Shown here: piece after piece, positions 1 to 64,000 of the stretch | How positions within the stretch are numbered: the stretch's first letter is position 1 | Layout of the letters: every line of letters starts with the position of its first letter | Source of the DNA: Fibrobacterales bacterium | Lineage (GTDB): Bacteria; Fibrobacterota; Fibrobacteria; Fibrobacterales; CADBQJ01 | Direction of reading: 5' to 3' | DNA: 64,000 bases | Assembly (NCBI GenBank): GCA_017650365.1 | Contig: JAGCEZ010000084.1 | Location: forward strand, 38,202-102,201 | Position numbers and translations under genes: made by a program | The notes under the pieces: generated by a model | The model's input: the letters and a program-made list of their open reading frames with translations, nothing else | Databases searched by the model: none | Told to the model about the DNA's origin: nothing

Positions 1-2
1 TC

Positions 3-1373
3 GCCGCCGAAGCCGTGGAGAAGAAGTACGTCCACCAGGACAAGCGCATCTTCAACAACGCGAAGATCAGCGACCACCACGCCATCATCCCGACCGAACT
101 CCAGGCCAAGGGGCTGACCGAGGCCGAGCAGAAGATCTACGACATGGTCTGCCAGCGGACGATCGCGGTCTTCTTCCCGCCCGCGGAGTACAGCGTCACC
201 TCGCGCGTCACCGTGGTCGAGGGCGAATCGTTCAAGACCGACGGGAAGATCCTGGTGGTCCCGGGCTGGAAGGCCGTCTACGGCAAGTCCGAGGACCCCG
301 ACTCCATCAAGCCGCTCTCCGGCGACCGCGCGGAGCTCCTCTCCGCCGACGTCCTCGGCGACAGCACCAAGCCCCCGGCGCGCTACACCGAAGCGAGCCT
401 GCTCTCGGCGATGGAAGGCGCGGGCAAGCTCGTGGACGACGAGGAGCTGGCCGAGGCGCTCAAGGACCGCGGCCTGGGCACGCCCGCCACGCGCGCGGCG
501 ATCATCGAAAAGCTCATCTCCGACCGCTACGTCGTGCGCGACGGCCGCGACCTGGTCCCCACGCGCAAGGCGTTCGACCTGCTCGGGCTGATCGGCGCGA
601 TGAAGATCGACTACCTCGGCTCCGCCGAGCTGACCGGCGAGTGGGAGCAGAAGCTCAAGCAGATCGAGCGCGGCGAGCTTTCGCGCGACGAGTTCATGAA
701 GGACATCCGCAGCTCCACCGAGGAGATCGTGGAGCGCATCCGCGGCTTCGACGAGGAGCGGACCCGCAAGGAGGCCTCCTTCAGCCCGGTCAACGGCGAG
801 AAGATCTACGAGTGCGTCGGCCACTACGAGAAGGAGGACGGCTCGTGCCGCGTCCGCAAGATCATCGGCGGGCGCCACTTCTCCGCCGCCGAGATCGCGG
901 AGCTCTACGCCGCGGGCCAGGTCGGCCCGTTCCACGACTTCCGCAGCAAGCGCAACACGCCGTTCAGCGCGGCGATCCAGCTGAAGGACGGGCGGACCGA
1001 GTTCCTCTTCTCGCAGAGCTCGACCGACTCCAAGCTCGACACCAGCTCGCTCGAACCGCTGGGGAACTCCCCCGTGGACGGCTCCCCCGTCTACGAGGAC
1101 ATCCAGGCCTACGTGTCGCAGTCGCACCTCGACGGCTCCCCCAAGGGGCTGCGGATCAACCGCGTCATCCTCGGCAAGCAGCTCTCGCCCGACGACGTCA
1201 GGGCACTGCTCTCCAAGGGGCGCACGGGCCTGATCCAGGGCTTCCGCTCCAACCGCACGCACAAGACGTTCGACGCCACGCTCGTGCTGAACAAGGACGG
1301 GAAGATCGGGTTCGAGTTCCCGCCGCGCAAGTCCGGCTTCCGCCGCGGGGCCAAGAAGGCCGCCGAGTCCTAG
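3..1373 (+). CDS. topB: DNA topoisomerase III, C-terminal part (5' end outside window)
   Basis: The frame is open from the window start. Type IA motifs SDHHAIIPT, PPARYTEASLLSAMEGAG and GLGTPATRAAIIEKL are present, with C-terminal repeats such as GRTGLIQGFRSNRTHKTFDATL. Confidence 0.88.
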   Translation, partial: AAEAVEKKYVHQDKRIFNNAKISDHHAIIPTELQAKGLTEAEQKIYDMVCQRTIAVFFPPAEYSVTSRVTVVEGESFKTDGKILVVPGWKAVYGKSEDPDSIKPLSGDRAELLSADVLGDSTKPPARYTEASLLSAMEGAGKLVDDEELAEALKDRGLGTPATRAAIIEKLISDRYVVRDGRDLVPTRKAFDLLGLIGAMKIDYLGSAELTGEWEQKLKQIERGELSRDEFMKDIRSSTEEIVERIRGFDEERTRKEASFSPVNGEKIYECVGHYEKEDGSCRVRKIIGGRHFSAAEIAELYAAGQVGPFHDFRSKRNTPFSAAIQLKDGRTEFLFSQSSTDSKLDTSSLEPLGNSPVDGSPVYEDIQAYVSQSHLDGSPKGLRINRVILGKQLSPDDVRALLSKGRTGLIQGFRSNRTHKTFDATLVLNKDGKIGFEFPPRKSGFRRGAKKAAES

Positions 1374-1390
1374 ACCGGCGCGGAGGCGGC

Positions 1391-2017
1391 GTGCGCTTTC
1401 CGTTCCTGGACCTCGACGAACCGGGCGAATGGCCCGCCGCCGCGCAGCTCTTCCTTCTCCCGAAGGCGATCGGCTCCGGCTTTTCGTTCGCCTGCCGGTC
1501 GGTCCTGGTCCTGCTTCTGGCGCTCTTCACCGTCCAGACGGTCCGCGGCGGCTACTGGGCCGGGCCCGGCTGGTTTCTGCACAACCTCAACCTGCCGATC
1601 CACGAGGCGGGGCACGTCGTCTTCGGAATCTTCGGGAACGAGCTGCTCACCTCGATGGGCGGCTCGATCCTCCAGGTGCTCATGCCGCTCGTCCTCTGCG
1701 GGTCGCTCTGGCTGGGCCAGCGGGACCTGATCGGCGGCGCGGCCGCGCTCTGGTGGGCGTTCGAGAACGTCGTGGGCGTGGCGCACTACGCCGCCGACGC
1801 CTGGGACATGGTCCTTCCGCTCATCGGCGGCGGCACGGGGCGCGAAGTCGGCGGACACGACTGGAACTTCATCCTCGACGAGCTGGGGCTGCTGCACCGC
1901 TGGCGCGAAATCTCGGACGCCATGTACGCCGTCGGCTACGCGGGAATGTGCCTCGCCGTGCTCTGGGGCGCCTGGGCGCTCTGGTACTGGTGGTTCCACC
2001 AGCGCGGAAAGGAATAG
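1391..2017 (+). CDS. Membrane protein with HEAGH motif (M50-like zinc metallopeptidase candidate)
   Basis: GTG start at 1391 within the 641..2017 ORF. Several hydrophobic helices, LPIHEAGH and GGHDWNFIL motifs. Confidence 0.65.
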   Translation: MRFPFLDLDEPGEWPAAAQLFLLPKAIGSGFSFACRSVLVLLLALFTVQTVRGGYWAGPGWFLHNLNLPIHEAGHVVFGIFGNELLTSMGGSILQVLMPLVLCGSLWLGQRDLIGGAAALWWAFENVVGVAHYAADAWDMVLPLIGGGTGREVGGHDWNFILDELGLLHRWREISDAMYAVGYAGMCLAVLWGAWALWYWWFHQRGKE

Positions 2018-2038
2018 CGGCGACGCCCCCGGACGCGA

Positions 2039-2065
2039 AAAGAGGAGAGCCGCGCTCTCCTCTTT
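2039..2065. terminator. Bidirectional hairpin terminator; copy 1 of a 28-bp direct repeat (2040-2067)
   Basis: AAAGAGGAGAGC-CGC-GCTCTCCTCTTT, a perfect 12-bp stem between convergent genes. Confidence 0.8.
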
Positions 2066-2091
2066 CGTATGCGGATTCCAGAACTGCGCGC

Positions 2092-3072
2092 CTATTTGCC
2101 CGCGCCTTCCCAATAGAGACTGGTCGAGACGTCGCCCACGCGGACGGCCAGGAAGCCCGGCGCGAAGGCAGACAGATCCAGCCAGCGCTCGCCCGGAAGG
2201 AGCGGCGACCGGCGGAGGATTTTGCCGTCCACGGAACTCACCTCCAGCATGCCCGCCTTGGCGATGTCCATTTTCAGCATCGAGCCGATTCGGGAGAACC
2301 TCGTCGTCCCCGCGACGCGCGGAGCGGAATCCACGGAAGCGTCGCCCTCCTTCGGGAACGGCCGCACGTTCACCGAACCCGCCGTGTCGCGCAACGCCTG
2401 CAGGTCCATGCAAACGCCATTCCGCCGCAGCACCGAATCCTTGTGGCAAAGCAGCACCGAATCGCCAGATTCGACATAGGTCCATTCAATATCGGCGGCA
2501 TAGCAAATCGAATCGCAATAAAAGCGAACCAAATCTCCCTTTTCCTGAGGAACTTTCACGTACTGCCCGTACCGCCCCGGCGTAGCCAAAGAATCGTAGG
2601 CGTATTTCCCAAAAAAGAAACCTGCCAAGGTATCCTCGCGCACCATCAACGAGTTCTTGAAAACTTCAATGGGAAGCACCGAAAAAACGCGATCCGTTCC
2701 ATTACAAACGCTTAGCCATGAAGAATGTACCTGCACGCCAAGATGTTCTCGCATATAGTCCACGATGATTGCCGAATCGCAGACTGTCATCAGCGTATCG
2801 TCAATCATTCCGATGATGTCTGTTTCGTATTCACCGCGCAATAGCAAATCCGAGACAGCCAACGTGTCAAAGCTGCAATAGCGAACGAATCTTCCGTCGA
2901 GGAACTCGAACCCCCGGCGAATGACATACTCTCCCGGGACATAATCGATATAGTCCGAAATGCCAGGCCGTCCCCAACTGCAAAATGTGAGCGGCGGGTC
3001 CGTGTTCGCATCGGCTTGGTTCACAAACGCGAACAACGCGAACAACGTGACGAAAATCGACGACTTTTTCAT
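2092..3072 (-). CDS. Secreted hypothetical protein with several Cys and a C-terminal sorting-like domain
   Basis: Signal peptide MKKSSIFVTLFALFAFVNQADA. The C-terminal ~70 aa (LEVSSVDGKILRR...LAPGF-like) resemble T9SS-type tails. The ATG overlaps the upstream stop (ATGA). Confidence 0.7.
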   Translation of the reverse strand: MKKSSIFVTLFALFAFVNQADANTDPPLTFCSWGRPGISDYIDYVPGEYVIRRGFEFLDGRFVRYCSFDTLAVSDLLLRGEYETDIIGMIDDTLMTVCDSAIIVDYMREHLGVQVHSSWLSVCNGTDRVFSVLPIEVFKNSLMVREDTLAGFFFGKYAYDSLATPGRYGQYVKVPQEKGDLVRFYCDSICYAADIEWTYVESGDSVLLCHKDSVLRRNGVCMDLQALRDTAGSVNVRPFPKEGDASVDSAPRVAGTTRFSRIGSMLKMDIAKAGMLEVSSVDGKILRRSPLLPGERWLDLSAFAPGFLAVRVGDVSTSLYWEGAGK

Positions 3073-6000
3073 TGCACACCCCCCATCGCCCACCATTCCG
3101 GAGCAACGCCGTGGACAAGATTTCCGTTTCCATCCGTGACGACCACGGAATCAGTTTCGACGAATGTCACGGACTTCGGATTCGACCAGTCGTCCAGGAC
3201 GTTCAGCGTTTCGTAGTTCGTTCCTCTTAAATGTAGCTGATTCTCCACCCCCTCGGGCATGATCGTGCCCGGTGCGAGATTGGCGGCCAACGGCATCCGC
3301 AACTCGTAGCGCCCCTCGCCATGGTCCACGATCTGAGGATCGAAATCCGGAGTGTAGTAGTCCAGCAGATAGGGCGTTGCCTCGGGCATCGTGAAGAAAT
3401 AGTGCAACGTCGCGCCTTCAAGCGGCGTTTCGCCGACGTTCTCCACCTTGAAGCTCAACACGGAAATCTGCGGATGGCCGAAATGGTGGTCTCGCACCGA
3501 CACCTTCAATTTCGGCAGAACAGGATCGGTCGCCGAAGTATCGCCGTTTTCGACCTCGCCGAGGACCGCGAAGTGGAACAGCGAGCTTTCCCCCATGAAC
3601 TCGTCGGGTTCCGCTTTCCTGGTCGCCCCGCCCTCGATGCCGACCCAATGCGCCTCCGGAGGCAGACTGTCGACGACGACCTCCACGCGGAACGGTCCGC
3701 TGGTCTTGTAGCCGCTCCACTGGAGGACATACCTGCCGTCGCCCGCATAATCATCGCCATTCACGCCGTCATCGCGCAGAAGGACCGTGTCGCACCTCGA
3801 TTCCGGCCGGTAAATGTCGCAGATCTCGGCTCGCGGCGAAACACCCGCCAGCAGTTCGGCGGCTCCGATTTCATAATGCAGCAGCAACGTCTCGCCAGGC
3901 AGAAGATTGGCCCTCCCCGGCGGAGCGTATAGTCTGCTCAACGCCGTTGTATTCCCGGACGCCAAGACGGTGTTTTTTCCGGCCCACCCCAAACTAGTGA
4001 ACTGTCGCGCCAAAGCCGCCTGCCGTTGCACAAGATCGGCGCAACTCGCGGTATCCATCTTGGCGAACCACAGTGACGAATCATTTCCCAATCCGTAGGA
4101 AGAAGTCGACACTTGGACAATATGGGAATGATTCTGATCAATCCCGTAGCTGAGCCAGAACCCAAAATCGTCGACGTTTCCGCCGATTTGATGAATTCCC
4201 ACCCATGCCGCCGAGCATTCTTCGAGCATCTTTGCGGACAACTGCGGCACAGCGGTCGTTCCCGCGAAAAACAGCCGCGTCCCAGTATTTGTCCCAGTAA
4301 CCCTCCAAGTCCTTAAGCCCAACACGTTGGAGAGGAACATGACGAGGTTATCCGGTTCGGTTTCCGGTCTGTCAACGATATCGTAGGCGGAGGAACCTAT
4401 CGACATGTAGATGAGCCGGGAGCCTTGGAACGTCTCCGGAAGTTGTCCTGCGGAATCCAGGAAATTCTCCACGTGCAGTCTGATTCCGGCATTTTCCATC
4501 TCCGCGCCGTAGATCTCCTGCCACGACACGAATCCCATTGCATGCAGATGCCCGCTCGTCAAAAACACCAAGTGTTTTCTTTCCGTTGCCGGACGATTTT
4601 TCAGCACGTCTATGCCATAAGTGCCGAGATCGAGATCCATGAAATCGCACGGCCGGAAAAGTTCTTGGCTCTCGCAATCGTTTCCTTCGAACTTCAGGTT
4701 TCCAAGCACGGCCAAGATGGAATCGGCGACGTCCGTAGCGGGGCCGATTGGAACGCTCACATGGTTGTTTCCTCTCGACGCCACGGCTTCCAGCCCGATG
4801 TTGATTCCGGGGACGTTCTTCGCGAACAGCGTGGCCACTTCCAAGGCGCGAATCATCTTCTGTTGCACTTCCTCGGACGCCCACTTGGACAGGTCTACGA
4901 GGAAAAGAACCGTTTTGGCGAACGAGAGCGACGAAGTGTCCGCGTTCCAAAGCGACCAATCGAGTTCAAGGAAAGCCCTCATGATGTCGGCGGATGTCGA
5001 GTCCATCTTCACGTAGCGATTGCCACGCGTGTCGAAGTCATTCGCGGTCGGCGCGACGGACGCAAGTTCCGGCCATCTGTAATCCGGCTTGGAAATTTTA
5101 CCCCATGCCGACTCGGCCAGTTCGTATCTCCGTTTCACCTTCACTCCACCATATTCGCCGTAGAAAGTCCGCGGAGTGCAATGGCCAATCGCCGAGGCAT
5201 TCGCCCCCTCCTCGCAATGCATGTAGTCCGTGGAAAGATTCGCATAACGCATGGCGCCCGCGTCGCCGAAAAGGGTCACCCATTGATGGTACATCAAAGA
5301 CGGCGCCTCCGACATGGCCCGGTCAAGGACTTTGGCCGCGGAATCAATGTTGTCAAATGCATTCCACGCCTCTCTTAAAATTGTCACATTCGGATCGTTC
5401 AGTCTCCATTCGCTTCCCATGACCGGCGTGCTGATAGGCTTGTCGGGATCGACGAGCAAATTGCGAAAACGCTCCGGATTGACAATCGTATAGCCGTCTT
5501 CGAATGTGTATTCATCTCCTAGACCAAGCGTGTAATGACCCCACTCGTGGGCCAGCGTGGCCGCGATAGCGGTTGGTGTGAACAGCTTGTTGCCATCGTA
5601 TCTATCGCGATGGACAAGCAGAATAGCGCCACCTGTGCCGTCTGCATTTTTCCAATCGTTTGTGCCCGCAGAAGAATTGCCGCCAAGTCTTCCATATCCG
5701 TCCGGCGTGGAACAGCTTCCAAGCAGGCCGCATCCGTGATTGCTCGCCCACAGCACATCCACGTATGCGTTATCCACGAAATCCCTCACAAAATGGACTT
5801 TGCCGAGAAGATGCTTGCCGTTGGTCGCCTCGTACAGGTAATCGGCGAACTTGCGGAACGTCTCTTCGATGTAAATCTGGTAGCAGACGCCGGTGGGATG
5901 CCAGGAAACGTCCAATTCGCGCCCCCTTTCGAGCTGCGAATTGCATGTGTACGCCATCGCCGGTCTGGCGATTTCCGGGATGCTGTTTGGAGAACCCAGT

Positions 6001-6167
6001 CCGTCCACGTCGGCCGAGTCGATGCGCACGAGGATGTCGAACACCCGCACAGAGTCGCCTGTAATCGGGTGAATGACCATATCATCCCGCTGGAACGGAT
6101 TTTGCGCCGCATGAACGTACGCAAACAGAAAGAACAAAAAGAGGATGAGCCCGAAACGATTTTTCAT
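3069..6167 (-). CDS. Secreted CLCA-like zinc metalloprotease: CLCA_N-like + vWA-like + choice-of-anchor-X-like + C-terminal CBM3-like domain
   Basis: Signal peptide; FRKFADYLYEATNGKHLLGKVHF; HEWGHYTLGLGDEY; TVLFLVDLS; LLRDDGVNGDDYAGDGRY; FKVENVGETPLEGATLHYFFT...DDWSN...GNLVHGVAP. Confidence 0.78.
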   Translation of the reverse strand: MKNRFGLILFLFFLFAYVHAAQNPFQRDDMVIHPITGDSVRVFDILVRIDSADVDGLGSPNSIPEIARPAMAYTCNSQLERGRELDVSWHPTGVCYQIYIEETFRKFADYLYEATNGKHLLGKVHFVRDFVDNAYVDVLWASNHGCGLLGSCSTPDGYGRLGGNSSAGTNDWKNADGTGGAILLVHRDRYDGNKLFTPTAIAATLAHEWGHYTLGLGDEYTFEDGYTIVNPERFRNLLVDPDKPISTPVMGSEWRLNDPNVTILREAWNAFDNIDSAAKVLDRAMSEAPSLMYHQWVTLFGDAGAMRYANLSTDYMHCEEGANASAIGHCTPRTFYGEYGGVKVKRRYELAESAWGKISKPDYRWPELASVAPTANDFDTRGNRYVKMDSTSADIMRAFLELDWSLWNADTSSLSFAKTVLFLVDLSKWASEEVQQKMIRALEVATLFAKNVPGINIGLEAVASRGNNHVSVPIGPATDVADSILAVLGNLKFEGNDCESQELFRPCDFMDLDLGTYGIDVLKNRPATERKHLVFLTSGHLHAMGFVSWQEIYGAEMENAGIRLHVENFLDSAGQLPETFQGSRLIYMSIGSSAYDIVDRPETEPDNLVMFLSNVLGLRTWRVTGTNTGTRLFFAGTTAVPQLSAKMLEECSAAWVGIHQIGGNVDDFGFWLSYGIDQNHSHIVQVSTSSYGLGNDSSLWFAKMDTASCADLVQRQAALARQFTSLGWAGKNTVLASGNTTALSRLYAPPGRANLLPGETLLLHYEIGAAELLAGVSPRAEICDIYRPESRCDTVLLRDDGVNGDDYAGDGRYVLQWSGYKTSGPFRVEVVVDSLPPEAHWVGIEGGATRKAEPDEFMGESSLFHFAVLGEVENGDTSATDPVLPKLKVSVRDHHFGHPQISVLSFKVENVGETPLEGATLHYFFTMPEATPYLLDYYTPDFDPQIVDHGEGRYELRMPLAANLAPGTIMPEGVENQLHLRGTNYETLNVLDDWSNPKSVTFVETDSVVVTDGNGNLVHGVAPEWWAMGGVQ

Positions 6168-6176
6168 AGCGGCGCG

Positions 6177-6206
6177 ATTGTAAAAAAAAAAACGCAAAGA
6201 CGTCAA
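6177..6206 (-). promoter_or_regulatory. Putative sigma70 promoter TTGACG-N18-TACAAT with a T11 homopolymer in the spacer
   Basis: On the minus strand: TTGACG at 6206-6201, T11 at 6192-6182, TACAAT at 6182-6177, ATG at 6167. Confidence 0.55.
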
Positions 6207-6227
6207 GGTTCCAAAGACGGCTTTGAC

Positions 6228-6263
6228 AAAAAAAGAAGAGGAGAGCGGCGCTCTCCTCTTTCG
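6228..6263. terminator. Hairpin terminator of the chitinase gene; copy 2 of the 28-bp direct repeat (6236-6263)
   Basis: AAGAGGAGAGC-GGC-GCTCTCCTCTT, with an A-tract that forms the U-tail on the minus strand. Confidence 0.8.
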
Positions 6264-6280
6264 ACGTTCTTGCGCGGACG

Positions 6281-7495
6281 TTATTGCGCGGCGGCGGGCG
6301 CTTCAGCTGCGGGCGCTTCCGGAGCGGGAGCCTCGGTCGCGGACGCGGCTTCCGGTGCGGGCGTTTCCGCAGGAGCGGCTTCCTGCGCGGGCGCGACTTC
6401 CGGAGCGGGAGCTTCGGCAGCGGGCGCGGGTTCCGCGGCGGCTTCAGGAGCCGCGGGAGCGGGAGCCTCTTCGGCCGCGGGAACGTCCGCGCAGTTGGCG
6501 CGTTCCTTCGCGGCGTCGAACTCGGTGCGCAGGACGTTCAGCAGGGAACGGTCCGACTTGGCGTCCAGGTCCTGGCCGACGTGCCAGATCATCAGGCCGC
6601 GGTAGCAGTTCGAAACCGTGTAGGAGACCTTGCGGCGGACCGAGGTGATGCCGTTGAAGTTGTAGCCGCCGATTTCGTTCGCGTCGGGCGCGGGCGCGAA
6701 CCGTTCCGACACGTCCGCCCACGAGAGCCAGTCGCCCCAGTTGGCGTTGCTGCGCGCGTAGAAGGGAATCCCGAAGACGAGCTTGCTCTTGGGCGCGTAG
6801 TCGTCCCAGGCGTCGAGGAATTCCAGCAGCGAATCGGGCGCGTGCGGTTCGGGAACCGGCACGTTCTCCGGCGCCCAGCCCCAGTCGTACGACATGATCA
6901 TCAGCAGGTCCATCGCCTTGAAGAAGCGCGGGTCGAACTCCGAGGGCTTGTGGCCCAGGCCGATGGCCGAGGTGAGGAGGCGGTCGCCGATGGCGGCCTT
7001 GAGCTCTTCGGCGAGCGTGGCGTAGTTCGCCATCTCCTCGGGCTTGGGGTATTCCCAGTCCACGTCGAACCCGTCGAAGCCGTTGTCGTCGAGGAACTTC
7101 TTCACGTTGGCGACGAACTTCGCGCGCGTCTCGGGCGAGGCGACCACGGCGGAGAACCCGCCCGAGCGGCCCCAGCCGCCGATGCTGACCAGCGCCTTGA
7201 CGCCGGCGGCGTGGGCGGCCTTCACCAGCTGCGGATAGTCCTTGGTGACGGAGGTGTCGACGAGCGAACCGTCGTCGTTCACCTGGAGGCTGAAGGCGAC
7301 GACGTGGGTCAGTTTCGAGAGCTGTTCGGGAGTCGGGACGCCTTCGGGCGCGTAGCCGAGGAGAACCAGGCCGGTGTCCGGGGCCGCGGGAGCGGGGGCG
7401 GGCGCGGCCGAGTCCGCGGGCTTCGGATTGCCCGCGCACGAAACCAGGAGCAGCGAGACCAGAGAACCGGCAAACAGCGTTTTCGTCATTCGCAT
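6281..7495 (-). CDS. GH18 chitinase-like lipoprotein with Ala/Pro/Glu-rich C-terminal tail
   Basis: Lipobox LLLVSC; ALVSIGGWG; intact catalytic DGFDVDWEYP (DxxDxDxE); MSYD; APAAE-like repeats. Start at 7495 or 7489. Confidence 0.88.
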   Translation of the reverse strand: MRMTKTLFAGSLVSLLLVSCAGNPKPADSAAPAPAPAAPDTGLVLLGYAPEGVPTPEQLSKLTHVVAFSLQVNDDGSLVDTSVTKDYPQLVKAAHAAGVKALVSIGGWGRSGGFSAVVASPETRAKFVANVKKFLDDNGFDGFDVDWEYPKPEEMANYATLAEELKAAIGDRLLTSAIGLGHKPSEFDPRFFKAMDLLMIMSYDWGWAPENVPVPEPHAPDSLLEFLDAWDDYAPKSKLVFGIPFYARSNANWGDWLSWADVSERFAPAPDANEIGGYNFNGITSVRRKVSYTVSNCYRGLMIWHVGQDLDAKSDRSLLNVLRTEFDAAKERANCADVPAAEEAPAPAAPEAAAEPAPAAEAPAPEVAPAQEAAPAETPAPEAASATEAPAPEAPAAEAPAAAQ

Positions 7496-7545
7496 AACGT
7501 CTCTCCGCGGAACTTCCTCCCGAAGTCCCGCAATTTTCCCGAAAT

Positions 7546-8403
7546 CTAGATTTTCGCGCTCGCCGCAAGGGCTTCCAGGGCGTCCACGGCCGCGATTTTC
7601 GGCTCGACGCCCGGACGCGCCTCGTAGGCGAAGCTGAGGCCGCTGGAGCTGTTCAGCAGGTGGAAGGCCCGTTTGGAGCCCCCGTTCCGGATGGCGCGCA
7701 TGGCCGAATCGGCCGTTCCGCCCTGCTGTCCGGCCACGCCGGGGACGCCGACGCCGGGGATCAGGAAGGGGATCTCGTGGCCGCGGGAGGCGAAAAACGC
7801 CGTGATTTTCTCCATTTCCGCCAGATTGGTCGCCCCGACCACCGCGCCGAGGGAGCCGTTGTCCCACTCGACCAGCTTTTCCGCGGTCGCCTGCCAGAAG
7901 GGGGCGCCGTCCTCGCGGCGCTGGTCCTGCAGGTCCGCCGCGCCGGGGTTCGAGGTGCGCAGGAGCGCGTAGACGCCGCGCTCTTCGGAGAACTTGAGGA
8001 AGGGGCCGACCGAGTCGCCGCCCATGTAGGGGCTGACCGTCACCGAGTCGGCGCCCATCACGCCGAAGGCCGCCTGGGCGTAGGCCGCGCTGCTCTTGCC
8101 GATGTCGCCGCGCTTGGCGTCGAGCACCACGACGATGCCGCGGGCGCGCGCCTCGGCGACCAGGTCGCGCAGGACGAACATCGCCTCGAGCGAGATCTGC
8201 TCGTAGTAGGCCGAGTTGGGCTTGACGGCGGCCGGATAGACGTTCCGGCGGTCCATCTCCTCGAAGATGGAGAGATAGAAGGAGCGGACGGTCTCCTCGG
8301 GCGTGGAGGCCGCGGGCATCCGCTTGAGGACGGGGTCCATGCCGAAGCAGATGGGGTTGCCGGCCTGGGCGACGCGGCGTTCCAGTCGTTCCGAAAACGT
8401 CAT
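7546..8403 (-). CDS. pyrF: Orotidine 5'-phosphate decarboxylase (subfamily 2)
   Basis: ICFGMDP, AVKPNSAYYE, VLDAKRGDIGKSSAAYA, TVSPYMGGDS, RTSNPGAADLQ, GAVVGAT, NSSSG. Confidence 0.93.
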   Translation of the reverse strand: MTFSERLERRVAQAGNPICFGMDPVLKRMPAASTPEETVRSFYLSIFEEMDRRNVYPAAVKPNSAYYEQISLEAMFVLRDLVAEARARGIVVVLDAKRGDIGKSSAAYAQAAFGVMGADSVTVSPYMGGDSVGPFLKFSEERGVYALLRTSNPGAADLQDQRREDGAPFWQATAEKLVEWDNGSLGAVVGATNLAEMEKITAFFASRGHEIPFLIPGVGVPGVAGQQGGTADSAMRAIRNGGSKRAFHLLNSSSGLSFAYEARPGVEPKIAAVDALEALAASAKI

Positions 8404-8414
8404 CGCGGACCTCC

Positions 8415-9677
8415 TTAAAGGGACGCGCAGGGTTCTTCGAGGCGGAAAATGTCTTCGAGGCTCTGGCGGCGGCGGATCAGGCGGAGTTCGCCGCCGCGTT
8501 CGAGCACTTCGGGCGCCAGCGGGCGCGAGTTGTAGTTCGAGCTCATCGCGGCGCCGTAGGCCCCGGCGTCGTGGAAGACCAGGAGGTCGCCCACCTGCGC
8601 CTCGGGGAGGTCGCGCGTCGTGACGAAGCCGCCCTCCTCCTGCGTGAAGACGTCGCCCGATTCGCACAGCGGCCCGGCGACGACGGCGGGCTCGGAACCC
8701 ACGAGCATCGCGCCGTCCTTCCCGTAGATCGAGATGTAGTGGTAGGCGCCGTAGAAGGAGGGGCGGACCAGGTCGGTGAAGCCCGCGTCCAGCAGGTAGA
8801 ACCGGTTCTTGCCCTGGTTCTTGACCGCGCGGATCTCGGCCACGAGGTAGCCGGACTCGGCGACGAGGTAGCGCCCGGGCTCGACTTCGAGCGTCACGGC
8901 GTGGCCGATCTTCTTCTCGATCATCTTGCGGGCGCAGTCCCAGAGCTCGAAATAGGCGAGCAGGTCGATGGGCGGGGTCGCCTCGTCGCCCTTGCGGTAG
9001 GAGATGGGCAGACCGCCGCCGGCGCTGATCGTCCGGACGGACGAGCCGACGAGGAGGGCCGCCTTGACCATCGCGTCGCCCACCTGCGAGAGGTGCGCGA
9101 AGTCGCTGCCCGAGCCGATGTGCATGTGCAGGCCGGAGATCGGGTAGCCGAGTTCGTTCGCGCGGGCGACGAGCGCGGGGAGATCCTCGTGCCAGACGCC
9201 GTGCTTGGAGAGGTCGCCGCCGGTGTTGACCTTGCGGCTGTGGCCGTGGCCGAAGCCGGGGTTGATCCGGACGGTGAGCGGCACGCGGATTCCGCGTTCG
9301 GCCAGCTGCTCGAGCATGTCGGCGGAGCCGATGTTGACCGGGACCTGGTGCTTTTCGACCAGGTCGAGGGCCTCGCGGTCGAAGATGTCGGCGGTGTAGA
9401 CCACGCCCGGCACCTTGGCGCGCGGGTCGTAGCCCACGCGGAGCGCCCGGACGATCTCGCCCGCGGAGACTGCGTCGACCATCGCCCCGGCGTCCTTGAC
9501 GACTTTCAGAATCGAAAGGTTGGAGCAGGCCTTCTGCGCGAAGCGCACGACGTCGAACCGCGACACGTCGGCGATGCGCCGTTCGATCATCGACTGCCGG
9601 TAGAGCCAGCAGGGCGTGCCGAACTCGCGCGCCACGCGGGCGACGTCGAAGGGGGCGCTTTCGCAGGGGGAGGCCAT
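8415..9677 (-). CDS. lysA: Diaminopimelate decarboxylase
   Basis: FAQKACSN (PLP Lys), RINPGFGHGHSRKVNTGG, HMHIGS, EPGRYLVAE, GPLCESGD, GAYGAAMSSNYNSRP. Confidence 0.95.
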   Translation of the reverse strand: MASPCESAPFDVARVAREFGTPCWLYRQSMIERRIADVSRFDVVRFAQKACSNLSILKVVKDAGAMVDAVSAGEIVRALRVGYDPRAKVPGVVYTADIFDREALDLVEKHQVPVNIGSADMLEQLAERGIRVPLTVRINPGFGHGHSRKVNTGGDLSKHGVWHEDLPALVARANELGYPISGLHMHIGSGSDFAHLSQVGDAMVKAALLVGSSVRTISAGGGLPISYRKGDEATPPIDLLAYFELWDCARKMIEKKIGHAVTLEVEPGRYLVAESGYLVAEIRAVKNQGKNRFYLLDAGFTDLVRPSFYGAYHYISIYGKDGAMLVGSEPAVVAGPLCESGDVFTQEEGGFVTTRDLPEAQVGDLLVFHDAGAYGAAMSSNYNSRPLAPEVLERGGELRLIRRRQSLEDIFRLEEPCASL

Positions 9678-9682
9678 CGTCC

Positions 9683-10126
9683 CTACTCGACGTCGATGAC
9701 GGAGTTGAGGTGCCCTTCCATGTCGGCCATGGCGGGGGCGTTCTGGTCGATCTCCCAGGCCACGCCGTCGTAGACGAACTTGTAGAAGTAGCGGCCGGGC
9801 TGGAGCTTGACCTTCGCGCTCCAGTTGCCCTGGGCGTCCTTCTTCATCGGGTTCTTGGAGGGGATCCAGCCGTTGAAGTCGCCGGCCAGCTCGACGATGC
9901 CGGAGGCGGGCGAGAAGCAGGAGAATTCGACGGTCTTCGCGGCGGCGGCCTTCGGGGCGGCCTTGGGGGCCGCGGCCTTCTTGGCGGGGGCGGCCTTCTT
10001 TTCGGCGGGTTTTTCGGCCTTCGCGGCGCACTTGCAGGCGCTCTTGGCGGCGGGCTTCTTCTCCGCGGCCTTCGGAGCGGCCTTGGGGGCGGCGGTCTTC
10101 TTGGCGGTGGTGGTCTTGGTAGCCAT
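9683..10126 (-). CDS. Histone H1-like Lys/Ala-rich N-terminus fused to a CBM48/AMPK-beta-type glycogen-binding domain
   Basis: About 63 aa of PKAAPKAA-type repeats, then VELAGDFNGW...W..KVKLQPGRYFYKFVYDGVAW. Confidence 0.8.
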   Translation of the reverse strand: MATKTTTAKKTAAPKAAPKAAEKKPAAKSACKCAAKAEKPAEKKAAPAKKAAAPKAAPKAAAAKTVEFSCFSPASGIVELAGDFNGWIPSKNPMKKDAQGNWSAKVKLQPGRYFYKFVYDGVAWEIDQNAPAMADMEGHLNSVIDVE

Positions 10127-10215
10127 GCTTTACTCCCTTGCCCTGTAACTTTTTTTTCAGAGGCGTGGCAAATATAGCTATTCGAAACGGCCCGGCCTTG
10201 CTAAATTTGGGCGCG

Positions 10216-10869
10216 ATGGAAAATGCACCGGCAAGACGACTGGCCCCGAGCCTCCTGAGCGCGGATTTCGCCCGGCTGGGCGAGGCCTGCGAGCTCGCGC
10301 GGCTCGGCGGGGCCGACTGGCTCCACGTGGACGTGATGGACGGCGACTTCGTCCCGAACCTGACGATCGGCCCGCCCGTCGTGGAATCCCTCTCCAAGGC
10401 GACCACCCTGCCGCTGGACTGCCACCTCATGGTCTACCGGCCCGAGCAGCTCGTGCCGCTCTTCGCCAAGGCCGGCGCCGCGAACATCACGGTGCACGCC
10501 GAAAGCACGGTGCACCTCGACCGCCTGCTGAACCAGATCCGCGAAGCGGGCTGCACCTGCGGCGTCGCGATCAACCCCGCCACGCCCGTCGAGGCGATCC
10601 GCCCCGTGCTCGGGATCGTGGACCTCGCGCTGGTGATGTCGGTCAACCCCGGCTTCGGCGGCCAGAAGCTGATCCCCTACTGCCTGGACAAGGTCAAGGC
10701 GCTGCGCGACCTGCGGCCCGACCTCGACGTCCAGATCGACGGCGGCGTGAAGCTCGCCAACCTGGACGCGGTCCTCGCCGCCGGCGCGACGAACATCGTC
10801 GCGGGAAGCGCCATCTTCGGCGCGGCGGACGTCGTGGCCGAGACCAGGGCCTTCAAGGCGCGGATGTAG
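10216..10869 (+). CDS. rpe: Ribulose-phosphate 3-epimerase
   Basis: LAPSLLSADF, HVDVMDGDFVPNLTIG, DCHLMV, MSVNPGFGGQ, QIDGG. Confidence 0.96.
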   Translation: MENAPARRLAPSLLSADFARLGEACELARLGGADWLHVDVMDGDFVPNLTIGPPVVESLSKATTLPLDCHLMVYRPEQLVPLFAKAGAANITVHAESTVHLDRLLNQIREAGCTCGVAINPATPVEAIRPVLGIVDLALVMSVNPGFGGQKLIPYCLDKVKALRDLRPDLDVQIDGGVKLANLDAVLAAGATNIVAGSAIFGAADVVAETRAFKARM

Positions 10870-10888
10870 ATCCGGGAAAAGGAAGAAG

Positions 10889-12094
10889 ATGGAAACGATG
10901 GATTTCGGAAAGGAATCGCTTGCCCTCCACGCGGCCAACCGCGGCAAATGGGAAGTCCGCAACAAGATCCCCCTCAACACCCACCTCGACCTCTCGCTGG
11001 CCTACACGCCCGGCGTGGCCGCGGTCTCCTCGGAGATCGCCGCGCATCCCGAGAAGGTCTGGGAGCTGACCCCCCGCGGCAACTCCGTGGCCGTGGTCTC
11101 CAACGGCACCGCGGTGCTGGGCCTGGGCGACATCGGCAGCCAGGGCGCGATCCCCGTGATGGAGGGGAAGTCGATCCTCTTCAAGCAGTTCGCCGACATC
11201 GACGCCGTCCCGATCGTGACCGACCTGCGCGACCCGCAGGACCTCATCCGCTTCGTCCGCGCCATCGCCCCCTCGTTCGGCGGCATCAACCTCGAGGACA
11301 TCAAGGCCCCCGAGTGCTTCCAGGTCGAGCAGGCGCTGCAGGACCTCGGCATCCCCGTCTTCCACGACGACCAGCACGGCACCGCGATCGTGCTGCTGGC
11401 CGGCCTCATCAACGCCGCCCGCGCCACGGGCCGCAAGATGACCGAGCTGAACGTGGTAATCAACGGCGCCGGCGCCGCCGGCTCCGCCATCGCGCGCCTG
11501 CTGCGCTGCGTGGGCCACGACCCGACGATCTGCGAACCGGTCAAGAGCCTGATCATCTGCGACTCCAAGGGGATCATCGCGGCGGGCCGCAAGGACCTGA
11601 ACCGCGAGAAGGAGGCCCTGCTCTCCTTCTCCAACCGCGAGAACATGACCGGCACGATCCACGACGCGCTGCGCGGCGCGGACGTCTTCATCGGCGTCTC
11701 GAAGGGCAACCTCCTCACCGAGGAGGACATCCGCCGCATGGCCCCGAACCCGATCATCTTCCCGATGGCCAACCCCGTGCCCGAAATCATGCCCGAAGTC
11801 GCCCTCAAGGCCGGCGCGGCCGTGGTGGGGACGGGCCGTTCGGACTACCCGAACCAGGTCAACAACCTGCTGGTCTTCCCGGGCATCTTCCGCGGCGCGC
11901 TCGACGCCGGCGCGGCGGTGATCACCCCCGGAATGAAGATCGCCGCGGCGCACGCGCTGGCCCGCTACATGGCCAACCCCACGCCCGACAACATCCTCCC
12001 GGACGCGCTCGACTCCCGCGTGGCCCCGCTCGTGGCCGCCGCGGTCAAGCTGCGCGCCATCTCCGAAGGTGTCGCCAACACCCGGAAGAACTAG
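10889..12094 (+). CDS. NAD(P)-dependent malic enzyme (no PTA domain)
   Basis: LSLAYTPGVA, SNGTAVLGLGDIG, PVMEGK, FGGINLEDIKAPECF, FHDDQHGTA, GRSDYPNQVNN. Confidence 0.92.
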   Translation: METMDFGKESLALHAANRGKWEVRNKIPLNTHLDLSLAYTPGVAAVSSEIAAHPEKVWELTPRGNSVAVVSNGTAVLGLGDIGSQGAIPVMEGKSILFKQFADIDAVPIVTDLRDPQDLIRFVRAIAPSFGGINLEDIKAPECFQVEQALQDLGIPVFHDDQHGTAIVLLAGLINAARATGRKMTELNVVINGAGAAGSAIARLLRCVGHDPTICEPVKSLIICDSKGIIAAGRKDLNREKEALLSFSNRENMTGTIHDALRGADVFIGVSKGNLLTEEDIRRMAPNPIIFPMANPVPEIMPEVALKAGAAVVGTGRSDYPNQVNNLLVFPGIFRGALDAGAAVITPGMKIAAAHALARYMANPTPDNILPDALDSRVAPLVAAAVKLRAISEGVANTRKN

Positions 12095-13190
12095 CGACGG
12101 ACCGGGGCGCCGCAGCTTCGGCGCCGACGGCTCCCTGCGCGACGACCTCTTCGGCGACGCCTTCGCCTCGTCCGGGGACGCGTTCGCGGAATCGCGCCTC
12201 GTCTTCCTGGAGGGGAACCGGCTCCCCGAACGGTTCCGCGGACTGGCGGAAAGCGGCGTTCCCTCCTTCTCCGCGGCGGAGATCGGATTCGGCACGGGCG
12301 CGAACTTCGCACTCTGCGCGGAACTCTTCTTCCGGCTCTGTCCGGACAGGACGCTCGAATACGAAGGGCTGGAGGGCTACCCGCTCTCGCCCGCGGAACT
12401 CCGCGCCGCGCACGCCCGCTGGCCCGGGGAGCTGAAGCCCTGGGCCGAGGCGCTCCAGAAGACGTGGGACGAAGGGAAGGACGAACTCGCGTTCCGCAAC
12501 GCGCGTCTCCACCTGCGGTTCGGTCTCTTCGCCGACGTGCTGCCGACGCTGGAGCGGAAGGCGGACGCCTGGATCCTCGACGGATTCGCCCCCTCGAAGA
12601 ACCCCGACGCCTGGAGCGACGCCCTCTTCGCGCAGATCGCGCGGCTCTCGGCGCCGGGCGCGACGGCGGCGACCTTCACGGTCGCGGGCGACGTGCGCCG
12701 CCGCCTCCTGCGGGCCGGGTTCGACGTCGAAAAGCGGCCGGGATTCGGCCGCAAGCGCTCGCGCCTCGAGGCGCGGCTCGCCCGGCCCGCAGGCGAAGTC
12801 GCGCCCGGCGCCGTTCCCGGAACGTCCGCGGGCGAATGCAAGAAAGCGCTGCGCCACGCGCTCGAGCAGGCGGTGCGCAGCGGAGACGAAAGCCGCGCGC
12901 GCTCGCTTCTCGGGGAAGCCGGGGCGAAGCCCGACGGGGGGCTTCTCTTCCTCGCGCTCCGCTCCCCCGCCCCCGTCGGGCTTCTCTCCCTCCTGCTCGC
13001 GCGCGGCTGTCCGCCCGACGCGCGGAACGCCAAGGGCTCCACGGCCCTGATCGAGGCGATCCGCGCGGGACTTCCCGAAGCGGAGGAACTTCTGCTCGCG
13101 AACGGGGCCGATCCCGGACTGCCCGACGGCAGGGGGCGCACGCCGGAGACCTGGCGCGCCCTCGTCCGGAACGGAACGCGGAAAAGGTGA
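12069..13190 (+). CDS. MnmC-type (MnmD) tRNA methyltransferase domain fused to ankyrin repeats
   Basis: FGDAFAS...AESRLVFLEGNRL, EIGFGTGANF, LDGFAPSKNPDAW, ATFTVAGDVRR, KRPGFGRKR, then ankyrin-like ARNAKGSTALIEA...LLANGADP. The start (GTG 12069) is uncertain. Confidence 0.78.
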   Translation: MSPTPGRTSDGPGRRSFGADGSLRDDLFGDAFASSGDAFAESRLVFLEGNRLPERFRGLAESGVPSFSAAEIGFGTGANFALCAELFFRLCPDRTLEYEGLEGYPLSPAELRAAHARWPGELKPWAEALQKTWDEGKDELAFRNARLHLRFGLFADVLPTLERKADAWILDGFAPSKNPDAWSDALFAQIARLSAPGATAATFTVAGDVRRRLLRAGFDVEKRPGFGRKRSRLEARLARPAGEVAPGAVPGTSAGECKKALRHALEQAVRSGDESRARSLLGEAGAKPDGGLLFLALRSPAPVGLLSLLLARGCPPDARNAKGSTALIEAIRAGLPEAEELLLANGADPGLPDGRGRTPETWRALVRNGTRKR

Positions 13191-13228
13191 AACGCCCCCG
13201 CCGGAGCGCTCCCCTCCCCCGAAAACGC

Positions 13229-13264
13229 AAAAAAAGAAGGACCCGCGACGCGGATCCTTCTTTT
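13229..13264 (-). terminator. Rho-independent terminator downstream of tRNA-Val
   Basis: GAAGGA(C/T)CCGCG hairpin followed by a T-run on the minus strand. Confidence 0.7.
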
Positions 13265-13266
13265 CG

Positions 13267-13340
<74 letters not shown>

Positions 13341-13407
13341 GAACGGGAACAAGAATAGAAAAAACAGGCCGGAAAGCCAAGACTTCCCGGCCATCTTCCG
13401 CAAAAAA

Positions 13408-13857
13408 CTACTTGGCGATCGACATCATCAGGATGGCGACGACCAGCGAGAGGATCGCGTAGAACTCGGGGAAAGCCGCCAAAATCAGCGTTTTGCCCAC
13501 GACGTCGTGGCCGGATCCGTAGGTTTCGATGCCGCTGGCGCAGACCTTGCCCTGGTTGATGCCGGAGAAGAGGCACGCGCAGCCCATCGCCAGGCCGGCG
13601 CCGAGCATCACCGCGCCCTGCAGCATGCCGACTTCGCCCTGGATGCCGCCGCTGTAGAGCACGTAGCCGACGAAGCCGTAGAGGCCCTGCGTCGCGGGAA
13701 GCGAGGCCATCGCCATGCCCACGCCGAACGCCTCGGGGCGCTTCTTCAGCATCCCGAGCAGCGCCTGGCCCGAAACGGCCAGGCCGATGGCGGAGCCGGA
13801 GCCCGAAAGACCGACCATCAGGCCAAGTCCGATCATCGCGAGAATCGATCCATCCAT
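13408..13857 (-). CDS. ntpK: V-type ATPase proteolipid subunit K
   Basis: Four TM helices, LPATQGLYGF, FPEFYAILSL; last gene of the operon. Confidence 0.92.
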   Translation of the reverse strand: MDGSILAMIGLGLMVGLSGSGSAIGLAVSGQALLGMLKKRPEAFGVGMAMASLPATQGLYGFVGYVLYSGGIQGEVGMLQGAVMLGAGLAMGCACLFSGINQGKVCASGIETYGSGHDVVGKTLILAAFPEFYAILSLVVAILMMSIAK

Positions 13858-13879
13858 GTGAACCTCCGAAAGGTTGCGG

Positions 13880-15802
13880 TTATCTGTCTTGTGACTCTGC
13901 GCGGGCGAGCGGCTTGAAGGGGCGGCCGCCGCCCTGGTAGTCCAGGTTGGTGTAGAACTCCACGAAGGTCAGGCGCAGCGGGTGGACGAAGGCGCTGACC
14001 AGCGAGAGGACGAGGTTGAGGGCGTGGCCGACCACGAGGATCAGGACCGTGCCGAGGACCAGCGGGCTGGCGTAGTCGCGGACGCCGTCGTGCTCGACCA
14101 GCATGAAGGCGATCTTGTTGAACGACGCGGCGAGCAGGCCGCCGGCCAGGCCGAGCGCGAAGACGCGCAGGTAGGAGAGCGCGTCGGAGACGATCTTCGT
14201 CGCGTAGTTGTACATCGACCAGAGGAAGAGCACGGAGTAGCGCATGGCCGGGCCCGCGCCGATGTTCGCGAAGAGGAACAGGCAGAGCGTGCCGGCGCCG
14301 AGGAGCGCGAGGCCGGCCTCCTTCGGGACGGAGGCGAGGAAGCCGCCGATCGGGAGCCCGTTGACGCCGAACTCGTGGATCTTCAGCCCGAGCAGCGCGC
14401 CCGCCTCGGCCGAGGCGTTGGCCGACCAGACGAGGAGGCCGACGGTCAGGAGCATGAAGCCGACCGGCTCCATCCCGTGCTTCCAGCCCTTCTCGCGCGC
14501 GGAGACGTAGGCGCGGAGCCCCATCGCCAGCAGGATCTGCACGAAGCCGACCACGAGCGCGAGCGACATCATCGGATAGACCGTGCCGCCCTCGTCGGCG
14601 TAGGGGGCGAGCGGCGTCATCCACGAGGCCAGGTCGCGGCTTTCGCCGAAGAAGGAGTTGAGCATGACGCCGCAGAGGACGGTCACGCCGCCGAGGATCG
14701 CCAGAAGCGTCATCAGCGGCTTGACCTGCCTCCCCACGAGCGCGCGGGCGGCCAGCGCCAGCACGAGGACGATGGCCCCGTAGGCGGCGTCCGCCAGGCA
14801 GCACCCGACGAAGAAGGCGAAGAACATCGAGAAGAAGGGCACCGGGTCGAGCTCCCGGTACGACGGAAGCGAATGGAGGCAGGCGACCGGTTCGAAGAGG
14901 CGCGTGACCGCGCCGTTCTTCAGGCGCACGGGCGGCTCCTCGTCCGCGGCCGGTTCGCGGATCTCCCACCAGCACCCCAGGCCCCCGAGGAGCTCCTCGA
15001 CGGCCTTCCTGTCGGCCGCGGGGAACCAGCCCCGCATGCTGACGAGCCGCCCGGAGAGTTCGGGCGTCAGGTCCTGCGAGGCCGCGGCGAGCCGTCCTTC
15101 GTTCTCGGCGCGCTCCCAGCCGCGGGCCAGGACCGAGTCGTCGGAGGAGAGGGCCGCCAGTTCGGCGAAGAGTTCGCGTTCGCGCGCCTCGGCGGACGCC
15201 AGGTCGGAACGCAGTTCGGAAAGGCGCTTCCGCGGCAGCGGCTGTTCCTCCGCGCCGGCGGGCAGGTCGCCTTCGAGGTTCAGGACGAGGAGCAGAAGGC
15301 GGCCGGGCAGTTCGCCGACCCGGACGGCCGCGGCGGAACGCCCGGCGAGGTCGGCGAGGATCTCGTCACGCCGGCGCGCGGTCGCGACGAGCAGCCGCGC
15401 CGCGTACCCGCGGTCGCGCAGGGCCGCGAGGTGCGCGAGGTCGAAGTCGCCCCACGGAGTCCACGTTTCGACCTCGCGCGCGAGCGCGGCGGCTTCGGCG
15501 CGGGCCTTGCCGTGTTCGGAAAGGCGTTTCTCCAGGAGCTCCAGGCTTTCGTCCGGGTCGTCGGGGAAGCGGAGCCCCGACGCGGAGCGGGGGTCGCCGG
15601 AGAAGTCGCGGAGGACGAACTTCAGCGCCTTGCGGGCGCGGTCGTAGCGGACGCTCCGCGCGTGCGCGGCGGCGACGGTCGCGGCGTCGCGCTCCTCGGA
15701 GCTCTCGATCTCCACGCAGCCCAGCCTCTGCAGGCCCTCGAGCAGCGCGGTCCGCTCCCCGGAGGGAATCAGGAGCGTCAGCTTCAGCATCGGGACGATC
15801 AT
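13880..15802 (-). CDS. ntpI: V-type ATPase subunit I
   Basis: Start MIVPMLKLT overlapping the subunit D stop; PSYRELDP, LADAAYG, DALSYLRVFALGL, HPLRLTFVEF. Confidence 0.93.
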   Translation of the reverse strand: MIVPMLKLTLLIPSGERTALLEGLQRLGCVEIESSEERDAATVAAAHARSVRYDRARKALKFVLRDFSGDPRSASGLRFPDDPDESLELLEKRLSEHGKARAEAAALAREVETWTPWGDFDLAHLAALRDRGYAARLLVATARRRDEILADLAGRSAAAVRVGELPGRLLLLVLNLEGDLPAGAEEQPLPRKRLSELRSDLASAEARERELFAELAALSSDDSVLARGWERAENEGRLAAASQDLTPELSGRLVSMRGWFPAADRKAVEELLGGLGCWWEIREPAADEEPPVRLKNGAVTRLFEPVACLHSLPSYRELDPVPFFSMFFAFFVGCCLADAAYGAIVLVLALAARALVGRQVKPLMTLLAILGGVTVLCGVMLNSFFGESRDLASWMTPLAPYADEGGTVYPMMSLALVVGFVQILLAMGLRAYVSAREKGWKHGMEPVGFMLLTVGLLVWSANASAEAGALLGLKIHEFGVNGLPIGGFLASVPKEAGLALLGAGTLCLFLFANIGAGPAMRYSVLFLWSMYNYATKIVSDALSYLRVFALGLAGGLLAASFNKIAFMLVEHDGVRDYASPLVLGTVLILVVGHALNLVLSLVSAFVHPLRLTFVEFYTNLDYQGGGRPFKPLARAESQDR

Positions 15803-16407
15803 GCCGCTCCCTCCCTGGCCATGGCGTCGAGCCGCGTCTTCAGGATCTTCTGCGAGGACTTGGCGAGGTTCTCCTCGTCCTCCATGAAGCGCTTGATGCG
15901 CAGGATCGAGTCGTTGTACTCGGGAATCTGCACCTTCTCGTAGAGGTTGACCTTCTGCGTGGTCTTCTTGCGGGCGTGCTCCAGGATCTCGACCTTCTTC
16001 TTCGCGAGCTCGATCTTCGCGCGGAGCTCGGCCAGCGAGCGCAGGACCTCGACCCCGGCGGAGAGCCAGGCGGGCGCGGAGAGCGCGCCGAACGGGGCGA
16101 CGGCGATCTCCAGGCGTTCGAGCGAAGGCACCTTCACGCCGGCGAGCTTGCGGATTACGACCTCGGCCTTCTCCAGGCGGACCAGCCCCTCGGGCATTTC
16201 GCCCCAGAGCCGTTCGAACCCGGAAAGCGAGGCGAGGCGCGCGGCGTAGTCCTTCTCCAGCGCGGCCGCGGCTTCGCGGGCCTTCTTCACCTCGAGCCGC
16301 AGCGCGGTCTCCTTCGCGACGAGCGTCGGAAGCGCGTTGACGCGCACCTTCAGCTCCTTGCGGAGCTGCTGGAGCGAGGTCTTGTTGTACTGGAACTTGA
16401 TCGCCAT
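15799..16407 (-). CDS. ntpD: V-type ATPase subunit D
   Basis: MAIKFQYNKTSLQ, LPTLVAKE, KKTTQKVNLYEKVQIP. Confidence 0.93.
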   Translation of the reverse strand: MAIKFQYNKTSLQQLRKELKVRVNALPTLVAKETALRLEVKKAREAAAALEKDYAARLASLSGFERLWGEMPEGLVRLEKAEVVIRKLAGVKVPSLERLEIAVAPFGALSAPAWLSAGVEVLRSLAELRAKIELAKKKVEILEHARKKTTQKVNLYEKVQIPEYNDSILRIKRFMEDEENLAKSSQKILKTRLDAMAREGAA

Positions 16408-16425
16408 GGAGGACCTTCCGGTTTT

Positions 16426-17745
16426 CTACGCCTTCCAGTACTTGTCCATCAGTTCGCGCTTCGCGCCGACTTCGTCCTTCGTGAAGTACTTCGCGAAGAG
16501 CTCCCAGCCGGTGTCGAGCATCTTCTCGATCCCGATGTTGACGTCGATGGCCAGCAGCGCCGCGGAGTAGTCCTTCGCGAAGCCGAGCGCGCGGCGGTCG
16601 TAGTCGGTGAGCTCGAAGCCGTTCTCCAGCTTGGTCTTGGCGTTGGCGGCGTCGGCGTAGAGGCGGATGGCCGTGTTCATCACCGCGGCGTGGTCCTCGC
16701 GCGTCTTCTTGCCGGTCACGAGCTGCTTCAGGCGGGAGAGCGAGCGGAACGGGTCGACGATCACCTTCGCGATGTCGGTGTCGCGGCGCAGGTAGAGCTG
16801 GCCCTCCGTGATGTAGCCGGTGTTGTCGGGCACGGCGTGCGTGATGTCGCCGCCCGAGAGCGTGGTCACCGCGATGATCGTGATGGAGCCGCCGTCGGGG
16901 AACTGCACCGCCTTCTCGTAGATCTTCGCCAGGTCGGAGTAGAGCGAGCCGGGCATCGAGTCCTTCGAGGGGATCTGGTCCATGCGGTTGCTGACGATGG
17001 CCAGGGCGTCGGCGTAGAGCGTCATGTCGCTCAGCAGCACCAGCACCTTCTGCTTCCTCTCCACGGCGAACCACTCCGCCGCGGCCAGGCACATGTCGGG
17101 CACCAGCAGGCGCTCCACGGGCGGGTTCTCCGTCGTGTTCATGAAGCTGACGATGCGGTCGGTGGCGCCGGCGTTCTCGAAGAGGTTGCGGTAGTAGAGG
17201 TAGTCGTCGTTGCTCATCCCCATGCCGCCGAGCACGATGACGTCGGCCTGCGCGCGGAGGGCGACGGTCGCCATCACCTGGTTGTAGGGCTGGTCGGCGT
17301 CGGCGAAGAAGGGGATCTTCTGGCCGGTGACGAGCGTGTTGTTGAGGTCGATGCCCGCGATGCCCGTCGCGATCAGCTCGGAGGGCTGCTTGCGGCGCAC
17401 CGGGTTGACCGAGGGACCGCCGATCTCGCGGACTTCGCCGTCCACCTCGGGCCCGCCGTCGATCGGGCGCCCGTAGGCGTCGAAGAAGCGGCCCTTGAGC
17501 GCCTCGCCCACCTTCAGCGTGGGCGGCGCCCCCGTGAAGACCACCTCGCTGTCGGAGGCGATGCCGGCGGTGCCGGGGAAGACCTGGAGCGTGACCTGGT
17601 CGCCGGAGATCTTGACCACCTGCGCGGGGCGGCCGTCCACGTAGGCCATCTCCTCGTTCGTGACGCCCTCGGCGCGGAGCGTGCAGGTGGCCTTGGTGAT
17701 GTTGTCGATCCGGGTGTAGATCTTCTGGAAAGCGCGGGTCTGCAT
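16426..17745 (-). CDS. ntpB: V-type ATPase subunit B
   Basis: Start MQTRAFQKIY; GGPSVNPVRR, TGQKIPFF, HAVPDNTGYITEGQ, DPFRSLSRLKQ. Confidence 0.96.
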   Translation of the reverse strand: MQTRAFQKIYTRIDNITKATCTLRAEGVTNEEMAYVDGRPAQVVKISGDQVTLQVFPGTAGIASDSEVVFTGAPPTLKVGEALKGRFFDAYGRPIDGGPEVDGEVREIGGPSVNPVRRKQPSELIATGIAGIDLNNTLVTGQKIPFFADADQPYNQVMATVALRAQADVIVLGGMGMSNDDYLYYRNLFENAGATDRIVSFMNTTENPPVERLLVPDMCLAAAEWFAVERKQKVLVLLSDMTLYADALAIVSNRMDQIPSKDSMPGSLYSDLAKIYEKAVQFPDGGSITIIAVTTLSGGDITHAVPDNTGYITEGQLYLRRDTDIAKVIVDPFRSLSRLKQLVTGKKTREDHAAVMNTAIRLYADAANAKTKLENGFELTDYDRRALGFAKDYSAALLAIDVNIGIEKMLDTGWELFAKYFTKDEVGAKRELMDKYWKA

Positions 17746-19505
17746 CAGTCGGCCCTCCTTTCGGCGACGAGCGCGCGGAGTTCGGCTTCCGCCTCCTTGA
17801 ACTTGTCGTTCCCGAACGGCTGGTAGTTCATCTGGCGGACGAGGTTGATCAGCTTCTTGAACCAGCCGCCGACCTCCTCGAACCCGTCGAACGCGAGCTT
17901 CTCGGAGCAGATTCCGAGGACGAGGTCCACCATGTAGCGCTGGCGGTCCATCGGCGTGGAGGCGTCGATCTCGTCGAACGCGTCCTGCTGGAGGATGCAG
18001 AAGTCGATCACCTCGGCCTTGTTGGCGTTGACGTGGTACTCGAGCGGCACGCCGTCGTCGCCCAGGATGTTGATCTGGTCCTTCGCCTCCTTGCCGCGGA
18101 GGAGGAGGTCCTTCATCTCCAGCACCTTGCCGACCCAGCCGGGCTCCACGTTCCTGTCGAAGTACTCGACGACCTCGGGGTACTCGAGGTACTTGGAGTA
18201 GGAGTCGATCGGGTCCACGGCGGGATAGCGCTTGGAGTCGGCGCGGGCCTGCGAGAGCGCGTAGAAGCAGCGCGCGGCCTTCTGCGTGGATTCGGTCACG
18301 GGCTCCTTCAGGTTGCCGCCCGCGGGCGAGACGGTGCCGATGAAGGTGATGGAGCCGCTCTGGCCGTTGCGGAGCTCGACGTAGCCGGCGCGCGCGTAGA
18401 AGCCCGCGACCACGGCGGAGAGGTCCATCGGGAAGGCGTCGGGGCCGGGCAGCTCCTCCATGCGGTTCGACATCTCGCGGAGCGCCTGCGCCCAGCGCGA
18501 GGTGGAGTCGGCGAGCAGGAGGACCTTCAGGCCCATCATGCGGTAGTACTCGGCGAGCGTCATGCCCGTGTAGACCGAGGCTTCGCGCGAGGCGACCGGC
18601 ATGTTGGAGGTGTTGCAGACGATGATCGTCCGCTCCATCAGCTTGCGGCCCGTGCGCGGGTCGTCGAGCTCGGGAAACTCGGTGAAGATCTCGACCACTT
18701 CGTTCGCGCGTTCGCCGCAGGCCACCATGATGATGAGGTCGGCGCCGGCGTTCTTGGCGAGCGCGTGCTGGAGGACCGTCTTGCCGCAGCCGAACGGCCC
18801 GGGGATGAAGCCCGTGCCGCCTTCCGCGATCGGGTTGAGCGTGTCGATCGTGCGGACCCCGGTCTCCATCGCCTTGAAGGGGCGGGGCTTGCTTTTGTAG
18901 CCGCGGATCTCGCGCTTGACGGGCCATTTCATCGTCATCGTGAGGGAGCGCTTCGCGCCGGACGCGTCCACGACCACGGCGATCTCGTCCTCGGCCGCGT
19001 ATTCGCCCGCGGGGACGATCGATTCGACCGTGCCTTCGCCTTCGTAGTCGAAGGGGACCATGATCTTGTGGTCGATCCACCCTTCCTGCACGGAGCCGAG
19101 CCAGTCGGCGGCGCGCACCTTGTCGCCGGCCTTGGCCAGCGGCTTGAAGGCCCACTTCCTCTTCGGGTCGAACGGGGCGGTGTATTCGCCGCGCTTGAGG
19201 AAGACGCCCGTCATGGCGTCGAGGTCGTTCTGGAGGCCGTCGTAGTTGCGGGAGAGCATCCCGGGGCCGAGCGTCACCTCGAGCATGTGGCCGGTGAACT
19301 CCACGGGGCATCCCACGGAGAGGCCGCGCGTGCTTTCGAAGACCTGGACCGAGGCGCGGTTCCCCGTCACCTTGATCGTTTCGGCCATCAGCTTCTCGCC
19401 GCCGAGGAGGATGTAGCAGATCTCGTTCTGGCCCACGGGACCGTCGACTTCGACCGTCACCAGGTTCGAAACGATGCCCGCGACCTTGCCTGTTGTTGCC
19501 ATCAT
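17745..19505 (-). CDS. ntpA: V-type ATPase subunit A
   Basis: P-loop GPFGCGKT, CGERANEVVE, NTSNMPVASREAS, ADSTSRWAQALRE. Confidence 0.97.
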   Translation of the reverse strand: MMATTGKVAGIVSNLVTVEVDGPVGQNEICYILLGGEKLMAETIKVTGNRASVQVFESTRGLSVGCPVEFTGHMLEVTLGPGMLSRNYDGLQNDLDAMTGVFLKRGEYTAPFDPKRKWAFKPLAKAGDKVRAADWLGSVQEGWIDHKIMVPFDYEGEGTVESIVPAGEYAAEDEIAVVVDASGAKRSLTMTMKWPVKREIRGYKSKPRPFKAMETGVRTIDTLNPIAEGGTGFIPGPFGCGKTVLQHALAKNAGADLIIMVACGERANEVVEIFTEFPELDDPRTGRKLMERTIIVCNTSNMPVASREASVYTGMTLAEYYRMMGLKVLLLADSTSRWAQALREMSNRMEELPGPDAFPMDLSAVVAGFYARAGYVELRNGQSGSITFIGTVSPAGGNLKEPVTESTQKAARCFYALSQARADSKRYPAVDPIDSYSKYLEYPEVVEYFDRNVEPGWVGKVLEMKDLLLRGKEAKDQINILGDDGVPLEYHVNANKAEVIDFCILQQDAFDEIDASTPMDRQRYMVDLVLGICSEKLAFDGFEEVGGWFKKLINLVRQMNYQPFGNDKFKEAEAELRALVAERRAD

Positions 19506-19520
19506 CGCCTCCGTCGTGCC

Positions 19521-20297
19521 CTACGGCACGTTCACCTTGAGGGTTTCGACCAGCCGTTCCAGGCGCGCGCGCCCCGCTTCGGCGCCGAGCGCCTCCCAGC
19601 GGGCCGCCAGTCCCAGACGGACGGCAAAAGCGTAAATCGCCTCTTCCGAGAAGGTCCTCGTCGAGGTCAGTTCCCCGGCCATGTCCCAGCGGATCCGGTC
19701 CGCGGCCAGCTCGGCCTCCAGCGGCCCTTCGTCCGCGGCCTGGACGAGCGCGGCGATCCAGGGGCAGGCCGTCGCGATCCCGAAGTCGGGAGCGCCGCTC
19801 GAGCCGACCGCCGCGGCGATTTCGTCGATCTTCGGCACGGCCACGGGGGCCGCGTCCTTCGCGCGGCGGCGGTTCTGCAGAATCGCGAGCGCCGCGCGGA
19901 CGTGCAGTTCGAACACGAGGTATTTCCGGACCCAGCCGTCGGGCAGGGCGTCCGCCCATTCGAAGAAGGCGCGGTCGAGCGCCTCCGCCCCGCCTTCGCC
20001 GCCCTTCCGGACGAACTCGACCATGAAGTCGGGCATCTCGTCCGGCGCGGCGATCTCCGCGTTCAGCTTTTCGGGCGACCAGTTGCCGCGCCGGTCGAAC
20101 GGGAACGGCAGCCCGAGGAGGACGTTCGCGAGGTTGGCGCAGTCGTGGACCAAGCGCAGGCGCCAGAGCCCGCGCGCGTCCTCGGGACGCATCGCGCCGG
20201 CGAGCGACTCCAGCTCGGAGGCGTAGCCGGGCAGTTCCCGGTTGCCCTCCAACGCGAGGACGGGAAGTCCCGCGACCAGATCGTAGTACTGCGCCAT
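19521..20297 (-). CDS. DUF2764-like protein (putative V-ATPase subunit C)
   Basis: MAQYYDLVAGLP start and FSEEAIYAFAVRL motif; lies between subunits E and A. Confidence 0.8.
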   Translation of the reverse strand: MAQYYDLVAGLPVLALEGNRELPGYASELESLAGAMRPEDARGLWRLRLVHDCANLANVLLGLPFPFDRRGNWSPEKLNAEIAAPDEMPDFMVEFVRKGGEGGAEALDRAFFEWADALPDGWVRKYLVFELHVRAALAILQNRRRAKDAAPVAVPKIDEIAAAVGSSGAPDFGIATACPWIAALVQAADEGPLEAELAADRIRWDMAGELTSTRTFSEEAIYAFAVRLGLAARWEALGAEAGRARLERLVETLKVNVP

Positions 20298-20304
20298 CGC
20301 CGCC

Positions 20305-20913
20305 CTACGCCTCGAACATCAGGGCGCGCGCGCGGGCGCGGAGGAAGTCCTTGAAGAACTCCGCGAAGTCCTCGGCGGTGAAGCTCAGCTTGTATCCGCC
20401 GTCCTGGGGCCGCACCTGGAACCCGGTGCGCAGCCTGTCGGACCAGGAGAACGACAGCCCGGCCTTCAGCTCCTTGGCGAGGGCGGCCTTGAGCGCCTTT
20501 TCCAGCTTGCCCTGCGCGGCCGCGGGGAGGATCGCCTCCAGCTTGCCTTCCTTTCCGGCGCTCCACTGCGCCACGACCGTCTTGAGAAGCTCGGCGACCG
20601 TTTCGGGGTCGGAGAGCGCGCCGGAGACCGGGGCGTCCACGCACTTGGCGAGCACGGCGTCGGTCGCGGCCTTCTTGAGCGCGTCGAGCGCCTGCGCGGA
20701 GGCCATCTTCAGCTCGGTCTCCACGTTGCGGCGCGTTTCGGTCGCGTCGGCCGCGGCCTTGTCCGTCAGTTCCTTCGCCTTGGCGCGGGCGTCGGCGAGG
20801 ATGGCTTCCGCCTCCTCCTTCGCCTTCGACACGATTTCGTCGGCCCGCAGTTCTCCCTTTTCCACGCCTTCTTTGTAGAGCTTCTCGGTGATTTCGCTGA
20901 TTCGGTTGTCCAT
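20305..20913 (-). CDS. ntpE: V-type ATPase subunit E
   Basis: MDNRISEITEKLYKEGVEKG, coiled coil, FKDFLRARARALMF. Confidence 0.88.
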   Translation of the reverse strand: MDNRISEITEKLYKEGVEKGELRADEIVSKAKEEAEAILADARAKAKELTDKAAADATETRRNVETELKMASAQALDALKKAATDAVLAKCVDAPVSGALSDPETVAELLKTVVAQWSAGKEGKLEAILPAAAQGKLEKALKAALAKELKAGLSFSWSDRLRTGFQVRPQDGGYKLSFTAEDFAEFFKDFLRARARALMFEA

Positions 20914-21106
20914 CTGCGCAGGTCTCTCCACGGAAAAGGGTTTTCGGAAAGCGGACGCTCGTTGACTACAAACTATTCCCAAAATCGGGAAAAATCTCCT
21001 TTTTTCGTAAAATCGGGGTTAAAAACTCACGAAAAAGAGTCCGGTTTTTCCAAAATCGGCGCAAAAATCCCTCTTTCGGCGCGGTTCGGCCCGCGCGGCG
21101 GACCGC

Positions 21107-22876
21107 CTACTTGGAGGAGTCGCCGCCCTTGAGCACCGCGTTGAGCTCGCGGCACATCGCCACCGAGATCTCCTGCTCCTCGAGGAAGACCTCGCCCATC
21201 CCCTCGGCGGAGATGCGGTCGGCCTCCTCGGCGCTGGTGCTGCGGATGAGGATGCGGATGGAGGGGCGGAGGATGCGGGCGACCTCCACGATGCGGTGGA
21301 GGTCCACGGCGTCGGTGGTGGTGACCACGAGCGCGCCGGCCTGCGCGATGTGCGCCTGGACGAGGGTGCCCGCCTCGGAGACGTTGCCGGTCACGGCGTG
21401 GACGCCCTGTTCGCGCAGCTGCTCGACCACGGTGCGGTTGGAGTCGGCCACGACGAAGGGGATGTTCTCGTTCGACAGGTATTCCTGGATCCTCCGGCCC
21501 ACGCCGGCGTAGCCCACGAGGACGACGTGCCCGGTGAGGGCGCGGTGCGGCACCGACGCGGGCAGCTGGGCCAGCGGGTCGGCGGGGCGGTCCACGATGC
21601 GCGCCAGCATCGGGTTCGCGAGGATGCGCTTCTGCAGCGGGGTGACGAAGCGGAAGACGAGCGAGTTCAGGCCGATGGAGAGGATGGCGCAGGCGACCAC
21701 CAGGCTCTGCACGTCGGGCTCGATCACGCCCAGCGACTTGCCGAGCGCCACGAGGATGAAGGAGAATTCGCCGATCTGCGCGAGCCCGGCGCCGACCGTC
21801 AGGGCGGCGCCTACGGGATAGCGGAAGACCAGCATGATCGCGCAGGCCGCCACCGGCTTGCCCACCATCACGATGCCCACGGTGAGCAGCAGCCAGAGCG
21901 GCTCGTGCAGCAGCACGCGGGGGTCGAAGAGCATCCCGACGGAGACGAAGAAGAGGATGGAGAAGAGGTCGCGGAAGGGCTGCGACTCCTGGCCGGCGCG
22001 CGTCGCCAGGGGCGACTCCTTGACGATCATCCCGGCGAAGAAGGCGCCCAGCGCGAACGAGACGTCGAAGAGGGCGTAGGCCGAGTAGGCGATGCCGACC
22101 GCCACGGCGATCACGCTGATCATGAAGAGCTCGTGCGAACCGTTGCGCGCCACGCGCCACAGCAGCCACGGGAAGGTGCGCTTGCCGACCAGCAGCATCA
22201 GCCCCGCGAAGACGGCGATCTTGCCGAAGGTCTTGAGCAGCGTCAGCGCCAGCGCCCCGGCGCCGGGGGCGGCGCCGTCCCCGCCCGAAAGCCAGCCGGA
22301 GAGGGGCGGCAGGAGCACCAGCAGCGCGACGGTCAGAAGGTCCTCCACGACCAGCCATCCCACGGCGATCTGCCCCTTGATCGTGGCGATGTCGCCCGTG
22401 GCCTCCATGTTGCGGATCAGCACGACGGTCGACGCGACGGAGAGCGCCATGCCGTAGACGACGCTCTGCCCCCACGGCCAGTGGAGCGCGTGGGCCAGCG
22501 CGGAGGCGACGCAGATGGTCAGCGCGGTCTGGACGATCGCGCCGGGCACGGCGATCCTCCGCACCGCCATCAGGTCCTTGAAGGAGAAGTGGAGCCCCAC
22601 GCCGAACATCAGCAGCATCACGCCGATCTCCGCCAGCTGGTCGAACAGCTCGGCGTCGACCTTCAGGCCGAGGAGCGTGGGGAAATGCTCGGAGACGAAC
22701 GGCAGCGCGGAGCCGATCACGATCCCCGCGGCGAGGTAGCCCACCAGCGCGGGGAGGCGGAGCTTCGTGGCGACGAGCCCGCAGGAGAGCGCCAGGCCGA
22801 GCCCCAGCACCAGCGTGGTGATGAGCTCGAACTCCCCGGCGGAGCGGACAGCGGCTTCGGCGACCGTTTCGACCAT
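21107..22876 (-). CDS. CPA2-family cation:proton antiporter with TrkA-N domain (YbaL-like)
   Basis: LAEIGVMLLMFGVGLHFS, SVASTVV, GWLVVED, ALGAFFAG, GLAQIGEFSFIL, C-terminal VLVGYAGVG. Confidence 0.9.
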   Translation of the reverse strand: MVETVAEAAVRSAGEFELITTLVLGLGLALSCGLVATKLRLPALVGYLAAGIVIGSALPFVSEHFPTLLGLKVDAELFDQLAEIGVMLLMFGVGLHFSFKDLMAVRRIAVPGAIVQTALTICVASALAHALHWPWGQSVVYGMALSVASTVVLIRNMEATGDIATIKGQIAVGWLVVEDLLTVALLVLLPPLSGWLSGGDGAAPGAGALALTLLKTFGKIAVFAGLMLLVGKRTFPWLLWRVARNGSHELFMISVIAVAVGIAYSAYALFDVSFALGAFFAGMIVKESPLATRAGQESQPFRDLFSILFFVSVGMLFDPRVLLHEPLWLLLTVGIVMVGKPVAACAIMLVFRYPVGAALTVGAGLAQIGEFSFILVALGKSLGVIEPDVQSLVVACAILSIGLNSLVFRFVTPLQKRILANPMLARIVDRPADPLAQLPASVPHRALTGHVVLVGYAGVGRRIQEYLSNENIPFVVADSNRTVVEQLREQGVHAVTGNVSEAGTLVQAHIAQAGALVVTTTDAVDLHRIVEVARILRPSIRILIRSTSAEEADRISAEGMGEVFLEEQEISVAMCRELNAVLKGGDSSK

Positions 22877-22949
22877 GGGCCTAATCTAGATAATTGCTAC
22901 TTTTGCCCCCGAATCCGGCGGGCGAAAAGGCCCGCGCGAAGGAGTTTCC

Positions 22950-24044
22950 ATGGGCTTCAAATGCGGCCTCGTCGGCCTTCCCAACGTCGGCAAGTCGACC
23001 ATCTTCAACGCGGTGACCCGCGCCGGCGCCGAGATGGCGAACTACCCCTTCTGCACCATCGAGCCCAACGTGGGCGTGGTCGAGGTGCCCGACCCCCGCC
23101 TGCAGGTCCTGGCGGACTTCGTCCACCCGCAGCGCATCGTGCCCGCGGTCATGCAGTTCGTGGACATCGCCGGCCTGGTGGCCGGGGCCTCCAAGGGCGA
23201 AGGGCTGGGCAACCAGTTCCTCAGCCACATCCGCGAGACCGACGCGATCCTCCACGTGGTCCGCTGCTTCGAAGACCCCGACGTGGTGCACGTCAGCGGC
23301 TCCGTCGACCCGCTCCGCGACGTGGAGATCATCGAGACCGAGCTGATCCTCAAGGACATGGAGACCCTCGACGGGGCGAGGACCAAGGCCGAGAAGATGG
23401 CCCGCGGCGGCGACAAGGCCGCCAAGATCCGCCTCTCCGCGTTCGAGAAGATCGGCGCGCTCCTGGACGCCGGCAAGCTCGCGAAGAACGCCGAGCTGAC
23501 CGAGGAGGAGGAGGTCGAGATGCGCGGCGTGGGGCTGCTGACCGCCAAGCCCGTCTTCTACTGCGCCAACGTGCTCGAAAGCGAAGCCGCGACCGGGAAC
23601 GCCCACGTGGAGAAGCTGCGCGCCTACGCGGCGGAGCACGGCGGCGACGTGGTGGTCATCTGCGGGAAGATCGAGGCCGAGCTGGCGGAGATGGAGCCCG
23701 AGGACCGCGACGCCTTCCTGAAGGACCTGGGGCTCGACGAGCCGGGGCTGAACAAGATCGTGCGGACCGGGTTCCGCCTGCTGGGCAAGATGACCTACTT
23801 CACCGCCGGCGAGAAGGAGGTGAAGGCCTGGACGATCGACGTGGGCGACAAGGCCCCGCGCGCCGCCGGCGCGATCCACACCGACTTCGAGCGCGGCTTC
23901 ATCCGCGCCGAGACCGTCTCCTACGACGACTTCGTGAAGTGCGGCGGCTGGAACAAGGCGCGCGACGCCGGCCTGCTCCGCACCGAAGGCAAGGACTACG
24001 TCGTCCAGGACGGCGACATCATGAACTTCCTCTTCAACGTGTGA
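22950..24044 (+). CDS. ychF: Redox-regulated ATPase YchF
   Basis: [52 protein letters not shown]. Confidence 0.97.
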
Positions 24045-24051
24045 GGACGGA

Positions 24052-25254
<1,203 letters not shown>

Positions 25255-25328
25255 GCGCCGCCGACGCGCCCGGAGAGAGCGCCGGCCCGGCTTTCATGCT
25301 ATTTTTGTCGGGAAGAAAAGGAGAGCGC

Positions 25329-25877
25329 ATGCACTATCTGATCGTCCCCGGCCTGAACAACTCCGGGCCGGACCACTGGCAGAGCTACTGGGCGAAGAGC
25401 CTCCCGAACGCGACCCGCGTCGTCCAGCGCAACTGGGACCATCCGCAAAAGGAGACCTGGATCGAGACGCTGGACGAAGCCGCGTCGAAGCTCGACTCGG
25501 AGACGATCTTCGTCTCGCACAGCCTGGGCGTCGTGACGACGGTCCACTGGCTGCTGCGCCGCGCGGAGAGGGGCGGCGTCCCCGCGACGGTGAAGGGCGT
25601 CTTCCTCGTCTCGCCGAGCGACCCCGACGAGATCGAGATCATCTCCTCCTTCGCGCCGATGCCGCTGGGGAAGCTGCCCGTGCCCGCCTGCGTGGTGGCG
25701 AGCGAGAACGACCCGTTCGTCCGCATCGAACGCGCGCGGTTCTTCGCCGAATCGTGGGGCGCGAAGCTCTTCGAAGCCGGCGCCCTCGGCCACATCAACG
25801 CCAGGTCGAACCTCGGCGAATGGGAACAGGGCCGCGCCTTCCTCGCGGAGTTCGAGAAGAGCCTGCCCGCGGGCTGA
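25329..25877 (+). CDS. RBBP9/YdeN-family alpha/beta hydrolase
   Basis: VPGLNNSGPDHWQ, VSHSLG, ASENDPF, GHINA. Confidence 0.9.
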   Translation: MHYLIVPGLNNSGPDHWQSYWAKSLPNATRVVQRNWDHPQKETWIETLDEAASKLDSETIFVSHSLGVVTTVHWLLRRAERGGVPATVKGVFLVSPSDPDEIEIISSFAPMPLGKLPVPACVVASENDPFVRIERARFFAESWGAKLFEAGALGHINARSNLGEWEQGRAFLAEFEKSLPAG

Positions 25878-25921
25878 CGCGGAGCCCGCGCGGAGCGGGC
25901 GTTTCCTAGCTTTCGGGTGCG

Positions 25922-26602
25922 ATGGACATTGCGCACCACTACGTGGAGCGGGGAGAGGGCTTTCCCCTGCTTCTTCTGCACGGGAACGGCGAGGAGTGCG
26001 GCTATTTCTCGCACCAGCTGGAAGCGTTCTCCGCGACGCGGCGCGCGATCGCGCTCGACTCGCGCGGACACGGGAAGACGCCGCGCGGCGAAGGCCCGCT
26101 CTCCATCCGGCGTTTCGCGGACGACCTGCTGGGGTTCATGGACCGGCTTGGCCTGGAGAAGGCCGACCTGCTGGGATTTTCGGACGGCGCGAACGTCGCC
26201 ATGGTCTTCGCGATGGAACGCCCCGAACGGGTCCGCAGGCTGGTCCTGAACGGAGGCAACCTCGACGCGAAGGGAATCCGGCCGTCGACGCAGATTCCCA
26301 TCGAAATCGGATTCCGCGTCGCGCGCTTCTTCGCGCGGTGGAGTCCTCGCGCCCGGGCGAACGCCGAGCTGCTGAACCTCATGGTGAACGACCCCGGCAT
26401 TCCGCCCGAAGACCTGGCGAGGATCCAGGCCCCGACGCTCGTCGTCGCCGGAACGCGCGACATGGTGAAGGAGGAGCACACGCGCCTGATCGCCTCCCGC
26501 ATCCCCGGCGCGAAGCTCGCGTTCGTGGAGGGCGACCACTTCGTCGCGCGCGGCAACCCGGAGGAGTTCGACCGGGTCGTCCTTGATTTCCTGGAGCAGT
26601 GA
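25922..26602 (+). CDS. Alpha/beta fold hydrolase
   Basis: LLLHGNGE, DSRGHG, GFSDG nucleophile elbow, GDHF. Confidence 0.88.
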   Translation: MDIAHHYVERGEGFPLLLLHGNGEECGYFSHQLEAFSATRRAIALDSRGHGKTPRGEGPLSIRRFADDLLGFMDRLGLEKADLLGFSDGANVAMVFAMERPERVRRLVLNGGNLDAKGIRPSTQIPIEIGFRVARFFARWSPRARANAELLNLMVNDPGIPPEDLARIQAPTLVVAGTRDMVKEEHTRLIASRIPGAKLAFVEGDHFVARGNPEEFDRVVLDFLEQ

Positions 26603-26639
26603 TCGAGTCTTAGGCGCCAGGGGCCAGTCGCCAGGTGCC
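26598..26639. repeat. Degenerate heptamer tandem array (AG-N3-CC units)
   Basis: AGTGATCG AGTCTT AGGCGCC AGGGGCC AGTCGCC AGGTGCC. Confidence 0.55.
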
Positions 26640-26721
26640 TGTGCGGATGATGGCGTCTTCGGCCGCTGACCCCCGAAGTATATTTTGTCCGGGGAAAACG
26701 GGAAAAGCAAGGAGCAACGCG

Positions 26722-27843
26722 ATGAGCGCCACGGTTCCCTCCAGCGTCGCCGAACGGGCGAAGCGCATCGCGCGCACGAGCCTCGTCGGCATGGCCGCGA
26801 ACGTCCTCCTCGCCGCCTTCAAGGCCGCGGTCGGCCTGGCCGCCGGATCGGTCTCGATCGCGATGGACGCCGTGAACAACCTCACCGACGCGCTCGGCTC
26901 CGTCCTGACGCTCGCCGGGGTCGCGCTCGCGCGGCGGCGACCCGACGCGAAGCATCCCTTCGGCTACGGCCGGATCGAGTACTTCAGCGCGGTCTCCGTC
27001 TCGGCGCTCGTGCTGGCCGCCGGCGTCGGCTCCCTCGTGGAATCGGCGAAGAAGATCGTCGAGCCCACCGTGCCCGAATACGGGACCGCCGCGCTCGTCG
27101 TGGTGGCGGCCGCGGTCCTGGCGAAGCTCGCCCTCGGGCGCTACGTCGCGGCGCAGGGCCGCGCGTGCAACTCGGACGCGCTCGTCGCCTCCGGGGCCGA
27201 CGCGAGCTTCGACGCGATCCTCTCCGCCTCGACCCTCGTCGGCGCGCTCCTCGTGAAGTTCGCCGGCGTGAACCTCGACGGCTGGATCGGCGCCGTCATC
27301 TCCGTCGTCATCCTCAAGGCGGGCGCGGGAATGCTGGCCGAGTCGGCCGGAAGCATCATGGGGAACCGCCCCGACGCGGAGATCTCGAAGCGGATCCGCG
27401 AAACCGTCGCCGCCGTCCCCGGCGTCCTCGGCGTCCACGACCTCGTGCTGCACGACTACGGCCCCGACAGCGCGATCGGCTCCGTCCACGTCGACGTCGA
27501 CGCCTCGCTCGACGCCGCCGCGATCCACCGGCTCACGCGCTCCGTCCAGATCGCCGCGATCGAAGGCTTCCGCGTCTTCCTCACCGTCGGCATCTACGCC
27601 GCCGACCCCGCGCGCCGCGCCGACGCCGAGGCCGTCGAAGCGGCCGTCCTGCGCCACGACGGCGTCAAGTCCGTCCACGGCGTCTTCTTCGACGACGAAC
27701 GGTCCGCGGTCTCCTTCGACGCGCTCGTCGAATTCACCGTCCGCGACCGCGACGCGCTCCGCGCCGCCCTCGCCGCCGACGTCGCGGCGCTCTTCCCCGG
27801 CCGTTCCGTCGCCGTCAACTTCGACGCCGACTACTCCGGCTGA
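26722..27843 (+). CDS. Cation diffusion facilitator (CDF) transporter
   Basis: DAVNNLTD, HPFGYGRIEY, VHDLVLHDYGP; duplicated C-terminal dimerisation-like region. Confidence 0.9.
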   Translation: MSATVPSSVAERAKRIARTSLVGMAANVLLAAFKAAVGLAAGSVSIAMDAVNNLTDALGSVLTLAGVALARRRPDAKHPFGYGRIEYFSAVSVSALVLAAGVGSLVESAKKIVEPTVPEYGTAALVVVAAAVLAKLALGRYVAAQGRACNSDALVASGADASFDAILSASTLVGALLVKFAGVNLDGWIGAVISVVILKAGAGMLAESAGSIMGNRPDAEISKRIRETVAAVPGVLGVHDLVLHDYGPDSAIGSVHVDVDASLDAAAIHRLTRSVQIAAIEGFRVFLTVGIYAADPARRADAEAVEAAVLRHDGVKSVHGVFFDDERSAVSFDALVEFTVRDRDALRAALAADVAALFPGRSVAVNFDADYSG

Positions 27844-27863
27844 AACCGCGCCATGCGAAAGAA

Positions 27864-27893
27864 AAAAGGCGTCTCCCGGGGGAGGCGCCTTTT
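27864..27893. terminator. Bidirectional hairpin terminator
   Basis: AAAAGGCGTCTCC-CGGG-GGAGGCGCCTTTT between convergent genes. Confidence 0.8.
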
Positions 27894-27913
27894 CGATCGC
27901 TTCGTTTCCGGAC

Positions 27914-28876
27914 CTAGTCCAGGCCCGTCCCGACGGTCTTTTCCCAGAAGGCGCGGTAGTTGTCGCGCTCGGGGTTGTCGTTGGCGCGCCAGGCGATGGC
28001 GTCCTTGGGGTGGACGTTGAAGGCGCCGGAGATCATCAGCGGGATGATGTAGCCCCATTCGATCTCGCCCTTCTTCATCATCGGGACCATTTCGGTCGAG
28101 ACGACGTCGAGCACCGGGCGGATGTCGTACTTGGGGTTCTTCAGGAAGCTCAGCAGCAGCTCCGTGGTGCAGTTGCCCGCGCCGCGGCCGATGCCGAAGA
28201 GCGTGCCGTCGACGAAGTTGGCGCCGCGCATGATCGCCTCGATGGTGTTGCCGAAGGCGAGCTGCATGTTGTTGTGGCCGTGGAAGCCGATTTCGCGGCC
28301 GACGATCTTGTCCTTGTAGCGGACCATCATCGCGTCCACCTGCTCCTGGTAGTAGTGGCCGAAGCTGTCGACCAGGTAGACGACGTCGGCCTTGGACTCG
28401 GCCTGGATCTGGGCGAGCGCCTCGTCGAGCTCGGGGCCGCGGTCGCGGCTGGAGGCCATGATGTTGACCGTGGTCTCGTAGCCCTGCGCGTTGAAGCGGT
28501 TGACGTGGGCGATGGCCTTGTCGATGTCCTTGACGTAGGCGGCCACGCGCACCATCTCGAACGGCGATTCGTCGCGGTCCTTGATGGCGTCGAGGTCGGC
28601 GCGGCCGATGTCGACCATGACGGCGACCTTGGGGCCGTTTTCGATCCCCTCGCGGACCTTGCGGATGTCCTCGTCGTCGCAGAACTTCCAGGGACCGTAT
28701 TCGGAGCGGCTGAACAGCTTGTCGCTGTTCTTGTAGCCGATTTCCATATAGTCCACCCCCGCCTCGGCCAAGGCCTTGTAGACCTTGCGCACAAACTCGT
28801 GGCTGAACTTGTGCTTGTTCACCAGCCCGCCGTCGCGGATGGTGCAGTCGAGAACTTTGATTTCGGGACGGAACAT
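27914..28876 (-). CDS. DRE-TIM metallolyase / HMGL-like aldolase-domain protein
   Basis: LDCTIRDGG, YLVDSFG, GFHGHNNMQLAFGN, DGTLFGIGRGAGN. Confidence 0.85.
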   Translation of the reverse strand: MFRPEIKVLDCTIRDGGLVNKHKFSHEFVRKVYKALAEAGVDYMEIGYKNSDKLFSRSEYGPWKFCDDEDIRKVREGIENGPKVAVMVDIGRADLDAIKDRDESPFEMVRVAAYVKDIDKAIAHVNRFNAQGYETTVNIMASSRDRGPELDEALAQIQAESKADVVYLVDSFGHYYQEQVDAMMVRYKDKIVGREIGFHGHNNMQLAFGNTIEAIMRGANFVDGTLFGIGRGAGNCTTELLLSFLKNPKYDIRPVLDVVSTEMVPMMKKGEIEWGYIIPLMISGAFNVHPKDAIAWRANDNPERDNYRAFWEKTVGTGLD

Positions 28877-28992
28877 GGTTTCCTCTGGTTGGGAAAGTGA
28901 AGACGCAAATATAGCAAACAGGGCCTTTCCGGCCCTCCGGGGCGCCCGGACGGGGCGGAGAGCCGGACGAAAAAAGGCTAAATTTCGGCATT

Positions 28993-30195
28993 ATGAAAGC
29001 AATACTCGTCGTGAACTGCGGCAGCTCGTCGCTGAAATTCGCCCTCTACGCCCTTTCGGGAGACGACGTGCTCGAAAAGCGCGCCTCCGGGCTCGTGGAG
29101 GGAATCGGGACCGCGCAGGGGCGCTTCAAGGCCAAGGGCTCCCTGGGAGAGGCGGAGACCGTCCTGGAGAACCCGAGCCACCTTTCGGGCTTCGGCGCGC
29201 TGAAGTCGTGGCTCGAGGGGGCGGGCGTCCGCGACGACGAGATCCTGGGCGTCGGGCACCGCGTGGTGCAGGGCGGCGCGGTCTTCTCCGAAAGCGTGGT
29301 CCTCGACGACGCGAAAATCGACCAGGTGGACGAACTGGCCGCGATGGCCCCGCTCCACAACCACGCCCACGCGCTGGGGATGCGCGAGGCGAAGAAGGCC
29401 TGGCCGGACGCCGTGCAGGCCGCCGTCTTCGACACCGCCTTCCACCAGACGATGCCCCCGAAGGCCTACCGGTTCGCCGTGCCCTCGGAGCTCTACGAGA
29501 AGCACGCGCTGCGCAAGTACGGCTTCCACGGCACGTCGCACCGCTACGTGAGCGCCCGGACCGCCGAGATCCTCGGCCGCCCGGTCGAATCGATCCGCAT
29601 GGTCACCGCCCACCTCGGCAACGGCTGCAGCTGCTGCGCCATCCTCGGCGGGAAGTGCGTGGACACCACGATGGGCCTCACCCCGCTGGACGGCCTGATG
29701 ATGGGGACCCGCTCCGGCGCGACCGACCCGAGCGTCTTCGACTACCTGGAGCGCAAGCTGGGCTGGAGCGCCTCGAAGACCGTGCAGGTGCTGAACAAGG
29801 AGTCGGGCCTGCTCGGGATCTCCGGGCTGTCGCAGGACATGCGGACCCTGGTCGCCGCCCGCGCCGAAGGGCACGAGGGGGCGAAGCTGGCCATCGAGAT
29901 GTTCGAGTACCGGCTCGCCAAGACGATCGCCTCGCTGACGATCCCGCTCGGCGGGCTCGACGCGCTGGTCTTCGCCGGCGGCATCGGCGAGAACTCCTAC
30001 GTCGTCCGCGGCGAGGCGGTGCGCATGCTCGCTCCGCTGGGCCTGGAGCTCGACGAGGAGGCCAACGCGAAGGCCGTCGGCGGCGCCGAGGGGAAGATCT
30101 CCGTCGGCGACTCCCCCGTCGCGCTCGTCGTCCCCACCGACGAGGAGCTGCTGATCGCGAAGGACACGCTCGCCCTGGCGCGCGGAAGGAAATAA
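28993..30195 (+). CDS. ackA: Acetate kinase
   Basis: NCGSSSLK, GHRVVQGG, APLHN, FDTAFH, YGFHGTSH, HLGNG, MGTRSG. Confidence 0.97.
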   Translation: MKAILVVNCGSSSLKFALYALSGDDVLEKRASGLVEGIGTAQGRFKAKGSLGEAETVLENPSHLSGFGALKSWLEGAGVRDDEILGVGHRVVQGGAVFSESVVLDDAKIDQVDELAAMAPLHNHAHALGMREAKKAWPDAVQAAVFDTAFHQTMPPKAYRFAVPSELYEKHALRKYGFHGTSHRYVSARTAEILGRPVESIRMVTAHLGNGCSCCAILGGKCVDTTMGLTPLDGLMMGTRSGATDPSVFDYLERKLGWSASKTVQVLNKESGLLGISGLSQDMRTLVAARAEGHEGAKLAIEMFEYRLAKTIASLTIPLGGLDALVFAGGIGENSYVVRGEAVRMLAPLGLELDEEANAKAVGGAEGKISVGDSPVALVVPTDEELLIAKDTLALARGRK

Positions 30196-30208
30196 GGAGA
30201 AAACGGCG

Positions 30209-32389
30209 ATGTCGAACAGCAAGCGCATTCTCTGCGTCATCCCCGACGGGCACAACGTCGGCCTGACCTCCGTCTCCCTCGGGCTCGTCAAGGCCCTGCT
30301 CCGGACGAAGTGGCGCGTCGGCTTCCTCAAGCCCTTCACGCTGGCCCACGCCGACGACCCGCGGAACGAGGTCTCCTCCTCCGCCATGCGCCGGCTCTTC
30401 GGGATGAAGGTCCCGAACCCGATCGGCATGCGCGAGGCCGAGAAGCTGATGGGGCGCGGCCAGGGCGACGTGCTGATGGAGCAGGTCGTCGGGATGTGCG
30501 CCGAGATCGAGGACGTGGACGTCGTCGTGGTGGAGGGCGTGGCCGCCGCGCCGGAGCTCTTCTACTCCAAGCAGCTGAACTCGATGCTCGTGCACGCGCT
30601 GGACGCGGACGTCGTGATGGTCTGCGCGCCGAACGGCAAGACCCCCGCCGAGATGGCCGAGGCCCTCGAGGTGGAGTGCCGCGAGTTCGTGGAGAGCGGG
30701 AACATGCTCGGCGTGGTCGTCAACAAGATCGGCCGCTCGCGCAGCGTGCGCAACTTCGCGAAGAACGCGCTCCCGCCCACGCAGGCCCGCGACTTCGCGC
30801 GCAAGGAGCGTACCCCGGTCAACGACGACCTGGTCCGCCACTTCTCGAAGGCCGTGGAGGACGCCGGGTTCCGGCTCCTCGGCGCGCTCCCCTGGAGGCA
30901 GGACCTCGTCGCGCCGCGGCTCGAGGACTTCGCGCGCGGCATCGGCGCGCAGTTCGTCCGCCACGGCAACTACAAGAACGTCCGCGTGCGCTCGCTCTCC
31001 TTCTGCCACACCTCCGTCGAGCGCAGCCTCTACCTGCTCCAGGACGACGCGCTCGTGGTCACGACCGGCGACCGCGCCGACGTGATCCTCGCCGCCGCGA
31101 TGGCCTCCGTCTCGGGCGTCCGCGTCGCCGGGATCCTCCTCTGCGGCGGCGTCGAGGCCTCGCAGGCCACGCTGGGCGCGTGCGAGAAGGCGTTCGAGAT
31201 CGGGCTGCCTCTCCTCTCCGCGAGCCCCGACATCTTCACGATGGCGGGCGTCTGCGGCGACATGAAGCTCGACGTCCCCGCCGACGACCCCGAGGCGATG
31301 GAGGAGAGCGTGAAGGCGCACGCCGAGCGCTTCTCCACGGACTGGGTCGACGCCTACATGGCCGACCACCGCCCGCACCGCATGAGCCCGCCCGAGTTCC
31401 GCAACATGCTGATCCGCCGCGCCAAGAGCAGCGTCAAGCGCATCGTGCTCCCCGAGGGAACCGAGCCGCGCACGCTCCAGGCGGCCGCGGTCTGCGCGCG
31501 CCGCGGCATCTGCGTGCCCGTCCTCCTCGCGGCCCCCGACGAGGTCAAGGCGGCCTACGCCGGGCTCCGCATGGACCTCCCCGAGGGGATCGAGATCGTC
31601 GACCCCGCGAAGATCTGGGAGCGCTACGTCGCCCCGCTGGTCGAGCTCCGCAAGGCCAAGGGGATGACCGAGGAGCAGGCGCGCGAGCTCCTGTCGAAGG
31701 ACCCCGTCTCGCTCGGCACGATGATGCTGAAGCTGGACGAGGTGGACGGCCTGGTCTCGGGCGCGGTCCACACCACCGCCAACACGATCCGCCCGGCGAT
31801 GCAGTTCGTCAAGACCGCCCCCGGGTGCAAGCTGGTCAGCTCGATCTTCTTCATGGGGATGCCCGACCAGATGCTGGTCTTCGGCGACTGCGCCGTCAAC
31901 ATCAACCCGACCGCCGACGACCTCGCGCAGATCGCCGTCGAGAGCGCGAAGACCGCCATGGCGTTCGGGATCGAGCCCTCGGTGGCCATGCTCAGCTACT
32001 CCACCGGCAAGTCCGGCAAGGGCCCCGACGCCGAGCTCGTGGCCGAGGCGACCGCGAAGGCGCGCGAGCTCCTGCCCGGCGTGCCGATCGACGGCCCGCT
32101 GCAGTACGACGCGGCGCTCGTGAAGGACGTGGCGGCGCAGAAGGCGCCCGGCAGCCCCGTGGCGGGCAGGGCCACGGTGATGATCTTCCCGAACCTCAAC
32201 GCGGGGAACATCGCCTACAAGGCCGTGCAGCGCGCGGCGCACGTGGTCAGCATCGGCCCGATGCTGCAGGGGCTCGCGAAGCCCGTCAACGACCTCAGCC
32301 GCGGCTGCCTGGTGGAGGACATCGTCTACACGATCGCCCTCACCGCGATCCAGGCGCAGACGGTCCGGGCGCAGGCGAAGCAAGGTTAG
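30209..32389 (+). CDS. pta: Phosphate acetyltransferase (long form with AAA_26/DRTGG domains)
   Basis: GLTSVSLGL, TTGDRADV, IVLPEGTEPR, DGPLQYDAA, GPMLQGLAKPVNDLSRG. Confidence 0.96.
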   Translation: MSNSKRILCVIPDGHNVGLTSVSLGLVKALLRTKWRVGFLKPFTLAHADDPRNEVSSSAMRRLFGMKVPNPIGMREAEKLMGRGQGDVLMEQVVGMCAEIEDVDVVVVEGVAAAPELFYSKQLNSMLVHALDADVVMVCAPNGKTPAEMAEALEVECREFVESGNMLGVVVNKIGRSRSVRNFAKNALPPTQARDFARKERTPVNDDLVRHFSKAVEDAGFRLLGALPWRQDLVAPRLEDFARGIGAQFVRHGNYKNVRVRSLSFCHTSVERSLYLLQDDALVVTTGDRADVILAAAMASVSGVRVAGILLCGGVEASQATLGACEKAFEIGLPLLSASPDIFTMAGVCGDMKLDVPADDPEAMEESVKAHAERFSTDWVDAYMADHRPHRMSPPEFRNMLIRRAKSSVKRIVLPEGTEPRTLQAAAVCARRGICVPVLLAAPDEVKAAYAGLRMDLPEGIEIVDPAKIWERYVAPLVELRKAKGMTEEQARELLSKDPVSLGTMMLKLDEVDGLVSGAVHTTANTIRPAMQFVKTAPGCKLVSSIFFMGMPDQMLVFGDCAVNINPTADDLAQIAVESAKTAMAFGIEPSVAMLSYSTGKSGKGPDAELVAEATAKARELLPGVPIDGPLQYDAALVKDVAAQKAPGSPVAGRATVMIFPNLNAGNIAYKAVQRAAHVVSIGPMLQGLAKPVNDLSRGCLVEDIVYTIALTAIQAQTVRAQAKQG

Positions 32390-32407
32390 GAAGGAAGGGA
32401 AAGGCCT

Positions 32408-35400
32408 ATGGCACGCACTCTCTGGGTAGGCATGGACGTCGGTTCGACGACGGTGAAGATCGCCGTCGTCGTCCCCGGGACCTGCGAACAGCTCCACGCG
32501 CGGTACGTCCGCCACAACACCCGCCCGGCGGAGACCGTCAAGGCCCTCCTCTCCGAGGCGCACGGGATGTTCCCCGACGCCGAGTTCCGGATCTGCTTCT
32601 GCGGCAGCGCGGGCCAGCCCTTCGCGAAGGCGCTCGGCGCCTTCTTCGTGCAGGAGGTCATCGCCAACACGCTGGCGATCAAGCGCGACTACCCGCAGGT
32701 GCGCACCGCGATCGAGCTGGGCGGCCAGGACGCCAAGGTCGTCTTCTTCCGCTACGACGACTCCGCGAAGCAGCTCACCACCTCCGACATGCGCATGAAC
32801 GGCTCCTGCGCCGGCGGCACGGGCGCGTTCATCGACCAGATCGCCGAGCTCCTGGGAATCCGCTCCGAGCAGTTCGAGGAGCTCGCCTCGCAGGGCAAGA
32901 CGCTCTACGACATCTCCGGGCGCTGCGGCGTCTTCGCCAAGACCGACATCCAGCCCCTCCTCAACCAGGGCGTGGCCAAGGCGGACATCGCCCTGAGCTC
33001 GCTCCACGCCATCGCCAAGCAGACGATCGGCGGCCTCGCGCAGGGGATGGACATCCAGGCGCCCGTCATCTTCGAAGGCGGGCCGCTCACCTTCATCCCG
33101 ACGCTCGTGCGCGTCTTCCGCGAGCGCCTGCGCCTCGACGCCGAGGAGAGCGCCATCCGCCCGAAGGGCGCCGAGACGATGATCGCGCGCGGCGCGGCCA
33201 TCGCCGTGGGCCAGCTCCACGAGGGCGAGGAGTGCGGATACCGCGGCATGGAGAGCTTCGAGGGCTACGAAAAGCGCCTCGCCGAGAACGACACGGAGTC
33301 CCGCGTCGGCGAGCTCTTCTTCAAGAGCGCGGAGGAGCGCGCCGAGTTCGAGAAGCGCCACGCCGTCAAGCCCTTCGTCCGCAAGGTCTACCCGCCGGGG
33401 ACGAAGATCGAGCTCTGGCTCGGGATCGACGCCGGCTCCACCACCTCCAAGTTCGTCTTCCTCGACGACGAGGGCGAGGTGGTGGACCGCTTCTACGCCA
33501 ACAACGGCGGGAACCCGCTGCGCACCGTGAAGGAGGCCCTGCTCGCCGCGCGGAAGCGCTACGCGGACGAGGGCGTCGAGATCTCGGTCCGCGGCGCGGG
33601 CACCACGGGCTACGGCGAGCTGATCTTCGCGAAGGCCTTCCACGCCGACTTCCACACGGTCGAGACCGTCTCGCACGCCGAGGCGGCCCGGCGCGAGCAC
33701 CCCGACGTCAGCTTCATCCTCGACATCGGCGGCCAGGACATGAAGGCGATCCACATCGGCAACGGCATCGTGACCGGGATCGTCCTGAACGAGGCCTGCT
33801 CCGCGGGCTGCGGCTCCTTCGTCGAGACCTACAGCCGCTCGCTGGGGATCCCCGTGGGCGACATCGCCGAGATGGCCTTCAACGCCAAGGCCCCGTCGCA
33901 GCTGGGTTCGCGCTGCACCGTCTTCATGAACAGCTCGATCATCACCGAGCAGAAGAACGGCAAGGCGACCGAGGACATCATGGCGGGCATCTGCCGCTCG
34001 ATCGTCGAGAACGTCTTCACCAAGGTGCTGCGCCTCTCCAACCTCTCCTCGCTCGGCGACGTCGTCGTGGTGCAGGGCGGCACGTTCAAGAACGACGCCG
34101 TGCTCCGCGCCTTCGAGCAGTACGTCGGCAAGGGGGTCATCCGCCCCGACTTCCCCGGCGAGATGGGCGCCATCGGCGTCGCTCTGCTCGCGCGCAAGCA
34201 CATGCTGGCGCACGAGGCCCGCTACGGGCGCAAGGCCAGCAGCTTCATCTCGTGGGAGTCGCTGGAGACCTTCTCCTACGAGGAGCGCCCCGGCCTGGTC
34301 TGCCCCTTCTGCCCGAACAGCTGCAAGCGCACGCAGGTGCTCTTCAGCGACGGCACCTCCTTCGTGACCGGCAACCGCTGCGAACGCGGCGAGATCGTCG
34401 GCGACCTGAGCGACCCGAACGTCCGCAAGGCGGTCCAGGAGACCACGAAGCGCATGGACTCGGTCCCCGACATGGTCAAGACGCACAACGCGCTGATCGC
34501 CGCGGACTGGATGGCCGAGCTGAAGATGGAGCCGGTCGACGGCAAGCGCGGCATCAAGATCGGCATCCCGCGCGTGCTCGAGTTCTGGAACTCGCTCCCC
34601 TACTGGCGGACGATCTTCGAGACCCTCGGGTTCGACGTCGTGGTCTCCAAGCGCAGCGACGCGAAGCTCTTCGAGAAGGGGCTCGCCTCGATCCCCTCCG
34701 ACACCGCCTGCTTCCCCGCGAAGCTGGTGCACGGCCACGTCCAGGACCTCATCGAGCGCGGCGTGGACCGCATCTTCATGCCGATGATGATCACGCAGCC
34801 CACGGAGAACAAGTCGATCAAGGGCAAGGCCTTCTGCGCGATGATCCAGGGCTACCCGCTGGTCGTGGACCGCTCCGACGACCCGCTCGGGCGCGCCGAC
34901 GTCGCCTTCGACCACCCCGTGTTCCACTGGGACACCCCGGCGCTCAAGGCGAAGCAGACCGCCGCGTGGCTCGAAGACCACTTCGGGATCCCCTCGGGCG
35001 CGGCCAAGGAGGCCGTCAGGCAGGGCAACCGCGCCCTCAAGGCCTTCCGCGACCGCCTGCGCAAGGAGGGGACGAAGATCCTCGCCGACCTCGAGAAGTC
35101 CGACGGCTTCGGCGTCGTGCTCGCCGCGCGCCCCTACCACTCCGACCTCTTCGTCAACCACGGCCTCGCCTCGCTCTTCACGGCGCAGGGGATCCCCGTG
35201 CTGATCCTCGACGGCCTCGACATCGGACGCGAGGACCTGAGCAAGTCGCGCATGGACACGATCAACTCGTTCCACGCCCGCGTGCTCGCCGCCGCGCAGT
35301 TCGCGGCCAAGCACCCCAAGCTGGAGCTGGCGCAGATCGTCTCCTTCGGCTGCGGCCACGAGGCCACGCTCACCGACGAGATGAAGCGCATCTACGCCAC

Positions 35401-36808
35401 GCTCTGCGGCAAGGAGGCGCTCGTCGTCAAGCTGGACGAAGGCGAGGTCAAGGGTCCGCTCAACATCCGCGTCAAGAGCTTCATCGAGACGGTCAAGGCC
35501 CAGCGCGAGCGCCAGCTCCTCGCGGAGGACCGCGCGCAGCCCGAGGCCTACCCGGTCAAGTTCACCGACGAGGACAAGGCGAAGCGCAGCATCCTCGTCC
35601 CCAACCTCTCCCCCTCGTTCTCGCTGCTCTGCTGCAAGGTCTTCGAGAAGGAGGGCTACAAGGCCGTCCTGATGCCGCTGGCCAACCGCCGCGCGATCGA
35701 GCTCGGGAAGAAGTTCGTCCACAACGACATCTGCTTCCCCGCGCAGGTCAACATCGGCGAGGCGCTCGCGTTCCTCGAGGACGGGAAGTACAGGCCCGAC
35801 GAGATCGCCGTGGGCCTGGCGAAGAACTGCGAGCACTGCCGCGCGGGCCAGTACGCGATGCTGGCGCGCAAGGCCCTCGACGAGGCCGGCTACCCCACGG
35901 TCCCCGTGGTCACCACCGGCGAGGACGACAAGGGCATGCACCCCGGGTTCCGCCTGAGCGCGACCTGGCAGATCCGCATGGCCTGGGGCATCGTGCTGAT
36001 GGACGCGATGGAGAACATGGTCCGCGCGATCCGCCCCTACGAGCTGACGCCCGGCGCCGCGAACCGCGTGCACTGGCAGTGCCTGGAGCACATGATGACC
36101 GCGCTGAAGACCAGCCGGAAGCGCGCGCTGCTCTGGCTGCGCGCCGCCGTCCGCGCCTTCAACGCCATCCCCGTGGACCGCTCCGTGCGCAAGCCGCGCG
36201 TGGCCGTGCTCGGCGAGATCCTGATGAAGTACCACCCCACCGCCAACGGCGAGATCGAGAAGTACCTCGAGTCGCAGGGGATGGAGGTGGTGCAGCCGCC
36301 GATGCTCGACTTCTTCCGGATGTCGGACGTCGTCAGCCGCGAGAAGCTGGAGCGCGGGTTCTCCTCCACGCCCTTCATGATGAACCTCATGATGCGCATC
36401 AACGAGAGCGTCTTCGTCTCCGCGCGGAGCGCGGTCGACGCGATCATGAAGGAGTTCCGATTCTACTCGCCGTTCCCGAACTCGGAGGACCTGGCGAGGC
36501 TGACGGCTCCCTTCATCGACCCCACCTACGCGGCCGGCGAGGCGTGGCTGATCCCCGCCGAGATCCTGCACCAGGCGCACAAGGGCGTGCGCGCGTTCGT
36601 CATCCTCAACCCCTTCGGATGCCTGCCGAACCACATCACCGGCCGCGGCATGACGAAGACGCTGAAGTCGCTCGTGCCCGACGCGCAGATTCTCTCGCTC
36701 GACTACGACCCGGACATCAGCCCGGCGAACATCGAGAACCGGCTCCAGATGCTGATCATCGCGACCAAGGAGATCGAGCAGCGGCGCCGCGAAGCGGGGC
36801 TCGCGTAG
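32408..36808 (+). CDS. Large CoA-substrate-specific enzyme activase / 2-hydroxyacyl-CoA dehydratase fusion (2x BcrAD/BadFG ATPase + DUF2229 + dehydratase-like)
   Basis: GMDVGSTTVK and GIDAGSTTSK, ELGGQDAK and DIGGQDMK, MNGSCAGGTG, LNEACSAGCG, SFGCG, PFGCLPNH. Confidence 0.88.
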   Translation: MARTLWVGMDVGSTTVKIAVVVPGTCEQLHARYVRHNTRPAETVKALLSEAHGMFPDAEFRICFCGSAGQPFAKALGAFFVQEVIANTLAIKRDYPQVRTAIELGGQDAKVVFFRYDDSAKQLTTSDMRMNGSCAGGTGAFIDQIAELLGIRSEQFEELASQGKTLYDISGRCGVFAKTDIQPLLNQGVAKADIALSSLHAIAKQTIGGLAQGMDIQAPVIFEGGPLTFIPTLVRVFRERLRLDAEESAIRPKGAETMIARGAAIAVGQLHEGEECGYRGMESFEGYEKRLAENDTESRVGELFFKSAEERAEFEKRHAVKPFVRKVYPPGTKIELWLGIDAGSTTSKFVFLDDEGEVVDRFYANNGGNPLRTVKEALLAARKRYADEGVEISVRGAGTTGYGELIFAKAFHADFHTVETVSHAEAARREHPDVSFILDIGGQDMKAIHIGNGIVTGIVLNEACSAGCGSFVETYSRSLGIPVGDIAEMAFNAKAPSQLGSRCTVFMNSSIITEQKNGKATEDIMAGICRSIVENVFTKVLRLSNLSSLGDVVVVQGGTFKNDAVLRAFEQYVGKGVIRPDFPGEMGAIGVALLARKHMLAHEARYGRKASSFISWESLETFSYEERPGLVCPFCPNSCKRTQVLFSDGTSFVTGNRCERGEIVGDLSDPNVRKAVQETTKRMDSVPDMVKTHNALIAADWMAELKMEPVDGKRGIKIGIPRVLEFWNSLPYWRTIFETLGFDVVVSKRSDAKLFEKGLASIPSDTACFPAKLVHGHVQDLIERGVDRIFMPMMITQPTENKSIKGKAFCAMIQGYPLVVDRSDDPLGRADVAFDHPVFHWDTPALKAKQTAAWLEDHFGIPSGAAKEAVRQGNRALKAFRDRLRKEGTKILADLEKSDGFGVVLAARPYHSDLFVNHGLASLFTAQGIPVLILDGLDIGREDLSKSRMDTINSFHARVLAAAQFAAKHPKLELAQIVSFGCGHEATLTDEMKRIYATLCGKEALVVKLDEGEVKGPLNIRVKSFIETVKAQRERQLLAEDRAQPEAYPVKFTDEDKAKRSILVPNLSPSFSLLCCKVFEKEGYKAVLMPLANRRAIELGKKFVHNDICFPAQVNIGEALAFLEDGKYRPDEIAVGLAKNCEHCRAGQYAMLARKALDEAGYPTVPVVTTGEDDKGMHPGFRLSATWQIRMAWGIVLMDAMENMVRAIRPYELTPGAANRVHWQCLEHMMTALKTSRKRALLWLRAAVRAFNAIPVDRSVRKPRVAVLGEILMKYHPTANGEIEKYLESQGMEVVQPPMLDFFRMSDVVSREKLERGFSSTPFMMNLMMRINESVFVSARSAVDAIMKEFRFYSPFPNSEDLARLTAPFIDPTYAAGEAWLIPAEILHQAHKGVRAFVILNPFGCLPNHITGRGMTKTLKSLVPDAQILSLDYDPDISPANIENRLQMLIIATKEIEQRRREAGLA

Positions 36809-36809
36809 C

Positions 36810-38060
36810 GTGGACCGCCGCCAGCGCAACGCCTTGCTCTCGGGGCTGCTCGCGCTGGCGGCGGTCGCCGCGCTCGTCGCGCTCGTCTCCGCGCTGCGCG
36901 ACCGGGCGCGGCCCGCGCCCGAGGACTTCGGCGAGCTCCTCTTCGCGCCGCAGGGCGGCGCGGAATCCGGCGCGATGCCGGGCGAACCCGACTTCCCCGC
37001 GATCGAGGCGAGGCTGCGCGCCGCCCTCGCCGAAGGCGACGCCGAGGAGGCGGCCAGGCTGATCGGGATCCTCCGGGCGAACTCGCCCGAAAAGGTCCCC
37101 GCCGCGACGCTCGCGCTCCTGGAGCGCGCCTACGCGGAGGGAACGGCGCTGCGTCGCGGCGAGTCGCCCTACGCCGTGGTCTCGTTCGACGGCGTGGAGG
37201 GCGACGAAATCGGCGACGAGGCCCTCGCGCTCGCGGACCGCGCGATCCTGGACCTGAGCGCCCTGCTGGCCTTCGCGCCCGAGAGGAAGATCGAGATCGT
37301 CGTCTACTCCGACCCCTCGTTCTCGAACGCCGCGGGGGCGGAGCTGCCGCAGTGGGTCGGCGCCGCCTTCGACGGGAAGCTCCGCCTGCCGGTCGAGCTC
37401 GTGCGCGGGGAGGACCCGAGGCGCGAGGCGACCGTCCGCCACGAGATGGCGCACGCGTTCGTGCACCTGATTTCCAACGGTTCGGTCCCGATCTGGATGG
37501 ACGAGGGAATCGCGCAGCACGCCGAGGGGCGCTCCGTCCCGGAATGCTGGAGCCGCGCGTGGCCCTTCCCGACGATGGAGGAGCTGCGCGGCCCGTTCGT
37601 CGCGGAAAGCGACCCGGTCCGCGCCTTCGCGCTCTACGCCGCGTCGCTCGCGCTCCTCGAGCACCTGGCGGAGCTCCGGGAGTGGAGGTCCGTCCCGGCC
37701 TACCTCGACGAGATCCGCCAGGGCAAGCCCGAACCCGAGGCCTTCGCCGAGATCTTCGAACTGACGCCCGAACAGGCCTGGGCCGACGCCCAGCTCTCGC
37801 TCGCGACCAATCTCTGCCCCGAGCCCGAGGGCGAACCAGCGGAGGAACCCTCGGAAGAGCCGGACGGGAACGAGCCGCCCCCGGAGGAACCCGCGCCCGC
37901 GGAGCCCGAACCCGAGCCCGAAGAGCCGATTCCCGGACTTCCGCCCGACGCGCCCGAAATCGACCTCTACCCGACGCCCGAACCCGAGCCCCCGGAAGAG
38001 GCGCCCGAACCCGGGGAACAGGAGCTTCCCGAACCCTCGGACGGGCCCGTCGAATTCTAG
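36810..38060 (+). CDS. Membrane-anchored peptidase MA-like (gluzincin) protein with Pro/Glu-rich tail
   Basis: GTG start, N-terminal TM helix, RHEMAHAFVH...PIWMDEGIAQH, C-terminal PEPEPE low-complexity region. Confidence 0.75.
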   Translation: MDRRQRNALLSGLLALAAVAALVALVSALRDRARPAPEDFGELLFAPQGGAESGAMPGEPDFPAIEARLRAALAEGDAEEAARLIGILRANSPEKVPAATLALLERAYAEGTALRRGESPYAVVSFDGVEGDEIGDEALALADRAILDLSALLAFAPERKIEIVVYSDPSFSNAAGAELPQWVGAAFDGKLRLPVELVRGEDPRREATVRHEMAHAFVHLISNGSVPIWMDEGIAQHAEGRSVPECWSRAWPFPTMEELRGPFVAESDPVRAFALYAASLALLEHLAELREWRSVPAYLDEIRQGKPEPEAFAEIFELTPEQAWADAQLSLATNLCPEPEGEPAEEPSEEPDGNEPPPEEPAPAEPEPEPEEPIPGLPPDAPEIDLYPTPEPEPPEEAPEPGEQELPEPSDGPVEF

Positions 38061-38071
38061 CTTTGAAACCG

Positions 38072-39379
38072 ATGGAAACGCCGCTCGCCGAAATCCGGAA
38101 TCTCCCGCAGCTGAAAGGCCGGACCGTCCGCCTGCGCGGATGGGTCTGGAACCGCCGCGGGAGCGGCAGGATCCGCTTCGCGCAGCTGCGCGACGGAACG
38201 GGGTTCGCACAGCTCGTCGCGGGCGAAGAGGACCTCGACGCGGAATCGTTCGAACTGCTGAAGCGCCTCTCCCAGGAATCGCTCGTCGAGGCCGAGGGGA
38301 CCGTCGCGGAGAACGGACGCGAAGCGCTCGGCGTGGAACTCCGCCTCTCCGCCCTCCGCCAGCTCTCCGGCTCCGAGGACTACCCGATCACGCACAAGGA
38401 GCACGGCACCGACTTCCTGATGGACCGGCGCCACCTCTGGCTCCGCTCGCCGCGCCAGCGCGCGATCCTCGCGATCCGCGACCGGATGGAGCGTTCGATC
38501 CACGCCTACTTCCACGAACAGGGCTTCCTCCGCGTGGACGCGCCGATCTTCACCGACAACGCGTGCGAAGGGACGACCACGCTCTTCTCCGCGGAGTACT
38601 TCGGCTCCCCCGCCTACCTCTCGCAGAGCGGACAGCTCTACATGGAGGCCGCCGCGGCCGCCGTCGGCAAGGCCTACTGCTTCGGCCCCACGTTCCGCGC
38701 TGAGAACTCCAACACCCGCCGGCACCTCACCGAGTTCTGGATGGTCGAGCCCGAAGCGGCGTTCATGGAGCTGCCCGAGGACATGGCCCTCGGCGAAGGG
38801 CTGATCAAGCGGATTGTCGCCGACGTCCTGGGCGAATGCGGGCCCGAACTGGCGCTGCTGGGCCGCGACCTCGCCCCGCTCCGCGCCACCGCCGGATGTG
38901 CCTCGTTCCCGCGCCTCGCCTACGACGACGCCGTGGAAGTCCTGAAGAAGAACGGCGCCCCCGACTTCCGGTGGGGCGACGACTTCGGCGGCCCGCACGA
39001 GACCATCATCGCGCAGCAGTACTCCACGCCCGTGATCGTGCACCGCTACCCCTGCGCCTGCAAGGCCTTCTACATGAAGAAGGACCCGGAGGACGCGCGG
39101 CTCTCGCTCAGCATGGACATCCTCGCGCCCGAGGGCTTCGGCGAGATCGTCGGCGGCGGACAGCGCGAAACCGACCTCGAAACCCTGCTGGAGGGGTTCG
39201 CGAAGCACGGCATTGCCCCCTCCACGCTCGATTGGTATCTTGATCTCCGCAAGTACGGAACCTTCCCGCACGCCGGCTTCGGCCTCGGGCTGGAACGGAC
39301 GCTCGCCTGGGTCTGCGGCCTGCCGCACGTCCGCGAGACCGTCCCCTTCCCCCGCCTCCCCAACCGGCTGCACCCCTAA
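38072..39379 (+). CDS. asnS: Asparagine--tRNA ligase
   Basis: LRDGTG, HGTDFL..RRHLWLR, ACEGTTTLF, LSQSGQLY, FRAENSNTRRHLTEFWM, PHAGFGLGLER. Confidence 0.96.
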   Translation: METPLAEIRNLPQLKGRTVRLRGWVWNRRGSGRIRFAQLRDGTGFAQLVAGEEDLDAESFELLKRLSQESLVEAEGTVAENGREALGVELRLSALRQLSGSEDYPITHKEHGTDFLMDRRHLWLRSPRQRAILAIRDRMERSIHAYFHEQGFLRVDAPIFTDNACEGTTTLFSAEYFGSPAYLSQSGQLYMEAAAAAVGKAYCFGPTFRAENSNTRRHLTEFWMVEPEAAFMELPEDMALGEGLIKRIVADVLGECGPELALLGRDLAPLRATAGCASFPRLAYDDAVEVLKKNGAPDFRWGDDFGGPHETIIAQQYSTPVIVHRYPCACKAFYMKKDPEDARLSLSMDILAPEGFGEIVGGGQRETDLETLLEGFAKHGIAPSTLDWYLDLRKYGTFPHAGFGLGLERTLAWVCGLPHVRETVPFPRLPNRLHP

Positions 39380-39391
39380 AGGAGCACAACC

Positions 39392-39922
39392 ATGAAAAAG
39401 ACGCTTCTCCTCTCCCTTCTCCTCCTCTGCGCCGCGCCCCTCTTCGCGCAGGGCCCGCTGCTCGAGCCCGAGGTCGTCCCGACCTTCGAACGCGCCCAGG
39501 ACGGGACCGACGCGAAGATGGACTTCACCGTCCCGCTGAAGACCCTCGACGGCCAGAAGGCCATCTTCGGCACCTGGTCGGGCAAGCCCCTCCTGGTCTT
39601 CTACTTCATGCCCACCTGCGGCCACTGCCAGCACGCCTATCCGCTCGTGGAGAAGATGGCGAAGAACTACCCGAACCTCGGGATGATCGCGGTCGCCAGC
39701 GGCTCCAGCGCGCCCGACGCCGTGGAGAAGTTCCGCGAAACCCGCAACGTCTCGGTCCCGCTCTTCATCGACTCGTCGAAGAAGTTCGGCGACAAGTACG
39801 GCATCGGCTCGGTCCCGATGATCGTCCTCGTGGACGCGCAGGGGCGCTACATCCGCTACCGCTCCTTCTCCGAGGAAGTGCAGCGCCAGATCGCCAAGGA
39901 GCTCGACGCCTGGGCGAAGTAG
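39392..39922 (+). CDS. Exported TlpA-like thioredoxin/disulfide reductase
   Basis: Signal peptide, CGHC motif, VP before a beta strand (SVPMIVLVD). Confidence 0.85.
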   Translation: MKKTLLLSLLLLCAAPLFAQGPLLEPEVVPTFERAQDGTDAKMDFTVPLKTLDGQKAIFGTWSGKPLLVFYFMPTCGHCQHAYPLVEKMAKNYPNLGMIAVASGSSAPDAVEKFRETRNVSVPLFIDSSKKFGDKYGIGSVPMIVLVDAQGRYIRYRSFSEEVQRQIAKELDAWAK

Positions 39923-39935
39923 CCCGGAGCCGCCG

Positions 39936-40925
39936 ATGCCCCGCGTCCGCGCGACGTTCAGCTCGTTCGTGCCGCCCAACATGGGCGGCCTTTCTTTGTC
40001 GGAGTACCTGTCGAAGCGCTTCCCCTATCTGGACGAAGCGGGCTGGCGCGAGCGGATCGCGCGCGGCGACGTCCGCGTGGAGGGGAAGGAGGCGTCTCCG
40101 GAACTGGTTCTGAAGAACGGCGACAAGGTCTCCTCCGAAGTGGAGCACGACGAACCCGAGCTGCCCGAAGAGGTGGAGATCGTCCGCGCGGAGGGCGAGA
40201 TCCCCGCGTTCGGGAAGTCGGCGCTCGTGCCGGTGAGCCGCACGGGCGAGGTGACCTGGAACACGTTCGTCCAGCAGGCGCGCCGCGCGACGGGGAACCC
40301 GGAGATCCGCCTCCTCCACCGGCTGGACCGCGAGACGAGCGGGCTGATCCTCTGTGCGCGCGACCTCGACGCCGCGAAGCGGCACCAGGCGAACCTGAAG
40401 AACCTCCTGCTGCGCAAGTTCTACCTCGCCGTCGTCTTCGGGACGCCGGAGTGGACGGCCCTCCGGTGCGAAACCCCGCTGCGCGAGGCGACCGAGCACC
40501 CGGCGCGGGCGATCATGCTCCCCGATCCGGCAGGCAAGCCCTGTTCGACCGACTTCCGGCTGCTGGAGAGCGGCGGCGGGCGCTCGCTCGTCCTGGCCGA
40601 GATCCACACGGGGCGCAAGCACCAGATCCGCGCGCACCTCGCCTCGCTCGGGCACCCCGTCGTGGGCGACAAGATCTACGTGGACGCCGGCGCCTCCTAC
40701 GTCAAGATGGCCACGGGGAGGCTGGAACCCGCCGACCTGGAGCGGCTCGGCGCCCCGCACCACCTGCTCCACTCCTGGAAGGCGCTCGTCCGCCTGCCCG
40801 GAAGCGAGGGGCCCGAACTGCTCGAAAGCGGGCTCTTCTCCCCCGCGTTCCGCGAGGCGCTCGCGCGCTGGCCGGACTGGCGGGAACGCGCGGAAGAGGC
40901 GCTCCGCGACCTCGGCGTCCGGTAG
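39936..40925 (+). CDS. RluA-family pseudouridine synthase with S4 domain
   Basis: HRLDRETSG, IHTGRKHQIRAHLASLGHPVVGDKIY. Confidence 0.9.
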   Translation: MPRVRATFSSFVPPNMGGLSLSEYLSKRFPYLDEAGWRERIARGDVRVEGKEASPELVLKNGDKVSSEVEHDEPELPEEVEIVRAEGEIPAFGKSALVPVSRTGEVTWNTFVQQARRATGNPEIRLLHRLDRETSGLILCARDLDAAKRHQANLKNLLLRKFYLAVVFGTPEWTALRCETPLREATEHPARAIMLPDPAGKPCSTDFRLLESGGGRSLVLAEIHTGRKHQIRAHLASLGHPVVGDKIYVDAGASYVKMATGRLEPADLERLGAPHHLLHSWKALVRLPGSEGPELLESGLFSPAFREALARWPDWRERAEEALRDLGVR

Positions 40926-40962
40926 GGGCGCGCGGCCCTTTTCCACGGCCCTTTTCTACATT

Positions 40963-42477
40963 GTGATCGTGGAACGGACGTCCGAAAACAGGCCCTTCGC
41001 CCTGCCGGAGATCCCCGAAGACGCGGTGCTCTGCGTCGATTTCGACGACACGCTCATCCGCGGGGACTCGCTCTGGGAGACCGTCCTCGGGGCGTTCAAA
41101 AAGGACTTCGCGGGAACGGTCCGCGCCTTCCTCCGGCTGCGCGGGGGGAAGGTCCCCTTCAAGAAGGCGATCGCGGAGATCCTGGTCCCCGACCCGGATT
41201 CGTTCGCGTGGCGCGAAGAGCTGGTCGAGGAGCTGCGCGCGCAGAAGGCGCGGGGGCGCGAAGTCGTCCTGGCGACCGCGGCGCACAGGACGACCGCCGA
41301 GGCCGTCCAGCGGAAGCTCGGCCTCTTCGACCGCGTGATCGCCACGCAGGACGACGGCCCCAACGTCATCTCGGAGGCGAAGGTCTCGGCGATCCGCGCC
41401 GCCTTCGGGGAGCGGCCGGTCTTCTACGTCGGCGACTCGAAGGACGACCTGCCGCTTTGGAAGGCGTTCGGCGGCGCGGCGGTCGCGCCCTCGCGCGCTC
41501 TCGAGTCCGCGCTGAAGAAGATCCCGAACGTCGCGATCCTGCGCGAAGAACGCCCCTCGCCCGCGAAGATCCTCCTCCGGACGCTCCGCGCGCACCAGTG
41601 GACCAAGAACCTGCTGCTCTTCGCGCCACTCGCCTTCGCGCACCGCCTGGGCGACGTCGGCGCGCTCCTCTCCCTGTTCGCGGGCTTCGCCGCCTTCTGC
41701 GCCGCCTGCTCCGCGGTCTACGTCTTCAACGACCTCTCGGACGTCGCCTCCGACCGCCTGCACCCCTCCAAGCGGCGGCGCCCGATCGCCTCGGGCCTGG
41801 TCTCCGTCCCCCGCGCGGCCGCGCTCGTCCCGCTCCTGCTCGGCGTCTCCGCCGCCTGCGCCGCCGCGGTCGGCTCCTCCGGCTTCGCCGCGGTCCTCGC
41901 GCTCTACCTCCTCCTCACGTTCGCCTACTCCCTGCTGGTCAAGCGCGTGCTGGTCTTCGACGTCCTCCTCCTCGCCGGACTCTACACCATCCGCATGGTC
42001 GCCGGCGCGGAAGCGAGCGCCACGCCGGTCTCCTTCTGGCTGCTGGTCTTCTCGATGTTCCTCTTCGTCTCGCTGGCGACGCTCAAGCGGTTCGTGGACC
42101 TGCGCGACCTGCAGAAGAACGGTCTGGTCCGCAGCGCGGGCCGCGCCTACTGCGTGGACGACCTCCCGGTCCTGCGGGCCGCGGGCGTCTCCTCCGCCGC
42201 GAACGCCGCGCTGGTGCTCGCGCTCTACGTGCAGAGCGCGCGCTTCGGCGCCTTCTACAACAACCCCGAGTTCTTCTGGCTGATCATCCCCGCGCTGCTC
42301 TACGGGCTTCTGCGGATGTGGATCTTCGCCGAGCGCGGGACGATGGACGAGGACCCCGTCCTCTTCGCCGTCCGCGACCGCGTCACGTGGGCGACCGGAC
42401 TGTTCGTCCTGGCGATGGCGGCCCTCGCGAAGTCCGCGCCCGCGATCCCCTGGCTCGCGGAACGCCTCTGGAGATGA
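40963..42477 (+). CDS. HAD-like phosphatase + UbiA prenyltransferase fusion (polyprenyl-phosphate phosphoribosyltransferase-like)
   Basis: CVDFDDTL and VGDSKDD (HAD); LRAHQWTKNLLLF, YVFNDLSDVASDRLHPSKRRRPIASG, DEDPVLFAVRD. The start may be GTG 40969. Confidence 0.9.
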   Translation: MIVERTSENRPFALPEIPEDAVLCVDFDDTLIRGDSLWETVLGAFKKDFAGTVRAFLRLRGGKVPFKKAIAEILVPDPDSFAWREELVEELRAQKARGREVVLATAAHRTTAEAVQRKLGLFDRVIATQDDGPNVISEAKVSAIRAAFGERPVFYVGDSKDDLPLWKAFGGAAVAPSRALESALKKIPNVAILREERPSPAKILLRTLRAHQWTKNLLLFAPLAFAHRLGDVGALLSLFAGFAAFCAACSAVYVFNDLSDVASDRLHPSKRRRPIASGLVSVPRAAALVPLLLGVSAACAAAVGSSGFAAVLALYLLLTFAYSLLVKRVLVFDVLLLAGLYTIRMVAGAEASATPVSFWLLVFSMFLFVSLATLKRFVDLRDLQKNGLVRSAGRAYCVDDLPVLRAAGVSSAANAALVLALYVQSARFGAFYNNPEFFWLIIPALLYGLLRMWIFAERGTMDEDPVLFAVRDRVTWATGLFVLAMAALAKSAPAIPWLAERLWR

Positions 42478-42481
42478 CGCG

Positions 42482-43807
42482 ATGACGGTTTGTTCGTGGG
42501 GGAAGTACCCCAAAGTCGAAGCGGCCGCGGTGCAGCACCTCGCCTGGCGGCACGAAAAGATCGACTTCGACCCGGCGACGAGCTTCCTCGCGCACGGCAT
42601 GGGCCGCAGCTACGGCGACAGCTGCCTGAACGAAGGCGGGACGCTGCTGATGACGCGCGGGCTCGACCGCTTCGTCTCGTTCGACCCGGAGACCGGAGAC
42701 CTCCGCGTCGAGGCCGGCGTGACGCTCGAGGAGATCCTCCGCTTCGCGCTCCCCCGCGGCTACTTCCTCCCCGCCTCCCCCGGCACCTGCCACGTCACCG
42801 TCGGCGGCGCGATCGCCAACGACGTCCACGGCAAGAACCACCACGTCGCCGGCACGTTCGGCTGCGTGACCGACGAGTTCACGCTCCTGCGCTCCTCCGG
42901 GGAGATCCTCCGCTGCTCGCGGACGGAGAACGCCGGCCTCTTCCGCGCCACGATCGGCGGGCTCGGGCTGACCGGCCTGATCCTCGACGCGAAGATCCGG
43001 CTGCGCAGGGTCCGCGGACCTTTTCTCAATGTGAAAACGATCCAGTTCGGATCGCTGCGCGAGTTCCTCCAGCTCTCGAAGGAGCTCGGGACGAAATACG
43101 AATACAGCGTCTCGTGGGTGGACGGCACCGCGCACGGCGCGCAGCTCGGCCGCGGGCTCTTCATGGCGGGCAACCACTCCGACCTGACCGTCGAGGAGAG
43201 GAAGGAGCCCTTCGTCCCGAAGCTCGTCTTCCCGTGCGAGGCGCCGGAATGGCTGCTCAACCGCGCGACGATCCGCGCGTTCAACGAACTCTACTGGCGC
43301 AAGACCGTCGGACGCGCCGTCGAGGGCGTGCAGCACTACGTCCCCTTCTTCTACCCGCTCGACGCGATCGAGAACTGGAACCGGATGTACGGGAAGCGCG
43401 GCTTCTTCCAGTACCAGTGCGTCCTCCCCTTCGGCGACGGCGAGGAGGCCTGCGCGGAGCTGCTGCGCCGCATCTCGGCCTACGGCAAGGGGACCTTCCT
43501 CAGCGTGCTCAAGACCTTCGGCGACGTGGAGTCGCCCGGGATGCTCTCGTTCCCGCGCAAGGGGATCACGCTCGCGCTCGACTTCGCGAACGAGGGGAAG
43601 GAGACGCTCGACTTCCTCTCCATGCTCGACGGCGTGGTCGCGGAGGCGGGCGGGGCGCTCTACCCCGCGAAGGACGCGCGCATGGACGAGGCGATGTTCG
43701 CGCGCAGCTGCCCGCGCCTCGCGGAGTTCGTCAAGTACAAGGACCCGCTCTTCTCCTCCTCGCTCTGGAGAAGGCTCGGAGAACCCAATTTCGGGAAAGG
43801 AGCCTGA
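42482..43807 (+). CDS. FAD-binding oxidoreductase, DprE1-like
   Basis: GMGRSYGDS, PGTCHVTVGGAIANDVHGKNHH, TIGGLGLTG, FFYPLD, YGKRGFFQYQ, GITLALDF, YPAKD. Confidence 0.9.
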   Translation: MTVCSWGKYPKVEAAAVQHLAWRHEKIDFDPATSFLAHGMGRSYGDSCLNEGGTLLMTRGLDRFVSFDPETGDLRVEAGVTLEEILRFALPRGYFLPASPGTCHVTVGGAIANDVHGKNHHVAGTFGCVTDEFTLLRSSGEILRCSRTENAGLFRATIGGLGLTGLILDAKIRLRRVRGPFLNVKTIQFGSLREFLQLSKELGTKYEYSVSWVDGTAHGAQLGRGLFMAGNHSDLTVEERKEPFVPKLVFPCEAPEWLLNRATIRAFNELYWRKTVGRAVEGVQHYVPFFYPLDAIENWNRMYGKRGFFQYQCVLPFGDGEEACAELLRRISAYGKGTFLSVLKTFGDVESPGMLSFPRKGITLALDFANEGKETLDFLSMLDGVVAEAGGALYPAKDARMDEAMFARSCPRLAEFVKYKDPLFSSSLWRRLGEPNFGKGA

Positions 43808-43808
43808 C

Positions 43809-44564
43809 GTGAAAGGCAACGTTCGGAAAATCGCGATCTTCGGGGCGACGTCGGCGATGGCGCGCGGCGCCGCGCGGCGCTTCGCGTCGGAAAAGGCGGA
43901 GTTCGTCCTCGTCGCGCGGAGCGCGGAGAAGCTGGATGCCGTCAAGGCGGACCTGCTGGCCTTCGGCGCCGCGCGCGCGGAGACCGTCCTCTGCGACCTC
44001 TCGGACGTCGCCGCGCAGGCGGCTGCGCTCGACGCGGTCTGGAACGCGCTCGGCGAAGTCGACGCAGTCCTCGTCGCCTACGGCTCGCTCCCCGACCAGA
44101 AGGCGTGCGAGGCCGACACGGCGCTCGCGATGCGCGAGTTCGCCAACAACGGCTCCTCCGCGATCGCGCTCTGCAACGAGATCGGAAAGCGGCTCGAAGC
44201 GCAGGGGCGCGGCTGCCTGGCGGTCATCTCCTCCGTCGCGGCCGACCGCGGGCGCGAATCGAACTACCTCTACGGATCGGCCAAGGCGGCGCTGGCGACC
44301 TTCGTCGACGGCATGGCCGTGCGGCTATCCAAGAAGGGGATCCGCGTGATCGACGTCAAGCCCGGGCTCGTCTCCTCGCCGATGACCGCGCACCTGAAGC
44401 AGGGGCCGCTCTTCGCCTCCAGCGACAAGGTCGGCGCCGGAATCGCGAAGGCGATCGCCGACGGGAAGACCGAGGGGACGCTCTACCTCCCCGGAATCTG
44501 GGCCCTGATCATGTTCGTCGTCCGCCATGTTCCCTATTTCGTCTTCAAGAAGACCCGCTTCTGA
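43809..44564 (+). CDS. Short-chain dehydrogenase, DprE2-like
   Basis: IFGATSAMA, SSVAADRGRESNYLYGSAKA, KPGLVSSPMT, IMFVVRHVP. Confidence 0.88.
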   Translation: MKGNVRKIAIFGATSAMARGAARRFASEKAEFVLVARSAEKLDAVKADLLAFGAARAETVLCDLSDVAAQAAALDAVWNALGEVDAVLVAYGSLPDQKACEADTALAMREFANNGSSAIALCNEIGKRLEAQGRGCLAVISSVAADRGRESNYLYGSAKAALATFVDGMAVRLSKKGIRVIDVKPGLVSSPMTAHLKQGPLFASSDKVGAGIAKAIADGKTEGTLYLPGIWALIMFVVRHVPYFVFKKTRF

Positions 44565-46881
44565 GCTGCGGCGCGAAGCGCTCGCCAAGGTCCGGGGGAT
44601 GTCCGCGGACGACCGCGCCGCGCGTTCGGAGCGGATCGCCGGGATCCTGCGCGGGGAGCTGGAGCGGACGGGCGTCCGCGCGCTCGCGGCCTTCTGGCCG
44701 ATGAAGAGCGAACCCGACCTGCGCCCCCTCCTGCTCGAATGGGCGGAGGCCGATCCGGAACGGGAGCTCCTGCTGCCGCGCGTCCGCGGACGGGCGATGG
44801 AGTGGGTCCGCGTCCGGGGCGAAGCGGACCTGGAGCCGACGGACTTCGGCGTCCTGCAGCCGAGGGCGGAACTCCCCGCCGCGGCCGCGACGCCCGGAAT
44901 CGTCCTCGTCCCGGGAACGGTCTTCGGGAAGAGCGGGGAGCGGATCGGCCGCGGCGGCGGCTTCTACGACCGCGCGCTCGCGCGGCTTGATTCGAAAACG
45001 CGCGCGATCGGGACCTGCTTCGAAAGCCAGATCTCCGCGGGCCCGGTCCCCCAGGAGGCGCACGACCGCCCGGTCGCGGAACTCCTGACCGAAGAGGGGC
45101 TCCGCCCGGCCGAACCTCCGCGCGGAAGGAAAAAGCGCGCGCTCCTCTTCGGCGCGCTGGCGCTCTTCGGGCTTCTCTTCTCGCTCGTCTGCGAAATCTC
45201 GGGCAACATCGCGGTCTCGGACATCGTCCTGGAGATGGAGGGAAAGCGGACGCCGCTTTCCGAACTCCCGCTGGCGAAGCCGGAAATCCAGGGGAACTTC
45301 TCGCTCGAGTTCGAGGCCTGGCGCCCGCTCTTCCGGCTCGGGCGCGTCCGCATCGTCCCGGACGACCGCATGGTCGCGCTCTCCGTGGACGGCGTTCCCG
45401 TCGACCTGGAGACCCGCGTTTCGGGAAGCCTCACGGACTGGGACCGCGGCTTCGTCATCGACGTCCCCGGCGACGGCGCGCACAAGCGCCGGATCCGGAT
45501 GGCGCTCGAGAACCGCGGCGGCCCGGGCGGCGTCCGCCTGCTCTCCGTGCCGACCGCCGCGTCCAAGTCCATGGTCGCCGCGGGCGTCGCGCTCTTCGCG
45601 GCGGCGACCGCGCTCCTCTTCCGGAAGCGGGCGGCCTTCGCGGCGATCTTCGCGCTCGGCGCCTTCTTCGCGGGCTGGAGCTTCGCCGGCACCGAACCCG
45701 GCGTCCACACCTACGACTGGACCGCCCACGTCGAATACGTGCGGTACATCGTGGACCACCGCGCGCTCCCGCCGCCCTACGGGGGCTGGGAGTACCAGCA
45801 GCCGCCGCTCTACTACCTCGCCGCCGCGCCGATCCTCGCCTTCTGCGACGCCTTCCCCGAACTCTCCGCGCTGCGCGGGCTGCAGTTCCTCGCGCTGCTC
45901 TGCGCGCTCGGCGTCTTCTGGTACGGCGGGAAGGCGATCGAACTCCTCCTTCCGCGCGAGCCGCGGACGCGGAACCTCCTCTTCGCGCTCCTCTGCTTCT
46001 GGCCGACGCTCCTGCTCTTCGCGCCGCGCATCGGCAACGACCCCGTCTTCTACTTCGCGTCCGCGGGCGCGTTCTGGGCGATCTGCCGCTGGTGGCTCGA
46101 CCGGAAGGACCGCTCGCTCCTCGCCGCCTGCGTCTGGGTCTCGCTCTCGCTGCTGGCGAAGTCCAACGGGCTGGCCGCGCTCGGAACGGCCGGAATCCTG
46201 CTCTTCCTCTCGCTCTTCGGGAACGAACGGCCCTCGAAGAAGGCGTTGGCCGGCGCCGCGCTGATTCTCGCGGCGGGGGTCGTCCTCTCCTTCGGCGACA
46301 ACGTCGCCGCGGCGATGGAGAACGGGAACCACGCCCTCCTGGGCGACTCGATCCGCGGCCTGAACGGCCACCTGAAGGTGGGGAACGAGCTCGAGAACTA
46401 CGGCTTCCGCCCGATCGAGTTTCTGACGACCCCGTACGCCGGCGCCTGGCGCGACGAGGGGCTGCGCCAGCGCTTCTTCGACTACCTCCTCCGCAGCGCG
46501 ATCTCCGGCGAGTTCGACCTCGGCGACGAGGCGCGCTTCGCGGCCTACGGCATGGGCGGCGCGCTGCTCCTCCTCGTCCTCCTGCTGCTCTCGAAGATCG
46601 CGCGGCATCCGAAGCTCGCGCTCTCGCGGCGGTTCCTCCCCTCGCTCCTCTTCGGCGCGCTCTTCTTCCTCGCGGTGCTCCACTTCCGGCACGCGCATCC
46701 CTTCTCGTGCCACAACGACTTCCGGCTGGCCCTGCCGATGCTCTTCCCCGCGATCTGCATGCTCGGGATGGACGGCGGAAGGCGGACGAAGGCGGCGCTC
46801 GCCGCGAAGATCCTCCTCGTCCTGGGCGCCGCGGCCATGATCCTCTTCTCCGCGCTCTCGACGCTGACGCTGACGCGATGA
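44527..46881 (+). CDS. 5-formyltetrahydrofolate cyclo-ligase fused to a GT-C (PMT_2/DUF2142-like) membrane glycosyltransferase
   Basis: The N-terminal ~200 aa carry EPDL, VPG..F...RIGRGGGFYDR and QEAHD. A soluble beta-rich segment follows, then a multi-TM region with YDWTAHVEY...EYQQPPLYY and K-S-N motifs. The frame is continuous. Confidence 0.78.
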   Translation: MFPISSSRRPASELRREALAKVRGMSADDRAARSERIAGILRGELERTGVRALAAFWPMKSEPDLRPLLLEWAEADPERELLLPRVRGRAMEWVRVRGEADLEPTDFGVLQPRAELPAAAATPGIVLVPGTVFGKSGERIGRGGGFYDRALARLDSKTRAIGTCFESQISAGPVPQEAHDRPVAELLTEEGLRPAEPPRGRKKRALLFGALALFGLLFSLVCEISGNIAVSDIVLEMEGKRTPLSELPLAKPEIQGNFSLEFEAWRPLFRLGRVRIVPDDRMVALSVDGVPVDLETRVSGSLTDWDRGFVIDVPGDGAHKRRIRMALENRGGPGGVRLLSVPTAASKSMVAAGVALFAAATALLFRKRAAFAAIFALGAFFAGWSFAGTEPGVHTYDWTAHVEYVRYIVDHRALPPPYGGWEYQQPPLYYLAAAPILAFCDAFPELSALRGLQFLALLCALGVFWYGGKAIELLLPREPRTRNLLFALLCFWPTLLLFAPRIGNDPVFYFASAGAFWAICRWWLDRKDRSLLAACVWVSLSLLAKSNGLAALGTAGILLFLSLFGNERPSKKALAGAALILAAGVVLSFGDNVAAAMENGNHALLGDSIRGLNGHLKVGNELENYGFRPIEFLTTPYAGAWRDEGLRQRFFDYLLRSAISGEFDLGDEARFAAYGMGGALLLLVLLLLSKIARHPKLALSRRFLPSLLFGALFFLAVLHFRHAHPFSCHNDFRLALPMLFPAICMLGMDGGRRTKAALAAKILLVLGAAAMILFSALSTLTLTR

Positions 46882-49325
46882 CCGCGGTCGATTTCGGAAC
46901 CCTTCCCGCCTACCCCGTCCGGGAACGCCTTCCGGAGATCCTCCGCGCGCTGGAGACGGAGACCCGGCTCGGCGTCGTCGCGGCCCCCGGCTCGGGCAAG
47001 ACGACCCTCGTCCCCCTCGCGCTGCTCCAGGCCCCCTGGCGGCGCGGGAAGATCCTCGTGCAGGAACCGCGCCGCGTCGCCGCGAAGGCCGCCGCGAACC
47101 GGCTCTCCCTCCTGCTCGGGAAGAGGCCCGGGACGGCCGTCGGCTGGCGCGTGCGCGGCGAGACCAAGGCGGGCGCGGAGACGGAGATCGAAGTCGTCAC
47201 CGACGGCGTGCTCCTGCGCATGCTGCAGGAGGACCCCGCGCTCGAGGGCGTCGCCGCCGTCGTCTTCGACGAATTCCACGAACGCTCGACGAACGCCGAC
47301 CTCGCGCTCCTTTTCGCGCGCGACGCGCAGGAGAACCTCCGCCCCGACCTGCGGCTCCTCGCGCTCTCCGCGACGCCCGACCTCGCCGCGCTCCGGCGCG
47401 TCTTCGGGGAGCACCGGACGATCGACGTCCCCGGGACGCTCCACCCCGTCGCGGTCGTCCACAGGGAGCCCTCCCCCTCCGTCCCCCTGGAGGAGGAGAT
47501 CGCGAAGTCGCTCCTCGCGCGCCTCGAAGATCCCGCCTCGGGGAGCGTGCTCGTCTTCCTGCCCGGGTTCGCGGAGATCTCGCGCGTGCGCGAGCGGATC
47601 GAGGACCGCCTCCCCGAGGACGTCGAGCTCTTCGCGATGCACCGCTCGCTCCCCCTGGCCGAGCAGACGCGCGCGATCGAGCCCGCGCCGCCCGGCCGGC
47701 GCAAGGTCATCCTCTCGAGTTCGATCGCGGAGAGCAGCGTCACGATCGAGGGGATCCGCGTCGTGCTCGACGCCGGGCTGGAGCGCGTCTCCGCGTTCGA
47801 CGAGGCGCGCGGGCTCTCCCGGCTGGCCACGCGGCGCGAGAGCGCGGACAGCGCCGCCCAGCGCGCCGGACGCGCGGGACGCACCTGCGAGGGGGTCTGC
47901 GTCCGCTTCTGGCCGGAACGCGAGACGCTCCGTCCGAACCGCGAGCCCGAGATCCTGCGGTGCGACATGTCGCGCGTCGTGCTGGAGTGCGCGCTCTGGG
48001 GCGCCTCCGACCCCGGAGCGCTCCCCTGGCCCACGCCGCCCGACCCCGGGAAATGGGAGCGCGCCCGCGCCGCACTCGAAAAAATCGGCGCGCTCGGCCC
48101 GGACGGAAAGCTGACCCCGCTCGGAAAGCGGATCGCCGCGCTCCCGCTCGCCCCCGCGACCGGCGCCTTCCTCCTCCGCGCCGCCGACCTCGGCGCCGGG
48201 AACGCCGCCTGCCGCCTCGCCGCGCTGATGGAGGAGGATCTCCCCGCCTCGTACAGGGGGTGCGACGTCTCCCCGCTCCTCCGCCCCGGAAACGACGTCC
48301 GCGTCGCGGGCGGCGGGACGCTCTCGGAACTCGCCGCGCGGCTCGCGGAGACGCTCCGCCTCGGAAAGGACTCCGCGCGCCTCTCGCCCGGCCTCCTCGC
48401 GCTGCTCGCCCGCCCGGACGCGCTCGCGCGGCGCCGCCCCGGGCAGAGCGGAAAGCTCTCCACGTCCGGGGGGCAGGGGCTCTACCTCCCCGAGGGCGAC
48501 GCGCTGCGGACCTCGGAATGGCTCGTCGCCCTCCAGGCGGGCGGCGCCGGCGCGGACCTCCGGATCCGCGCGGCCGTGCCGTTCGACCCCGAAGAGCTCG
48601 GCGCGGCTCCGGAGGAGCTCCGCTCGCGCTGGTTCCGCGAGGAACGCGCCCTCTCCTGGAACGCGCAGAAGGAATCGGCCTCGGTCAAGGTCTCCGCGTG
48701 GTGGGGCTCCCTCCTCCTCTCCGAAACGCCCGGCCGCGCCGCCGAGGAGGAGGAACTCTCCGCGTGGCGGGAACATCTGCTCTCCGCCGGCGGCGCGGCG
48801 CTCCCGTGGAGCGAAGGCGCGCGGACGCTCGTCGCCCGCGTCCGGGCCGCGCGCGCGGCCGCCCCCGGGCTCTGGCCCGACTGGTCGGACGAGAACCTCG
48901 TCCGCCTCGCCGCGGAGGCAGGACGCCCGCTGCGCGAAGGGGACCTGGTCCCCTGGCTCCGCGGCGAACTCGGGTTCCCGCAATGCAGAAAGCTCGACGC
49001 CGACGTCCCGGACAAGTTCCTCTTCCCCAACGGCCGCTCCCAGGCGATCGACTGGTCCGGGGAGCGCCCGGTCCTCGCCGCGCCGCTCCAGGACTTCTTC
49101 GGCGTCACGCGCCACCCCACGGCCGGAGGCGCTCCCCTGCGCGTCGTCCTCCTCTCGCCGGCGCGGCGCCCCATCCAGACCACCGAGGACCTCCCCGGCT
49201 TCTGGCGCGGCTCCTACGCCGAGGTCCGCAAGGAGATGAAGGGGCGCTATCCCAAGCACAACTGGCCCGAGGACCCGTGGAACGCGCAGGAGGCGCGCAA
49301 GCGCAAACCGCCGGCGTCCGCCTGA
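46878..49325 (+). CDS. hrpB: ATP-dependent helicase HrpB
   Basis: APGSGKTT, QEPRRVAA, FDEFHERS, LSAT, FLPGFAEI, QRAGRAGR, LLSPARRPIQTTEDLPGFWRGSY, YPKHNWP. Confidence 0.95.
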   Translation: MTAVDFGTLPAYPVRERLPEILRALETETRLGVVAAPGSGKTTLVPLALLQAPWRRGKILVQEPRRVAAKAAANRLSLLLGKRPGTAVGWRVRGETKAGAETEIEVVTDGVLLRMLQEDPALEGVAAVVFDEFHERSTNADLALLFARDAQENLRPDLRLLALSATPDLAALRRVFGEHRTIDVPGTLHPVAVVHREPSPSVPLEEEIAKSLLARLEDPASGSVLVFLPGFAEISRVRERIEDRLPEDVELFAMHRSLPLAEQTRAIEPAPPGRRKVILSSSIAESSVTIEGIRVVLDAGLERVSAFDEARGLSRLATRRESADSAAQRAGRAGRTCEGVCVRFWPERETLRPNREPEILRCDMSRVVLECALWGASDPGALPWPTPPDPGKWERARAALEKIGALGPDGKLTPLGKRIAALPLAPATGAFLLRAADLGAGNAACRLAALMEEDLPASYRGCDVSPLLRPGNDVRVAGGGTLSELAARLAETLRLGKDSARLSPGLLALLARPDALARRRPGQSGKLSTSGGQGLYLPEGDALRTSEWLVALQAGGAGADLRIRAAVPFDPEELGAAPEELRSRWFREERALSWNAQKESASVKVSAWWGSLLLSETPGRAAEEEELSAWREHLLSAGGAALPWSEGARTLVARVRAARAAAPGLWPDWSDENLVRLAAEAGRPLREGDLVPWLRGELGFPQCRKLDADVPDKFLFPNGRSQAIDWSGERPVLAAPLQDFFGVTRHPTAGGAPLRVVLLSPARRPIQTTEDLPGFWRGSYAEVRKEMKGRYPKHNWPEDPWNAQEARKRKPPASA

Positions 49326-49345
49326 CCTCTCCTCGGAAAAACGGA

Positions 49346-49369
49346 AAAGGCGTCCCGGAGGACGCCTTT
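49346..49369. terminator. Bidirectional hairpin terminator
   Basis: AAAGGCGTCC-CGGA-GGACGCCTTT between convergent genes. Confidence 0.8.
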
Positions 49370-49389
49370 CGAGTTCCCTGTCCGGAGGG

Positions 49390-50139
49390 CTAGCGTTCCT
49401 TGTTCTTGAAGCGCTTGGCGCCGGCCTTCTGCAGCATCTTGGCGATGTCCGGCCAGCCGTTTTCCTGCGCGTAGGCCAGGGCGGTGTTGAAGTCCTTGTC
49501 GGTGTCGTTCAGCTCGCACTTGTTCTCGAGCAGCAGCTCCACCGCCTTGATCTTGCCGTTGTTGGTCGCGGTGATCAGCGCGTTGCGGCCGTCCGGGCCC
49601 TTGCAGTCGATGTCCACGCCGCGCTTGATGAACTCCTGCATCGCGGCGACGTTGCCGAATTCGGCGGCCTTGATGAAGGCGGGGGCCACGGCGGTGCCGA
49701 GCTTTTCGTCGCCGATCAGCTTCAGCTTGCGGTCCAGCAGCAGGCGGAGGACCGCCACGTGGTTCGGGGTGGAGCGGGTGGCGATGTCGAGCAGCAGGGT
49801 CGCGCCGGTGCTGTTCTGCACGTCCATGTTCGCGCCTTCGGAGAGGAGGTACTCGACCGCCTCCACGTTGCCCTTCGCCGAGGCCATCGCCAGGGCGGTG
49901 TTGCCGGAGGAGCCTTCGGCGTCCACGCTCATCGTGCCCTTGATGAACATGCGGAGCAGGGCCGTGTCGTTCTGGGCCGCGCAGTTCACGTAGGCGTCGT
50001 TGGTGAAGTGCTTCCCGTGCTTTTCCAGTTCCTTCTGGTAGTCGGCGGCGGTCCAGTCCTTGGGGTCCTTGGGACCGCAGGCGGAGAGAAGAAGGGCCGC
50101 GGAGGCGAGAGCGACGGTGGCGAAAACGTGGAATTTCAT
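49390..50139 (-). CDS. Ankyrin-repeat lipoprotein
   Basis: Lipobox LLLSAC; ankyrin repeats GNTALAMAS.KGNVEAVEYLL, GRNALITA, FNTALAYA. Confidence 0.88.
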   Translation of the reverse strand: MKFHVFATVALASAALLLSACGPKDPKDWTAADYQKELEKHGKHFTNDAYVNCAAQNDTALLRMFIKGTMSVDAEGSSGNTALAMASAKGNVEAVEYLLSEGANMDVQNSTGATLLLDIATRSTPNHVAVLRLLLDRKLKLIGDEKLGTAVAPAFIKAAEFGNVAAMQEFIKRGVDIDCKGPDGRNALITATNNGKIKAVELLLENKCELNDTDKDFNTALAYAQENGWPDIAKMLQKAGAKRFKNKER

Positions 50140-50243
50140 TCTATGTCCTTTGGATAGCGCCTATCCCTTTGGAGGGAAAATAGGTTTCTGCGCCGCCCCG
50201 TGAAAGATTTGGAATGTTAAATCGGCCAAAACGGGGCGGAAAA

Positions 50244-50300
50244 GGGCTCATCTGCGGCCGAAACGGGGCTTTTTCGGCTTTTTCGGGGGTTCGGGGGCCG
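50244..50300. repeat. Second copy of the rnr 3' end (direct repeat of 50720-50776)
   Basis: 43 bp identical, 57 bp with 2 mismatches; the minus strand encodes PEPPKKPKKPRFGRR-stop. Confidence 0.9.
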
Positions 50301-50371
50301 GCACGGCGACTCCGCAATTCGGAAACAGGCTGTTTCCAAATTTGGCGATGCGTTCTTCGAAGTGCCGTGGG

Positions 50372-50701
50372 GACACCATCTGTACATCCGTCCGGCTTCG
50401 CTGCTATGTCGTGATCGAGGTCAAGACATCCGCGTTCAAGCCGGAATTCCTCGGGCAATTGGGCGCCTACGCCGTCGCCGTGGACCATATCCTGCGAAAA
50501 GAGGACGACAACAAGACCATCGGCCTCCTCGTCTGCAAGACGAAGGACAACGTGCTCGCCAGATACGCGCTCGAATCCACGTCGCAGCCGATCGGCATTT
50601 CCGAATACGAGCTGTCGAAACTGTATCCCGAACGCGTCGAAGGGACGATTCCCACCACGGACGAAATCGAGGCGCGTCTCGTCGGCATTCCGGCGAAATG
50701 A
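50372..50701 (+). pseudogene. C-terminal remnant of a YhcG/DUF1016 PD-(D/E)XK nuclease-domain gene
   Basis: LRCYVVIEVK..FKPEFLGQLGAY..VD..LRKEDDNKTIGLLVCKTKD...YAL....QPIGISEY. The N-terminal two-thirds are missing, with an apparent 1-nt frameshift near 50395. Confidence 0.8.
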
Positions 50702-50719
50702 CACACGGCGAAAAAGAAG

Positions 50720-50776
50720 GGGCTCATCTGCGGCCGAAACGGGGCTTTTTCGGCTTTTTCGGCGGTTCCGGGGCCG
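50720..50776. repeat. rnr 3' end, direct-repeat partner of 50244-50300
   Basis: GGGCTCATCTGCGGCCGAAACGGGGCTTTTTCGGCTTTTTCGG occurs at both sites. Confidence 0.9.
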
Positions 50777-52829
50777 CGGCGGCCCCGCCTTCGGGCAGGA
50801 CCATCGTCAGGTCCAGCTCGTAGCGGTCCAGGTCCACCCGTTCCAGCCGGACGCGCAGCTCCTGGCCCCGGACGAAGATCCGGCGGTTGCGGCGCCCCAC
50901 GGTCCGGTCCTTCTCGGGGTCGTAGGTGTACCAGTCGCCGTCGATCGTCTCGTAGCGGACCACGCCCTCGGCGCCGGTTCCGGTCAGCTCGACCCACATG
51001 CCCCATTCCGAGAGTCCGGTGATCTTCCCGTCGAAGACCTCGCCCACGCGGTCCTTCACGATCCACGCGGCGCAGAGCTTCACGCCGTAGCGCTCGTTCT
51101 TCATCACCTCGATCTCGCGTTCGGAGATCGCCTCGGCCATCTCGTCCAGGCCGCGCCAGCGCTTCTTCTTCCCGGCGAGCGAGAGCGACATCGCGCGGTG
51201 GCACCAGAGGTCGGCGTAGCGGCGGATGGGCGAGGTGAAGTGGGCGTAGTCCTTCCAGTCCAGGGCGAAGTGGCCCATCGGGACCTCGCTGTAGCGCGCC
51301 TTCTGCATCGCGCGTAGCACCATGCGCCTCTTCTCCGCGTCGTCCTTCGCGTTGCGGACCAGCTTGCGGAAGAGCGCGAAGAGCTCGGGCACCACGGCGC
51401 AGCCGGGCGTCCCCTCGTCCACGGAGTCGAGCGCCTCGAAGAGGCGGCGGGGCGAGAAGCCCGTCCCCTCGAAGAGCCCCGGCTCGTTGCGGAACAGCTC
51501 CAGCACGTCCTGCGGGATCGGCGCGGGGTGGACGCGGTAGAGCCCCTGCAGCTTCCGCGACTTCATCATCTTCGCGCAGCAGCGGTTGGCCGCCAGCATG
51601 CAGTCCTCGATCCACTTCATCGATTCGATCTGCACGCGGTTCTCCACGCGCACGGGCTCGTTCTTCTCGTCGAAGACCACGCCCGATTCCGGCATGTCGA
51701 GTTCGAGCACGCCCTGCTCCTCGCGCCGCGCGCGCAGCAGCTCCGCCAGCTTCTTCAGCTGCGCGCAGGGGTCGTTCGGGTTCTTGGAGCGTTCGAGCGC
51801 CAGCGGGTAGGGCGGGTCGTCGTCCACGCGGATCACCGTCTTGGCGAAGCGGTATTCGGTCACGTCGCCCTCGGCCGAGACCTGCATTTGGCAGGAGAAG
51901 GCGAGGCGGTCCTGGTCCTTCATCAGCGAGCAGGCGTCGCCCGAGAGCGAGTCCGGGAGCATCGGCACCGCCTGCCAGGGCAGGTACTGCGTGAAGGCGC
52001 GGTCGCGCGCCTCGAGGTCGAGCGGAGAGCCCTCGGCCACGAACCACGACACGTCGGCGATGTGCACCCAGAGCTCCCAGGTGCCGTCCTTGTGCGGAAC
52101 GACCGAGACGGCGTCGTCGTGGTCGCGCGCCCCTTCGGGGTCGATGCAGAGCGTGTAGAGCTTGCGGCGGTCTTCGCGCTTCGGGATCTCGGCCTTCACG
52201 CCGGCGCAGGCGTTCGCCACCTGGCGGTCGATCTCCTCGCCGAACTCCTCGAAGAGGCCGTAGCGGGAGAGGAAGAGCCGCGCGAGCCCCTGGAAGTCCG
52301 ACGGGATCCGGGGCTCTTCGCCCGGCTCGCCGCGCTTCCGGCGCGGGCGCGGGTCCTCGAGCGCGGAGCCCTTGCGGAGCTTGGGGAGCGCCAGCTTCGG
52401 GTTTCCGAACGCCCCGGCCACCTGGGTCTTGCGGCGCGAGCGCGATTCGCCGAAGTCGCGGGGGCTGCGCCCGCCCTGGACGCGGACATCCCGCAGTTGC
52501 TCTTCGCGGCCGCCGCGCCCGCCGGCGGAGCGGTCCACGGGTTCGCGCCTCTGCTTGCGGTTCGGCGCCGGCGCGGGTTCTTCGTTCCGCCCGCGGCGTC
52601 CCTTGCGCCCCTGGCGGCCCGGCTCTCCGAGCTCGCCCACGAGGCGGTAGTACTTCTTCTGGGAAAGCACCAGTTCGCCGTCGCGGACCATGCCGTCGAG
52701 CAGGCGGCGGAAGCGGTCCTTTTCGCCGCGCGGGACCATCAGGTATTCGCGCAGGTCGGAGGCGGTGTACTGCTTGCCGGGGTTTTCGAGGAACTGCTGG
52801 AGGACTCGGTCGCTGTTCGGGAATTTCAT
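50724..52829 (-). CDS. rnr: Ribonuclease R / RNB-family exoribonuclease
   Basis: N-terminal wHTH, IDPEGARDHDDA, IEDCMLAAN, HFTSPIRRYADL, C-terminal S1 domain. Confidence 0.88.
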   Translation of the reverse strand: MKFPNSDRVLQQFLENPGKQYTASDLREYLMVPRGEKDRFRRLLDGMVRDGELVLSQKKYYRLVGELGEPGRQGRKGRRGRNEEPAPAPNRKQRREPVDRSAGGRGGREEQLRDVRVQGGRSPRDFGESRSRRKTQVAGAFGNPKLALPKLRKGSALEDPRPRRKRGEPGEEPRIPSDFQGLARLFLSRYGLFEEFGEEIDRQVANACAGVKAEIPKREDRRKLYTLCIDPEGARDHDDAVSVVPHKDGTWELWVHIADVSWFVAEGSPLDLEARDRAFTQYLPWQAVPMLPDSLSGDACSLMKDQDRLAFSCQMQVSAEGDVTEYRFAKTVIRVDDDPPYPLALERSKNPNDPCAQLKKLAELLRARREEQGVLELDMPESGVVFDEKNEPVRVENRVQIESMKWIEDCMLAANRCCAKMMKSRKLQGLYRVHPAPIPQDVLELFRNEPGLFEGTGFSPRRLFEALDSVDEGTPGCAVVPELFALFRKLVRNAKDDAEKRRMVLRAMQKARYSEVPMGHFALDWKDYAHFTSPIRRYADLWCHRAMSLSLAGKKKRWRGLDEMAEAISEREIEVMKNERYGVKLCAAWIVKDRVGEVFDGKITGLSEWGMWVELTGTGAEGVVRYETIDGDWYTYDPEKDRTVGRRNRRIFVRGQELRVRLERVDLDRYELDLTMVLPEGGAAAAPEPPKKPKKPRFGRR

Positions 52830-52873
52830 ACCCTCAATCTACCAACCGGAGGGCCTCCGCGAACCGATTTTTT

Positions 52874-53602
52874 TCAGGAAGCGGAGGCTTCGGCGGGCAG
52901 GGCGGAGGCGATCGCCGCGCGGACGCGGTCGTGCAGCTCGTTCCACTCCATCTTCGCCACCTCTTCGGCGGGAATCGGATCGTGGACCGTCACCTTGACC
53001 GTGCCTGGGAAGACCCCGAAGCGGTTCTTCGGCATCACCTTCCAGGCGCCGTCGATCGTCACGGGCCAGACCTCCAGGGGCTGTCCGGCCACGATCTTGA
53101 AGATCCCCGTCTTGAACTTGTTCAGCGAGCCGTCCGTCGAGCGCGTCCCCTCGGGGAAGACGCCGTAGGAGTAGCCCTTCCCGATCATCGCCGCCATCCG
53201 CGGGCCGATCTGCGCGTTGGCCTTCGGGTCCTTGCGCATCACCTCGATGCAGCCCACGCGGCGCATCGGGATTCCCAGCAGCGGAATGGAGTAGAGCTCC
53301 TTCTTCGCGAGGAAGGCCACGGGGCGCACCCAGCCGGTCACGAGGGGGATGTCGAGCCAGCTCTGGTGGTTCGAGAGGATCACGGCGCTGCGGCGGGGGT
53401 CGAACCCCTCGGGGTAGCTGGCCTCGACCTTCACGCCCAGCAGGGCGAAGAGGAACCAGTGGAAGGGGGTCATGGGCCAGCCCACGCGGGAGCGGTCCTT
53501 CATGAAGGTGGTGACGACCCACCAGACGGGCATCACCGTCAGCAGCCCGAAGAGGATGATGACCAGATAGACCAGTTTCCCGAACGCGCCGCGGACCGCC
53601 AT
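52874..53602 (-). CDS. plsC: 1-acyl-sn-glycerol-3-phosphate acyltransferase
   Basis: NHQSWLD, FLAKKEL, FPEGTRS. Confidence 0.9.
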   Translation of the reverse strand: MAVRGAFGKLVYLVIILFGLLTVMPVWWVVTTFMKDRSRVGWPMTPFHWFLFALLGVKVEASYPEGFDPRRSAVILSNHQSWLDIPLVTGWVRPVAFLAKKELYSIPLLGIPMRRVGCIEVMRKDPKANAQIGPRMAAMIGKGYSYGVFPEGTRSTDGSLNKFKTGIFKIVAGQPLEVWPVTIDGAWKVMPKNRFGVFPGTVKVTVHDPIPAEEVAKMEWNELHDRVRAAIASALPAEASAS

Positions 53603-53606
53603 CGTC

Positions 53607-54641
53607 TCAGCCCTCCGCCAGTTCGAACATCTTCCGGATGCAGGCCAGGGCCCGTTCGGCCACGTCCGCGGGCACCGTCACTTCGTCCCCGGGGGCGGGG
53701 TTCTCGAGCACGCGGAGGATTCCCTCGAGCGAGTTGGACTTCATGTAGCGGCACATCTGGCACGACCCCACGAAGGTCTTGCCGGGGTATTCGCACTGGA
53801 CGCGGGCCGCGAGCCCGCATTCGGTCAGCAGCATGAAGCGGTCGTCGCACGAGCCGGCGATGTAGCGCAGCATCTGCTCGGTGGAGCCGACCACGTCGGA
53901 GCGTTCGGCGATCTCCTCGGAGCACTCGGGGTGGGAGAGGACCTTCAGCCCGGGGTTGCGCATCCGGAGGAAATCCAGCAGCTCGGGGTCGTAGGATTCG
54001 TGGACGTGGCAGGCGCCGTCGGAGGTCAGAATCTCCTTCTTCACGCCGCGCTTCGCCAGCTCGTTGCGGAGGTTCTGGCCCATCAGCCGGTCGGGCAGGA
54101 AGAAGATTTTGTCGCTCGGGATGCGCTCGACCACCTTGAAGACGTTGCCCGAGGTGACGCAGACGTCGCACTGGGCCTTCACCGCCGCGGTGGTGTTGAT
54201 GTAGCAGACGAACACGTGGTCCGGATGCGCCTTGCGCAGCTCGGCGACCTGTTCTGCCGTGATGCTGTCGGCCAGGGAGCAGCGCCCGTCCGTCGCGGGG
54301 AGCAGCACGCGCTTCGTCGGGTTCAGGAGCTTGGCCGTCTCGGCCATGAAGCGGACCGCGGCGAAGACGATCACGTCGCTCTCCGTCTCCGACGCCCGCT
54401 TGGAAAGCATGTAGGAATCGCCGGTGAAATCCGCCACGCCGGCCACGATCTCCGACCCGGTGTAGGTATGGGCGAGAATCGTCGCGTTCCTCTCGCGCTT
54501 CAGCTCGCGGATCCGGGCCACCAGCGGGGCCATGCGCTCGCAGGCCGCGCGGTCGTAAAGGCAGGGCGAAACGGAGGCCGAAACGCCGGCGAGCTTCCCG
54601 TAAAGCTCGTCCGCGATCGCGTCAAGGGCTTCTTTTTCCAT
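53607..54641 (-). CDS. nadA: Quinolinate synthase
   Basis: ILAHTY, GDSY, VRFMAETAK, CSLAD, YINT, CVTSGN, CHVH, HPEC, C..MK. Confidence 0.95.
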   Translation of the reverse strand: MEKEALDAIADELYGKLAGVSASVSPCLYDRAACERMAPLVARIRELKRERNATILAHTYTGSEIVAGVADFTGDSYMLSKRASETESDVIVFAAVRFMAETAKLLNPTKRVLLPATDGRCSLADSITAEQVAELRKAHPDHVFVCYINTTAAVKAQCDVCVTSGNVFKVVERIPSDKIFFLPDRLMGQNLRNELAKRGVKKEILTSDGACHVHESYDPELLDFLRMRNPGLKVLSHPECSEEIAERSDVVGSTEQMLRYIAGSCDDRFMLLTECGLAARVQCEYPGKTFVGSCQMCRYMKSNSLEGILRVLENPAPGDEVTVPADVAERALACIRKMFELAEG

Positions 54642-54715
54642 GGGGCTAAAAATAGCAGTCCGCGCTCCCCCGGCCTACTGCTTCGCCACGCCCTCCGCCC
54701 CTTCGGCGGGTTTGC

Positions 54716-54745
54716 CAAAACACTATCATTTTTGCTAGTGTTTTG
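54716..54745. promoter_or_regulatory. Inverted-repeat operator upstream of the AbiEi-like antitoxin
   Basis: Perfect CAAAACACTA-N10-TAGTGTTTTG ending just before the ATG; AbiEi-family antitoxins autoregulate via promoter inverted repeats. Confidence 0.65.
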
Positions 54746-54747
54746 AC

Positions 54748-55284
54748 ATGACCGATTATCAAGCCGTCTACGAGGACGCCATCGACAATTACGGGCTCGT
54801 CACGACCCGGAGGGCGAAGGAGCTGGGGCTCGCGCCCAACGCCCTGGCGCAGCTGGCGCATCGGAAACGGCTGGAACGCGTCGGGCACGGAGTCTACCGC
54901 CTCGCCGCGCCGATTCCGTTCGCGGGAAAGGCTCCGGCCTACGCGCTCGCCGTGGAACAGGTCGGCCGCGACGCCCTGCTCTGGGGCGAATCCGTCCTCG
55001 CGCTCCTTGCCCTGTGTCCGACCGACCCGGCCCGCATCCACGTCGGAATCGCCGGCCGCTTCCGGCGCCGCGTTCCCGAAGGCGTCGTCGTCCACCCGGC
55101 CCCGGTTGCCGCGGAAACCGCGGTTTACGAGGGCATCCGCTCCCAGCCCGTCCGGGACGCCCTGCGCGCGTGCCGTGGTTCGATGATGCCGGAGCGGCTT
55201 CTCGCCGCCGCGAAAAAAGCGCGGGAGCGCGGTCTTCTGACGGAGCGAGAATACGAATCCGCGCGGAAGGAGCTCGCGAAATGA
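54748..55284 (+). CDS. Type IV toxin-antitoxin antitoxin, AbiEi family
   Basis: N-terminal wHTH NYGLVTTRRAKELG...RLERVGHGVYRL, then ALLWGESVLALL. Confidence 0.8.
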   Translation: MTDYQAVYEDAIDNYGLVTTRRAKELGLAPNALAQLAHRKRLERVGHGVYRLAAPIPFAGKAPAYALAVEQVGRDALLWGESVLALLALCPTDPARIHVGIAGRFRRRVPEGVVVHPAPVAAETAVYEGIRSQPVRDALRACRGSMMPERLLAAAKKARERGLLTEREYESARKELAK

Positions 55285-55474
55285 CCAAGGCGCCGGTTCC
55301 AGTGATTAGTCGTTAGGGACCAGTCGCCAGTGCGAAGCTAGGCGTCCGCGCGGCGAACCGGAATGGGAAACGCTCTACGCCGCGCAATCGGAAAACGTCT
55401 CCGTTCTCCCGACCGTCGAAGAGGCGGTCGCGTGGGCGCAGCAGCTGGTCGCGAAAATCGACGCGGCGCAATAA
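55281..55474 (+). pseudogene. Internally deleted AbiEii-like toxin gene (start stub + C-terminal remnant)
   Basis: The ATG overlaps the antitoxin stop (ATGA) and stops after 11 codons. In another frame GEPEWETLYAAQSENVSVLPTVEEAVAWAQQLVAKIDAAQ-stop (to 55474) resembles the C-terminus of AbiEii-like nucleotidyltransferases. Confidence 0.6.
55301..55335. repeat. Degenerate heptamer tandem array
   Basis: AGTGATT AGTCGTT AGGGACC AGTCGCC AGTGCGA, five units with exact 7-nt period. Confidence 0.6.
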
Positions 55475-55512
55475 AAAACGCCGGGTTCAAGGTCCCAGGG
55501 ATTAGGGCGAAT

Positions 55513-55938
55513 TTAGGCCTTCTCGCCTGGAATCATGAAGAAGCGTTCCCAGTTCTCGCGGTATTCCGGGAGATCGTACTCTTTGGGATTCACCCACCAC
55601 GAACCTTTCCCATCCAGGTGCGCGGCCTTCTTGACTTCTTCCGGAGACAGCAAGTACGTCACATATTCCTTGTCTGTCTTGCGCACCACCACGCACCAAA
55701 CATCACCCATCACCTTATCCAGGCTCGGCCCCAGTGGAATCGGGCAGCGCTTGGAAAACGACTTCACCTGCACACCTAGAAAGCCCTTGCCATCCGGCAT
55801 GTAGGCAACGATGTCGATCCCTTTTGCGTTCCGTGCCGTCGGCATCACGTTCCAACCCATCTTGGACAGTTGGAAGCAGACGTAATACATCCCCACGTTG
55901 CCGACGATCTGGGAAGGAAGTTTGGATGAAGTTTTCAT
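55513..55938 (-). CDS. Small PD-(D/E)XK restriction-endonuclease-fold protein
   Basis: IVGNVGMYYVCFQLSKMGWNV...KGIDIVAY...GVQVKS, a D...QxK variant of the nuclease motif. Confidence 0.6.
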   Translation of the reverse strand: MKTSSKLPSQIVGNVGMYYVCFQLSKMGWNVMPTARNAKGIDIVAYMPDGKGFLGVQVKSFSKRCPIPLGPSLDKVMGDVWCVVVRKTDKEYVTYLLSPEEVKKAAHLDGKGSWWVNPKEYDLPEYRENWERFFMIPGEKA

Positions 55939-55983
55939 AGACGGACCCTCTTAGCTTGAAAAACTGCTTGGTTACAGAAATAG

Positions 55984-56709
55984 CTACACATCCGGCATAG
56001 CTTGGCAAATTTTGCCGTTAAGCAACTTGCCATTTGCAGCTTTGGAACGTTTAACGCCATCAAAGCCCCACGCGCCCCATTGCTTGAAAAAGAAGGCCGA
56101 CTTGTATCTTGCCGCCTGTTTCTGGATGCTCTCGACCCAGGCTTTCTGCATCGGCCTCGCCTTGGGACCGCTTTCGCCACCCACAATCACCCAATGGATG
56201 TCTTTGAGATTCAGCCTACCCAAATCGCTTAGCAACGGTTCGCAAGACAAGAAGCGGACCCGGGCCTTGATTCGCCGCAGGACATCGATGCGCTCTTTGC
56301 GAGCTGCGCTTTCAACCGTCACGCCGATCCAAACATTATCGGGAACTTTCCGGGTTACGAAATACCGTTCCATCCGTTCGGCACGTTTGGTGAGAATCTG
56401 GAAACGGTGGTTCTCGGCATTCCGAATGGTGTTGAAAACCTTGTCGACAAAGGCAAACGGAACCTTTTCGTTGAACAGGTCGCTCATAGAGCACACGAAT
56501 ATATTGCTCGGCGATTTCCAATGAAGCGGTTCTTCCAAAGACTCCTCATGCAAGGCCACGGAAAAGCCATTCTTGTATTTCTCCAGCCCCATGCTTTGCA
56601 GGCGCCGCGACATCATCGCCGCATAGCAGTTGGCGCAACCTTCTGACATCCGGTCGCAACCCGTAACCGGATTCCACGTCTGGTCAGTCCATTCGATCTT
56701 TGTCTTCAT
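55984..56709 (-). CDS. DUF5131 (phage Gp37/Gp68) family protein with three-Cys motif
   Basis: IEWTDQTWNPVTGCDRMSEGCANCYA (Cx6Cx2C), FVCSMSDLF, FQILTKR, FLSCEPLL, WVIVGGESG, FFFKQWG. Confidence 0.92.
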   Translation of the reverse strand: MKTKIEWTDQTWNPVTGCDRMSEGCANCYAAMMSRRLQSMGLEKYKNGFSVALHEESLEEPLHWKSPSNIFVCSMSDLFNEKVPFAFVDKVFNTIRNAENHRFQILTKRAERMERYFVTRKVPDNVWIGVTVESAARKERIDVLRRIKARVRFLSCEPLLSDLGRLNLKDIHWVIVGGESGPKARPMQKAWVESIQKQAARYKSAFFFKQWGAWGFDGVKRSKAANGKLLNGKICQAMPDV

Positions 56710-57809
56710 TTTACCAGCTCAATCGCGACTTTTGCGTTCTTTCCGTCGCTCAAGTAAAACGTATTCTTCCTAATTCTCGTGTCGGCGTTATATGCTCTAA
56801 TCCGGATTAGGTCTTGTTCGGCAAAAAACTTCAGCACGTCCGTTCCGTGGCGCGGAAGAGAGCCGTTCTCATAGCAAAAATCACGGATATCGACATTCGT
56901 TTTTGGTCCATCTTCCAAGAACTCCCTCATCTTGATTTTCAAAGAATCGCTGAAAAACTCCTGTAGAAACGATGTTTGTCCGACGTTGCATTTGACAAAG
57001 CCAGCGCCTTCGTCCTCGTCGATTTCCCACTTTGTTTCAACGAATTTCTCCAGCCCTTTGCGATTGCTCGAGCAATAAATCAAGCAATTATGTCCACGGC
57101 CGGCATCATCCTGGATGATGAAGCTGTCGACGAATACACCCAACTCTTTGCGGAGCCTTTCAAGGATGTTTCTAGCGAAGTCGACATCGTTCTCAATCAC
57201 AGAAACATCTGGCACAAGAATGAAATCGTCAAGGAATGTTCGAATCGCATTAATCATTCTGCCCTTGAATCTGTATATGAAGGATACAGGCAAGAACAGT
57301 AGCACTTCGGTATCGCCGTCTTTTAGGATTTCCTTCATATCTGCCAATCGAATGCCACTATATCCAAAAGGGTCGATGAAGAAGAATCGCTTGAAGTAGT
57401 TATGGGTCTTGTGTTTGCTAAGAATTTGTGGCAACAAGTCCGCGTAGTCTTTGTTTTGGACGTCCGTCTCCACCCAATTGATCTTCTGGATTCTATGGTT
57501 GTCAACGAACGCTTTTAGCTTCCGATGATTTTCCGGATCACTTTCGTTAAAACAGATCTTTACCTGCAACCCTTCCAAATATGTTTGAGCCAAGTAGTCC
57601 AATAATATCATCGGGCTACCCGGATTCCCACGCTCATCTTTTCCGGGACCAGCGAACAAGTCGGCGATATAGACGGTGTCCTTTTTGTTCCTGTTCCACG
57701 ATTGCTGATAAGCTTTGCTCAATACCTTAAGATACCTGGCGATATACGCCCTATAGACGCCAAGCTTAGCCTTGGTCGAATCATTGAACTCATCGAAGAA
57801 GTCGGACAT
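56706..57809 (-). CDS. Three-Cys-motif partner protein (TcmP-like, methyltransferase-like fold)
   Basis: STKAKLGVYRAYI, YIADLFAGPG...GSP, FFFIDPFGYS; stop overlaps the DUF5131 start; SD-like GGAG upstream of the ATG at 57809. Confidence 0.85.
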   Translation of the reverse strand: MSDFFDEFNDSTKAKLGVYRAYIARYLKVLSKAYQQSWNRNKKDTVYIADLFAGPGKDERGNPGSPMILLDYLAQTYLEGLQVKICFNESDPENHRKLKAFVDNHRIQKINWVETDVQNKDYADLLPQILSKHKTHNYFKRFFFIDPFGYSGIRLADMKEILKDGDTEVLLFLPVSFIYRFKGRMINAIRTFLDDFILVPDVSVIENDVDFARNILERLRKELGVFVDSFIIQDDAGRGHNCLIYCSSNRKGLEKFVETKWEIDEDEGAGFVKCNVGQTSFLQEFFSDSLKIKMREFLEDGPKTNVDIRDFCYENGSLPRHGTDVLKFFAEQDLIRIRAYNADTRIRKNTFYLSDGKNAKVAIELVK

Positions 57810-57833
57810 ACACCCACTCCCACATTGCAATTG

Positions 57834-58574
57834 CTAATCCTTCACGCAACGGACGGAAGCGCCGTATTGCACATTTTCGGGGGAGCAGCAATCGGCCCAT
57901 CCAATGTTCCCTTGTAACAAATCGATGCCAAATGTCTCTGCTTGTGGTCCAATCATTCTAGCCCATTTTTGAATTTGAGGGTCATCCGGCACCCATTCTT
58001 CGGTGGCAGACCACCACACCGTGTACCCGCCAAGGTATGCGAATTTGCCGCCATCCCAATCGACGTGAATGCCGCCAGGAAGCGCGTTGAACCCAAAAGA
58101 ATTCTCCCCTACATAATTTTCCCAGCCATCTTTCGATGCCAGCGCCGTTGCCTCTGCCTCGTGATCTTCTTCCCAAATCTTGCAGCTGCCGTCCAAATAC
58201 TTCTCTTTGCACTCCTGCTTGGGCAAAGATTGCCGCACGAATTTCTCAAGCGCCATCCATTCTTCGGCCGTGGGTAGATGCCAGCCTTCGGGACAGCTCT
58301 CCTTCGCGACCTTCCAAATGTAAAGGCCGCCGTACTTTTCGCAATTCGCCAGCGAATCGCCGTAGCACCACTTTTCGCCAAGAGAGAGTTCCGACTTGCT
58401 CTCCAGGGGCTTGCCATAGTTCAAGTTCTGCGCCATCCAGACCTGGTCGCCAATCTTAACGGTCTTGTAGACTTGCCCGTCCCGCGGGTCCTTGAACGAG
58501 CCATCGCCGGAGTCATCGGAGCAACCAAGCGCCGCAACGACACAAAGCGCAATCAGCAGCAATTTCCCGTTCAT
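57834..58574 (-). CDS. FISUMP (Fibrobacter succinogenes major paralogous) domain lipoprotein
   Basis: Lipobox AALGC; FKDPRDGQVYKTVKIGDQVWMAQNLNY, GGLY.W, CPEGWHLPT, GFNALPGG, SVRCVKD. Confidence 0.9.
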   Translation of the reverse strand: MNGKLLLIALCVVAALGCSDDSGDGSFKDPRDGQVYKTVKIGDQVWMAQNLNYGKPLESKSELSLGEKWCYGDSLANCEKYGGLYIWKVAKESCPEGWHLPTAEEWMALEKFVRQSLPKQECKEKYLDGSCKIWEEDHEAEATALASKDGWENYVGENSFGFNALPGGIHVDWDGGKFAYLGGYTVWWSATEEWVPDDPQIQKWARMIGPQAETFGIDLLQGNIGWADCCSPENVQYGASVRCVKD

Positions 58575-59326
58575 TTCTTTTCCTTCTGTTCCTTCACGCA
58601 ACGGACGGAAGCTCCTATGCCTTTGAGCGCCAGCCAATATTCAAGTTTCCCGCTCTTGCGAAGTAGTACTCGGACATTTACGCTATCGCCACCAGCGCGG
58701 CTAGAAGTCCACCACATCCCGTGGCTGCCTTTTCCTAAAAACTCGACCTGGGTCCCAGCCACCCCTCTTATGCCTCCAGGAAGAAACCCGTATGCATTCT
58801 CCGATACAAATCCACCCCAAGCCTCGGTCTTCATCATTGTGCCCACTACGTCGAAGAACTCTTCCGTTCCTTCGAACGATGTCCAGCGGCGTCCATGGCA
58901 GAACATTCTTTCAATGGCAGCACTGTCGCCAAAAGACGAAGGCATTCCCGGACCACAGAGCGCTGTAACGCCCATCAAATACTCTTGTTCTAGATTGTTC
59001 CAATCTTTTTCAGTCGGCAGGCGCCATCCATCAGGACAACTTTGTTTGGCGGCCTCCCATGTATAGAGCCCTCCATATTTGCGGCAATTTTTCAGATCGT
59101 CATCATAACAGTATTTCTGCCCTCTCCCCAATTTAAGGCGCTCTCCCTCCACCGGCGTTCCATAGTTCAAGTTTTGTTCCATCCAAACGAGGTTTGAGAA
59201 AGGATGGAGAGTTGAGATGCTGTAAATCTGGCCATCGCGGGAATCCTTGAGTGTTTCAGGACCATCTTGGGCCAAGACAGCCGTAGCGATGACCATAAGC
59301 GCAATCAGTGCGAGTTTCTTGTTCAT
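58571..59326 (-). CDS. FISUMP domain secreted protein
   Basis: Signal peptide; LKDSRDGQIY, WMEQNLNY, GGLYTWEAAKQSCPDGWRLPT, SVRCVKE. Confidence 0.9.
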   Translation of the reverse strand: MNKKLALIALMVIATAVLAQDGPETLKDSRDGQIYSISTLHPFSNLVWMEQNLNYGTPVEGERLKLGRGQKYCYDDDLKNCRKYGGLYTWEAAKQSCPDGWRLPTEKDWNNLEQEYLMGVTALCGPGMPSSFGDSAAIERMFCHGRRWTSFEGTEEFFDVVGTMMKTEAWGGFVSENAYGFLPGGIRGVAGTQVEFLGKGSHGMWWTSSRAGGDSVNVRVLLRKSGKLEYWLALKGIGASVRCVKEQKEKK

Positions 59327-59343
59327 CTTTTTCCCCTTCGGTC

Positions 59344-59679
59344 TCAATATCCCGAGTAGCGGCAATCGTAACGGCCCTTGACGTAGGCGTTATAGAAACG
59401 CCCCTTCGAAGACGCCTGGAGCCACGAACTGAAGACCCGTTCCGGGACGCCGCAGTAGTGATAATAGGTGCCGTTCAACGAAACCAGCAGATACCGCGCA
59501 TCGTCCTGGTAGCAGATACGGTCCACGAACGAACTGCTAACCCAAGAGCATCGGAACTCGTCCAAATCAACGACGCCGCGATACTTCACATAGACCGATT
59601 CCGCGCGCGCAAGAACCGGCAGAAGCGCCAGGCCAAGCACAATGAAGGGCAAGAACTTGCGATTGCGTTTCAGAGACAT
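59344..59679 (-). CDS. KTSC-domain protein with N-terminal signal peptide
   Basis: SSFVDRICY...LLVSLNGTYYHYCGVPERVFSSWLQASSKGRFYNAYVKGRY. Confidence 0.8.
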   Translation of the reverse strand: MSLKRNRKFLPFIVLGLALLPVLARAESVYVKYRGVVDLDEFRCSWVSSSFVDRICYQDDARYLLVSLNGTYYHYCGVPERVFSSWLQASSKGRFYNAYVKGRYDCRYSGY

Positions 59680-59682
59680 GGT

Positions 59683-60300
59683 TTAGAACTTTCGATCATT
59701 CTCAGTGAGGCATATTCCTTCAAAGGAATATGTTTCAACATCCCAATCTTCTTGGATTTTCATTTCTCCAGTATAACGATTGAGCCGCAACCGCGCCTTA
59801 TTGTGGTCAGGGCCGCCATTCCACGCATGAAACAAAATCGAATTCACAGAAGAATTGCGATCTTCCCAATGATACTCCGGTTTGAGCGTAACATGATCCC
59901 ATCGATCCAGGTCTTCCCTTTGCTTAACCGTCTCTAGGTGCAATTTGCTTGCATTAAAAGCCCGAATATCAGCACGAATTGACGTGGCCTTTTTTTGCTG
60001 AACAACGACAAGAAACGATTTTGCGCCCCCGTCTTGGGAATGACCTTGGCAATACAAATGCGTGACGGGGTGCTCTTCGAGCAGATCTATAAGGATGGGC
60101 AAAAGAAAGTAGGCAGTAATTCCTGCTACAGCAATACCGAAAATAATGGGCAATCCAAGACCAATAGTCTTCAACACCGAGACGACCGGCATACACACAC
60201 GACGGTCATTGCCGGTCGGCGCTACAGCGGCGGAAGTACGACGCATTCTCGCTCTGCGAAAATCCGGCGTTGCACGCTCTTTTTCCCGCTCTTGATCCAT
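59683..60300 (-). CDS. Hypothetical single-pass membrane protein
   Basis: Strong SD (GGAGGGGAGAG) before the ATG at 60300; one TM segment (LGLPIIFGIAVAGITAYFLLPILI). Confidence 0.65.
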   Translation of the reverse strand: MDQEREKERATPDFRRARMRRTSAAVAPTGNDRRVCMPVVSVLKTIGLGLPIIFGIAVAGITAYFLLPILIDLLEEHPVTHLYCQGHSQDGGAKSFLVVVQQKKATSIRADIRAFNASKLHLETVKQREDLDRWDHVTLKPEYHWEDRNSSVNSILFHAWNGGPDHNKARLRLNRYTGEMKIQEDWDVETYSFEGICLTENDRKF

Positions 60301-60311
60301 CTCTCCCCTCC

Positions 60312-60389
60312 CTAGAACTTCAGTTTCGGCAGCGACTTGACGATTTGGGCGTACCCCGAAAATTCAGCTTTCTTTTTCGCCTTCTTCAT
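60312..60389 (-). CDS. Small basic 25-aa ORF MKKAKKKAEFSGYAQIVKSLPKLKF
   Basis: SD GGAGGT 8-9 nt upstream of the ATG; the stop is followed directly by the next gene's SD. Confidence 0.45.
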   Translation of the reverse strand: MKKAKKKAEFSGYAQIVKSLPKLKF

Positions 60390-60430
60390 CGCAATCTAAC
60401 CTCCGTCCCAGAAATATATACCGAGCAAAG

Positions 60431-60458
60431 CAGGAACCCATCGACAGGAACCCATCGA
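60431..60458. repeat. Perfect 14-bp tandem repeat in the divergent intergenic region
   Basis: CAGGAACCCATCGA x2. Confidence 0.7.
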
Positions 60459-60700
60459 ACTCGCCGCAGGCTGTTAATTCGCCCATAGACCCGCCTGCTG
60501 GAGGCAAAGGACCTCGCAGCCAACCAGCCGAAGGGCTCTTACGAGGAATTGCGCCTCAAAGTGCCCATTTTCGTCGATTTTGCGCAAAAATGCCGTAGAA
60601 ATGGCACATAAACGGACGGCCGCAATAGTTAGATTGGCTGAAGAGGTCTATCCCCGAGATACGACCGATTGTGGATTATTGCCTGGCATCTGGGAGAAGG

Positions 60701-62314
60701 ATGATGGCGAGGAAAAAAGCCGCAGAAGAAACGATCAATTTGGACGCGATTCTCTTCAAGTGCCGCGACATCTTGCGCCAGGCGCGCAATTCGGGTTCGT
60801 TCTTCGAAAAGCGCGACATGATGCTTACACTCGTCTTTCTGCGTTTCATCGGGGAAAAGTACGAGAACGGCGTCGAGAACCTCCGCAAGGACCTCATTGC
60901 GCAGGGGCTCGACCCGAACGACGAACAGATTGTCTCCGCATTCTTCGACGACGCCACGTTTACCGACGGCACGTACAATCTGCCGCCCGAAGCGCGCTGG
61001 GAGACAATCATCAACACGCCGGCTCCTCGCTTGAACGCCGCGCTTGACATGGCGCTGCACAGCATCGCGGCGAGCAACAAACAGCTCAAGGGCTGTTTTA
61101 TCGAGGGAACTTTCACTCAACGCAACCTTGCGCCAAACGACATCAAGAAGCTCGTCGACGAAATCAACAAAATCAGCTACCGGGCTTTCGGCGAGGAAAG
61201 GGACCTGATTGGCCGGGTCTACGAGTATTTCCTCAAGGAGTTCGCCGTCAACGCGACCAAGGAAGAGGGAGAATTCTACACACCGCATGATGTGGTTCAG
61301 CTGATTGCGGCGATAATCGAACCTTTCGACGGCACGCTCTACGACCCTTGCTGCGGCTCGGGCGGCATGTTCATCCAGAGCGCCGACCTGGTGAAGTCAA
61401 AGCAGGGCGACATCAGCAGGATTAACGTCTACGGTCAGGAGAAAGACGCAATGACCTGGCGTCTGGCGAAGATGAATCTTGCCCTGCGCGGCATCAGTCA
61501 TCACCTTGGCGAGACATATGATTCGACGTTTGTCAATGACCAGCACAAGGGAGTTTACTTCGACTACATCATGGCGAATCCGCCGTTCAACCTGAAGGGC
61601 TGGTACAACGAGAACCTGCGCCATGACGCGCGGTGGGCCGACTACGGAACGCCGCCGGAAAGCAATGCCAACTACGCCTGGATTCTCCACATGCTTTCGC
61701 ATCTGAAGCCGACGAGCGGCGTGGCGGCTTTCCTGCTTGGCAATGGCGCTCTTGATGATGAAGACGCCGTTGCCATCCGAAAGAAGCTGATACAGAACGA
61801 CAAAGTGGAAGCAATTATCATCCTGCCGCGCGAACTGTTCATCACGACGGATACCGGCGCGACAATCTGGATTTTGAACCAGAACAAAAAAGGTGGCAAA
61901 GACCATGGCAGAGAACTACGCGATCGCAAGCATGAAATACTCTTCGTGGATTTGCGCACCTGGACTGAAAATCCAATCAAAAAAGAAGGCAACAGCAAGA
62001 AGAGATTTCAGCTGATCACTGAACAAATCGAACGAGTCGCTGCCATCTACCACAAGTGGCAAGCGAAAGGCACGAATGGCGCAGATTACGCCGTGCCGGA
62101 ACTCTACCGCAGCGTCAACATCTCCGAAATCGAAGAAAACGGCTGGAGCCTCGTCCCCAGCAAGTATATCGAATTCATCGACCACGACCTGGAAATCGAC
62201 TTCCCTGCGGAAATGAAACGAATCCGCAAGGAGATGCAGGAAGTCCTGAAACAGGAAAAGAAGTCGCAGAAGATGCTCGAAGACGCCTTCAAGGGTATCG
62301 GTTATGGAATATAG
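60701..62314 (+). CDS. hsdM: Type I restriction-modification methyltransferase subunit
   Basis: HsdM N-terminal domain, GEFYTP, YDPCCGSGGMF, YGQE, NPPFN catalytic motif. Confidence 0.95.
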   Translation: MMARKKAAEETINLDAILFKCRDILRQARNSGSFFEKRDMMLTLVFLRFIGEKYENGVENLRKDLIAQGLDPNDEQIVSAFFDDATFTDGTYNLPPEARWETIINTPAPRLNAALDMALHSIAASNKQLKGCFIEGTFTQRNLAPNDIKKLVDEINKISYRAFGEERDLIGRVYEYFLKEFAVNATKEEGEFYTPHDVVQLIAAIIEPFDGTLYDPCCGSGGMFIQSADLVKSKQGDISRINVYGQEKDAMTWRLAKMNLALRGISHHLGETYDSTFVNDQHKGVYFDYIMANPPFNLKGWYNENLRHDARWADYGTPPESNANYAWILHMLSHLKPTSGVAAFLLGNGALDDEDAVAIRKKLIQNDKVEAIIILPRELFITTDTGATIWILNQNKKGGKDHGRELRDRKHEILFVDLRTWTENPIKKEGNSKKRFQLITEQIERVAAIYHKWQAKGTNGADYAVPELYRSVNISEIEENGWSLVPSKYIEFIDHDLEIDFPAEMKRIRKEMQEVLKQEKKSQKMLEDAFKGIGYGI

Positions 62315-63428
62315 GCTTGGCGAACTCATCCATCATGAAGATGAGCGCAATGAACGCGGCGCGTTTTCGTTAAGCGATGTCCGAGGCATATCCATCAAGA
62401 AAGAATTCATAGAGACGAAAGCGGATATGGAGGGCGTCTCATTGCGTCCGTATATTCTTGTTCGCCCCGATAATTTCGCCTATGTCACCGTCACTTCGCG
62501 AAATGGCGAGAAAATAACGATTGCGCACAATGACACGCAAAACACCTACATCGTGTCCTCGTCTTATGAGGTATTCAGCGTCGCACGAAATGATTTGCTA
62601 AACCCATGGTATCTCTTCATGTATTTCAACAGGCCGGAATTCGACCGGTATGCGAGATTCCATTCGTTTGGCTCTGCCAGAGAAACATTCGACTGGCAAG
62701 ACATGTGCGACATTGATATCGAACTTCCTCCGCTTTCGGTCCAGCAGAAATATGTCGACATTTATTTGGGCTTGGTTGCCAACCAGAAGAGCTATGAGCG
62801 AGGGCTGGAGGACTTGAAGTTCGTCTGCGACGGATATATCGAAGATCTGCGCCGCAAAATGCCGTGCGAGAAGATTGGGCCATATATTGAGCCCAAAGAA
62901 GAGCGAAATTCAGATCTCAGAATCAAACTTGCTCAAGGCATCACCAACGAGAAACGATTTGATGCGCCCAAGCAGGTCGCTGAAGCGGCCGAAAATGCGA
63001 AGATTGTTCGCACAGGACAATTCGCTTACAATCAAGCGACAACAAGGAATGGTGAAAAAATTTCCATCGCATTCCGTGACGGAGAAGATTGTGTTGTCTC
63101 TTCCGCTTACCAAGTGTTTGAAATCAAGGACAAGAAAAGACTTCTGCCCGAGTATTTGATGATGTGGTATAAGCGCCCGGAATTTGACCGCTATGTGCGA
63201 TACATGTCAAAAGGTAGCGCGCATGAATTTTTCAAATACTCGGATATGGAAAACGTCAGCATCCCGATCCCGGGGATTGGTGTACAGAGAGCTATTGCTG
63301 ACATCTATAACGCCTGCACGGTTCGCGAGCGCATCAACAAACAGCTCAAGGCGCAAATCAAGGACGTTTGCCCGGTTTTGATTAAAGGCTCGTTGGAGGA
63401 AGGCGGCAATCCGGAATGCGTTCAATGA
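62304..63428 (+). CDS. hsdS: Type I restriction-modification specificity subunit
   Basis: Two homologous TRD halves (RNGEKI..A, VSS.Y.VF, RPEFDRY.R...GS) each followed by LPP/IP..VQ helices; overlaps the hsdM end. Confidence 0.92.
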   Translation: MEYRLGELIHHEDERNERGAFSLSDVRGISIKKEFIETKADMEGVSLRPYILVRPDNFAYVTVTSRNGEKITIAHNDTQNTYIVSSSYEVFSVARNDLLNPWYLFMYFNRPEFDRYARFHSFGSARETFDWQDMCDIDIELPPLSVQQKYVDIYLGLVANQKSYERGLEDLKFVCDGYIEDLRRKMPCEKIGPYIEPKEERNSDLRIKLAQGITNEKRFDAPKQVAEAAENAKIVRTGQFAYNQATTRNGEKISIAFRDGEDCVVSSAYQVFEIKDKKRLLPEYLMMWYKRPEFDRYVRYMSKGSAHEFFKYSDMENVSIPIPGIGVQRAIADIYNACTVRERINKQLKAQIKDVCPVLIKGSLEEGGNPECVQ

Positions 63429-64000
63429 AGTCATATAGCCATTTCATGAATAAGATAAGCTCAGAGGATATTTTCGAAGGGCTGTTAGGACATGGTCTGT
63501 TTTCAGAGAAACTGCCACCGATTTTTTCCTCAGAATCTTTCTACAAATATTGTCGCGAAAATCCAAAGGCCTTTCCCGAAGACCGTGCGTGTCCATATGT
63601 TTTCTACGAAAGCATGCGTAATACAAATGTTCCCCGCCAATTAGGCATCCCGAACCCAATGGCATACCAACAGCTATGCCGCTGCATCTCGGCAAATTGG
63701 AGCAAAATACAGAACCACTTCGAAAAAGCAACTTGCAATGACACACATATTGTTAGTCGCATTCATCTGCGGAAAATGAACAACACAAAAATTCTGTACC
63801 GAATGAACTATGACAACTGGAAGACCGACGGCAATCCTATTCAGGATTTGCTTATAGGGCATAGATATGTGGTTCATGCCGATATTGCGACATGCTTTCC
63901 CAGCATATACACCCACACCATTCCATGGGCTCTAGTTGGAAAGGAAACGGCGAAGAAAAACACGCATTGCCGCGGGAAAAACAAAACGTGGTATAACGAA
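63425..64000 (+). CDS. Reverse transcriptase of the Abi/UG (defence-associated) class, N-terminal 192 aa (runs off window)
   Basis: Manual translation from the ATG overlapping the hsdS stop: MKSYSHFMNK...GLFSEKLPPIF...PRQLGIPNPMAY...SRIHLRK...YVVHADIATCFPSIYTHTIPWALVGK. No stop to the window end. Confidence 0.85.
   Translation, partial: MKSYSHFMNKISSEDIFEGLLGHGLFSEKLPPIFSSESFYKYCRENPKAFPEDRACPYVFYESMRNTNVPRQLGIPNPMAYQQLCRCISANWSKIQNHFEKATCNDTHIVSRIHLRKMNNTKILYRMNYDNWKTDGNPIQDLLIGHRYVVHADIATCFPSIYTHTIPWALVGKETAKKNTHCRGKNKTWYNE

Follow-up and report, generated by a model that had tools for sequence, protein, structure and literature searches.

A predicted secreted zinc protease of bacterial CLCA-like type with a C-terminal CBM3 module in a Fibrobacterales genome

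Introduction

What might a bacterium do with a protein that resembles the animal protease CLCA1 in its layout and ends in what looks like a cellulose-binding module? Such a protein is encoded in the 64,000-nucleotide stretch of Fibrobacterales DNA analysed here (the window), and an earlier note, made from the sequence alone, had read it as a CLCA-type metalloprotease with a CBM3-like tail, for which it knew of no characterised counterpart. To our knowledge, none of the bacterial relatives of CLCA1 has ever been characterised. Structural work has only lately established CLCA1 itself as founder of a 'eukaryotic' metzincin family, one marked by unusual autoinhibition; the protein has no prodomain and uses an inhibitory-loop mechanism (bioRxiv 10.1101/2025.10.18.683246). 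Homologues of CLCA proteins in bacteria were described by Lenart et al. 2013 (PMC3650047).

Results

The protease gene and its domain order

The protease gene occupies positions 3069–6167 on the minus strand, with its ATG at 6167 and its stop codon at 3069–3071, and encodes 1032 residues (1032 codons plus stop). This reading frame, which the earlier note had given with the strand left unstated, is real; on the plus strand, translation runs into nothing but stops. Residues 1–21 (MKNRFGLILFLFFLFAYVHA/AQ; 6105–6167, minus strand) read as a Sec signal peptide, of which the family keeps AYAHAAQNPFQR; a lipobox cysteine is absent from it, and reading the sequence revealed no other anchoring signal in the protein. 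Full-length homologues are 29–95% identical to the window protease. All four motifs quoted in the earlier note occur in the translation, FRKFADYLYEATNGKHLLGKVHF at residues 104–126, TVLFLVDLS at 419–427 and the other two as described below, and they are invariant over seven aligned homologues, the lowest of them at 33% identity, which is beyond chance.

The chain is arranged as a metallohydrolase (MH) domain, a VWA domain, a variable, presumably beta-rich domain, a choice-of-anchor X module and a C-terminal CBM3 module of about 150 residues. [quoted passage not shown]

The metallohydrolase domain

The MH domain (residues 22–415; 4923–6104, minus strand) is CLCA-like or igalysin-like with family-specific insertions, as delineated by a family HMM, the Pfam matches of relatives and an AlphaFold model. 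An HMM built solely from the family reaches 106 proteins (>100 clusters) of a bacterial type that combines protease, VWA and choice-of-anchor X. Among 23 sampled relatives, 12 match Pfam CLCA at E <= 0.01 and 4 match Peptidase_M64. Some relatives also match TIGR00868, the best with an E-value of 1.2e-32 (112.7 bits, the cut-off being 900.85), and the CBM3-tailed P0015 does so at 2.3e-17; with PF08434, whose gathering score is 25.6, relatives attain 25.3 bits. The window protease itself matches neither PF08434 nor TIGR00868 at E <= 1 and so falls short of the curated threshold.

Judged by sequence, the MH domain is homologous to the bacterial CLCA-like group, although for the window protease this homology is remote and transitive. 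That lineage is the metzincin group closest to animal CLCA1 (the 'CLCAsins') and the M64 igalysins. Since the window protease scores under threshold for CLCA, TIGR00868 and CBM_3 alike, all three links are transitive, and because it has no direct match at E <= 1 to either Pfam family, the CLCA and CBM3 assignments run through the profiles of relatives. Of the HMM comparison that the earlier note had proposed, the direct match to CLCA or CBM_3 failed, whereas the relatives' profiles did reach both; its CLCA-type assignment survives as a remote one, carried by the relatives' matches and the form of the zinc motif.

This motif, HEWGHYTLGLGDEY, spans residues 207–220 (5508–5549, minus strand) and contributes H207, E208, H211, D218, E219 and Y220, none of which varies within the family or among 72 aligned relatives. 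It reads HEWGHxxxGxxDEY and thus conforms to the extended HEXXHXXXGXXDEY pattern common to CLCAsins and igalysins, represented in CLCA1 by H156/E157/H160/D167/Y169 (bioRxiv 10.1101/2025.10.18.683246). A candidate Met-turn, PSLM, lies at residues 289–292 (5292–5303, minus strand); P289, L291 and M292 are family-invariant, and distant relatives show the consensus PSIMNxQW in the aligned segment. In CLCA1, the Glu of DEY forms a second zinc site together with C187, C250 and H255 (bioRxiv 10.1101/2025.10.18.683246); in the alignment of the protease family, E219, C318 and C330 are invariant.

The only solved structures reached by sequence search from the MH domain are M64 igalysins. The M64 IgA protease 9ekk has the same form of the zinc motif, and its similarity to the window protease extends over about 30 residues (E 0.3 with the single sequence, 8e-4 with the profile); the window protease has no match to PF09471, the Pfam M64 model, and no family-model match beyond the zinc motif. 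The AlphaFold model of the MH domain displays a beta-sheet, a backing helix and an active-site helix, with pLDDT mostly above 80. A Foldseek search with the model of residues 22–625 (pLDDT 83.6) returned matches to VWA domains only, with no solved zincin among them.

The VWA, middle and choice-of-anchor X domains

These Foldseek matches, among them Rpn10 and integrin I-domains (E 2e-7; target-normalised TM scores 0.6–0.7, maximum 0.70), turn the vWA-like strand pointed out in the earlier note into a VWA fold at residues 416–625 (4293–4922, minus strand), where Pfam VWA_2 matches at E 0.067. Its MIDAS is degenerate: in the aligned columns of DxSxS...T...D the window protein has DLSKW for DxSxS, no Thr and LTSG for LSDG. 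The distant family member P0008 retains DASGS and TDG. With its MIDAS gone, the VWA domain probably acts as a scaffold.

Residues 626–760 (3888–4292, minus strand) form a variable middle domain, placed at the BSR position on account of its colinearity with the MH-VWA-BSR-ID order of CLCA1. Its homologues lie within the family only, at 8–97% identity. It is followed by a choice-of-anchor X module resembling the CLCA inhibitory domain (residues 761–880; 3528–3887, minus strand), the core of which, with LLRDDGVNGDDYAGDGRY at residues 796–813, lies at 3672–3779. Here the curated threshold is passed directly, as residues 797–832 reach 27 bits with NCBIfam choice_anch_X (NF041940), whose cut-off is 25. 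In hhalign, the module also pairs at 99.2% probability with its counterpart in the CLCA-like protein P0010, and positions 638–688 of TIGR00868 match this region in the family member P0006. The LLDDG-type CLCA motif of the earlier note corresponds to choice-of-anchor X and to these TIGR00868 positions.

The CBM3 module

No other domain of the family is as well conserved as the C-terminal module (residues 881–1032; 3072–3527, minus strand), whose identities are 60–98%. Pfam CBM_3 (PF00942) finds nothing in it at E <= 0.01, nor in the whole protein at E <= 1. A profile of the C-terminal 150 residues and their relatives, headed by the window domain (profile A2), aligns over its full length with the solved CBM3 structures 3zqx (1.5e-20), 2l8a (3.4e-17) and 1nbc (3.4e-13), bearing out the CBM3-like module named in the earlier note. 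Pfam CBM_3 is matched by 12 of 33 relatives, and two proteins recovered with a family-only HMM, P0039 and P0027, have PF00942 scores of 37.6 and 30 bits.

Positions aligned with the planar strip are held by Y937/Y938, H979/R981 and Y985, and the aromatic and basic residues of the strip are family-invariant. The residue equivalent to W118, a key position of the strip, is Tyr and not Trp. Y985 aligns with the position at which the Cbh9A entries 2ylk and 3zqx differ (N/W), a residue with a role in Cbh9A CBM3b work. Modules of the same subclade occur together with peptidase C25, M36, FG-GAP/ASPIC, SpvB and PKD domains, mostly in proteases and giant adhesin-like proteins and not in glycoside hydrolases or cellulases, and also inside giant reading frames of 3000–4000 residues in same-order genomes. 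Given the Tyr for Trp and these protease- and adhesin-type partners, cellulose binding by the module is not assured.

The two-gene cassette

The protease gene is followed on the minus strand by a partner gene at 2092–3072, the start of which shares 4 nt with the end of the protease gene. Its product of 326 residues has a signal peptide and matches no known domain. The same pairing is present in L001, L067 and L076, and a distant version in L009; the partner always follows the protease with the 4-nt overlap. None of its 18 homologues has a Pfam domain, and its N-terminal two thirds vary highly next to a protease that is 95% identical.

A scan found a promoter-like site, TTGACG-18 nt-TACAAT, upstream at 6177–6206 (minus strand; 10 of 12 matches) with a run of T11 in the spacer, a tract that reads T9-C-T in two other copies. 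The two genes are flanked by copies of a 28-nt GC hairpin (repeat family D3): the upstream copy (6236–6263; 96% identity) is also called as the terminator of the preceding GH18 gene, and the downstream copy (2040–2067) marks the cassette end. The GC content of this hairpin-flanked cassette is 56% versus 68%. This genome carries the cassette at two loci; in a relative its neighbours are different, and a same-genus genome lacks it. Two protease alleles have a dN/dS of about 0.5, with their differences gathered in clustered, mosaic hypervariable patches.

Discussion

We consider it fairly probable that the gene product is a zinc endopeptidase of several domains, exported by Sec and belonging to the bacterial CLCA-like lineage, with predicted proteolytic activity and a CBM3 module predicted to tether it to a beta-1,4-glycan surface. 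The protease would be co-expressed with the secreted 326-residue partner from a compositionally foreign accessory cassette. By analogy with CLCA1, its inhibitory-type domain may block the active site until autoproteolysis. Held by CBM3 on an insoluble surface, crystalline cellulose or chitin, the enzyme would cut proteins embedded in or bound to it. Likely substrates would be glycosylated, linker-rich proteins, since the nearest characterised relatives, CLCA1 and the igalysins, work at glycosylated stretches or close to them; candidates include fungal or plant wall glycoproteins and the fibre-bound enzymes and adhesins of other microbes. The earlier note had named plant cell walls, chitin or mucus as targets. 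With 17 GH18 matches in the genome but a single one each for GH5 and GH9, chitin or glycoproteins seem no less likely than cellulose, and the gene content tilts the substrate guess in their direction. The transitive profile links, the Foldseek matches to VWA domains only, the Tyr in the CBM3 strip, the non-cellulase partners of its subclade, the few GH5 and GH9 matches and the dN/dS of about 0.5 with its patchy differences count against the main reading.

The same protease might instead carry a CBM3-like module that binds another ligand, such as a glycan of the cell's own surface or another protein, and thereby be held on the cell surface or in a complex; some CBM3-like modules have sensing or structural roles. 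The Tyr at the key strip position, the subclade's non-cellulase partners, the cellulase-poor genome and the protease's lack of another anchoring signal would fit this. We nevertheless think it rather unlikely, as the full-length profile match is to cellulose-binding CBM3a/b structures (E 1e-13 to 1e-20) and the aromatic and basic strip residues are kept throughout the family. Far less probable still is a protein that mainly adheres through VWA and CBM3 and keeps its MH domain for binding instead of catalysis, as in dead-site CLCA and ADAM members. VWA, CBM and beta-sandwich domains are typical of adhesins, and inactive CLCA members are known (PMC3650047), but H207, E208, H211, D218, E219, Y220 and M292 are each preserved without variation, and the site that has decayed is the MIDAS, which serves adhesion, and not that of the protease.

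The cassette itself might serve in competition, with the protease as an exported effector against surface or fibre-bound proteins of bacterial or fungal competitors, and the hypervariable partner as its cognate inhibitor or immunity protein or as a targeting adaptor. Such a role would agree with the low GC, flanking repeats, two loci and changing neighbours of the cassette and its absence from the same-genus genome, the invariable overlap and variable N-terminal part of the partner, the mosaic patches in the protease and the varying length of the promoter-spacer poly-T. We hold it to be improbable, given that nothing resembles a known toxin, immunity or inhibitor family, no secretion-system genes adjoin the cassette, and the variability could just as well stem from pressure that phages or host immunity exert on a surface protein. 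An extended version is similarly doubtful: a mobile, possibly phase-variable mosaic two-gene module pairing a polysaccharide-anchored, glycoprotein-preferring protease with a hypervariable inhibitor, immunity or adaptor protein, with which gut Fibrobacterota would clear fibre or chitin surfaces of proteins that belong to competitors or fungi. If true, the autoinhibited CLCA1 system would have a bacterial parallel open to study without animals.

Returning to the tethered endopeptidase, a bacterial MH-VWA-BSR-ID core joined to CBM3 could provide a convenient model in which to study catalysis and autoinhibition, and a data point on how the CLCA family spread between animals and bacteria. It could also exemplify a protease aimed at insoluble polysaccharide in the ruminant gut, a setting of intense competition for fibre and fungal walls, and might be put to practical use in freeing cellulose or chitin of proteins.

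With animal CLCA1 and other CLCAsins (PF08434, TIGR00868, MEROPS M87) the window protease shares the zinc motif, the lack of an N-terminal prodomain and the colinear MH, VWA, beta-rich and inhibitory-type domains, the last with the LLDDGxGxDxxAxDGxY motif. It differs in its remoteness below any curated CLCA threshold, its large MH insertions, its degenerate MIDAS, its CBM3 in place of the FnIII-like domain, and its bacterial host and operon with a partner gene. The M64 igalysins (Thomasclavelia ramosa IgA protease 9ekk; Bacova_00663, 3p1v) are likewise secreted without a prodomain and have HExxHxxxGLGDEY, but resemble it only around this motif and carry other accessory domains. Known CBM3 modules (CipA CBM3a 1nbc, Cbh9A CBM3b 3zqx/2ylk, BsCel5A 2l8a) have the YYFT, DYYTP, NDxS and G..P motifs in common with the window module, which differs in its key Tyr, its escape from direct Pfam detection and its place on a protease instead of a glycoside hydrolase or scaffoldin.

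The bacterial CLCA-like proteins (PMC3650047; e.g. Shewanella, Rhodobacterales, Chloroflexota) share the MH (E 1e-14 to 1e-20), VWA and choice-of-anchor X domains and a patchy distribution. Their tails are FN3, FG-GAP, PPC or sortase-target, and they keep a DxSGS MIDAS, whereas the CBM3-ended family has lost it and is confined, patchily, to Fibrobacterota-type MAGs. The combination of protease and CBM3 is uncharacterised but recurrent, hence not unique: the architecture is repeated in P0015, P0016, P0017, P0020, P0025, P0030, P0033 and P0052, and the roughly ten other metagenomic clusters with this layout are all annotated as hypothetical.

Gene and Domain Organization

The interval 3069-6167 given in the earlier note contains one long open reading frame, which lies on the minus strand (ATG at 6167, stop at 3069-3071, 1032 aa); plus-strand translation of the same coordinates runs into stops throughout. 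All strings quoted in that note are found in the minus-strand translation, where we read a Sec-type signal peptide (MKNRFGLILFLFFLFAYVHA/AQ), the N-terminal string FRKFADYLYEATNGKHLLGKVHF, the zinc motif HEWGHYTLGLGDEY at aa 207-220, the VWA strand TVLFLVDLS, the choice-of-anchor-X string LLRDDGVNGDDYAGDGRY and a C-terminal module of ~150 aa. Seven full-length homologues (95-29% identity) from ruminant-gut metagenomes, one of them in a MAG labelled Fibrobacterales, show no variation in the catalytic and C-terminal motifs. The encoded protein is a secreted CLCA-like zinc protease with an intact site, a VWA domain that has lost its metal site (MIDAS), an inhibitory-domain-type module and a CBM3. 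The observation first made on this gene is confirmed and its interpretation supported, with caveats that concern strand, remoteness, uniqueness and substrate.

Searched on its own against Pfam, the window protein gave a weak VWA_2 match only (E 0.067), with neither CLCA nor CBM_3 matched, and the sole match of a PDB sequence search was motif-length, to M64 IgA proteases. Since these single-protein searches returned neither CLCA nor CBM_3, both headline assignments were tested via relatives. Choice-of-anchor X was matched directly by NCBIfam at aa 797-832 (27 bits against a cut-off of 25), and CLCA and CBM_3 were matched through the relatives' profiles.

Metalloprotease and VWA Domains

A hidden Markov model built from the family only matched 106 retrieved proteins at approximately positions 70-230, with E-values down to 1e-20, and most of these are ordered protease, VWA, choice-of-anchor X. 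When the N-terminal segments of 23 such relatives were searched, Pfam CLCA was matched by 12 (best E 2.2e-6) and Peptidase_M64 by four. The homologue P0010 reached 25.3 bits with Pfam CLCA, against a gathering score of 25.6; hhalign of alignment A1 against it reported the choice-of-anchor-X/PPC region alone. Relatives also align with TIGR00868, the full-length CLCA model, over the stretch that leads from the VWA to choice-of-anchor X (P0034, E 1.2e-32), among them a CBM3-tailed one (P0015, E 2.3e-17), and positions 638-688 of the model match P0006, a member of the window's own family. The alignments stay colinear far past the zinc motif, with a VFD-strand, FADxxYEATNGxHxLGxV, HEWGHYxxGLxDEY, PSxM, NxST, SxW and ELxxVAP. 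Together, the Pfam matches, TIGR00868 and the colinear motifs bear out a CLCA-type metalloprotease, remotely and by way of relatives.

According to the CLCA1 cryo-EM preprint, the active-site helix carries H156, E157 and H160, with D167 as third ligand; a second zinc is bound by E168, Y169 is nearby, and a Met-turn lies at a distance (bioRxiv 10.1101/2025.10.18.683246). The equivalents of the site residues in the window protein are H207, E208, H211, D218, E219 and Y220, with PSLM292 as Met-turn candidate. CLCA1 has no prodomain, a loop from a C-terminal inhibitory domain keeps the site blocked until the enzyme cleaves itself, and the igalysins (M64) are named as the closest family (bioRxiv 10.1101/2025.10.18.683246). 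The window protein shares the form of the zinc motif and repeats the order of metallohydrolase, VWA, beta-sheet-rich and inhibitory domains, but carries a CBM3 where CLCA1 has an FnIII-like end.

Full-length AlphaFold prediction with eight sequences was not usable (mean pLDDT 40.8), whereas aa 22-625 with a 72-row alignment gave a confident model (pLDDT 83.6, pTM 0.82). Foldseek with this model agreed with the proposed VWA-like part, confirming the fold at E 2e-7 and target-normalised TM up to 0.70. The predicted secondary structure of the metallohydrolase domain fits a zincin: besides beta strands and an edge strand, it has a backing helix that covers FRKFADYLYEATNGKH and an active-site helix that covers TLAHEWGHY. 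The Foldseek matches listed in both libraries were all VWA and took up the whole list, hence no independent match to the metallohydrolase fold was among them. The VWA metal site of the window protein is degenerate: DLSKW replaces DxSxS, the Thr is absent and LTSG replaces LSDG. P0008, a distant family member, retains DASGS and TDG.

C-Terminal CBM3 Module

When 1.8 billion representative proteins were searched exhaustively with a profile, many were retrieved that have only the last 150 residues in common with the window protein, often as tandem pairs. Several of these pass the Pfam CBM_3 threshold at the same place (P0039, 37.6 bits; P0027, 30 bits). A 33-row alignment headed by the window domain was made; 12 of its 33 members match PF00942, the window's own domain not being among them. 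Its profile aligned over the full length of solved CBM3 modules, namely Cbh9A CBM3b (3zqx, E 1.5e-20), B. subtilis Cel5A CBM3 (2l8a, E 3.4e-17) and CipA CBM3a (1nbc, E 3.4e-13), so that the CBM3-like tail holds via relatives, although the window domain has no direct PF00942 match. Within the family, conservation is highest in the CBM3 (60-98% identity), compared with values down to 20% for the VWA and 8% for the middle domain. Y937/Y938 align with strip-residue positions of CBM3, and H979/R981 fall at the basic position. Y985 aligns with a Cbh9A position that differs between 2ylk and 3zqx (Asn vs Trp) and that decides cellulose binding in that module.

We considered whether the C-terminal domain might serve this genome as a general sorting tag. 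This was ruled out, as its sole other match in the window's genome belongs to the second copy of the gene, which is partial. In 60 same-order genomes, the only matches were CBM3-like ones inside giant open reading frames. Modules of the same subclade lie within 3000-4000-aa frames in many larger (3-4 Mb) genomes of the order, e.g., G023:C4:18659-19081 and G037:C1:609018-609440.

Distribution of the Architecture

The combination had been put forward as one without a characterised example. Our literature search found no paper on a CLCA-type protease with a CBM, nor on a CBM3 protease in Fibrobacter, but the architecture is not unique: it recurs, with one or two CBM3s, in at least eight other clusters defined at 50% identity (P0015, P0016, P0017, P0020, P0025, P0030, P0033 and P0052), all unnamed or "hypothetical". 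A patchy occurrence of CLCA homologues in bacteria, among them Shewanella and Chloroflexi, has already been described (Lenart et al., PMC3650047); a scan of species genomes found the metallohydrolase domain in the same groups, and a Fibrobacteres MAG was the only one to yield a relative over the full length. The window protein can be described as a bacterial CLCA-like metzincin with a CBM3 tail.

Genomic Setting

The two-gene pair has a GC content of 56%, whereas its neighbours have ~68% and the genome as a whole 67%. Two near-identical copies of a 28-nt hairpin bracket it, giving a cassette span of 2040-6263, and homology with the contig of a relative breaks off precisely at the borders of the cassette. 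The same assembly contains a second cassette copy split over two contig ends (C8:20553-21195 and C53:1-425). On either side of that copy, host sequence forms a direct repeat of 41 nt, possibly a target duplication or the signature of an empty site. No copy was found in the same-genus genome searched.

Upstream of the pair lies a promoter-like site whose spacer contains a T11 run (6183-6193, minus strand). The corresponding run reads T9-C-T in the second copy (C8:20680-20692) and in L076, which is this locus in another sample (L076:108-120); the window and L076 have TTGACG as their -35 hexamer, and the second copy has TTGGCG. These differences are compatible with slipped-strand switching but do not prove it.

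Proposed Function and Alternatives

The 2.08-Mb genome (67% GC) contains 17 GH18 matches against one GH5 and one GH9, and therefore points to foraging on chitin or N-glycans rather than to cellulolysis. We infer that the protease would be tethered by its CBM3 to cellulose or chitin as the insoluble beta-1,4-glycan and would cut proteins at the glycan surface. Glycosylated substrates are plausible because of the habits of CLCA1 and the igalysins. By analogy with CLCA1, the enzyme may be autoinhibited and then self-activated.

Other explanations have to be weighed against this tethered protease. The CBM3-like module might bind a ligand other than cellulose. The protein might also be a non-catalytic adhesin. 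Alternatively, the cassette might encode a competition effector and its cognate partner. The protease gene overlaps by 4 nt with the downstream gene for a 326-aa secreted protein, a pairing conserved in relatives; 18 homologues of this partner were retrieved, and it lacks any known domain. The GH18 lipoprotein gene upstream was dropped as a conserved functional partner, as relatives have other neighbours in its place. This adjoining GH18 (6281-7495) has an LVSC lipobox and ends in a long repetitive tail rich in Ala, Pro and Glu (repeat family D1, 6283-6480).

Sequence Variation

In the partner (2092-3072, minus strand), the C-terminal ~130 aa are highly conserved (95% identical to the L001 copy) and resemble a beta-rich sorting or binding tail, to which no model matches. 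Its N-terminal two thirds are very variable, and over its whole length the partner reaches only 80% identity in the sample whose protease reaches 95%.

The 56 amino acid differences between the protease and its 95%-identical allele (P0002/L076) fall mostly in three patches, at aa 255-280 (nt ~5328-5405), aa 317-356 (nt ~5100-5219) and aa 501-524 (nt ~4596-4667), and are merely scattered elsewhere. The homologue P0005 has metallohydrolase, inhibitory domain and CBM3 in common with the window clade, but VWA and middle domain in common with P0007. Because of this clustering and these mixed affinities, the protease gene looks like a recombination mosaic; outside the patches, a comparison of dN/dS with the 95%-identical allele was not informative. 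At the far end of the window, 56001-64000 has a GC content of ~50%, compared with 68-70% across most of the window, and may be another foreign segment.

What the first reader, a model, noticed from the sequence alone, without database searches (positions are those of the whole stretch)
55513..57809. TcmP + DUF5131 + small PD-(D/E)XK nuclease: candidate novel modification-restriction defence system
Seen: three co-oriented genes. The TcmP-like methyltransferase-fold gene (DLFAGPG, IDPFG) overlaps the DUF5131 gene (Cx6Cx2C), and a 141-aa nuclease-like ORF follows 45 bp later. The set lies in an AT-richer island beside type I RM and an RT. Known: TIGR04474 and PF07505 co-occur, the Cys motif resembles a radical-SAM variant, and their chemistry is unestablished. 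Inference: the pair installs or senses a novel DNA/RNA base modification, and the nuclease is the restriction/effector arm.
Basis: partly seen in the sequence, partly recalled or inferred. Interest (0 to 1): 0.72.

Follow-up and report, generated by a model that had tools for sequence, protein, structure and literature searches.

The report
TcmP-DUF5131 pair plus unrelated small nuclease
The three genes are real, but only the first two form a unit (a catalogued, untested phage-defence candidate of unknown chemistry). The small nuclease-like gene beside them is an independent mobile gene that sits next to this pair only in this genome.

Summary
On the minus strand, TcmP (57809-56706) overlaps DUF5131 (56709-55984) by 4 bp. 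A 141-aa ORF (55938-55513) follows after 45 bp. All lie in a low-GC defence island.

The interpretation as a three-gene modification-restriction system is not supported.
- TcmP+DUF5131 is the PADLOC candidate PDC-M30, proposed by "guilt-by-embedding" and never tested.
- In 80 TcmP loci from other species, DUF5131 is adjacent in 78 and the 141-aa gene in 0.
- In 93 loci of the 141-aa family, the pair is present in 0.
- Two whole genomes carrying the closest pairs have no 141-aa homologue.

The 141-aa protein does have a PD-(D/E)XK nuclease fold, like Hjc, I-Ssp6803I and NhoI. Its motif is unusual: N14...D42...Q57-x-K59. It belongs to an unannotated family of about 1,900 clusters that moves alone. 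At least 14 of 80 copies are integron cassettes, and others lie on plasmids from Pseudomonas to Sulfolobus.

The best reading is two independent modules side by side. The pair's chemistry remains unknown. It is probably radical-SAM-type chemistry on nucleic acid, targeted by a methyltransferase-fold and winged-helix partner. Interest is low to moderate.

The parts
56706..57809 (-). tcmP: 367-aa class I SAM-methyltransferase-fold protein with a C-terminal winged-helix domain (three-Cys-motif partner protein; PADLOC PDC-M30A)
   Evidence: TIGR04474 at 126.5 bits. PDC-M30A at E=1.7e-103. AlphaFold model has pLDDT 89.2 and pTM 0.87, and all top PDB matches are class I SAM methyltransferases. Invariant D50/G56 (motif I) and D146-P147-x-G149-Y150 (motif IV position) across 53 sequences. 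GMT-wHTH (PF22560) matches in relatives.
55984..56709 (-). DUF5131 / Gp37-Gp68 family protein, 241 aa, with a Cx6Cx2C three-Cys motif (radical-SAM-related; PADLOC PDC-M30B). Overlaps tcmP by 4 bp.
   Evidence: PF07505 at E=3.3e-104. PDC-M30B at 4.5e-112. Partial match to radical SAM mobile pair protein A, TIGR04471, at 89.5 bits, below its cut-off of 355. C18, C25, C28 and GGESG177-181 are invariant in 80 sequences. DUF5131 is listed as a radical-SAM subgroup by RadicalSAM.org.
55513..55938 (-). ORF141: solitary PD-(D/E)XK-fold protein (N14...D42...Q57-x-K59) from an unannotated mobile family. Not part of the pair.
   Evidence: No Pfam, NCBIfam or PADLOC hit. Model has pLDDT 86.6, and Foldseek finds Hjc, I-Ssp6803I, Eco15I-N/NhoI and SPARDA nuclease domains at E 8e-5 to 1e-3. 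Weak Mrr_cat_2 hits in 28 of 43 family members. Family invariants. 1,890 representatives at E<=1e-3.
55481..55498 (-). Terminator-like hairpin with a T-run 15 nt after the ORF141 stop. It is the best terminator candidate downstream of the three genes.
   Evidence: The number of such sites in the region is not above chance (7 found against 6.9 expected), so this is weak evidence only.
57834..59365 (-). Two co-oriented FISUMP lipoprotein genes immediately upstream. The first stops 24 bp before the tcmP ATG, so tcmP has no promoter-sized intergenic region of its own.
   Evidence: PF09603/TIGR02145 at E=1e-27 to 1e-39. Sequence.
60671..64000 (+). Type I RM hsdM-hsdS with an embedded Drt4-type reverse transcriptase. 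HsdR and two GmrSD_N proteins follow beyond the window. This is a neighbouring defence system, not part of the finding.
   Evidence: Continuation of the contig.
54748..55284 (+). AbiEi antitoxin gene at the GC-rich edge of the island, convergent with ORF141
   Evidence: PF13338 and PADLOC AbiEi at 1.6e-48.

Best explanation
Two independent modules lie side by side at the edge of a horizontally acquired, low-GC defence island of at least 17 kb.

(1) tcmP-DUF5131 is a self-contained two-gene module, the PADLOC candidate PDC-M30.
- Shown: the two genes are translationally coupled. They co-occur in 78 of 80 loci. TcmP has a class I SAM-methyltransferase fold with motif I (DLFAGPG), a DPFGY loop where amino-methyltransferases carry (D/N)PP(Y/F), and a C-terminal winged helix. 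DUF5131 keeps three invariant cysteines (Cx6Cx2C) and is classed with radical-SAM enzymes.
- Inferred: TcmP binds SAM and nucleic acid and presents a base or site to DUF5131. DUF5131 then uses a [4Fe-4S] cluster and SAM for radical chemistry on that nucleic acid.
- My odds for the biological role of the pair: about 0.45 anti-phage defence, about 0.25 DNA-damage repair, about 0.15 DNA modification for a mobile element, about 0.15 other.

(2) ORF141 is a solitary, minimal PD-(D/E)XK-fold protein from a family that travels alone as an integron cassette, a plasmid gene or a single-gene islet.
- Inferred: it is a homodimeric DNA endonuclease with an Asn/Asp/Gln-x-Lys site. It is either a small modification- or structure-dependent restriction/defence nuclease like NhoI, or a selfish Hjc/homing-endonuclease-like gene.

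Here ORF141 may be co-transcribed with the pair by read-through, but it is not a component of the pair's system.
For: Pair identity.

Pair coupling: DUF5131 is adjacent in 78 of 80 TcmP loci from other species.

No ORF141 homologue is found in any of these:
- the 80 TcmP loci;
- the closest PDC-M30 relatives L010, L175, L176-178, L179, L180 and L184;
- the whole genomes G001 and G017, which carry the closest pairs.

Converse test: 0 of 93 ORF141-family loci contain TcmP or DUF5131, and no neighbour family recurs in more than 3 loci.

ORF141 neighbours range from restriction genes to SpoT, fumarase and FtsK.

ORF141 mobility:
- 14 of 80 copies have attC-like sites, against 0.3 expected;
- Vibrio copies lie in cassette arrays;
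- 20 plasmids carry it, including pHS87a and Sulfolobus pARN4.

No single third gene accompanies the pair. Only 39 of 73 loci have a close co-oriented downstream gene and 35 of 69 an upstream one, and these are diverse: HsdS 9, HsdR 5, radical SAM 6, the rest singletons.

Folds.

Defence-candidate status of the pair: Payne et al. 2024, bioRxiv 10.1101/2024.01.29.577857. Independently, 11-12 of 78 loci here are embedded in type I RM operons.
Against: - In this locus the three genes are co-oriented and separated by only 45 bp. There is no convincing terminator between DUF5131 and ORF141, but there is a hairpin after ORF141. Local functional coupling therefore cannot be excluded.
- In close PDC-M30 relatives, nuclease-domain genes of different families lie next to or near the pair: HNH_2, GmrSD_N-HNH, NERD, GIY-YIG. 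This could mean interchangeable effectors rather than mere defence-island crowding.
- No biochemical or phage-challenge data exist for either module.
- ORF141's site has Asn and Gln where Hjc-type enzymes have Glu, so nuclease activity itself is unproven.
Confidence: 0.8

Rival explanations
1. One reading: the three genes form one modification-restriction system. The pair writes or reads a novel base modification, and ORF141 is the restriction or effector nuclease. A looser form holds that PDC-M30 pairs work with interchangeable nuclease effectors, and ORF141 is the local one.
For: The genes are co-oriented with a 45-bp gap. The only terminator-like hairpin lies after ORF141. ORF141 has a nuclease fold. 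Other close PDC-M30 loci have HNH_2 2 bp upstream, GmrSD_N-HNH 3 bp downstream, or NERD two genes downstream.
Against: - ORF141 is absent from 80 of 80 TcmP loci and from all close relatives.
- The pair is absent from 93 of 93 ORF141 loci.
- Two complete or near-complete genomes have the pair and no ORF141 anywhere.
- About half of the pairs have no close co-oriented neighbour at all.
- The adjacent nucleases in relatives are self-contained known defence genes (MmeI-like, GmrSD-like), as expected in defence islands.
Confidence: 0.07
2. The pair is not a defence system. It is a DNA-damage repair module: a radical-SAM lyase-type enzyme akin to spore photoproduct lyase, targeted by TcmP to a lesion, and carried by mobile elements and phages.
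For: - RadicalSAM.org places DUF5131 in the same megacluster (5) as spore photoproduct lyase.
- UmuD-like S24 peptidase or Y-family polymerase genes lie within 2.5 kb in 8 of 78 loci.
- Earlier agents of this scan report LexA-type operators upstream of the pair in many bacteria and a copy behind recA-recX in M. tuberculosis (neither claim was verified here).
- The Rv2734-Rv2735c-recX-recA cluster is induced by mitomycin C (PMC5057432).
- DUF5131 occurs in 176 phage genomes.
Against: - In this window there is no SOS context. The pair sits in a defence island and has no promoter region of its own (24 bp after a lipoprotein gene).
- 11-12 of 78 loci are embedded in type I RM operons, the signature used to nominate defence candidates.
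- I did not verify that Rv2734/Rv2735c are homologues.
Confidence: 0.25
3. The pair installs a protective DNA or RNA modification for the mobile element or phage that carries it (anti-restriction or self-marking), with no cognate nuclease of its own.
For: - TcmP has a methyltransferase fold, a DPFGY loop at the motif IV position and a winged helix.
- DUF5131 is found in 176 phage records. In Gordonia phage WelcomeAyanna a TcmP-like 'methyltransferase' lies next to it.
- The pair is frequently adjacent to RM systems.
Against: No modification has been reported for any host or phage with the pair. Only 7 phage records matched this TcmP at tblastn sensitivity. Embedding inside host RM operons fits defence better than anti-restriction.
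Confidence: 0.15

Closest known systems
PADLOC phage-defence candidate PDC-M30 (TcmP + DUF5131) and its sister PDC-M41; Payne et al. 2024, bioRxiv 10.1101/2024.01.29.577857
   Same: Both HMMs match almost end to end (A: 1.7e-103; B: 4.5e-112). The architecture is two genes, translationally coupled, in a defence island.
   Different: Nothing essential. Here the pair is not embedded in an RM operon; it lies 2.9 kb from a type I RM on the other strand. PDC systems are predictions only and have not been tested.
Radical SAM superfamily: the DUF5131 subgroup of SFLD/RadicalSAM.org, 'radical SAM mobile pair protein A' (TIGR04471), and spore photoproduct lyase in the same megacluster
   Same: Three invariant cysteines near the N-terminus. 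Partial HMM match to TIGR04471 (2e-25). Listed as a radical-SAM subgroup.
   Different: The motif is Cx6Cx2C rather than the canonical CxxxCxxC. The TIGR04471 score is far below its cut-off (89.5 against 355). No Fe-S or SAM-cleavage data exist, and no solved relative is detectable by sequence.
Class I SAM-dependent methyltransferases with a (D/N)PP(Y/F) motif IV (N6-adenine, N4-cytosine and N2-guanine amino-methyltransferases; Trm5/TYW2/METTL16-like folds)
   Same: Rossmann-type seven-strand fold. A GxG motif I after strand 1. An invariant D-P-x-G-Y loop after strand 4.
   Different: TM-scores are only 0.3-0.5 and there is no sequence-level match to any methyltransferase family. The loop is DPFGY, not DPPY. 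Methyl transfer is unproven.
Minimal PD-(D/E)XK nucleases: archaeal Hjc resolvases (2eo0, 2wcw), homing endonuclease I-Ssp6803I (2ost), and methyl-directed restriction enzymes NhoI and Eco15I N-domain (8rpx, 8q5o)
   Same: For ORF141: same size (about 140 aa), the same alpha-beta-beta-beta-alpha-beta core, Asp at the start of strand 2, and x-K in strand 3.
   Different: Sequence identity is 14-20% and TM-scores are 0.45-0.6. The family invariably has Asn14 and Gln57 where Hjc-type enzymes have Glu. From memory, QxK is known in active enzymes such as HinP1I. There is no recognisable separate DNA-recognition domain.
Bacteriophage-resistance integron cassettes (BRiCs); bioRxiv 10.1101/2024.07.02.601719
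   Same: The ORF141 family is a small single-gene unit found both as attC-flanked cassettes and outside integrons in defence islands, as described for BRiCs.
   Different: No ORF141 homologue has been tested. The window copy has no attC-like site.

Membership tests
TcmP (NCBIfam TIGR04474) | HMM score above the curated cut-off | tested here: met
   126.5 bits against a cut-off of 53
TcmP (NCBIfam TIGR04474) | Encoded next to a PF07505 three-Cys protein | tested here: met
   4-bp overlap in the window. Adjacent in 78 of 80 loci elsewhere.
DUF5131 (PF07505) | HMM score above the gathering threshold; three-Cys motif | tested here: met
   348 bits against 28.9. C18, C25 and C28 are invariant in 80 sequences.
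PADLOC PDC-M30 | Both component HMMs (A and B) match adjacent genes | tested here: met
   A at 1.7e-103 and B at 4.5e-112, adjacent genes
PADLOC PDC-M30 | Anti-phage activity | not testable with these tools
   PDC systems are predictions by embedding and were not assayed.
Radical SAM superfamily | Canonical CxxxCxxC cluster-binding motif | tested here: not met
   The motif is Cx6Cx2C. It is a variant spacing, invariant across the family.
Radical SAM superfamily | [4Fe-4S] binding and reductive SAM cleavage | not testable with these tools
   Only classification by SFLD/RadicalSAM.org and a sub-threshold TIGR04471 match
Class I SAM-dependent methyltransferase | Rossmann-like seven-strand fold with a glycine-rich motif I | tested here: met
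   Model pLDDT 89. The 50 listed top PDB matches are almost all class I methyltransferases; 77 matches reach E<=1e-3. DLFAGPG with invariant D50 and G56.
Class I SAM-dependent methyltransferase | Methyl-transfer activity | not testable with these tools
   No family-level sequence match
PD-(D/E)XK nuclease superfamily (ORF141) | Alpha-beta-beta-beta-alpha-beta core fold | tested here: met
   Model pLDDT 86.6. Foldseek finds Hjc, I-Ssp6803I and NhoI at E 8e-5 to 1e-3. Viral PD-(D/E)XK matches.
PD-(D/E)XK nuclease superfamily (ORF141) | Catalytic D...(D/E)xK with a helix-1 Glu | tested here: inconclusive
   D42 and K59 are invariant, but position 57 is an invariant Gln and helix 1 carries an invariant Asn14. 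Activity is unknown.
   0 of 80 TcmP loci, 0 of the close relatives, and 0 of 93 in the converse test
Type I RM-embedded defence gene | Located between hsd genes of one operon | tested here: not met
   In the window the pair is 2.9 kb from hsdM, on the opposite strand, with three genes between. Elsewhere 11-12 of 78 pairs are embedded.
Integron gene cassette (ORF141, window copy) | attC site (YAAC...GTTR with paired arms) after the stop codon | tested here: not met
   None found in the window. 14 of 80 homologous loci have one, against 0.3 expected.

The most novel reading that the evidence does not exclude
PDC-M30-type TcmP/DUF5131 pairs are the sensing or modifying core of a modular system that recruits interchangeable nuclease effectors. 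In different genomes these would be HNH, GmrSD-HNH or NERD nucleases, and here the minimal PD-(D/E)XK protein ORF141. On this reading the trio works as one restriction-like unit even though the third gene is not conserved by family.
Probability: 0.08. Interest if true: 0.65.

Novelty: new member of a known kind. Interest (0 to 1): 0.25.

Why it matters
The TcmP/DUF5131 pair is widespread in bacteria, archaea and 176 phage records. It is catalogued as a defence candidate, yet its chemistry and role are unknown, so any instance is a possible entry point. This instance adds nothing structurally new to that question.

- A clear negative result: the proposed nuclease arm is not part of the system.
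- A description of an unannotated family of about 140-aa PD-(D/E)XK-fold proteins with an Asn/Asp/Gln-x-Lys site. The family has about 1,900 clusters at 50% identity and spreads as integron cassettes and plasmid genes from Pseudomonas and Vibrio to Sulfolobus. It is a reasonable candidate for a minimal single-gene defence or selfish nuclease and is easy to test.

Tried and rejected
- Sequence searches of the PDB gave nothing usable for ORF141 (single sequence and profile), DUF5131 or the TcmP profile.
- The sigma-70 promoter scan found no site in 55200-60800. Terminator-like sites were not above chance, so operon structure remains an inference.
- The first four scripts to detect attC sites were too rigid: strict consensus, ungapped arms, MFE end-pairing and a greedy stem walk. 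They missed visually obvious sites. A duplex-energy test of the two arms against shuffles worked. The Vibrio VCR-type sites are still missed by it, so 14 of 80 is a lower bound.
- GC content was considered as a way to separate ORF141 from the pair and rejected. ORF141 is 0.54, DUF5131 0.525 and TcmP 0.448. The two genes of the obligate pair differ more from each other than DUF5131 differs from ORF141.
- The 138-aa ORF that follows DUF5131 by 48 bp in relative G017 was considered as an ORF141 analogue and rejected. It is a FISUMP lipoprotein fragment with no profile similarity.
- The LexA/SOS lead from earlier agents was not tested, because tcmP here has no upstream intergenic region.
Full report
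**1. Observation**

The window carries three co-oriented ORFs on the minus strand.
- tcmP runs from the ATG at 57809 to the stop ending at 56706 (367 aa). A GGGAG Shine-Dalgarno sequence precedes the ATG, and the homologues start at the same residue.
- The DUF5131 gene occupies 56709-55984 (241 aa) and overlaps tcmP by ATGA.
- A 141-aa ORF occupies 55938-55513. It starts exactly 45 bp after the DUF5131 stop and has its own AAGAGGG ribosome-binding site.

GC content drops from 0.66-0.70 to 0.45-0.54 at about 55.5 kb and stays low to the window end. It remains low to the end of the contig, 9.5 kb further on.

The island contains, in order:
- ORF141;
- the DUF5131-TcmP pair;
- two FISUMP lipoprotein genes;
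- a 205-aa ORF without matches;
- hsdM-hsdS with an embedded Drt4-type reverse transcriptase, then hsdR;
- two GmrSD_N proteins.

At the GC-rich edge sits an AbiEi antitoxin gene.

**2. The pair**

TcmP scores 126.5 bits against TIGR04474 (cut-off 53). DUF5131 scores 348 bits against PF07505. Both match the PADLOC models PDC-M30A and PDC-M30B almost end to end, at 1.7e-103 and 4.5e-112.

[quoted passage not shown] They were added to PADLOC without being tested (Payne et al. 2024, bioRxiv 10.1101/2024.01.29.577857).

I fetched 80 TcmP loci from one-genome-per-species contigs. These are mostly Bacteroidota, with some Acidobacteriota, Ignavibacteriota, Spirochaetia and others. DUF5131 lies immediately downstream of TcmP in 78 of them. 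Independently of the paper, 11-12 of the 78 pairs sit among hsdR, hsdS and hsdM genes.

An AlphaFold model of TcmP from a 53-sequence alignment has pLDDT 89.2 and pTM 0.87. Its 50 listed best PDB matches are almost all class I SAM methyltransferases, including HNMT, PsiM, Trm5a, TYW2, METTL16 and RNMT. TM-scores are only 0.3-0.5, so it resembles no specific family.

Invariant residues map to the expected positions:
- D50/G56 in the loop after strand 1 (motif I);
- D146-P147-x-G149-Y150 in the loop after strand 4, the position of (D/N)PP(Y/F) in amino-methyltransferases.

The C-terminal 85 residues form a winged helix. Relatives match Pfam GMT-wHTH there.

In DUF5131, the following residues are invariant over 80 sequences and intact here: C18, C25, C28, SMSD74-77, TKR107-109, E133 and GGESG177-181. 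RadicalSAM.org lists DUF5131 as a radical-SAM subgroup in the same megacluster as spore photoproduct lyase. The TIGR04471 'radical SAM mobile pair protein A' model matches partially (89.5 bits, cut-off 355).

DUF5131 occurs in 176 of 50,697 phage records. This divergent TcmP query detects 7 Gordonia phage records. In WelcomeAyanna it lies next to the DUF5131 gene.

**3. Is the nuclease a third component?**

No. Every test gave the same answer.
- tblastn with ORF141 finds no homologue in any of the 80 TcmP loci.
- The relatives closest to this pair (TcmP 45-65% identical) have other neighbours:
  - an AAA_15 ATPase and an unknown 339-aa protein (L010);
  - an MmeI-like enzyme and HNH_2 (L175);
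  - GIY-YIG upstream and NERD downstream (L176-178);
  - MmeI-like upstream and GmrSD_N-HNH downstream (L179);
  - GmrSD_N and an ADP-ribosylglycohydrolase (L180);
  - a FISUMP fragment (G017).
- Two whole genomes that carry the closest pairs, G001 and G017, contain no ORF141 homologue anywhere. Neither do the other 29 relatives of the window's genome. The same-genus relative lacks both modules.
- Conversely, I collected 93 loci encoding ORF141 homologues from genomes, metagenomes and viral contigs. None has TcmP or DUF5131 within the fetched flanks, and 44 of them have more than 2 kb upstream.

I also looked for any conserved third gene.
- Only 39 of 73 assessable loci have a close co-oriented downstream gene, and only 35 of 69 have an upstream one.
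- These neighbours are diverse: HsdS 9, HsdR 5, a 400-aa radical-SAM protein 6, and singletons such as SLATT, TIR, RecD2 and Fic.

The pair is therefore a two-gene unit.

**4. What ORF141 is**

ORF141 has no Pfam, NCBIfam or PADLOC match. It has only weak PHROG matches to families of unknown function.

It has 126 homologues in the word-indexed protein search. A profile search of 1.84 billion representatives finds 1,890 clusters at E<=1e-3 and 719 at E<=1e-10, nearly all 130-190 aa and single-domain.

Family invariants are N14, G16, L24, S25, N30, M32, T34, R36, N37, A38, G40, D42, Q57 and K59.

The AlphaFold model (pLDDT 86.6, pTM 0.81) has helix 15-26 followed by strands at 30-33, 43-46 and 53-61. 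Foldseek matches include (viral matches):
- archaeal Hjc resolvases;
- the PD-(D/E)XK homing endonuclease I-Ssp6803I;
- the methyl-directed enzymes NhoI and Eco15I-N;
- SPARDA nuclease domains.

These matches have E 8e-5 to 1e-3 and TM-scores 0.45-0.6. In addition, 28 of 43 family members give sub-threshold Mrr_cat_2 hits.

The nuclease-fold call is therefore correct. D42 sits at the start of strand 2 and Q57-x-K59 in strand 3, where the superfamily has D...(D/E)xK. Asn14 replaces the usual helix-1 Glu. From memory, QxK variants are active in HinP1I. Activity of this family is unproven.

The family has no conserved neighbour; no flanking family recurs in more than 3 of 91 loci. Its contexts include:
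- Vibrio cassette arrays;
- 40 bp after a type III res gene in Fibrobacterales;
- after DEAD/MZB helicases;
- between GmrSD and an SNF2 helicase, after spoT, between a glycosyltransferase and fumarase, and after ftsK.

At least 14 of 80 assessable copies are followed by an attC-like element. This is YAAC at the stop codon, then GTTR 55-120 nt later, with complementary arms. Shuffles predict 0.3.

Twenty plasmids carry the gene. They include P. aeruginosa pHS87a, where it overlaps the end of relB-yafQ by 4 bp, and the Sulfolobus plasmid pARN4.

Small defence genes are known to circulate as integron cassettes and to recur outside integrons (bioRxiv 10.1101/2024.07.02.601719). The window copy has no attC-like site.

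**5. Mechanism and rivals**

Best reading (confidence 0.8): two independent modules are juxtaposed in a defence island.

For the pair I infer the following, none of it shown. TcmP binds SAM and, through its winged helix, nucleic acid. It presents a target to DUF5131, which performs [4Fe-4S]/SAM radical chemistry.

Three biological roles remain open:
- anti-phage defence (about 0.45), supported by the PADLOC listing and the RM embedding;
- DNA-damage repair (about 0.25);
- protective DNA modification for mobile elements or phages (about 0.15).

The repair reading rests on four points:
- DUF5131 shares a megacluster with spore photoproduct lyase.
- umuD/umuC-like genes lie near 8 of 78 pairs.
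- Earlier agents of this scan reported LexA operators upstream of the pair; I did not verify this.
- A recA-recX-Rv2735c-Rv2734 cluster is induced by mitomycin C (PMC5057432). I did not verify that Rv2734 and Rv2735c are homologues of the pair.

Three things keep it alive:
- The genes may be co-transcribed. The only plausible terminator follows ORF141.
- tcmP has no promoter region of its own, being 24 bp after a lipoprotein gene.
- Close relatives have other nucleases nearby. However, those are self-contained known defence genes, as expected in islands.

**6. Novelty and verdict**

The pair is a new member of a known but functionally untested kind. This scan has already noted 639 instances of it. 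The three-gene system is not real as a system.

The by-product is the ORF141 family: a cassette-borne minimal PD-(D/E)XK protein family spread across Bacteria and Archaea. It is modestly interesting and easy to test. Overall interest is 0.25.

Noticed in passing
window 55513-55938 (-); loci L101, L106, L113, L114, L120, L133, L134, L143, L145, L148, L153, L156, L165: The ORF141 family is a recurrent integron gene cassette. 14 of 80 assessable homologous loci carry an attC-like element right after the stop codon, against 0.3 expected. Vibrio copies lie in superintegron-like arrays. There is no Pfam or PADLOC model for the family, which has about 1,890 clusters at 50% identity.
   Followed up: partly
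L186 (P. aeruginosa plasmid pHS87a) 3883-4881; L187 (Sulfolobus pARN4) 3998-4423: On pHS87a an ORF141 homologue overlaps the 3' end of a relB-yafQ toxin-antitoxin pair by 4 bp, giving a three-gene operon, near a class 1 integron integrase. A 36%-identical homologue sits on archaeal conjugative plasmids.
   Followed up: no
loci L019, L028, L029, L041, L044, L052, L057, L062, L067 and others: In 11-12 of 78 TcmP/DUF5131 loci the pair lies among hsdR, hsdS and hsdM genes of a type I RM operon. One HsdR carries an inserted GIY-YIG domain (L019:7808-10522).
   Followed up: partly
loci L012, L024, L039, L045, L056, L060, L076 (Chitinophagaceae-type) and L049, L070, L078, L081: A 400-aa radical-SAM protein and a LigT/2H phosphoesterase lie just upstream of the pair in 6-8 loci. 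UmuD-like S24 peptidase or Y-family polymerase genes lie within 2.5 kb in 8 of 78 loci. This may link the pair to the DNA-damage response, or it may reflect shared ancestry of these loci.
   Followed up: no
window 57810-57833 and L010, L175, L176, L179, L180: In all PDC-M30-type loci examined, tcmP starts from an overlap to 34 bp after a co-oriented but unrelated upstream gene. These include a FISUMP lipoprotein, HNH_2, an MmeI-like enzyme, an ADP-ribosylglycohydrolase and unknown proteins. The pair behaves like a promoterless cassette appended to other operons.
   Followed up: partly
L181 (contig continuation) 18-9223: Beyond the window the island continues with a full-length 508-aa Drt4-type reverse transcriptase between hsdS and a 1112-aa hsdR, then two divergent GmrSD_N proteins (780 and 637 aa). 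The contig ends inside the island, so its far boundary is unknown.
   Followed up: partly
L184 (relative G017) 298-714 (-): In a same-order relative the gene 48 bp after DUF5131 is a FISUMP lipoprotein fragment. In the window, FISUMP genes lie just upstream of tcmP. The pair may have moved together with FISUMP genes from a lower-GC Fibrobacter-like donor into this 68%-GC genome.
   Followed up: no
L012 6001-7035: The TcmP homologue in a Ferruginibacter MAG has an in-frame stop codon, so it is a possible pseudogene or sequencing error.
   Followed up: no
window 59683-60300 (-): A 205-aa ORF between the FISUMP genes and hsdM has no match in Pfam, NCBIfam, PADLOC or PHROGs.
   Followed up: no

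What the first reader, a model, noticed from the sequence alone, without database searches (positions are those of the whole stretch)
60701..64000. Defence-type reverse transcriptase translationally coupled to hsdS inside a type I RM operon
Seen: the ATG at 63425 overlaps the hsdS stop (ATGA) and opens a frame that is uninterrupted to 64000; the ORF track misses it. It encodes GLFSEKLPPIF, RQLGIPNPMAY and ADIATCFPSIYTHTIPWAL. Known: the D-I-x-x-x-F/Y-x-S-I-Y-T-H-(S/T)-I-x-W signature belongs to Abi/UG-class RTs (AbiA and DRT types), not group II intron, DGR or retron RTs. The N-terminus recalls UG15/DRT4-like proteins (from memory, unverified). The RT occupies the position where hsdR would often follow, and there is no room for an upstream ncRNA. 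Inference: a composite RM+RT unit, either a layered defence operon or an RT that guards or is triggered by HsdMS (for example by sensing anti-RM proteins).
Basis: partly seen in the sequence, partly recalled or inferred. Interest (0 to 1): 0.8.

Follow-up and report, generated by a model that had tools for sequence, protein, structure and literature searches.

The report
DRT4 reverse transcriptase inside restriction operon
The open frame is a complete, intact copy of a known anti-phage enzyme (DRT4/UG15) carried as swappable cargo in the hsdS-hsdR gap of a complete type I restriction-modification operon; this is a clear example of a published pattern, not a new kind of system.

Summary
ATG 63425 overlaps the hsdS stop (ATGA), and the frame runs past the window end to 64942 (window-equivalent), giving a 505-aa protein. 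It is a full-length DRT4/UG15 defence reverse transcriptase (PADLOC Drt4, E 5e-204; Foldseek TM 0.8 to solved DRT4 structures). The catalytic DD, the priming Tyr and the RNase His/Asp are all conserved. An intact hsdR starts 12 nt after the RT stop, so the order is hsdM-hsdS-DRT4-hsdR, ending at a strong terminator.

Comparative data argue for cargo rather than an RT-specific partnership:
- Of 80 species-level homologues, 59 are not next to type I R-M at all; 18 sit in the hsdS-hsdR position.
- The R-M operons holding the RT belong to at least 6 lineages (HsdR 20-38% identical to each other), so capture was repeated.
- In 78 sister operons of this R-M lineage the slot is empty in 56 and holds unrelated defence genes in 22 (KAP NTPase, TIR, kinase, Fic).
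- On the HsdR tree the RT-bearing operons are scattered. One carries a duplicated hsdS 3' remnant in front of the RT, which points to exchange by recombination.

The RT most likely acts on its own and is co-transcribed with the R-M genes. A PrrC-like guard role is neither supported nor excluded. Novelty: new member of a known kind.

The parts
60704..62314 (+). hsdM, type I R-M methyltransferase (536 aa from ATG 60704; the longest ORF starts at GTG 60671)
   Evidence: Pfam HsdM_N + N6_Mtase, E 4e-88; PADLOC MTase_I, E 1e-100. The NPPF motif is present. The start follows the public gene call. GC3 is 0.72.
62304..63428 (+). hsdS, specificity subunit (374 aa); overlaps the hsdM 3' end by 11 nt
   Evidence: PADLOC Specificity_I, E 1e-151; Pfam Methylase_S in two stretches. 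GC3 is 0.56, a sharp step down from hsdM.
63330..63428 (+). Conserved hsdS 3' end (...INKQLKAQIKDVCPVLIKGSLEEGG...), the likely left homology arm for cargo exchange
   Evidence: The same peptide ends hsdS directly upstream of the RT in L008, L012, L173 and L174. In L176 it survives as a duplicated remnant just upstream of the RT, behind other cargo.
63425..63428 (+). ATGA overlap of the hsdS stop and the RT start (tight, probably translationally coupled junction)
   Evidence: Read directly from the sequence. Where an hsdS stop directly precedes the RT in the other R-M-linked loci, the hsdS-to-RT spacing is -8 to +14 nt.
63425..64000 (+). 5' 576 nt (192 codons) of the DRT4/UG15 reverse-transcriptase gene. 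The gene continues beyond the window to 64942 (window-equivalent; contig C126 101626-103143), 505 aa. It is followed by hsdR at 64955-68293 and a 19-bp hairpin terminator at 68301-68341 (all window-equivalent).
   Evidence: PADLOC Drt4 PDLC02178, E 5e-204. PDB DRT4/UG15, E 1e-53. AF2 pLDDT 84.7; Foldseek TM 0.79-0.81 to 9l9s/9vdo. In P0001 numbering, Y132, H167, D197, D244 and D245 are conserved. hsdR: Pfam HSDR_N, SWI2_SNF2, T1RH-like_C; PADLOC REase_I, E 3e-236. Terminator: dG -43.7 kcal/mol, z -7.4.

Best explanation
The frame encodes an intact DRT4 (UG15) class 1 UG/Abi reverse-transcriptase-like enzyme. It sits as exchangeable cargo in the hsdS-hsdR slot of a complete type I R-M operon (hsdM-hsdS-DRT4-hsdR), on a horizontally acquired low-GC defence island in a roughly 68% GC host.

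Shown here: the gene's identity, its integrity, conservation of all known catalytic residues, the operon layout, and the fact that the slot is variable.

Inferred:
(1) The four genes are transcribed as one unit, with RT translation tightly coupled to hsdS. This gives two layers of defence under common control: R-M cuts unmodified DNA at entry, and DRT4 acts as an abortive-infection backstop.
(2) The RT works as E. coli DRT4 does: a hexamer that makes untemplated ssDNA primed on its own tyrosine (Y132 here). When a phage replication protein such as an SSB engages that ssDNA, it switches on an RNase site (H167/D197) and/or ssDNA accumulates, and this stops the infected cell. No HsdMS is needed.
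(3) The RT reached this position by homologous recombination between related R-M operons, using the conserved hsdS 3' end and the hsdR 5' end as arms. In this genome, hsdS and the RT were probably imported together, later than hsdM and hsdR.
For: Identity: PADLOC Drt4, E 5e-204, full length. PDB DRT4/UG15, E 1e-53, with Y125->Y132, H160->H167, D192->D197 and D240/D241->D244/D245. These residues are invariant in 29 homologues and, apart from His at the priming-Tyr column in 3 rows, in 79. The AF2 model (pLDDT 84.7) matches UG15/DRT4 structures best, at TM 0.79-0.81.

Operon: 4-nt overlap with hsdS; 12-nt spacer with a Shine-Dalgarno before hsdR; no promoter-like or terminator-like sites above the shuffled expectation inside the operon; a strong hairpin terminator straight after hsdR.

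Autonomy: 59 of 80 species-level homologues have no type I R-M gene adjacent, and their neighbours are assorted defence genes. The L021 RT is 90% identical to the R-M-embedded L020/L038 RTs, yet it is intact with no Hsd gene detected in the 17,955 bases held for that locus, about 6.5 kb upstream and 10 kb downstream of the RT. E. coli DRT4 is a single-gene system triggered by phage SSB (PMC12783706; bioRxiv 10.64898/2026.10.21.760695).

Swappable slot: in 78 operons with HsdR 73-77% identical to this one, none has the RT, 56 have hsdS directly followed by hsdR, and 22 carry KAP NTPase/PDC-S49, CAP12-type TIR/PDC-S35, PD-T4-6 kinase, Fic and others. On the HsdR tree the 7 RT-bearing operons need 7 changes, against a shuffled mean of 6.8. 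The nearest sister operons (hsdR up to about 96% nt identical) hold other cargo or none. L176 keeps a duplicated hsdS 3' remnant in front of the RT.

Repeated capture: HsdR proteins of the different RT-linked clades are 20-38% identical to each other, while their RTs are 39-55% identical. One of these operons has an EcoEI-type HsdR.

Import: GC3 is hsdM 0.72, hsdS 0.56, RT 0.50 and hsdR 0.79, with the steps at the gene borders. The RT is absent from 30 relatives of the host.

Published pattern: Payne et al. 2024 (bioRxiv 10.1101/2024.01.29.577857); TgvAB (PMC11411939).
Against: No member of this roughly 505-aa DRT4 subfamily has been tested, as far as the papers I could search show. It is only about 28% identical to E. 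coli DRT4. It has His (Asn in most relatives) where E. coli has the primer-stacking Tyr of YxDD. It also has no counterpart of the E. coli C-terminal sensory domain (residues 508-540), so its trigger may differ. Type I R-M is by far the most frequent operonic neighbour (hsdS upstream in about 15 loci, against at most 5 for any other family), and capture was repeated in at least 6 R-M lineages. That could reflect selection for a functional link and not only a recombination hotspot.
Confidence: 0.8

Rival explanations
1. PrrC/Ronin-like guard. The RT is held inactive by, or senses the state of, the HsdMS complex. It fires when a phage anti-restriction protein (Ocr, ArdA, Stp-like) disables the R-M enzyme.
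For: There are precedents for abortive effectors embedded in type I R-M and released by anti-restriction factors: PrrC, and Ronin (bioRxiv 10.1101/2023.04.06.535777). The RT was captured repeatedly at exactly the hsdS-hsdR junction in at least 6 R-M lineages, always co-oriented and tightly spaced. All 8 nearest relatives of this RT are in that slot. The subfamily lacks the SSB-sensing C-terminal domain of E. coli DRT4, so its trigger is open.
Against: PrrC is almost exclusively embedded in type I R-M and ronA is always linked to hsdMS. Here 59 of 80 homologues are unlinked. A 90%-identical RT stays intact without R-M. No residue or length feature separates linked from unlinked RTs at the known functional sites. 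The partner R-M families are too diverse (HsdR 20-38% identical) for one conserved protein interface. The same slot holds unrelated cargo or nothing. Cargo turnover is faster than operon divergence.
Confidence: 0.08
2. Inactive passenger. The RT is a decaying or non-functional remnant carried along in the operon.
For: His replaces the Tyr of the YxDD motif. Two homologues elsewhere (L022, L065) are split by stops.
Against: The frame is full length and uninterrupted. All catalytic and priming residues are kept. The position before IDD varies across the whole intact subfamily (N, H, A, K, S, C, Y). The identical protein is found in six independent assemblies. The AF2 model is confident.
Confidence: 0.04
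3. Assembly artefact. A low-GC fragment from another organism was wrongly joined to a high-GC contig, so the operon context is unreliable.
For: GC falls from about 0.70 to about 0.50 near window position 55800. The genome is a 126-contig assembly.
Against: Two other independently assembled contigs (34 kb and 16 kb) carry the same junction with the host-side NadA and acyltransferase genes and the same island order. The operon itself lies wholly inside the low-GC part, so its internal order does not depend on that junction.
Confidence: 0.01

Closest known systems
DRT4 / UG15 of E. coli (Gao et al. 2020; Mestre et al. 2022, PMC9226505; Wang et al., PMC12783706; PDB 9vdo, 9l9s, 21ou)
   Same: Same family by PADLOC profile, sequence and predicted fold: an RT-like palm plus a C-terminal alpha-helical repeat domain. 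The priming Tyr, the catalytic DD and the RNase His/Asp are conserved. It is a single polypeptide with no ncRNA.
   Different: Only about 28% identical, and 505 aa against 540. It has no counterpart of the sensory C-terminal domain (residues 508-540). It has His (Asn in most of the subfamily) in place of the Tyr of YxDD. It belongs to a separate PADLOC sub-model (PDLC02178), none of whose members I could find tested. Here it is embedded in an R-M operon and is not a stand-alone gene.
Defence genes genetically embedded in type I R-M, BREX, DISARM and Hma operons (Payne et al. 2024, bioRxiv 10.1101/2024.01.29.577857); TgvAB in the Vibrio cholerae VPI-2 type I R-M operon (PMC11411939)
   Same: A co-oriented defence gene nested in a complete type I R-M operon (between hsdS and hsdR here). 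Sister operons carry other cargo, including the PDC-S35 and PDC-S49 families that were defined by such embedding.
   Different: The cargo here is DRT4. I found no statement in the searchable text or supplements of that paper that DRT4 is embedded in type I R-M; only a single DRT type III instance is mentioned.
PrrC anticodon nuclease in EcoprrI, and Ronin (RonA with HsdMS)
   Same: An abortive-infection effector encoded inside a type I R-M gene cluster.
   Different: PrrC is almost exclusively embedded in type I R-M and ronA is always linked to hsdS/hsdM genes, and both effectors are held in check by the Hsd proteins. This RT family is mostly found without R-M, and its characterised relative is triggered by phage SSB.
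AbiK, Abi-P2 and DRT6 (other class 1 UG/Abi polymerases)
   Same: Protein-primed, template-independent polymerase fold with an alpha-repeat domain (Foldseek TM 0.55-0.78).
   Different: Weaker profile and fold matches than to DRT4: PADLOC Drt6 303 bits and AbiK 150 bits, against Drt4 677 bits.

Membership tests
DRT4 / UG15 (class 1 UG/Abi RT) | Full-length match to the family profile, better than to sister groups | tested here: met
   PADLOC Drt4 PDLC02178: 677 bits, E 5e-204, model positions 2-504 of 506. Next groups: Drt6 303 bits, UG30 208 bits, AbiK 150 bits.
DRT4 / UG15 (class 1 UG/Abi RT) | Catalytic Asp pair of the palm (D240/D241 in E. coli DRT4) | tested here: met
   D244/D245 (P0001 numbering) align to D240/D241. 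They are invariant in 79 homologues.
DRT4 / UG15 (class 1 UG/Abi RT) | Tyr of the YxDD motif (Y238, which stacks on the primer 3' base) | tested here: not met
   It is His here. In 79 subfamily members the position is N 58, H 6, A 6, K 3, C 2, S 2, Y 2. This is a subfamily trait, not a lesion.
DRT4 / UG15 (class 1 UG/Abi RT) | Priming tyrosine (Y125) | tested here: met
   Y132 in M-N-Y-D-N aligns to Y125. It is Tyr in 76 of 79 homologues.
DRT4 / UG15 (class 1 UG/Abi RT) | RNase His/Asp pair (H160, D192) | tested here: met
   H167 and D197 align to them and are invariant in 79 homologues.
DRT4 / UG15 (class 1 UG/Abi RT) | C-terminal alpha-helical repeat domain in place of the thumb | tested here: met
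   The AF2 model is mostly helical over residues 291-496, with high pLDDT. Foldseek TM is 0.79-0.81 over the whole chain to 9l9s/9vdo.
DRT4 / UG15 (class 1 UG/Abi RT) | Flexible sensory C-terminal domain (E. coli residues 508-540) needed for SSB-dependent activation | tested here: not met
   The alignment envelope ends near residue 506 of 540 while the query ends at 508. The domain is defined in bioRxiv 10.64898/2026.10.21.760695. Its absence is inferred from lengths and alignment, not from a structure of the complex.
DRT4 / UG15 (class 1 UG/Abi RT) | Single-gene system without ncRNA | tested here: met
   A 4-nt overlap upstream and a 12-nt spacer downstream leave no room for an RNA gene. No credible Rfam match in the operon. 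Most homologues stand among unrelated neighbours.
DRT4 / UG15 (class 1 UG/Abi RT) | Anti-phage activity that depends on polymerase catalysis | not testable with these tools
   Needs plaque assays with the wild-type gene and D244A/D245A and Y132F mutants.
Embedded defence cargo in a type I R-M operon | Nested between genes of a complete type I R-M system, same orientation | tested here: met
   hsdM, hsdS and hsdR are all intact, co-oriented and tightly spaced.
Embedded defence cargo in a type I R-M operon | Slot content varies among closely related operons | tested here: met
   56 empty, 22 with other cargo and 0 with the RT among 78 sister operons. RT-bearing operons are scattered on the HsdR tree.
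PrrC/Ronin-type R-M-guard effector | Near-obligate genomic linkage of the effector to hsdM/hsdS | tested here: not met
   59 of 80 species-level homologues have no adjacent type I R-M gene. A 90%-identical RT is intact without R-M.
PrrC/Ronin-type R-M-guard effector | Effector restrained by HsdMS and released by anti-restriction proteins | not testable with these tools
   Needs co-expression, toxicity and pull-down experiments.

The most novel reading that the evidence does not exclude
The short (about 505 aa) DRT4 subfamily lacks the SSB-sensing C-terminal domain of E. coli DRT4. When it sits in the hsdS-hsdR slot it may be wired to the type I enzyme in a PrrC-like way: restrained by HsdMS (or dosed through translational coupling to hsdS) and released when a phage anti-restriction protein disables restriction. 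That would make it the first polymerase-type guard of an R-M system.
Probability: 0.07. Interest if true: 0.7.

Novelty: new member of a known kind. Interest (0 to 1): 0.25.

Why it matters
On the most likely reading this is a well-documented example, not a discovery. It shows that DRT4 is one of the interchangeable modules that circulate through the hsdS-hsdR slot of type I R-M operons. It also shows the footprints of how they move: conserved hsdS 3' and hsdR 5' arms, a duplicated hsdS remnant in one relative, and a sharp GC3 step at the borders of the hsdS-RT segment. Two points have some practical value. First, this DRT4 subfamily is untested, lacks the sensory C-terminal domain of the E. 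coli enzyme and varies at the Tyr of YxDD, so it is a natural comparison for the trigger and RNase-activation models published in 2025-2026. Second, the frequent R-M embedding (about a quarter of species-level loci, at least 6 independent captures) makes it a cheap test case for whether embedded abortive-infection genes are co-regulated with, or guard, the host R-M system.

Tried and rejected
1. Retron, group II intron or DGR RT: rejected. Pfam shows only RVT_1, the PADLOC and fold matches are to DRT4/AbiK-type polymerases, and there is no Rfam match.
2. The RT replaces hsdR: rejected. An intact hsdR follows.
3. Chimeric contig: rejected through independent assemblies.
4. One ancestral R-M+RT cassette that co-diverged: rejected across clades, because HsdR is 20-38% identical between clades while the RTs are 39-55% identical, and HsdR evolves more slowly than the RT within clades. 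It holds only within small clades.
6. Plasmid records with this RT: one distant hit, not informative.
7. The text and supplements of Payne et al. were searched for DRT4/UG15: no mention. I therefore cannot say whether DRT4 embedding is tabulated in their figures.
8. A comparison of embedding rates between DRT4 sub-models through the genome search was started and dropped, because the expected sample was too small.
9. My Hsd profiles were built from this operon's relatives and missed at least one distant HsdR (L042, found through Pfam). The count of R-M-linked loci is therefore a lower bound.
Full report
OBSERVATION.
The window is C126:38202-102201 of a 111-kb contig in a 2.08-Mb, 126-contig genome of about 67% GC. 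Positions 63425-63428 read ATGA: TGA is the stop of a 374-aa hsdS, and the ATG opens a frame that is still open at 64000. A second in-frame ATG lies at 63416. Public gene calls (505 aa) and the N-termini of homologues (M-K-x-Y-S...) favour 63425.

On the contig the frame ends at window-equivalent 64942 (TAA TAA). Twelve nucleotides later, behind an AAGGA Shine-Dalgarno, a 1112-aa hsdR begins. The gene order is therefore hsdM (60704-62314), hsdS (62304-63428), RT (63425-64942), hsdR (64955-68293). A perfect 19-bp GC-rich hairpin flanked by A and T runs follows at 68301-68341 (dG -43.7 kcal/mol, z -7.4). Promoter-like and terminator-like sites inside the operon do not exceed the shuffled expectation.

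The identical RT and the same gene order are present on five other independently assembled metagenome contigs. Two of these also carry the high-GC host flank with NadA and an acyltransferase, so the GC drop near 55800 marks the edge of an island and is not a misassembly.

WHAT THE GENE IS.
Pfam sees only RVT_1. PADLOC gives Drt4 (PDLC02178) at E 5e-204 over 503 of 506 positions, well ahead of Drt6, UG30, UG14 and AbiK. Against the PDB, the best sequence matches are the E. coli DRT4/UG15 structures (E 1e-53). An AlphaFold2 model built on 29 homologues (pLDDT 84.7, pTM 0.85) matches the UG15 crystal structure and the DRT4 cryo-EM structures best (TM 0.79-0.81). DRT6 (0.78), AbiK (about 0.69) and Abi-P2 follow.

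Residues shown experimentally to matter in E. coli DRT4 are conserved (PMC12783706; bioRxiv 10.64898/2026.10.21.760695). Numbering is that of P0001; subtract 3 for the 505-aa protein.
- Priming Tyr125 corresponds to Y132.
- RNase His160 and Asp192 correspond to H167 and D197.
- Catalytic Asp240/Asp241 correspond to D244/D245.
Apart from the priming Tyr, these are invariant across 79 species-level homologues; the Tyr column reads His in 3 of the 79.

Two differences from the E. coli enzyme are subfamily traits. The Tyr of YxDD is His here and Asn in most relatives. The protein also ends where the E. coli sensory C-terminal domain (residues 508-540) begins.

There is no space for an ncRNA and no credible Rfam match. 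This fits a protein-primed, template-independent enzyme.

The flanking HsdM, HsdS and HsdR are intact. NPPF, Walker A, DEAH and the nuclease motifs are visible in the translations, and the PADLOC/Pfam matches are strong.

IS THE RT TIED TO THE R-M SYSTEM?
I fetched 80 species-representative loci of this DRT4 subfamily (41-60% identical) and marked Hsd genes with profiles built iteratively from the operon.
- 18 loci have the RT in the hsdS-RT-hsdR position. 13 of these are complete and 5 are cut by contig ends. One has an EcoEI-type HsdR that I found only through Pfam.
- 3 loci have the RT next to an R-M operon in another order.
- 59 loci have no adjacent type I R-M gene.

In the 59 unlinked loci, the same-strand neighbours are a mix of defence genes (TIR, AriA, PtuA, AbiL, AbiJ, Fic and others), none in more than five loci. 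Type I R-M is thus clearly the commonest operonic partner, but it is not an obligate one.

On the RT tree the R-M-linked state is clustered but needs 13 changes, at least 7 of them forced by well-supported branches. The label used on that tree was any Hsd hit within 10 kb.

HsdR proteins from the different linked clades are only 20-38% identical to each other, while their RTs are 39-55% identical. Within clades HsdR is more conserved than the RT: 71-83% against 55-62%. The RT has therefore been captured independently by at least six type I R-M lineages.

An RT 90% identical to embedded ones (L021, compared with L020 and L038) is intact, and no Hsd gene was detected in the 18 kb held for that locus. 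Functional residues do not differ between linked and unlinked RTs.

THE SLOT.
I fetched 80 metagenome operons whose HsdR is 73-77% identical to this one; 78 of them could be scored. None carries the RT. In 56, hsdS is directly followed by hsdR. In 22, the gap holds other genes: KAP-family NTPase (PADLOC PDC-S49, 8 loci), CAP12/Pycsar-type TIR (PDC-S35, 7 loci), other TIR proteins, a PD-T4-6-like kinase, Fic and others.

The five closest RT relatives that lie on long contigs (58-63% identical) are all in this slot of the same R-M family. They come with varying co-cargo: AbiJ, CAP12-TIR, PIN, and unknown proteins of about 412-416 aa.

On a tree of 87 HsdR proteins, the seven RT-bearing operons are scattered: 7 changes, against a shuffled mean of 6.8. 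Their nearest sisters carry other cargo or none; the L176/L153 pair is about 96% identical in hsdR DNA.

Pairwise DNA comparison shows homology through hsdM, through the conserved pieces of hsdS, and from about 12 nt upstream of the hsdR start onward. The centre is unrelated. In L176 the 100 nt just upstream of the RT are a second, truncated copy of the conserved hsdS 3' end. This is the footprint expected if cargo is exchanged by recombination at that conserved sequence.

In the window, third-position GC is 0.72 in hsdM, 0.56 in hsdS, 0.50 in the RT and 0.79 in hsdR, with the steps at the gene borders. I infer that hsdS and the RT were imported together, later than hsdM and hsdR.

None of 30 relatives of the host has this RT. 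The island also carries a TcmP-like/DUF5131 pair (PADLOC PDC-M30) and two GmrSD-like genes.

MECHANISM.
Most likely (about 0.8): an autonomous DRT4 co-transcribed with the R-M genes.
Shown: identity, integrity, operon layout and slot variability.
Inferred from E. coli DRT4: a hexamer makes untemplated ssDNA covalently attached to Y132. A phage ssDNA-binding or replication protein that engages that ssDNA leads to RNase activation (H167/D197) and/or toxic ssDNA accumulation, and so to abortive infection.
Also inferred: R-M acts at DNA entry, and DRT4 acts as a backstop against phages that escape restriction. Because the C-terminal sensory domain is absent, the trigger recognised by this subfamily may differ.

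The PrrC/Ronin-type guard idea (about 0.08) is not excluded. It is weakened by the facultative linkage, the diversity of partner R-M families, the interchangeable cargo and the fast cargo turnover.

COMPARISON WITH WHAT IS KNOWN.
Nesting of co-oriented defence genes in type I R-M operons is published in general (Payne et al. 2024, bioRxiv 10.1101/2024.01.29.577857). Specific cases are also published: PrrC, and TgvAB in PMC11411939. DRT4 is a characterised single-gene system. I found no paper in the searchable library that names DRT4 as type I R-M cargo.

Other agents of this scan reported the same arrangement in other genomes. I read those notes after forming my view and do not count them as independent evidence.

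VERDICT.
This is a new member of a known kind, of modest interest.

LIMITS.
- The count of R-M-linked loci is a lower bound, because my Hsd profiles can miss distant families.
- I did not measure the embedding rate of other single-gene systems as a quantitative baseline.

Noticed in passing
window 62304-64000 (continuing to 64942 window-equivalent): The hsdS-RT segment has GC3 of 0.50-0.56, while hsdM has 0.72 and hsdR 0.79, with steps exactly at the gene borders. The same direction of difference, but smaller, is seen in relatives L007, L008 and L012. This suggests the hsdS+cargo centre is exchanged separately from hsdM and hsdR.
   Followed up: partly
L176:5901-6004: A truncated second copy of the conserved hsdS 3' end (peptide ...QLKEQITNICQILIKGSLEEGKK) lies directly upstream of the RT, behind CAP12-TIR and PIN cargo genes. 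This looks like a recombination scar marking how cargo modules are stacked.
   Followed up: partly
window 55984-57830 (- strand): A DUF5131 gene (241 aa) and an upstream 374-aa gene match PADLOC PDC-M30B and PDC-M30A (E 7e-112 and 2e-104). This is a candidate two-gene defence system of unknown mechanism. It was flagged separately by the first stage as TcmP+DUF5131.
   Followed up: partly
window 57834-59365 (- strand): Two tandem paralogous secreted or lipoprotein-like genes (267 and 264 aa) carry the Fibrobacter succinogenes major paralogous domain (Pfam labels from the public gene calls). They lie inside the low-GC island between defence genes.
   Followed up: no
L001:13554-17823 (window-equivalent 68352-72621, - strand, outside the window): Two adjacent GmrSD_N/DUF262 genes (780 and 637 aa; PADLOC HEC-06/Orf5-like) converge on the hsdR terminator. 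They may be a two-protein type IV restriction system like TgvAB.
   Followed up: no
L001:13503-13543 (window-equivalent 68301-68341): A perfect 19-bp GC-rich hairpin flanked by A5 and T5 (dG -43.7 kcal/mol) lies between the convergent hsdR and GmrSD-like genes. It is a likely bidirectional terminator and produced spurious weak Rfam hits.
   Followed up: yes
L066, L068, L078 (RT genes): In a small clade of RTs from MAGs labelled Neisseriaceae, Cardiobacteriales and Methylotenera (all Pseudomonadota), the column of the priming tyrosine holds His (M-x-H-K-N/D-F/Y). L066 has a Tyr one residue earlier. The priming residue may have shifted in this clade.
   Followed up: no
L069:2438-5200: In a Victivallales MAG the DRT4 homologue is part of a 920-aa open frame, with about 415 extra residues at the C-terminus. 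This could be a fusion with an unknown domain or a read-through of two genes.
   Followed up: no
L022:9995-11497 and L065:10001-11509: The DRT4 homologues in a Dialister and a Fusobacterium genome are each split into two frames (about 371-386 aa plus about 113 aa). They are probably recent pseudogenes or sequencing frameshifts.
   Followed up: no
L008:7198-8868 and L066:2390-3451: YhcG/DUF1016 PD-(D/E)xK nuclease genes sit between hsdM and hsdS in two RT-bearing operons; L008 has one full copy and one truncated copy. This is a second cargo slot in the same operons.
   Followed up: no
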